DNA from: a candidate division WOR-3 bacterium
GTDB taxonomy: Bacteria; Hydrothermota; UBA3072; B12-G15
Assembly (NCBI GenBank): GCA_965649055.1
Contig: CBFGJG010000035.1
Coordinates: 1-21,815 of the forward strand
DNA length: 21,815 nt
Direction of reading: 5' to 3'
The notes beneath the pieces are model-generated. The model searched no databases, was not told the origin of the DNA, and worked only from the letters and a program-made list of their open reading frames with translations. The position numbers were made by a program, and so were the translations under genes. This document shows positions 1 through 21,815 of this stretch, in pieces (position 1 is the stretch's first letter; every line of letters starts with the position of its first letter).

Positions 1-37
1 ATTCAATAATTTTTTCTTTAATTTTTTTTTCAAACAT
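1..37 (-). CDS. Possible 5' start of a divergent gene running off the window edge (MFEKKIKEKIIE...)
   Basis: ATG at 37-35 on the minus strand, open to position 1, preceded by a promoter-like TTGAAT-N16-TAAAAT. Only 12 codons are visible, so the product is unknown. Confidence 0.4.
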   Translation of the reverse strand, partial: MFEKKIKEKIIE

Positions 38-43
38 ATTTTT

Positions 44-71
44 ATTTTATAAATAAAAAAACATTATTCAA
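44..71 (-). promoter_or_regulatory. Putative sigma70-type promoter for the divergent gene
   Basis: Minus strand TTGAAT (71-66), 16-nt spacer, TAAAAT (49-44). The ATG follows 6 nt later. Confidence 0.4.
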
Positions 72-79
72 GAAAAAAC

Positions 80-107
80 TTGACTTTATAAAAAATATAT
101 TTATAAT
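80..107 (+). promoter_or_regulatory. Putative sigma70-type promoter of the RRM gene
   Basis: TTGACT (80-85), 16-nt spacer, perfect TATAAT (102-107). Confidence 0.7.
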
Positions 108-118
108 GAAATTAGAAT

Positions 119-209
119 TAGAAACATTAACTTTAAAAATTTACCTGGGATAAATGAATTTTCTTTATCTCTAAAAAGAATATTTCTGGAAATAAAAGTA
201 ATGTTTCTA
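119..209 (+). promoter_or_regulatory. Candidate structured 5' leader RNA
   Basis: TAGAAACATTA (119-129) is the exact reverse complement of TAATGTTTCTA (199-209), extended by CTTT/AAAG after a 1-nt bulge. The stem encloses three small hairpins. Confidence 0.45.
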
Positions 210-232
210 TTATAACCAAAAAGGAGTGATAG

Positions 233-499
233 ATGCAAAGTAGTAAACTTTATGTTGGCAATCTCAACTATGCTGTAACTAAAGAACAACTTGAAGAATT
301 GTTCTCAAAATTCGGTGAAGTTAAAAATGTGAACCTTTTTGAAGGAAAGGGTTTTGGTTTCGTTGAAATGGCAAATATTGAAGATGCAGAGAAAGCAATG
401 CAGTCTCTGAATAACACACCATTTGAAGGCAGGAATCTAAAAGTAGAAGAAGCAAGACCACCAAGGAAAGACAAAAGAGAAAGAAAGAGAAGATATTAA
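233..499 (+). CDS. Single-RRM RNA-binding protein
   Basis: RNP2 KLYVGNL, RNP1 KGFGFVEM, terminal GRNLKVEEAR, basic tail. SD AAGGAG at 221-226. Confidence 0.95.
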   Translation: MQSSKLYVGNLNYAVTKEQLEELFSKFGEVKNVNLFEGKGFGFVEMANIEDAEKAMQSLNNTPFEGRNLKVEEARPPRKDKRERKRRY

Positions 500-517
500 G
501 ATTTCAAAAATTTATTA

Positions 518-546
518 TTGACATATTCTTAATTTAATTTTAAAAT
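518..546 (+). promoter_or_regulatory. Putative sigma70-type promoter of the lepB-pilB operon (likely leaderless)
   Basis: TTGACA (518-523), 17-nt spacer, TAAAAT (541-546). The GTG start is at 553 with no SD. Confidence 0.7.
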
Positions 547-552
547 ATAATT

Positions 553-1254
553 GTGAAAAAAAATTTCTGGAATGAATTAAGATCCTACATAGTTGGAATT
601 TTATTCGTTCTTTTTATAAGGGCTTTTTTTATACAGACATATCATGTTCCAACCGGTTCAATGGAGAAAACAATTCAGATTGGAGATTTTCTCATAGTGA
701 ACAGGTTTGTTTATGGAATGAAGATACCATTCACAGATAAATATTTTTTAAGATTTTCTTACCCTAAAAGATTTGACATCGTTGTATTCACATATCCTCT
801 TGGAAAATCTAATTTTGTAAAAAGACTCATCGGGCTACCTGGGGATACGATTGAAATAAAAAATAAGGTTGTTTATCTTAATGGGAATGAATTGAAAGAA
901 GATTACACACAGTTTATTGACAGGAATGTATATCCACACATAAGAGATATTATGAAACAAAATATTTCTGATAAAGAGTATCAATATTTTTGGGAAAACA
1001 GAAACTTCAAAAGAACCGCAAATGTTCGTGATAATTTTGGTCCTATTATTGTTCCCGAAAATTGCGTTTTTGTTCTTGGTGATAATCGTGATAACTCCGA
1101 TGATTCAAGATTCTGGGGTCCTCTACCAATTGATAATATTTCAGGTGTTCCAATCTTTATTTACTGGTCTATGTCTAGAAATGTTCCTTTGAGCAATTTC
1201 TTTAACAAGATAAGATGGTCAAGGATTGGACACTCAATAAAATGGAGGAAATAA
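553..1254 (+). CDS. lepB: Signal peptidase I (S26)
   Basis: N-terminal TM, catalytic Ser box VPTGSMEKT, Lys box FVKRLIGLPGD, box E LGDNRDNSDDSRFWG. Confidence 0.96.
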   Translation: MKKNFWNELRSYIVGILFVLFIRAFFIQTYHVPTGSMEKTIQIGDFLIVNRFVYGMKIPFTDKYFLRFSYPKRFDIVVFTYPLGKSNFVKRLIGLPGDTIEIKNKVVYLNGNELKEDYTQFIDRNVYPHIRDIMKQNISDKEYQYFWENRNFKRTANVRDNFGPIIVPENCVFVLGDNRDNSDDSRFWGPLPIDNISGVPIFIYWSMSRNVPLSNFFNKIRWSRIGHSIKWRK

Positions 1255-2922
1255 ATGGCTAAAAAACTTGGGGAATTATTACTTGAAAAAAACCTTGTTT
1301 CAAAAGAGCAGATCGCAAATGCCCTTAAGAAACAAAAAGAAGAAGGTGGAAGATTAGGTTCTATACTTGTAAATCTTGGTTATATAACTGACAATAAATT
1401 GATAGAAGTTTTGAGTGAACAATTCGGTGTTCCTGCTGTTGATATCAATAATGTCCAGGTTGACGAAAATGTGACGAAACTTATTCCGCAGAATATCGCC
1501 GAAAAACTGCTTGTCTTTCCTTTTAAAAGGGATGGTAAATCTTTACACCTTGTAATGGCAAACCCTTCTGATATATATGTTGTGGAAGATATAAAATTTC
1601 TTACAGGATTTGATATAGTGACATATGTTGCTTCTGAAAATATGATTAGAAAAGCAATAGAAAAATACTATGGCGTAGGTGGAAAACTTGCAGAAGTCCT
1701 AAGTGAGATGGAAAAGGTTGAAGTCCTTGAAGAGGAAAAAGAGGAAGAGATTTCTGTTTCCGATATTGAAGCTGCACCTGTTGTTAAACTTGTTGATAGT
1801 ATGATTGCAGAAGCTGTAAAAAGAAATGCTTCTGATATACACATTGAACCTTATAAGAAAGTTCTTCGCGTCAGATTCAGGATTGATGGTGTTCTTCATG
1901 AAGCAATGTCACCACAATACATTTTTGGCCCTGCAATAGTTTCAAGGATAAAACTACTTTCAAAACTTGATATCGCAAATAGAAGACTTCCACAAGATGG
2001 TCATATAAATATGAAGGTAGGAAAAGAAGAAGTCGACTTAAGGGTATCAACATTACCAGTAACACATGGAGAAAAAGTTGTTATAAGGATTGCAAAAAAA
2101 AGCGGAATAGGTATAGAGATAGAATCCCTTGGTCTTGTTGGGAAAGCTTACAACGATTTTATTAATGCACTTGAAAGACCGAATGGTATTATACTTGTAA
2201 CAGGACCTACCGGTAGCGGTAAAACTGTAACATTATATTCTGCATTGAACAGATTAAATAAGCCTGGGGTGAATATTATGACCGCAGAAGATCCTGTGGA
2301 ATACGATCTTCACGGGATCAATCAAGTTGGAATAAAAGATGAAATTGGTTTATCATTCTCAATTGCTTTAAGGGCATTCCTAAGACAGGACCCTGATATC
2401 ATAATGGTTGGAGAGATAAGGGATAAAGATACAGCTGAGATTGCAATCAGGGCAGCATTGACCGGACATCTTGTGCTTTCAACACTCCATACAAACGATA
2501 CTGCTTCTTCAATAGCAAGGCTTGTTGATATGGGTATCCCACCCTACCTTATTGCATCTTCACTAATTCTTGTTGAGGCACAAAGGTTGGTCAGGAAGGT
2601 TTGCAACAAATGTAAAAAACCTTTCAAACCGAGGGAAGATGAACTGATGTTTTTCAACCTCCCGGAAGGGGATTATACATTTTATAAAGGTGAAGGATGT
2701 CTTGAGTGCAACAATACAGGTTATAAGGGAAGAATAGGTGTTTTTGAGGTTCTTCCGGTAACACCAAAAATAAGAAGGATGATAGTAGAGAATAAAACAT
2801 CAGATGAAATATTTGAACAGGCAAAGGGAGAAGGAATGAAATCATTAAGAGAAGACGGGCTTGATAAGGTCCTTAAAGGAATAACAACAGCTGAAGAAGT
2901 TATAAGGGTAACCGTTCAATAA
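1255..2922 (+). CDS. pilB: Type IV pilus assembly ATPase, PilB/GspE family, with N-terminal MshEN domain
   Basis: KLGELL...RLGSILVNLGYI MshEN repeats, ASDIHIEP, Walker A GPTGSGKT, TAEDPVE, LRQDPDIIMVGEIRD, GHLVLSTLHTN, CxxC...CxxC zinc site. Abuts lepB (TAAATG); SD GGAGG lies inside the lepB 3' end. Confidence 0.93.
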   Translation: MAKKLGELLLEKNLVSKEQIANALKKQKEEGGRLGSILVNLGYITDNKLIEVLSEQFGVPAVDINNVQVDENVTKLIPQNIAEKLLVFPFKRDGKSLHLVMANPSDIYVVEDIKFLTGFDIVTYVASENMIRKAIEKYYGVGGKLAEVLSEMEKVEVLEEEKEEEISVSDIEAAPVVKLVDSMIAEAVKRNASDIHIEPYKKVLRVRFRIDGVLHEAMSPQYIFGPAIVSRIKLLSKLDIANRRLPQDGHINMKVGKEEVDLRVSTLPVTHGEKVVIRIAKKSGIGIEIESLGLVGKAYNDFINALERPNGIILVTGPTGSGKTVTLYSALNRLNKPGVNIMTAEDPVEYDLHGINQVGIKDEIGLSFSIALRAFLRQDPDIIMVGEIRDKDTAEIAIRAALTGHLVLSTLHTNDTASSIARLVDMGIPPYLIASSLILVEAQRLVRKVCNKCKKPFKPREDELMFFNLPEGDYTFYKGEGCLECNNTGYKGRIGVFEVLPVTPKIRRMIVENKTSDEIFEQAKGEGMKSLREDGLDKVLKGITTAEEVIRVTVQ

Positions 2923-2933
2923 AAGGAGGAAAA

Positions 2934-3176
2934 ATGGCAATAAATGCGTATATAGGGATAAAAGTAAATATCGGTGAAGCAGAAAAAATTCTTGAAGAGC
3001 TTAAAAAAGAAGAATATGTTGTTCAGGCGGATGCAGTAACTGGTTCTTTCGACATAATCGCACTTTTAAGAGCACCTGATTTCCATACCCTTGGTCAATT
3101 TATAGTCCGGAAAATAGGTCATATACAAGGTGTTATAGACACAGAAACATTTCCTATTATAGAGTTTGGAAGATAG
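2934..3176 (+). CDS. Stand-alone Lrp/AsnC ligand-binding (RAM) domain protein
   Basis: 80 aa; AYIGIKV...AVTGSFDII...IQGVIDTET pattern; no HTH domain; strong SD AAGGAGG upstream. Confidence 0.85.
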   Translation: MAINAYIGIKVNIGEAEKILEELKKEEYVVQADAVTGSFDIIALLRAPDFHTLGQFIVRKIGHIQGVIDTETFPIIEFGR

Positions 3177-3207
3177 AATTATAATAAAAATTACACAAAA
3201 TACATAT

Positions 3208-3243
3208 ATCAAATATTGACAAATTTGATTTTTTTTATATTTT
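3208..3243 (+). promoter_or_regulatory. Putative promoter of grpE-dnaK-dnaJ with an overlapping inverted repeat
   Basis: TTGACA (3216-3221), 16 nt, TATTTT (3238-3243). ATCAAAT (3208-3214)-N8-ATTTGAT (3223-3229) brackets the -35. SD GGAGGTG at 3258-3264. Confidence 0.5.
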
Positions 3244-3271
3244 ATAGTATAAAAAACGGAGGTGAAACTTA

Positions 3272-3868
3272 ATGCATAAAAGGAAGGATAAATTCGAGAT
3301 TGCCTCTGAGATTACATCATCAATGCTTGAAGAAAAGGTGCATGAGGCAATCAAAGAAAAAATAGAAAAGATAATTAAAGAGAACGAAGAGTTAAAAAAG
3401 GAAATAAAAGATTATAAAGATAGATACCTCTATGCACTTGCAGACTATGATAATCTAAGAAAGAAAACAAAGAAAGAAAAGGAAGAGATTGCTTTGCTTA
3501 CTAAAGAATATCTTTTTCTGCAGATTCTTCCTTTGATAGATAATTTTGAAAGAGCCTTAAAGGCTATCAAGGATTATTCAGACGAAAATAATGAGATTTC
3601 AAAAGGTGTGGAGATGATACTTAAACAATTTCAACATTTCTTACTCAACGAAGGTGTTGAATCTTTCGAAAGCAAAGGACAGAATTTTGACCCGAGGTTT
3701 CATGAGGCAATTGAGGTTAAAGAAGACGCATCTTTACCAAATAATATAGTTGTTGAAGAATTTGTTAAAGGTTATAAATTCAAAGATAAAATATTAAGAC
3801 CTGCAAAGGTCTCTGTGAACATTATAAAAAAGGAGGTGGAATATGAAAGAACCGATAATAGGGATTGA
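3272..3868 (+). CDS. grpE: Nucleotide exchange factor GrpE
   Basis: [45 protein letters not shown]; lies directly upstream of dnaK. Confidence 0.96.
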
Positions 3869-5762
3869 TCTTGGAACAACAAATTCAGTTGTAGCAATAG
3901 TTGATAAAGGTGAACCTGTTGTAATAACCAATGCTGAAGGTGGAAGACTTACACCGTCAGTAGTCACATTCCGTGAAGGTGAAAAGATAGTTGGTATTCA
4001 GGCAAAAAGACAGATGATTATAAATCCTGAAAATACTATTTATTCAATAAAAAGATTTATGGGAAGAAGATACAATGAAGTTGAACAGGAAAAAAAGTAT
4101 GTAACTTATAATGTTGTTGAAGGACCTCATGGTGATGCAAGGGTAAAAATTGGGAACACAATAATATCACCACCCGAGGTTTCAGCATTGATACTTCAGT
4201 ATCTTAAAAAAGCAGCAGAAGATTATCTTGGTAGAGAAGTAAAAAAGGCAGTGATAACTGTTCCGGCATATTTCAACGACGCACAAAGGCAGGCAACAAA
4301 AGATGCAGGAACAATAGCCGGGCTTGAGGTTGTAAGGATTATAAATGAACCAACAGCTGCTTCACTCGCTTATGGTCTTGATAAAAAGAAAAATGAAAAG
4401 ATTGCAGTTTATGACCTTGGAGGAGGAACATTTGATATATCCATTCTTGAAATAGGAGAGGGTGTTTTTGAAGTTCTTTCAACAAATGGAGATACACATC
4501 TTGGTGGTGACGACTTTGACCAAAGAATTGTTAAATGGCTTATTGAAGAATTCAAACAGGAAACAGGTATTGATCTTTCAAACGATAGATCTGCATTGCA
4601 AAGGCTGAGGGAAGCTGCTGAGAAAGCGAAGATTGAATTATCCACCATGCTTGAGACCACAATAAGTCTCCCATTTATCACCGCTGACCATACAGGGCCA
4701 AAGCATCTTGAAAGAAAATTAACGAGGGCGAAACTTGAATTACTCGTAGAAGACCTTATAAAAAGAACTGAGGGACCTGTAAGACAGGCCCTTGAAGATG
4801 CAAAATTAAGACCTGAAGATATTGATGAGGTTATTCTTGTCGGTGGAATGACAAGGATGCCAAAGGTTCAGGAAAAAGTGAAAGAAATTTTCAAGAAAGA
4901 ACCACACAAAGGAGTCAATCCTGATGAAGTTGTTGCAGTTGGTGCAGCAATTCAGGGTGCAGTTCTCGGTGGAGAAGTGAAAGATGTCCTTCTACTTGAT
5001 GTTACACCCCTTTCACTTGGTATAGAAACACTGGGTGGAGTTATGACAACAATAATTGAAAGAAATACTACAATTCCCACAAAGAAAAGCCAGATATTCA
5101 CAACTGCCGAAGATAATCAACCTGCTGTTACAATCCATGTATTACAAGGTGAAAGACCTCTTGCAAAGGACAATAGAACACTTGCAAGATTCGATCTTAT
5201 TGGTATACCACCTGCACCGAGGGGTGTTCCACAGATAGAAGTGACCTTTGAAATAGATGCTGATGGAATCCTCCATGTCTCTGCAAAAGACCTTGCTACC
5301 GCGAAAGAACAGAAGATACATATTCAAGCATCAAGCGGTCTTACCGAAGAAGAGATTAAGAAAATGCAACAGGAAGCTGCTGCACATGCTGAAGAGGATA
5401 AGAGAAAACTTGAGATTATACAAACAAAAAACCAGGCAGATGCACTCATATATTCAGTTGAAAAGTCGTTAAAGGAACTTGGTGATAAGGTTCCAAGTTC
5501 TGAAAGAGAAAAGATACAGAATGCTATTAAGAATCTCAACGAAGCACTGAAAACAGATAATATATATAATATTAGAAACAAAATGGAAGAGTTACAGAAA
5601 GCATCATATTCTATCGCTGAAGAGGTATATAAACAAGCTTCACAGACAACGCATCAGGGAACACAAACTACCCAAACGGAAGAAAGAAAAGAAGAAAAAA
5701 ACGAAGGAGAAGTGAAAGCAGATTATGAAGTCATAGATGAGGAGGAGAATAAGAAAGAGTGA
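3843..5762 (+). CDS. dnaK: Chaperone DnaK (Hsp70)
   Basis: [66 protein letters not shown] upstream. Confidence 0.99.
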
Positions 5763-6862
5763 CCGAGAAAGTAAAAAGAGATTATTATGAAATATTAGGT
5801 GTTTCAAGAAATGCAACACCAGATGAAATAAAAGCAGCATATAGGAGACTTGCCAAAAAATATCATCCCGATATGAACCCAGACAACAAAGAGGAGGCAA
5901 CAGAGAAATTTAAAGAATTATCAGAAGCATACGAAGTATTAATGGATCCTGAAAAAAGAGCACTATATGATAAATATGGTCATGATGGAGTAAGCGGTAA
6001 ATTTAGAGGTGGTAATTTCACATGGGAAGATTTTTCTCATTTCAGTGATATTGAAGATATTTTTAGTGATTTCTTTGGCGGTAGTATATTTGATTTATTT
6101 GGTGAGAGGACTACAAGGAGAAAACATAGAGGGGAACCTGGCGGTAATATAAAAGTTGTTATTCCATTATCTATTAAGGAGATTGCAACAGGCACGGAGA
6201 AGGAAATAAAGATAAAGAAATTTGTCAAATGTGAAACGTGCAATGGAACCGGTGGTAGACTTGAAGAATGTCCTAATTGCAAAGGTCAAGGTGAAATAAG
6301 AAGGGCTCAAAGGAGTTTCTTCGGTGAATTCATATCAAGGACAACCTGTCCAACCTGTAGAGGTGAAGGACAAATAGTAAAAGAGCCCTGTAGAACGTGC
6401 CATGGTGAAGGAAGAATAAAAGAAGAAAAGAAGATAAAGATTAAAATACCTTCAGGGGTAACAACAGGTAATTATATTACTTTAAGAGGTGAAGGACACC
6501 AAGGCAGAAGAAACGGAATCCCGGGTGATGTTATAGTTGTATTCGAAGAAAAACCTGACGATAAATTTAAAAGAGAGGGATTAGACTTAAAAGTTAAAAT
6601 GTTTATACCTTTTAAAATCGCTGCTCTTGGTGGAGAAATTGAAATACCAACGTTAAATGGGAAGAAAAGGATAAATATTCAGCCTGGTTTGCAATCCGGA
6701 AGTATCCTTAAATTTAAAGGTGAAGGTATCAGAAATATTGAGGGGACAAGGATCGGAGATTTGCTTGTTGAAGTTAATGTGTATGTGCCTAAAAAGATTA
6801 ACTCAAAGGCTAAAAAATTAATTGAAGAACTTGATTCATTAATTGAAAGACCAAATGAATAG
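5759..6862 (+). CDS. dnaJ: Chaperone DnaJ (class A)
   Basis: J domain with HPD, G/F-rich region, four CxxCxGxG repeats. The GTG start overlaps the dnaK stop (GTGA). Confidence 0.98.
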
Positions 6863-7750
6863 CTATAAAGAAAATAATTTTTTGAAATTTGTGATAAGAC
6901 TGCCTAATTTGAATTTAAAAAGAAAATAGGTCAAAAAGATAATAAATATAACAAAAATTGTTACTTCAACAAAATTTCCTATTTTTTTGTAATCTATCTT
7001 TATCTTCCTTCTTTCAATTTCTTCCTCTTCAAACTTTTCAGGCTTTTCTTCCTTAGTAAGAAGACCAAGCTCTATAAGATTAAAAAGAGCATTATAAGTT
7101 CTAAATTTTCCAAGACCGCTTTTTTCAATATAATCTTTCACCCTCATCCCATCCGAATGAATGTTTAAGATAACCTCTTCTTCCTTCCCAATTTCAACAT
7201 CAATCTTTTTTTTATCTGTGGAGAACAATTTAATATCAGGGTCATTTAAAACCTCTTTTATTCTTGGCCATTCATCAATCCTTCTTGCACCTTCCATAAG
7301 TAATGCATTAGGTTCAATTGCAACCTCTATCTTTCCCTCTTTATAAATCTGTTGATTAGGTTGAAAGGAATAAGTCCCTTCTTTCCAGGTCAAAACTTCA
7401 TCAAGTATTTCCTGTATTTTAAATTTGATTATCGATTTTATCTCATCCATTGTAATTATATTTTCTTCTAGAAGGACTTCGTATATCGGTCGATTTTCTG
7501 ATTTTGTCATAGATTTGTATCTTTTTAATTCTTCAGATGTCATTTTCCCTGAATTTACTATGAATTCTTCGAGTGGCTTAAACATATCCTGTTTTCCATA
7601 GAGTGCTCCGGAAACTTTTCCATTTAAAAAACCAAAAGATATTTCTTCATTTTTATTTTTGAATGTTAAAACGCCATCACCCTCATGTAAGGCAACAAAT
7701 TGAAATACCTCCGGGACCGGAAATTCCTCAATCTTTCCCTTAAGAGCCAT
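6863..7750 (-). CDS. DUF4388 (PatA-N-like) domain protein with C-terminal transmembrane anchor
   Basis: MALKGKIEEFPVPEVFQFV start, WKEGTYSF, LLMEGARRIDEW motifs typical of DUF4388; a wHTH-like segment (GLGKFRTYNALFNLIELGLL); hydrophobic C-terminal helix. Confidence 0.85.
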   Translation of the reverse strand: MALKGKIEEFPVPEVFQFVALHEGDGVLTFKNKNEEISFGFLNGKVSGALYGKQDMFKPLEEFIVNSGKMTSEELKRYKSMTKSENRPIYEVLLEENIITMDEIKSIIKFKIQEILDEVLTWKEGTYSFQPNQQIYKEGKIEVAIEPNALLMEGARRIDEWPRIKEVLNDPDIKLFSTDKKKIDVEIGKEEEVILNIHSDGMRVKDYIEKSGLGKFRTYNALFNLIELGLLTKEEKPEKFEEEEIERRKIKIDYKKIGNFVEVTIFVIFIIFLTYFLFKFKLGSLITNFKKLFSL

Positions 7751-9614
7751 AATCTACAATCCTACCTGTTGAAATAATTAATATACAATAGAATATTGAC
7801 AATATAATTATCATTACCAAAAATCCATGTATAGGTGTTGAATAGTTTGAAACAGGCAAAATATAAACAAGATTACCTAATAAATTTACGAGTATAAGAT
7901 TATAAATAAAAAGAAAAATAAAACCAGCAAAAATAAATCTTTTGTTTATGTGGACAGAACCCGGCAAAAAGATATTCATAATAATATATAGAATTCTTTC
8001 TCTTCTTTTGCCCTTATTTTCTATTAATTTCATCAGTCTTTTCCTTAAACTTTTGGATTGTGAAAATGAAATTTTTTCAAAACATTTTTCACATACTGGA
8101 ATTTCTTCTATTTTATTCAGATTAACAGCTGCACCCTTACACAAACTACAATGAACAGGAACAATTTCTTTTTTAAAAATATAAGAAAATAAAATAATAA
8201 TGAAACCGGCAAATATAAAGAATACCGAATAGAAATTTAATATATTAAAACTTCTAAAAAGGAATACATATATTGATTTTTCATCAGGATAGAAATCATA
8301 AATCTCGAATTTTGAACCTTTTAGTTTATCGATCATAGAAAAATATTTAGATGAGTTTGGAAAATCAAGTAGTTTTGCATATGTTTTTGCAATGTTGAAA
8401 TAAATATATTCAATCTCCGGAATTTTGTTTTTTTCAGCCTGAAGAAAGTAATATAAAGCACTATCATATTTACCTTCAATATAAAAACTGACACCTATAT
8501 TGTTTAATATTTTTTCTTTATATCCTCTATGTTTAAGCATATCTTTAAATATCTCCCTTGCAAGATAAGATTCCTCAATTTTTAATAATGCTGTTCCTTT
8601 CAACCATTGATCGTATAAATCAATTTTTTCAGTTTCAAATCTATTGTTAACAGGGTCATAAAAAGAATTTAAAATATTTAAATTGTTAGTGTTTTTTAAA
8701 AACTTCTCAATTGGAATTTTAAAACCGCAAAGTATACCAGTTGCCAATAAAATAATGCCAACAATAATTCTTTCTCTTTTCGATAAGAAAAATAGCGACA
8801 AAAGCACAAAAATAGAAATAAATATCTTCCATGGTAGGAACACTATCATTGAATAACATATACCAGTTATCCAGAATTCTTTTAGTTTTGTCTTTATAGA
8901 AAAAAGCTTACCTAAATATTCTACAGCATTCTTAAAAGAATATATAATTAAGGAAATAATAAAAAGTAAAAGAAGAATGATAAAAAATGTAATAGTATTA
9001 TGTATAAGATAAACAGAGTTATTTATGTATTTGAATGATTTTATATATCTAAATAAATAACCCAAACATTCTCTTCTGTTAGAATTCAATGTTAATTTAA
9101 AACCTTGCAAAGCAAGTTCTCTCCTCATCGGTGCTACATCTATCGCAGAAGCAATAAGATACAAACTTGTTTTATTGTTACCTATGTTTCTTTCTTCCCA
9201 TCCTTTTTTCTCGTAAATTTGAGAAATATAATAGTCAGCTTTAACATTTTTTATCTCATAGATGTCGTGAATTTTATCTTTTACCAGACTACTCCATTTA
9301 AAATTCAATCCATTTATAAAAATAAGATCCACTATTACTGCTTCTTGAAGTGTTTTTATACGAAGAATACACTCATTGTAAAAATTTTCATAAGGTTCTT
9401 TTTTCATCCTTTTTAGCTCGCCGATAAAAAGAGGAATAAATGGATTTTTACCGTCATCGTATTTCTTATATAATTCTTCAGCTTTTATAAAATCAACAGA
9501 TGGGATATAACCTCTTCCCTCAACTACTTTTCCAAATTGAGGATATATTTTTTTAGCAACTTCAAAATCCTTGTTATAAATGTCTATAATAATACAAAAA
9601 ATAAAATTAATCAT
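7740..9614 (-). CDS. Polytopic membrane protein with TPR repeats and a CxxC-CxxC zinc-binding motif
   Basis: Several hydrophobic helices; TPR-like ILNNIGVSFYIEGKYDSALYYF and YFNIAKTY; HCSLCKG...VCEKC; C-terminal LPGSVH + TM segment. Confidence 0.7.
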   Translation of the reverse strand: MINFIFCIIIDIYNKDFEVAKKIYPQFGKVVEGRGYIPSVDFIKAEELYKKYDDGKNPFIPLFIGELKRMKKEPYENFYNECILRIKTLQEAVIVDLIFINGLNFKWSSLVKDKIHDIYEIKNVKADYYISQIYEKKGWEERNIGNNKTSLYLIASAIDVAPMRRELALQGFKLTLNSNRRECLGYLFRYIKSFKYINNSVYLIHNTITFFIILLLLFIISLIIYSFKNAVEYLGKLFSIKTKLKEFWITGICYSMIVFLPWKIFISIFVLLSLFFLSKRERIIVGIILLATGILCGFKIPIEKFLKNTNNLNILNSFYDPVNNRFETEKIDLYDQWLKGTALLKIEESYLAREIFKDMLKHRGYKEKILNNIGVSFYIEGKYDSALYYFLQAEKNKIPEIEYIYFNIAKTYAKLLDFPNSSKYFSMIDKLKGSKFEIYDFYPDEKSIYVFLFRSFNILNFYSVFFIFAGFIIILFSYIFKKEIVPVHCSLCKGAAVNLNKIEEIPVCEKCFEKISFSQSKSLRKRLMKLIENKGKRRERILYIIMNIFLPGSVHINKRFIFAGFIFLFIYNLILVNLLGNLVYILPVSNYSTPIHGFLVMIIILSIFYCILIISTGRIVDYGS

Positions 9615-10243
9615 TCAAATTGTATTTTTTTAAATTTAACTTCAAGTTTATAAGAACCGGATGTTATAATTACATTATATGGATTATAATTATCATTTAT
9701 AGATTTGAAATTACTAAAAACAGCCTCAATATTCTGTCCGTTATTCACATATACCGATTTAACTGGATATTTTTTTTCATTATGAAGAAGAAGATTATAA
9801 TAGCTGTAAGACAATAATTCGCCTTCAGGAATTAACAACCTTTTGATATCTTTATTAATTAAAAAAGGAAAATGATATGTCACAAAATTTATAAAAACTT
9901 CTGATGGAATTATGTTTTGAGCAATTATTTTCTGTATACTTATTGAATCACCTTTACTATTAAATACCTTTATTCCGTTGTCTGTAATAATAAAATCTGC
10001 GACCTTTAAACCAAAAAGTGCAAACAAAGAACCAGTAAGTTCTCTTTTATTTTTATCATATGTATAGGTAAAAGATGCTGATACACTTTTTTCTGAAGAA
10101 ATAACAACTATATCCCCTTCTGCTGATTTGAAGTTATATTTATTAAACCAATATGTATAAGATTCCATTGTTGGTTTCGTTGATACCTTCTTACAACCAT
10201 TAAAGGCAATTATGTATAAAACAATCAAAAAAATCCTTGACAT
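9611..10243 (-). CDS. Lipoprotein, probable LolA/LolB-like fold (LolB/DUF4292-like)
   Basis: Signal MSRIFLIVLYIIAFNG-C17; beta-rich body with a SLFALFGLKVADFII motif resembling LolB-like proteins (recognised by eye). Confidence 0.55.
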   Translation of the reverse strand: MSRIFLIVLYIIAFNGCKKVSTKPTMESYTYWFNKYNFKSAEGDIVVISSEKSVSASFTYTYDKNKRELTGSLFALFGLKVADFIITDNGIKVFNSKGDSISIQKIIAQNIIPSEVFINFVTYHFPFLINKDIKRLLIPEGELLSYSYYNLLLHNEKKYPVKSVYVNNGQNIEAVFSNFKSINDNYNPYNVIITSGSYKLEVKFKKIQFE

Positions 10244-10282
10244 ATTGTTTTTTTAGTATAATAAAAAAATAAAAAGTGTCAA
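10237..10282. promoter_or_regulatory. Overlapping divergent promoters between the lipoprotein gene and smpB
   Basis: Minus strand TTGACA (10282-10277)-N16-TATACT (10260-10255). Plus strand TTGACA (10237-10242)-N14-TATAAT (10257-10262); the plus-strand spacer is suboptimal. Confidence 0.55.
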
Positions 10283-10289
10283 TGAAAAA

Positions 10290-10721
10290 ATGAAAATTAT
10301 TTGTAGAAACAAAAAGGCTTTTAGGGACTATGAAATATTTGAGAAATATGAAGCAGGAATTGTTTTGTATGGTAATGAAGTCAAATCAGTTAAGAATGGA
10401 ATGGTAAGTTTGCAGGATTCCTATGCAGGTGTTGAAAATGGTGAGATATTTATATATAATATGGATATATCACCGTATGAAAAAGAAGCATTTCATACTG
10501 ATAGGAAAAGAAAGAGAAAATTGTTATTAAAGAAGAGTGAAATAAAAAAAATTATAGGAAAAATTACTTTGAGAGGTTTTACATTGATACCAATATCAGT
10601 ATATATTAACGAAAGGAATCTTATAAAAATTGAATTAGCAATAGCAAGAGGAAAAAAGATGTATGAAAAAAGAGAAGAATTAAAAAAGAAAGATGCTGAG
10701 ATGGAGATAAAAAGAGAATGA
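10290..10721 (+). CDS. smpB: SsrA-binding protein SmpB
   Basis: NKKAFRDYEI...EAGIVL.G.EVKS, RKRKLLL, GFTLIP, ARGKKMYEKR. Confidence 0.97.
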   Translation: MKIICRNKKAFRDYEIFEKYEAGIVLYGNEVKSVKNGMVSLQDSYAGVENGEIFIYNMDISPYEKEAFHTDRKRKRKLLLKKSEIKKIIGKITLRGFTLIPISVYINERNLIKIELAIARGKKMYEKREELKKKDAEMEIKRE

Positions 10722-12064
10722 TTCTGCTCATTTTATCATTGCAAATTTCATATAAAAATAAAATATACGATATAAAAGTTATTAATACTGAGACATCAGA
10801 ATATGTAAATTTTACCGCTTTAATGAGTGATATAGGAATCCCTTACCTATATGACAAAGTTAAAAAATCATATACTTTTCAGAGAGAAAAAACACTTGTT
10901 ATAATACCTGATAATCCTTTCATAAAAGTAGATGATAAATTTATACAACTTTTTTACTCTCCTTTTGAATCAGAATCCAATCTTTATATTGAAAAAAGTG
11001 AATTTATAAAAGTTTTTTCATCTCTTGTAGATACAAGATTTAAAATTCAAAACGAACTCCTCCAGGAAGAAAGAGAATACAATATAAAAAATTTCAGATT
11101 AGGTGTTTCTCAGGATGAAACAACGATAATATTTGAAATTTCTCGTTCTTTAGAAGTTCTTTACAAAGGAAAAGATACATTATGGACTATAACTTTTTTT
11201 GAGCCTTATTATGACCCTTCTATATTTAATGTGACTTCAGGTGGTTTTGTAAACAAAATAGAAAGAAATGTAAAGGAAGGAATACTCGAAATAAAAATAA
11301 AGATTCAAGAAAATAAAGATGTTAATATAAAAAGAACAGGTAATGAGCTTAAAATTTCTGTTAGAAACTATAAAAAGAGAGAAATTAAGAATATAGTTAT
11401 TGATCCAGGTCATGGTGGCCATGATTTAGGTGGAACAGGAAATGGTCTATACGAGAAAGATGTTGTCCTTGATATTGCAAAAAGGGTTGCTAATGAACTT
11501 AAAAAAATGGGATTTAACATTACACTTACAAGAACAGAAGATGTATTCTTAAGTTTAAAAGAAAGAACACAGATAGCAGATAATATGAAAGCAGACCTAT
11601 TTGTAAGTATTCATTGTAATGCTGTTGGGAACAAGAAAAAAATAGATATGAATGGAACCGAGGTTTATTTCCTATCTGTTGCAAAAACAGACTGGACAAG
11701 GGCCGTTGAAGCAACTGAAAATTCCTCTATTCAGTTTGAAAATGGTAATATTGAAGAAAAAGGGCTGAAATATGTTTTATGGGACCTTGCACAGAACCAA
11801 TTCCTTGAAGAATCACAACAACTTGCTATATATATTCAGGAATCAATAGTAAATGAATGTAAAACAAAAGATAGAGGTGTTCAGCAGGCAAATTTTTATG
11901 TGTTACGTTTGAATTATATGCCTGCAGTTCTTATAGAAACCTTATTTATAACAAATCCGGAAGATGCAAAAAAATTAAAGGATAAAAACTTCCTTGATAA
12001 ATTGGCAAAAAGTATAGCAAATGGTATTAAAAAATATGTTGATAGATACGAAAGTCAGAAATAA
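10718..12064 (+). CDS. N-acetylmuramoyl-L-alanine amidase (Amidase_3, AmiA/B/C-like) with N-terminal accessory domains
   Basis: IVIDPGHGGHD, EKDVVL, FVSIHCN, MPAVLIETLFITN zinc/catalytic motifs; autoinhibitory-helix-like RAVEATEN insert. ATGA overlap with smpB. Confidence 0.93.
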   Translation: MILLILSLQISYKNKIYDIKVINTETSEYVNFTALMSDIGIPYLYDKVKKSYTFQREKTLVIIPDNPFIKVDDKFIQLFYSPFESESNLYIEKSEFIKVFSSLVDTRFKIQNELLQEEREYNIKNFRLGVSQDETTIIFEISRSLEVLYKGKDTLWTITFFEPYYDPSIFNVTSGGFVNKIERNVKEGILEIKIKIQENKDVNIKRTGNELKISVRNYKKREIKNIVIDPGHGGHDLGGTGNGLYEKDVVLDIAKRVANELKKMGFNITLTRTEDVFLSLKERTQIADNMKADLFVSIHCNAVGNKKKIDMNGTEVYFLSVAKTDWTRAVEATENSSIQFENGNIEEKGLKYVLWDLAQNQFLEESQQLAIYIQESIVNECKTKDRGVQQANFYVLRLNYMPAVLIETLFITNPEDAKKLKDKNFLDKLAKSIANGIKKYVDRYESQK

Positions 12065-12836
12065 TCCTATTGGTATTTTTGATTCTGGTATTGGCGGGCT
12101 TACAGTAGCAAAGGCAATCAAAAAATTATTACCATATGAACATATAGTATATTTTGGAGATACTGCCCGGTTGCCTTACGGAAATAAATCTAAAGAAACA
12201 ATCATAAAATTTGCTAAAGAAGATATTGAATTTCTATTAAAATTTAATGTTAAAGTTATTGTTTCTGCATGTTTTACTGTTTCATCAAATGCAATTGAAG
12301 AACTTAGAAACCTCTTTGAAATTCCAATAATTGACATGATTGAACCTTCTATTATACCGATAAAAAAAATAAAAGAAAAAAAGATTGGAATAATAGGAAC
12401 TGTTGCAACTATCGAGAGTGGTAGTTTTAAAAAACATATAGGAGAAGACAAAAAAATATATCAGAAGGCCTGTCCCCTATTTGTTCCAATAGTTGAAGAA
12501 GGCTTGTTTAATCATAAAATTGGTTTAATTGCCACAGAAGAATACCTGAAAGAATTTAAAAATAAAGGTATAAATACTATCGTTCTTGGATGCACTCATT
12601 ATACTCTAATGAGAAATACTATCAAAAAATATTTGGGAAAAGGAACAAAATTTATTGAGCCAGGTTATGAAGCTGCAATAATGTTAAAAAGATTACTTTT
12701 AGAAAATAATGCAACATCAGAAAATAATGGTGGATTTGATATTTACCTCTCGGATATACCAAGAAAGTTTGAGAAAATATTAAAAATATTTTTGGGGGAT
12801 GAGTTCAATTATAAAATAAAAAAAATCACCGAATAG
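12036..12836 (+). CDS. murI: Glutamate racemase
   Basis: IGIFDSGIGGLTV, YFGDTARLPYG, first Cys in SACFT, second in LGCTHY. The start could alternatively be 12021. Confidence 0.93.
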   Translation: MLIDTKVRNNPIGIFDSGIGGLTVAKAIKKLLPYEHIVYFGDTARLPYGNKSKETIIKFAKEDIEFLLKFNVKVIVSACFTVSSNAIEELRNLFEIPIIDMIEPSIIPIKKIKEKKIGIIGTVATIESGSFKKHIGEDKKIYQKACPLFVPIVEEGLFNHKIGLIATEEYLKEFKNKGINTIVLGCTHYTLMRNTIKKYLGKGTKFIEPGYEAAIMLKRLLLENNATSENNGGFDIYLSDIPRKFEKILKIFLGDEFNYKIKKITE

Positions 12837-13275
12837 ATTCTATCGCTCTTTCAACTGCTTTAAAAGGATCTTCAAAATTCTCTATACCTAATTTTGTATC
12901 GCAGTCTACACCAAAAACATTTTTACCAAAATGAATTGCGAAGGCGATTTCTGTCATTGTTCCAGTTCCACCATTTATTGCAATCAAAACATCCGCTGTT
13001 CTTACAATTATAACATTTCTCATCTCATTAATCCCGGTAACAATAGGGATATCTACAAAAGGATTTGCTTCATTTTTGTTTATCCCTGGTAATATACCTA
13101 TAACAAGACCCCCTGCATCCTTTGCGCCTCTTGAAGCCTCTTCCATAACCCCACCAAGACCTCCAGTCAATAATATATACCCTCTTTTTGCAATTTCGAA
13201 TCCAATTTTGTAAGCTTTCTCTTTTATTTTCTCATCTACAACTCTACCACCTATAACACCAATTATTTTTTTCAT
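12826..13275 (-). CDS. TIGR00725 family (LOG/DprA-like Rossmann fold) protein
   Basis: IGVIGG, TGGLGGVMEEASRGA, IGILPG, RNVIIV, GGTGTMTE. Confidence 0.88.
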   Translation of the reverse strand: MKKIIGVIGGRVVDEKIKEKAYKIGFEIAKRGYILLTGGLGGVMEEASRGAKDAGGLVIGILPGINKNEANPFVDIPIVTGINEMRNVIIVRTADVLIAINGGTGTMTEIAFAIHFGKNVFGVDCDTKLGIENFEDPFKAVERAIESIR

Positions 13276-16200
13276 CTTATTATTGACATTTTTTTCAGTA
13301 TTTTTTTTCTACCAACTTGTATTGAGTAGTAATAAACTCCATTAGGCAAATCCCTTCCATAATCATCAATAAGTTTCCACTCTATCCTGTTAAAACCTGT
13401 ATAACACCTCTGTTTCTTTGTCCAGATTTTCTTTCCGGTTACTGTATAGACAGATACTTCAACTTCGGTATCATTTAAAAGATAAAATGTAAAATATGTT
13501 TTATTACTTGCAGGATTAGGAAAGTTATATATCCCCCAGATATATTCGTCGTTTCTTAATATAAGATTAAGCTTCTTTTTCCCGAGGTTACCGCAGTTAT
13601 CAATACAATACACTTCTATAAAGAAAGTATCGGTATTTTCTGTTCTGATTGGGAGAATCACTTCTCCTGACTTAAAAGTTCCTGAATAATTATTAAACCT
13701 ATCACCGAGATAAACTGGTTTAGAATAATCATTTATGAATAGAACTATATTTTCATTTCTTCTAATATCTATTCCGCTTTCATCATTTATAATGATCCTT
13801 ATCTCAGAACCATTTGCAAAATAGTCATTTTCCTCTAACTCTTTATTACTCGAAAATATCCTTATTTCAGGTGGAATACTTTCAGAAGGTATTCCAGTCC
13901 TAAGAAAGATATTTTTATAACTATGAAATTCACTATCTAAATTATAAATATGCAATCTCGCTTTACCAAAGCCTTCCTTAGTATCAAATGGAATTATAGC
14001 CATAATCGTATCTTTATTCTGATAATTAACATTAAATATTTTTTTCCCTTCTAAAATAAAATTCACCGTAGTGTTTGAAACAGTATATGAAATTGAAGTA
14101 TCAGGCTGACTTAATGAAAAATAAATTTTCGGAAATTTATCTTCAAGAACTATATTGAATGGATTACCACCTATTATTGTATCAGGTGTATCGAATAAAA
14201 TATTAAAAGTGTCTTCAAAAACAGCTGTTGCCGGATCTCCAAAAAATATATATGCGGTATCACCATAAATATTCATTGCAGAAGTGTAAACTTCGCCAAA
14301 TGTTCTTTTAAATACAAGATTATTGACCAAATTACTTCCAAAAACTCTATTAGCACCTGCATATGTGGCACGCGTTGATGCAACTGAGACAATAGTCCCA
14401 CCATCGGGATATATATTAATGTAATCGGCAATAGACCTTTCATCAGGTCTTTCGAAAAATCCAGCATTACATGTTCCAAAATAAAACATCGGGCATTTTC
14501 TCCAGTTCTTAAGTTTTATAATGTCCTCCATAAGTAAAACCTTTTCATGTGCGAGCTGATATATATTCCCATGTCCTAAGTAATAACCAAAAATAGAACC
14601 TTTATTAAATTCTTCGATAAATTTTCTTGTAGCAGATGGTTTCATTCCATATTCTAAAGGATACAAAATAGTATAGATCTTACTTACCTCAAACCATTTT
14701 GGCAAAAGATTATATATTTGTTCGCAATATCCGGTATGATACAATAATTCAGTTCCGCTAACTCCTCCACCAACTCTTTCATCATCAGCGAGTATAATAA
14801 TTCTGTTCCTCCATTCTCCACCGGAAGATTCAAAATCAATCAGTTTATCTACCCATTGTTTTGCTTCAACCTTAGTTGTCAAAGTTACCCGACCAATTGG
14901 AATATCTGGCTTTGTATTTCCGTCGTAATCAACAAACCATACATCAACTGTTGGATTTGAAGCCAGTATTGAAGACAGGTCTATATCAGGTCCGTAAGTA
15001 TGAATAGGGACAAAATTCTGTGGAGAAGACAGGGATTTTAAGTTTTTGTAGTCGTAAGTTCCTTTACCAAAAAGAAGAACAAAAGATGGTGAAGGGGACC
15101 ATGATGTTGAAGTATGCAAAAGAAATCTCTTTATAGCACCGGGATCCCTGACACCAAATGAAAAATTATCGTAAATTTCATCAACTGTTATTACTTTTAC
15201 CTGTGGATTTTCGAAACCATTAAGCTTTTTTCTCCTATATTCTGCAAGAATTGAGGCTTCTTCTTTAAAGATTTGGGAAGTTATGCATATCCAGTCTGCA
15301 CCGCTGTTCCACAAACTTGAAACACTTGAAATTTTGGCTTCTATCGGATATAATAAAGTATCTGTTATGAATAAATTCTTTCCATCATATCCGAAAAAGT
15401 TTCCTGACTTTTTTAAATTGACCGGTTTATAGTAATCGTCTATACCAAGAATATATTTCTTGTTTGTGGAGAAAAGTCTATTTAGGGAATCAGAAAAATT
15501 AACAAAATTATTATTTACAGAATTAATATTTTTCCAATAAGTTATTTCAATATAATCAATATATATAATTGCCTTTGAATTCAATATTTCAAATTTTAAA
15601 TTATTATTACCATTTTTTAAATTATAGAAAGTGTCTACAATTGTCATTCTCTCTCTATAAAAAAATCTTGGTGTAAAAAAAGTATCGTTAACAGCTTCAC
15701 CATTAAGATAAAGTATTGAGTAATGCTGAGTTGTAGAAATACCACAATATATTCCCATTTTTACAATGCAGAAAGAATCAATTGCATCATCTATATTGAA
15801 ACTATAAGAGAAATAATTTACATCAGAAGGGACAGTAATTGAACTCCATATCCATGTAAGACCGGAACGTGAAGGATTATCGATGTCTTTCTCAAAATGG
15901 ACTGTATGCAAAAATTTTTCTGTATTCTGCCCCTGATTTATTATTTTTTCTTCCATCTCAAACCTACTCCCATTAGTTTTTATCCAGTAAACATTTGTAT
16001 CAGTATAAGGATTATAATAATACCACCAATTTATGTCTGTTCCTGGAACTGGATAAGGATCTGAAAAACGTTCGAGATAATTTCTTTCAAAACCATTAAG
16101 TGACCTGGCGAAAAAAATAACATATTCACCTTCGTCAAATTTCCCGTTTTCATTAAAAACATTATAAATAGCAGGGACTTTAAAGGGTAATGTATCGAGA

Positions 16201-16901
16201 GAATCAAAGAAAGAATTTTTAAATTTAAAAATATTTCTATATCCTGTTCTAATCTCAACATTCTCAGGTGCTACTAAATCAGGATTAATTCCATTATCTT
16301 GTAAAAATTTCCTATCTATTTTGTAAATACCATCTTTTATTATCTTCATTTTTATCCATATACCATCATCCTTTGCGATTCTTTGTCTTATAAAATATCT
16401 TTCACCCTTTGGTTTGTTCAAAAAATTAACAAAAATATTATAATTAGGTTTATACCATTTACCTTTAAAATAAATTCTAACAATTATCTCTTTTCTTATT
16501 TCTATTTTTTCACCTTCGAAAGAAAAAGGAAAAAGATAAACTTCTGCGGTTTTTACTTTATTGCCATAAATCGCTATCTTTGCAGGTTCAACAATTACAG
16601 GTTTATAATCTTTTTTTTCGCGTTCAGCCAAAATATCAATGTTTGATTTCAATATACCTTTTACATATTCTTTGTTTTTTACATGATACTTCATTATAGC
16701 GCCATTTTCTGAGACAAGTATATTGAATTTGATAAAAGGTAAAGATGGTTCCCCAATATCAGTAAAAATATTCCCATCCTTAAGTTCTATACTTAAAGAA
16801 TCACCCTCAGCATATATTGAATATTCAGGTGAATAAGAAAATACAAGAGAATCATCAGTATCACAAATAATTTTCAAAGAAGCTAAAAAAATAAAAATCA
16901 T
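13272..16901 (-). CDS. Peptidase C25 (gingipain family) protein, PorU-like architecture, with C-terminal FlgD/T9SS-sorting-like Ig domain
   Basis: Propeptide-like GEPSLP; KDGIYKID; YNPYTDTNVYW; VDEIYDNFSFGVRDPGAIKRFL; IPIGRV; His in GHG (14571-14573) and Cys in GTCN (14469-14471); FFGDPA; DESGID; NFPNPAS...VYTVTGKKI...LPNGVYYY. Confidence 0.85.
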   Translation of the reverse strand: MIFIFLASLKIICDTDDSLVFSYSPEYSIYAEGDSLSIELKDGNIFTDIGEPSLPFIKFNILVSENGAIMKYHVKNKEYVKGILKSNIDILAEREKKDYKPVIVEPAKIAIYGNKVKTAEVYLFPFSFEGEKIEIRKEIIVRIYFKGKWYKPNYNIFVNFLNKPKGERYFIRQRIAKDDGIWIKMKIIKDGIYKIDRKFLQDNGINPDLVAPENVEIRTGYRNIFKFKNSFFDSLDTLPFKVPAIYNVFNENGKFDEGEYVIFFARSLNGFERNYLERFSDPYPVPGTDINWWYYYNPYTDTNVYWIKTNGSRFEMEEKIINQGQNTEKFLHTVHFEKDIDNPSRSGLTWIWSSITVPSDVNYFSYSFNIDDAIDSFCIVKMGIYCGISTTQHYSILYLNGEAVNDTFFTPRFFYRERMTIVDTFYNLKNGNNNLKFEILNSKAIIYIDYIEITYWKNINSVNNNFVNFSDSLNRLFSTNKKYILGIDDYYKPVNLKKSGNFFGYDGKNLFITDTLLYPIEAKISSVSSLWNSGADWICITSQIFKEEASILAEYRRKKLNGFENPQVKVITVDEIYDNFSFGVRDPGAIKRFLLHTSTSWSPSPSFVLLFGKGTYDYKNLKSLSSPQNFVPIHTYGPDIDLSSILASNPTVDVWFVDYDGNTKPDIPIGRVTLTTKVEAKQWVDKLIDFESSGGEWRNRIIILADDERVGGGVSGTELLYHTGYCEQIYNLLPKWFEVSKIYTILYPLEYGMKPSATRKFIEEFNKGSIFGYYLGHGNIYQLAHEKVLLMEDIIKLKNWRKCPMFYFGTCNAGFFERPDERSIADYINIYPDGGTIVSVASTRATYAGANRVFGSNLVNNLVFKRTFGEVYTSAMNIYGDTAYIFFGDPATAVFEDTFNILFDTPDTIIGGNPFNIVLEDKFPKIYFSLSQPDTSISYTVSNTTVNFILEGKKIFNVNYQNKDTIMAIIPFDTKEGFGKARLHIYNLDSEFHSYKNIFLRTGIPSESIPPEIRIFSSNKELEENDYFANGSEIRIIINDESGIDIRRNENIVLFINDYSKPVYLGDRFNNYSGTFKSGEVILPIRTENTDTFFIEVYCIDNCGNLGKKKLNLILRNDEYIWGIYNFPNPASNKTYFTFYLLNDTEVEVSVYTVTGKKIWTKKQRCYTGFNRIEWKLIDDYGRDLPNGVYYYSIQVGRKKILKKMSIIR

Positions 16902-17062
16902 AACTTTTCAGCCTCTTCGATAATCAGTATTGGAATACCTTCCTTAATAGGAAATGCAAGCTTACAATTTTTACATATTAATCTATCTTTATCCTCATCA
17001 TATATAAAGTCTCCTTTGCATTTCGGACAGGCAATGATATCAAGTAACTTTTTATCAATCAT
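16898..17062 (-). CDS. Trm112/YcaR family zinc-binding protein (54 aa, absent from the ORF track)
   Basis: Hand translation MIDKKLLDIIACPKCKGDFIYDEDKDRLICKNCKLAFPIKEGIPILIIEEAEKL*. SD AGGAGG upstream; ATGA overlaps on both sides. Confidence 0.93.
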   Translation of the reverse strand: MIDKKLLDIIACPKCKGDFIYDEDKDRLICKNCKLAFPIKEGIPILIIEEAEKL

Positions 17063-18015
17063 TTTAACCTCCTATAATTTTTTACTTTACCATTTAACTC
17101 ACCCGAAACTATTATCGAATAATACAGGTCTCTTTCTATTTCATCTTTAAAGGGGAAAAATATATATTTTTTACCAATCCCACAGGAGACAAAAACATTA
17201 TCCACAAAAAAGCCAATATATCCTTCAACATTATCTTCAATCGAGATTGTAATTGATGGTCTTCCTTTTTGATCATATAATTTATCTACTTGTTTATAAA
17301 CTATATTAATTGGTGATAAAATACTATATGCAAAAAGTGTATCAATCGGGTCTTTTATTTTACCATTATAATCGTTTTTTAAAAGAAAAAATTCAACCTT
17401 ACCTTTATTAAAAATTCTTTCATCAATATCTCTTACCTCTTTAAATTTTAAAATATTCCCTTCTATGGAAATATCTCTTTCGCCAAAAGTAATCAATCTC
17501 TTGATTAAATTATCTATCTCGCCTTCATAATCAATGTAAAATTTTGCAGTTGGAGATCTATCTTTTGATATAATTATCCTGAAAAAAGCGTTATCCCCGG
17601 AACATATTATATTTCTTATCGTAGAATCTTTAATAAAGATCTCACCCTTACCAATTCCTGCGTTTGGATTTAAGAAGAAAAGATTTGCAGTAAAATTAAA
17701 AATATAAAAACCATTCTTATACTCTTTAAATTTAAAATCGTTTTCTCCAGATACTACCCTTATCATCTCATAGGGATTAAAATCTTGTAATTTCTCTTTC
17801 TTCCCATCAATAACAATTTCCCCTTCCATCTGATATTTTCCACCACCAATGTAATTACCTTTTGACTTAAAAGTCATAATTTTATTTTTCATTTCCCATT
17901 CAAAAGAAAAACCACTTTCAAGATTATCTATCATTTCTTTTATATTAAAATTGGGTATATCATTTATAATCATCTGTTTTTTAGCACAAAAAGAAATAAA
18001 TATGAAAAAAAACAT
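17059..18015 (-). CDS. Hypothetical probable lipoprotein with C-terminal SecD P1-like domain
   Basis: MFFFIFISF-C10 N-terminus. The C-terminal half has KRLITFG, GKVEFFL, DQKGRPSITI, IGFFVDNVFVS and SGEL segments that parallel the SecD periplasmic domain. No internal TM helices. Confidence 0.6.
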   Translation of the reverse strand: MFFFIFISFCAKKQMIINDIPNFNIKEMIDNLESGFSFEWEMKNKIMTFKSKGNYIGGGKYQMEGEIVIDGKKEKLQDFNPYEMIRVVSGENDFKFKEYKNGFYIFNFTANLFFLNPNAGIGKGEIFIKDSTIRNIICSGDNAFFRIIISKDRSPTAKFYIDYEGEIDNLIKRLITFGERDISIEGNILKFKEVRDIDERIFNKGKVEFFLLKNDYNGKIKDPIDTLFAYSILSPINIVYKQVDKLYDQKGRPSITISIEDNVEGYIGFFVDNVFVSCGIGKKYIFFPFKDEIERDLYYSIIVSGELNGKVKNYRRLK

Positions 18016-18795
18016 TTAAAACTCCAGAACTTTGAAACCGAATTTTTTTATAGTTGTCTCAGCCTCAACAATACCATAATCGAGATGTTCCTTTTTATGA
18101 GCATCACTACCTATTGAAATATATATTCCGCCAACGTCTTTATATATCTCAAGAAGTTCTTCAGACGGATAAGGTTCTCCGGTTTGCTGTCTTAATCCAG
18201 ATGTGTTTATTTCAGGAATGATGTTCCTTTCAACTGCTTCACGAAATATCTTTTCAATCTTTAAGTGAAATTTTTTCCATACATGCTTTGCTATCTCTAT
18301 GTTTGTTGCGTATTTCTTATAATAATCAAAATGACCAATTATATTAAAAATCCCTGATAAAACGAGATTATTAAGTTCTTCGTAATAAATCCCGGCAGCA
18401 TATTCAATCTCATCATCTGCAAAACTTTTCATCCAATCCGAAATTATAGTATCATTCATACAATGTATTGAACCTATTTTAATTTCAAATCTTTTATTAT
18501 TAAGGTATTCCTTTATTTCATTTTCTCTGACTTTTTCATAACCTACCTCAACACCGAAAATAATTTTTATATTATTATATTTAATATTTAACATTTCATT
18601 CAAATTTTCAGCATCTTCATACTTGTAATGACCATAAGCAGGGTCTTTGGGATTAAAATCAAGATGGTCAGTTATTGAAATTACATTATAATTCCTGAGA
18701 AGGGAATTTTCAACTATGAATTCAGGGTCAAGTTCAGAATCAAATGAAAATTTTGAATGTATATGAAGATTTACTTTAGGATAGTAATTCATCAA
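18016..18795 (-). CDS. PHP-family phosphatase, histidinol-phosphatase HisJ/HisK-like
   Basis: NLHIHSKFSFDS, ITDH, GVEVG, GSIH, GHFDY, EINTSG, GSDAH. Confidence 0.9.
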   Translation of the reverse strand: MMNYYPKVNLHIHSKFSFDSELDPEFIVENSLLRNYNVISITDHLDFNPKDPAYGHYKYEDAENLNEMLNIKYNNIKIIFGVEVGYEKVRENEIKEYLNNKRFEIKIGSIHCMNDTIISDWMKSFADDEIEYAAGIYYEELNNLVLSGIFNIIGHFDYYKKYATNIEIAKHVWKKFHLKIEKIFREAVERNIIPEINTSGLRQQTGEPYPSEELLEIYKDVGGIYISIGSDAHKKEHLDYGIVEAETTIKKFGFKVLEF

Positions 18796-19642
18796 TAAAC
18801 TCTTCCGGATTAAATTCTACGATATCGTCTATTCCTTCCCCAATTCCCACAAAAACAACAGGTATATTAAATTTTTTTATAATTGGTATAATTATTCCAC
18901 CTTTTGCAGTTCCATCCATCTTTGATAAAACAATCCCTGTAATCTCGATACTTTTATGAAACATCTCTATCTGGTTCAATGCGTTTTGTCCTGTTGTTCC
19001 ATCAATAACAATAAAGATTTCCTGTGGAATATCGCTCCTTTTCTTGTTCAATGTTCTTTTTATCTTCTTCATCTCTTCAAGTAAATTCACCTTTGTATGA
19101 AGTCTTCCAGCTGTATCAATTAAAAGACAGTCAATACTTCTTGCAACTGCAGCATCAAAAGCATCGAAAGCAACTGCCGATGGATCTGAACCATAGTTTG
19201 AAGAAATTATATCACCACCCGACCTTTCTGCCCAGATTTTCAACTGTTCCTGAGCACCTGTTCTAAAAGTATCACATGCAGCGAAAAGGACCTTTTTACC
19301 TTTTTTTGAAAGATAATAACCAATCTTTCCTATAGATGTTGTCTTCCCTACTCCATTTACTCCAACGAAAAGATATGTAACAGGCTTCTGATAATCTTTT
19401 TCTTCCAGTTTAACATTAACTATATTTATTAAGATTTCCTTAAGTCTATTAATATAATTTTCAGGATTTGTTTTTTTCAGTTCATTAAGGATTTCATTAG
19501 TTGTTTCAATTCCCACATCCCCTGAAATAAGAATGTATTCAATCTCTTTCAGTGCTTCAGGGTCTTTTCTTCTTAAAAGATTAACTATTTTACCAAAAAT
19601 ATTTTCTTTAGTTTTCTTTATTGCTTCCCTTAAAGATTTCAA
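18776..19642 (-). CDS. ftsY: Signal recognition particle receptor FtsY (NG domain only)
   Basis: GVNGVGKTT, DTFR, DTAGRL, DGTTGQN, KMDGTAKGG, GIGEGIDD. Confidence 0.97.
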   Translation of the reverse strand: MKSLREAIKKTKENIFGKIVNLLRRKDPEALKEIEYILISGDVGIETTNEILNELKKTNPENYINRLKEILINIVNVKLEEKDYQKPVTYLFVGVNGVGKTTSIGKIGYYLSKKGKKVLFAACDTFRTGAQEQLKIWAERSGGDIISSNYGSDPSAVAFDAFDAAVARSIDCLLIDTAGRLHTKVNLLEEMKKIKRTLNKKRSDIPQEIFIVIDGTTGQNALNQIEMFHKSIEITGIVLSKMDGTAKGGIIIPIIKKFNIPVVFVGIGEGIDDIVEFNPEEFIDELLS

Positions 19643-20553
19643 CTCTTTAACCCCTTCTCTATTCTTTCTATTCTTTCTTCAATCCTTGAAATAATTTCGG
19701 CAAGAAAACCTATTGCAAACAGAACCAGACCTGAAATGACAAGTAAAATTGTAAGGTAAAGTAAAGGTCTCCAACCTCTATGGAAAAAGAACCTCAGTAT
19801 TATATCGTAAATACCCACAAATATTCCAAGCAATATGCTAATTATTCCTGCATTTCCAAAAAGCAATAATGGTTTTTTCATAAATGAAATTTGAAATTTT
19901 ACAGAGAGTAGATCGAGAAATCCTATGAAGATTCTACCTTTCCCGGAGTATTTCGGTTTTCCACTATACCTTGGGTAAAGTGTTACCTCCACTTCTGCAT
20001 CTTTAAAACCTTTTTCAACGGCAAGTGCGACAATGTATCTATGCCAATCTTTTCTCAGGTTTATTTCTTCAAGAATTTCTCTTCTCATTAACTTTATTGA
20101 ATTCTGATCATGTATGTGTATATGAAATAATAATCGAGAAAGTAAATTGTACACTGTTGAAACGAATTTTTTTTCATATTTTCCTTTCTTTAATCCTGTT
20201 ACAATATCATATCCCTCTTCAAGTTTTTTTATAAGAAAAGGTATTTCAAGCGGGTCGTATTGGAGATCGGCATCAAGTATACAAATTGCATCTCCTGTAG
20301 AATTTTCAAATCCAGTCAATATTGCGTCCGTCTTCCCAAGATTTACTCTATGCTTGATAACTTTAAGGAATTTGTATTTTTTCTTAAGATTTAAAGCTAT
20401 CTTGAATGTTTTATCTGTTGAACCATCGTCCACCAATATAACTTCGAATTTTTTATTGGAAGTTGATACAAGCTCATAAATTCTCTTCAATAAAGGCTGT
20501 ATATTACCTTCTTCATTAAAAGCAGGGATTATTATACTAATTTTTTGAACCAT
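19639..20553 (-). CDS. Glycosyltransferase family 2, polyprenyl-phosphate glycosyltransferase type (ArnC/GtrB-like)
   Basis: IIIPAFNEE, VDDGSTD, DADLQYDP, two C-terminal TM helices ending GFLAEII. Likely start is MVQKIS at 20553 rather than 20601. Confidence 0.9.
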   Translation of the reverse strand: MVQKISIIIPAFNEEGNIQPLLKRIYELVSTSNKKFEVILVDDGSTDKTFKIALNLKKKYKFLKVIKHRVNLGKTDAILTGFENSTGDAICILDADLQYDPLEIPFLIKKLEEGYDIVTGLKKGKYEKKFVSTVYNLLSRLLFHIHIHDQNSIKLMRREILEEINLRKDWHRYIVALAVEKGFKDAEVEVTLYPRYSGKPKYSGKGRIFIGFLDLLSVKFQISFMKKPLLLFGNAGIISILLGIFVGIYDIILRFFFHRGWRPLLYLTILLVISGLVLFAIGFLAEIISRIEERIERIEKGLKS

Positions 20554-21461
20554 TCTATTGTCTTCTTTAATCCGTCTCTCAATGTTGTTTTTGGTTCCCA
20601 TTTTAATATCTCCTTTGCCCTTGTAATATCAGGCCTTCTTCTTAAAGGGTCATCTTCAGGCAATGGCAGAAAAACAAATTTTTTCTCGATATTCAGTAAT
20701 TCACAAAGAATATTGGCAGTTTCGAGAATAGTGAATTCTTCAGGGTTTCCAATATTTACAGGAAGATGGAAATCCGATTCCATAAGTTTTATTAAAGCTT
20801 CAACAGTATCATCCACATAACAATAGCTTCTTGTTTGTAATCCATTACCATAAATTGTGAGTGGTTGATTTTTCAGAGCTTGCGATATTAGATTCGGGAA
20901 AACCCTTCCATCATTCACATCCATATAAGGCCCATATGTATTAAAAATTCTTGCAATTCTTGTATCGAGTTTATAAACTCTATGATATGCCATAACAAGT
21001 GCTTCGCTAAATCTTTTGGATTCGTCATAGCAACTTCTCGGTCCAATAGGATTTACATTTCCCCTATAATTTTCTTCCTGTGGGTGCACTTCAGGGTCAC
21101 CATATACTTCTGATGTGGAAGTAAAGAGAACCTTTGCCTTATATCTTCTTGCATACTCAAGAACATTCAATGTTCCTATACTTCCAACCTTTAATGTTTC
21201 CAAGGGCCTTCTTAAATAATGATAAACACTTGCAATAGAAGCAAGATGGTAAATTTCGTCTACACCGCCAAAATCAAATGTAACATTTATATCGTGTTCA
21301 AAAAGATTAAAATTTTTTTGCGAAATTAATTCCTTAATATTATTCATTGAACCAGTTACAAAATTATCAACTACTATCACATAATTTCCAAGGCTGTGCA
21401 GTCTTCTTGCGAGATTTGAACCGATAAATCCTGCTCCACCTGTTATTAATATTCTTTTCAT
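20532..21461 (-). CDS. UDP-glucuronate decarboxylase (UDP-xylose synthase)-family SDR
   Basis: ITGGAGFIGS, TSTSEVYGDP, GNVNPIGPRSCYDESKR, RIFNTYGP, DDPLRRRPDI. Confidence 0.92.
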   Translation of the reverse strand: MKRILITGGAGFIGSNLARRLHSLGNYVIVVDNFVTGSMNNIKELISQKNFNLFEHDINVTFDFGGVDEIYHLASIASVYHYLRRPLETLKVGSIGTLNVLEYARRYKAKVLFTSTSEVYGDPEVHPQEENYRGNVNPIGPRSCYDESKRFSEALVMAYHRVYKLDTRIARIFNTYGPYMDVNDGRVFPNLISQALKNQPLTIYGNGLQTRSYCYVDDTVEALIKLMESDFHLPVNIGNPEEFTILETANILCELLNIEKKFVFLPLPEDDPLRRRPDITRAKEILKWEPKTTLRDGLKKTIEWFKKLV

Positions 21462-21815
21462 TCCGGTATCACCTTTATAAAAGTCCTTTTACCAAATTTA
21501 ATTATCATCTCTTGATCCACATTAATTTCCATATTTACATCTGTTATTTTCTCATTATTTATTTTAAGACCACCTTGGTTAATAACCCTTCTTATCTCAC
21601 TTGAAGAGTTAGAAACACCAGAATTTAATAGAAGTTTAACAATCCAGATCTTTTCTCCTCTTTTTAATCTCACTTCGTTCATCCTGTCCGGGGTTTCTCT
21701 TTTTGAAAAAACCTTTAAAAAGTTTTCTTTTGCATATTCTGCTTTTTCTATTGAATGATACATTGAAACAATTTTATAAGCCAATTCTAATTTTAGATTC
21801 ATAGGATTTTCTTTT
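21458..21815 (-). CDS. tyrS: Tyrosine--tRNA ligase, C-terminal part with S4 domain (5' end outside the window)
   Basis: NPMNLKLELAYKIVSMYH...F.KVF, then S4 motif SSSEIRRVINQGGLKIN...KFGKRTF. The frame is open to the window edge. Confidence 0.9.
   Translation of the reverse strand, partial: KENPMNLKLELAYKIVSMYHSIEKAEYAKENFLKVFSKRETPDRMNEVRLKRGEKIWIVKLLLNSGVSNSSSEIRRVINQGGLKINNEKITDVNMEINVDQEMIIKFGKRTFIKVIPE

Follow-up and report, generated by a model that had tools for sequence, protein, structure and literature searches.

Signal peptides of the bacterial Sec pathway typically span about 20 amino acids or more and start with an n-region of positive charge, and their hydrophobic h-region usually extends over roughly 7–15 residues. 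The n-h-c model with such a basic n-region underlies our understanding of Sec targeting, of the interaction with SecA and lipids and of the positive-inside rule, and it forms the basis of signal peptide predictors. A core of 5–8 residues is at or below the length that is thought to be able to engage Sec. Signals with little or no basic charge preceding a short and very hydrophobic core do function as eukaryotic ER signals and in E. coli mutants that carry no n-region charge. The tripartite organization of the classical bacterial signal peptide cleaved by signal peptidase I is outlined in a published review (PMC9360617), and the SignalP 6.0 publication treats an n-region of two residues as the minimum rather than the norm and attributes a charge in archaeal and eukaryotic signals to the free amine at the N-terminus (PMC9287161). 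The leaders described in this study are shorter and simpler than textbook rules for bacterial export signals allow, and a literature search found no paper describing such leaders. In a hot-spring bacterium and its relatives, they are located on about half of the exported proteins that are not lipoproteins. Judged from their sequences, we consider it likely, at a probability of about 0.7, that these N-termini are real and function as minimal signal peptides of the Sec type, in which the n-region is missing and the h-region is halved.

Four of these leaders are encoded in the window, by which we refer to the entire analysed stretch of 21,815 nucleotides. The initial annotation had reported four ultrashort starts at this locus, and a direct reading of the sequence found them exactly as described, with none of the four extendable in the upstream direction and with the first Lys or Arg located at residue 10 or later in each case. 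An N-acetylmuramoyl-L-alanine amidase of 448 residues (10718..12064, plus strand; Amidase_3, Pfam PF01520, residues 226–439, E 9.5e-60) acts on peptidoglycan and thus must be exported. Its first 12 codons (10718..10753) encode MILLILSLQISY, and neither Lys nor Arg occurs ahead of residue 13. Its ATG at 10718 overlaps the stop of smpB by 4 nt, and an in-frame TGA is located at 10697–10699. A C25 peptidase of 1209 residues (13272..16901, minus strand) contains the domain PF01364 (1.7e-62) and a C-terminal sorting domain of type IX secretion (PF18962/TIGR04183; 28.7 bits for PF18962), and we refer to it as PorU-like since its score against the NCBIfam PorU sortase model NF033707 (402.6 bits) is just below the cut-off of 420. 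Its leader of 13 codons (16863..16901), MIFIFLASLKIIC, is followed by a conserved DT(P/D)DSL block, and its ATG at 16901 overlaps the stop of a Trm112-like gene of 54 amino acids by 4 nt, with an in-frame TGA at 16910–16908. The third protein is a conserved lipoprotein of 318 residues and unknown family (17059..18015, minus strand), which had no match in Pfam or NCBIfam searches. Its leader (17986..18015) reads MFFFIFISFC, with nine residues before the conserved Cys, and its ATG at 18015 abuts the TAA (18018–18016) of a PHP gene. In this copy, the Phe at position -1 of the lipobox is unusual. Finally, a membrane protein of 624 residues (7740..9614, minus strand) with several hydrophobic segments and weak TPR matches (TPR_1 19.3 bits, below cut-off) starts with MINFIFCIIID (9582..9614), its ATG at 9614 being directly preceded by a TGA (9617–9615) and overlapping by 4 nt the stop of a gene at 9611..10243 on the same strand. 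The latter encodes a lipoprotein that had been singled out as a contrasting case with a normal signal, and it does start with the canonical MSRIFLIVLYIIAFNGC, which places an Arg at position 3 and a Cys at position 17.

A tally of N-termini, which had been suggested as a check, found the short starts to be a genome-wide rather than a window-specific pattern. Among 1874 5′-complete genes defined by our own crude gene caller, 126 open with Met and at least five residues chosen from Ile, Leu, Phe, Val, Met, Trp and Cys, a count that becomes 115 if the start of the longest ORF is used. From the occurrence of the same pattern at internal Met residues (43 of 10290), 7.8 such genes would be expected, which corresponds to a 16-fold enrichment that increases to 34-fold if Ser, Gly or Thr is found at position 7, and the excess persists in genes coding for at least 400 amino acids (50 observed and 2.2 expected). 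The canonical sequence of Met, Lys or Arg and a hydrophobic region opens 155 genes. The window does not stand out in this respect, containing four short-signal genes among 22 scanned ORFs at a genome rate of 6.7%. It is conceivable that the T-rich codons following an ATG at low GC content would yield runs of Phe, Ile and Leu by chance, in proteins that are not really exported via these segments. A loosely defined hydrophobic start is found for 8.8% of ATGs drawn at random from the genome if 12 open codons follow, and at 3–5% of internal positions, and of the approximately 260 short starts detected at this relaxed definition, about 60–95 are expected by chance. The loosely defined set also includes some proteins that are plainly cytoplasmic, for instance GTPases and amidotransferases. 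In contrast, the strict pattern exceeds its internal rate by the stated factors, it occurs mainly on families whose export is obligatory, it is absent from all 15 window proteins with Pfam families of a cytoplasmic type and it is conserved at the amino acid level in relatives with a GC content of 0.40–0.44, whereas the same enrichment was seen neither in shuffled or antisense controls nor on cytoplasmic families. We thus give an origin by chance hardly any credence.

Short starts could also be artefacts of assembly frameshifts, of wrongly assigned start codons, of upstream initiation at non-AUG codons or of read-through of TGA, each of which would hide a normal n-region. Such an origin would be in line with the in-frame TGA found just upstream in three of the four window genes, with the in-frame codons preceding the ATGs of the amidase and of the PorU-like gene, which read rich in Lys and Arg, and with an Omp85-family gene elsewhere in the genome in which a run of 11 A is not followed by a start codon, thus illustrating that local assembly errors do occur. 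However, the Lys/Arg-rich reading reflects either the purine-rich end of the upstream gene, which overlaps, or a Shine-Dalgarno sequence read in frame, and this stretch holds no ATG, GTG or TTG. Both smpB and the Trm112-like gene end on their TGA at full Pfam model length. Frameshifts hiding longer signals, a concern raised with the initial annotation, were looked for in four metagenome runs, which revealed no indels and where gapless contigs bridge all four starts, including contigs of a population that is about 92% identical. Identical starts are found in 23 to 50 independent assemblies, and public gene calls in other assemblies place them at the same codons. A strong Shine-Dalgarno sequence precedes 54 of the 126 short starts (43%), while the proportion is 66% for canonical starts and 40% for all other proteins that lack an early hydrophobic stretch, its spacing has the same mode as elsewhere in the genome, and the in-frame stops upstream of short starts show the same mix of TAA, TGA and TAG as in other genes. 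On this evidence, we regard an artefactual origin as very improbable.

The N-termini of orthologues, whose comparison had likewise been proposed, retain the short start for all four window genes. In case of the amidase, none of 50 public homologues (at least 41% identity) contains Lys or Arg within its first 10 residues, and all 23 orthologous loci from family, order and class besides its own start in the same manner. The public homologues are named candidate division WOR-3. Eleven PorU orthologues carry leaders of 13–15 residues without Lys or Arg, and in each the last residue before the conserved block is small. The 318-residue lipoprotein was found in 10 of the 31 genomes searched, and its Cys is conserved in the nine orthologues and thus in 10 of 10 loci, with preceding residues that are lipobox-like. 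Members of its own family are devoid of Lys or Arg in the leader, whereas an Arg is present at residues 2–3 in the other family of the order. For the TPR membrane protein, all 11 orthologues listed start with Met and 8–11 uncharged, mostly hydrophobic residues. Together with the exported proteins found genome-wide, these orthologues support the proposal of a clade-restricted minimal signal class without a basic n-region. The trait is patchy across the phylum, some relatives showing it commonly and others only rarely. Among the 18–20 best-scoring sorting-domain matches per genome, a possibly biased sample, short leaders account for 14 of 20 type IX cargo proteins in G025, 9 of 17 in G024, 0 of 18 in G008 and 1 of 18 or 1 of 19 in G027 and in a MAG of Cloacimonadota. 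Since the highest share is found in G025, with a sampled GC content of 0.44, the trait is not an effect of composition.

In a short leader, Met1 is immediately followed by 5–8 strongly hydrophobic residues (Ile, Leu and Phe), frequently a Ser, Gly or Thr at residues 7–9 and then a few more uncharged residues. Positions 2–6 are hydrophobic in 83–91% of cases and position 7 is Ser in 26%, whereas canonical signals of the same genome have Lys or Arg at positions 2–3 and a hydrophobic region at positions 4–14. The median contiguous core comprises 6 residues in short signals, at or below the lower bound usual for an h-region, compared to 8 in canonical signals and the uncharged stretch 10 compared to 15, and Gln peaks at positions 8–13 compared to 18–20. 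In short starts, the first charge is acidic more frequently than expected, in 77 of 125 as opposed to 72 of 155 canonical starts, and the net charge of the next eight residues is -0.54 and +0.06, respectively. With a mean Kyte-Doolittle value of 3.30 for the first six core residues compared to 3.48, short cores are not more hydrophobic than canonical ones, and a compensation by extra hydrophobicity is thus not seen. Potential cleavage sites are found in PorU orthologues, where a small residue at -1 and an aliphatic residue at -3 precede DTPDSL (Val-x-Ser or Ile-x-Ala), and in most amidase orthologues, where Leu-Ser-Gly precedes the conserved part. The -3/-1 sites are weak, with several short leaders showing no obvious small residues at these positions, and the window amidase has Tyr-Lys where its relatives have Tyr-Gly or Ser-Gly. 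Three further signal types do not match the leaders. A Tat signal is rejected by the absence of an Arg before the core, and hence of a twin-arginine motif, in all four window genes, a type IV pilin-like (SPIII) signal, which combines a short basic leader and Gly at -1 with about 20 hydrophobic residues and Glu at +5, by leaders that are uncharged with a hydrophobic stretch of only 5–10 residues, and an N-terminal signal anchor, which needs about 18 or more uncharged hydrophobic residues, by an uncharged stretch that ends at median residue 11.

The proteins equipped with short signals include BamA, all three full-length TolC-like proteins, three of four TonB-dependent receptors with a Plug domain, two large OmpA-domain proteins and the amidase, with the first conserved domain of TolC-like proteins and receptors beginning about 10–12 residues after Met. 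To these are added the cargo of type IX secretion. The sorting domain PF18962 has 58 matches in the genome, 48 of them in proteins with complete 5′ ends, which a script scored as 17 short and unextendable, 1 ambiguous, 24 canonical and 6 without a hydrophobic stretch. Visual inspection adds 2 cases from the 24 canonical and 3 from the 6 unscored ones as apparently short, resulting in an overall range of 17–23 of 48. Canonical signals are retained in lipoproteins (mostly starting with Met-Lys-Lys), DegP, CtpA and Skp, and the division of signal types between outer-membrane and periplasmic proteins is drawn from about 15 proteins. A lipobox is found in 5 of 126 short compared to 49 of 155 canonical starts, with the Cys at a median position of 12 and 16, respectively. 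Short signals had also been described as operon-internal and canonical ones as operon-first, which is observed as a tendency, with 63 of 126 short and 38 of 155 canonical starts overlapping or abutting the upstream gene, but does not hold as a rule.

We infer that a nascent chain with a short leader would enter SecYEG as a short hairpin, which would be oriented not by n-region charges but by its free N-terminal amine together with the acidic residues that follow the core. The short core is probably a poor substrate of SRP, and the chain would thus probably follow the post-translational SecA route, which fits the enrichment on outer-membrane barrels and type IX cargo. The leader would probably be removed by the single ordinary LepB, and by LspA in those few that end in a lipobox Cys, the 318-residue protein among them. 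The suggestion that the leaders may need adapted forms of SRP, Sec or LepB components is not supported, since LepB, FtsY, Ffh, SRP RNA, SecA and LspA all appear, from their sequences, single and ordinary. Of three genes attributed to the window in this context, lepB and ftsY are present, whereas no SecD-like Pfam domain was found in the 22 window proteins scanned that would correspond to the SecD-P1-like gene. LepB (553..1254, plus strand; PF10502 4.2e-49; TIGR02227 156.7 bits, cut-off 47) is the sole signal peptidase I of the genome and contains the usual Ser, Lys and GDNR boxes, and a single Peptidase_S26 gene was found in each of 31 genomes. FtsY, the SRP receptor, comprises 288 residues (18776..19642, minus strand; TIGR00064 319 bits, cut-off 260.7). 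Ffh, SecA, LspA and SRP RNA are each present once in the genome, and Ffh, FtsY and SRP RNA are found in its class as well, so that the trait does not hinge on an absence of SRP.

Instead of a cleaved Sec signal, the short N-terminus might constitute a targeting or tethering tag, acting either as a weak membrane tether that is not cleaved or in a separate, undescribed route of export or sorting for proteins of the outer membrane and the surface. The very short core and the lack of a clear -3/-1 site in many leaders would be compatible with this role, as would the concentration on outer-membrane barrels and type IX cargo, with canonical signals on lipoproteins and three periplasmic housekeeping proteins, and the recurrence of Ser at position 7, which suggests a motif over a generic hydrophobic run. 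Yet, the amidase and the TPR membrane protein carry the same N-terminus, PorU and amidase orthologues have small residues ahead of their conserved mature block, and the short leader of the 318-residue lipoprotein ends at a conserved lipobox Cys exactly where its relatives have a canonical signal for signal peptidase II. Moreover, with one LepB per genome, no candidate for an extra peptidase is known, and eight to ten hydrophobic residues are too few to span the bilayer as a stable anchor. We thus consider a tag unlikely and favor a minimal Sec-type signal peptide.

As a minimal Sec signal, the leader offers a natural test case, which includes the essential BamA, for how little sequence Sec export needs and for what replaces the charge, and it provides possible very short secretion tags to try. 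Current predictions of secretomes and outer-membrane proteins for these candidate phyla are probably too low. A broader and more tentative proposal, which we would not yet favor, is that hot-spring WOR-3 lineages use a second natural class of Sec signal, consisting of 7–12 uncharged residues, which bypasses SRP by design and is the default for outer-membrane and surface proteins, whereas lipoproteins and proteins anchored in the inner membrane remain classical. If this were true, Sec targeting would require far less at minimum than the textbook n-h-c model assumes, and a large part of these secretomes would escape standard predictors. Directing the majority of exported proteins past SRP may then also have enabled sister classes to lose SRP altogether, a loss that is considered because no Ffh M domain was detected in G026 or G030. 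Relatives without SRP may show the same trait, which would make the question of how a bacterium loses SRP more approachable.

Collectively, the short leaders resemble classical signals of the Sec/SPI type in their N-terminal location, their hydrophobicity, their presence on proteins that cross the inner membrane, which include type IX cargo, BamA, TolC-like proteins, TonB-dependent receptors and the amidase, and in the small residue that often precedes the conserved mature part. The classical form is used in the same genome, alongside one ordinary LepB, SecA and SRP. They differ by the absence of any n-region with Lys or Arg, which defines the class, by a core of 5–8 compared to about 11 residues, about half the canonical length in the same genome, and by a first charge at around position 12 compared to 19. 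Sec/SPII signals are resembled by the 318-residue protein, where a lipobox-type Cys directly follows the hydrophobic stretch in a genome that encodes LspA, although only nine residues, none of them basic, precede this Cys, which makes the protein an exception in this genome. With eukaryotic ER signals and uncharged E. coli mutants, the leaders share the scarcity or absence of basic charge ahead of the core, but they are shorter overall, and whereas those cases belong to another domain of life or constitute crippled laboratory mutants, the leaders described here represent a natural and conserved bacterial state.

The short leaders of four genes in the window are genuine and conserved N-termini of proteins that require export. 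Upon re-reading of the start regions, every start coordinate proposed in the initial annotation was confirmed, with leaders reading MILLILSLQISY in the amidase, MIFIFLASLKIIC in the PorU-like C25 protein, MFFFIFISFC in a 318-residue lipoprotein and MINFIFCIIID in a 624-residue TPR/membrane protein. The ATG of the amidase at 10718 (forward strand) overlaps by 4 nt with the TGA of smpB and is preceded by an in-frame TGA seven codons upstream, and in the C25 protein the ATG at 16901 (reverse strand) overlaps with the terminal TGA of a Trm112-like gene of 54 residues, with an in-frame TGA three codons upstream. The start of the 318-residue protein at 18015 (reverse strand) adjoins the TAA of a PHP-domain gene, and the start of the 624-residue protein at 9614 (reverse strand), with an in-frame TGA directly 5', overlaps the stop of the gene at 9611-10243. 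A family scan identified the amidase as an Amidase_3 enzyme and the C25 protein as PorU-like with a type IX sorting domain, scoring 402.6 bits with the PorU model, whose cut-off is 420. At the end of the amidase gene, the longest-ORF start of a glutamate racemase generates a 44-nt overlap (12021-12064), and the real start of the racemase may be its second Met, six codons downstream.

The window is one entire contig of an assembly (G000) that comprises 2.08 Mb in 85 contigs at 31.6% GC. An assembly frameshift concealing a longer signal is ruled out by the comparison of positions 9500-18100 with four hot-spring metagenome runs, in which no inserted or deleted letters were seen, and by gapless contigs that bridge all four starts, some of them originating from a population of about 92% identity. 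Two further hot-spring metagenome runs of another study contain a collinear population of about 92% identity to this contig, with many substitutions and no gaps in the same region. Read-through of TGA is equally ruled out, since the in-frame stops upstream of short-signal starts show the usual mix of TAA, TGA and TAG found elsewhere and conserved genes terminated by TGA reach their full model length, and upstream initiation at non-AUG codons is ruled out by the lack of room behind the Shine-Dalgarno site. A strong site of this kind precedes 43% of the short-signal starts, with the same spacing mode as in other genes. In front of some ATGs, the in-frame codons are rich in Lys and Arg; these codons are either the purine-rich end of the upstream gene that overlaps the start or the Shine-Dalgarno sequence itself read in frame, and they contain no ATG, GTG or TTG.

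The architecture of these N-termini is preserved in other assemblies, as found upon inspection of orthologues. In 11 orthologues of the PorU-like protein, the leaders encompass 13-15 residues without Lys or Arg and a small residue directly precedes the conserved DTPDSL block in each case. The amidase starts with Met-Ile/Val followed by hydrophobic residues in all 23 orthologues beyond its own locus, which represent the family and the order as well as two additional families within the class, and in the order's other family this hydrophobic start runs to Leu-Ser-Gly at residue 14. None of 50 public amidase homologues sharing 41% or more identity contains Lys or Arg within its first ten residues; several of the homologues in public gene calls bear the label candidate division WOR-3 in their source records. 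One public homologue of the amidase (P0103, 503 residues) combines SmpB and Amidase_3 domains, the overlapping genes being read as one, which may reflect a frameshift or a real fusion. A start of like kind is found in all 11 orthologues printed for the TPR protein. In the 318-residue protein the Cys is conserved at 10 of 10 loci, where it is preceded by 8-9 residues without a basic residue in the window's own family and by 12-14 residues starting with Met-Arg in the order's other family.

On a genome-wide scale, genes of G000 were called crudely with a dicodon model, resulting in 1922 genes, 1874 of them complete at the 5' end, and expected counts were derived from the rate at internal Met residues. 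A tally of N-termini revealed a great excess of the short class, defined as Met followed by at least five residues of the set I, L, F, V, M, W and C, which was observed 126 times (115 with the longest-ORF start) against an expectation of 7.8. If Ser, Gly or Thr at position 7 is demanded in addition, 55 starts compare to 1.6 expected, and canonical Met-(Lys/Arg)-hydrophobic starts number 155 against 6.2. Spurious small open reading frames are ruled out as the source, because the excess persists when only genes with 400 or more residues are counted (50 starts of the short and 53 of the canonical class against 2.2 expected). A looser definition yields about 260 short starts, of which chance would account for 60-95 and some belong to plainly cytoplasmic proteins. 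The upstream gene is overlapped or abutted by 63 of 126 short but only 38 of 155 canonical starts, and the suggested link to an operon-internal position thus holds as a tendency but not as a rule.

Both classes differ in their anatomy. Positions 2 and 3 are hydrophobic in 83-85% of the short leaders and occupied by Lys or Arg in 65% and 57% of the canonical ones, and the hydrophobic stretch covers positions 2-6 in the former (83-91%) compared to about positions 4-14 in the latter. The contiguous core has a median of 6 versus 8 residues and the uncharged stretch ends at a median residue 11 versus 18. In the short class, position 7 is a Ser in 26% of cases and hydrophobicity has reached background level around position 11. 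The first charged residue is acidic in 77 of 125 short and 72 of 155 canonical leaders, and the net charge of the next eight residues amounts to -0.54 and +0.06, respectively, in a proteome with 13.5% Lys and Arg and 13.0% Asp and Glu. A compensation of the missing charge by extra hydrophobicity was not seen in the mean Kyte-Doolittle value of the first six core residues, which is not higher in the short class (3.30 compared to 3.48). A peak of Gln is located at positions 8-13 in short and 18-20 in canonical signals. In relatives of the Bacteroidota, Gln is said to come after the cut, and its peak provides no more than a weak hint at a cut near residues 8-12 in short signals.

Since cargo of the type IX system has to cross the inner membrane first, its sorting domain PF18962 marks exported proteins. 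G000 contains 58 matches to this domain, 10 of which are cut at the 5' end. Among the 48 complete proteins, our script counted 24 canonical starts, 17 short ones that cannot be extended, one ambiguous case and six proteins devoid of a hydrophobic stretch. By eye, two canonical calls rest on a TTG without Shine-Dalgarno site where an ATG preceded by one gives a short start, and three of the six unscored proteins also look short, which together places the short class in a range of 17-23 of 48. One type IX cargo frame (contig C72 of G000, 3986-4135, forward strand) opens with a repeated ILSYL unit and lacks a start codon in its first 80 codons. Short leaders are also found in BamA, in all three full-length TolC-like proteins, in three of four Plug-domain receptors, the fourth being canonical, and in both large OmpA-domain proteins, and 10-12 residues separate the Met from the first conserved domain in TolC-like proteins and receptors. 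Canonical signals are found in two Pal-like lipoproteins, an apparently membrane-anchored OmpA-domain protein, a DegP-like protease, an S41 protease and Skp, and a sixth OmpA-domain match contains no scored hydrophobic stretch. In a second Omp85-family gene (contig C57 of G000, open frame from near 4563, reverse strand), the 5' end contains none of the codons ATG, GTG and TTG; its frame opens with KKKFLIFLLFLSC immediately behind 11 consecutive A, in which the gene upstream also terminates, and the cause may be either an error in the homopolymer or an unusual mode of initiation. Of the canonical starts, 49 of 155 are followed by a lipobox-like Cys, compared to only 5 of 126 in the short class, one of the five being the 318-residue window protein, and almost all lipoproteins of G000 retain the canonical Met-Lys/Arg n-region. 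Loss of the n-region thus selectively affects substrates of the signal peptidase I type, and among non-lipoproteins the short class is as large as the canonical one.

The distribution in relatives was sampled in 18-20 start regions per genome, taken from the best-scoring PF18962 matches whose open frame spans 300 residues or more and whose predicted start lies inside the contig, and scored with the same script, which provides samples of kin rather than independent tests. Among these best-scoring matches, we found 3 short and 13 canonical starts (1 unscored, 1 cut) in G001 and 5 and 13 (2 unscored) in G002, both of the same family, and none and 17 (1 unscored, 1 without start, 1 cut) in G008 of the same order. 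Within the same class, the counts are 9 and 8 (3 cut) in G024 and 14 and 6 in G025, and within the same phylum 1 and 17 (2 cut) in G027, 2 and 15 (1 unscored) in G028 and 10 and 9 (1 unscored) in G030, whose uncharged leaders reach a near-normal 13-23 residues. The Cloacimonadota MAG G031, which served as outgroup and held the single, distant locus (22% identity) returned by a search of genome contigs with the PorU-like protein, shows 1 short and 18 canonical starts (1 cut). Amidase and PorU-like protein are canonical in G027 and G029 and uncharged in G026, and G030 combines an uncharged leader on the amidase with a Lys at residue 2 of the PorU-like protein. The trait does not track GC content (0.44 in the sampled loci of G025, 0.40 in G008), which together with the excess over the internal Met rate rules out a low-GC artefact. 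Single-protein thermophily indices were too noisy for use in relatives. The crude proteome of G000 contains only 4.1% Ala and has an IVYWREL fraction of 0.430, which under a published linear rule presumably corresponds to growth near 65-70 °C, in agreement with the hot-spring label of the runs.

The initial annotation had considered that adapted SRP, Sec or LepB components might be needed, which the sequences do not support. Exactly one Peptidase_S26 gene is present in each of 31 genomes, thus ruling out an extra LepB paralogue, and the LepB of the window (553-1254) contains the usual Ser, Lys and GDNR boxes. LepB and FtsY of the window both score above curated cut-offs, and the SecD-like gene assumed to reside in the window was not found among the 22 window proteins scanned. 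FtsY (18776-19642, reverse strand) comprises only 288 residues, of which 27-287 match TIGR00064, so that a long acidic domain could not be accommodated at the N-terminus. G000 contains one copy each of SecA, LspA, the Ffh M domain and SRP RNA. Short leaders thus abound in G000, and likewise in G024 and G025, in the presence of SRP. A search of 31 genomes for the Ffh M domain (PF02978) was positive in 25 and negative in G003, G017 and G022 (70-78% complete), G004 (95% complete), G026 (99% complete) and G030 (100% complete, 3 contigs), the latter two also lacking a first-look candidate.

Most likely, the short leaders act as minimal Sec signal peptides. The free amine at the N-terminus, together with the acidic residues that follow the core, would orient them, and cleavage would be carried out by the single LepB or, in leaders with a lipobox, by LspA. 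The short core might favour the SecA route over SRP, which would fit the enrichment on outer-membrane barrels and type IX cargo and the occurrence of short leaders in relatives where no Ffh was found. In the full-text literature searched, which largely leaves subscription journals uncovered, no description of such leaders was found in WOR-3 or elsewhere. The classical signal peptide is defined by its n-, h- and c-regions (PMC9360617), and the description of SignalP 6.0 sets a minimum n-region of two residues and points out that the formylated bacterial Met contributes no charge (PMC9287161). Compared to this Sec signal peptide, the short leaders are predicted to work alike, but they do not contain the n-region by which it is defined and their hydrophobic core is at or below the usual limit of the h-region.
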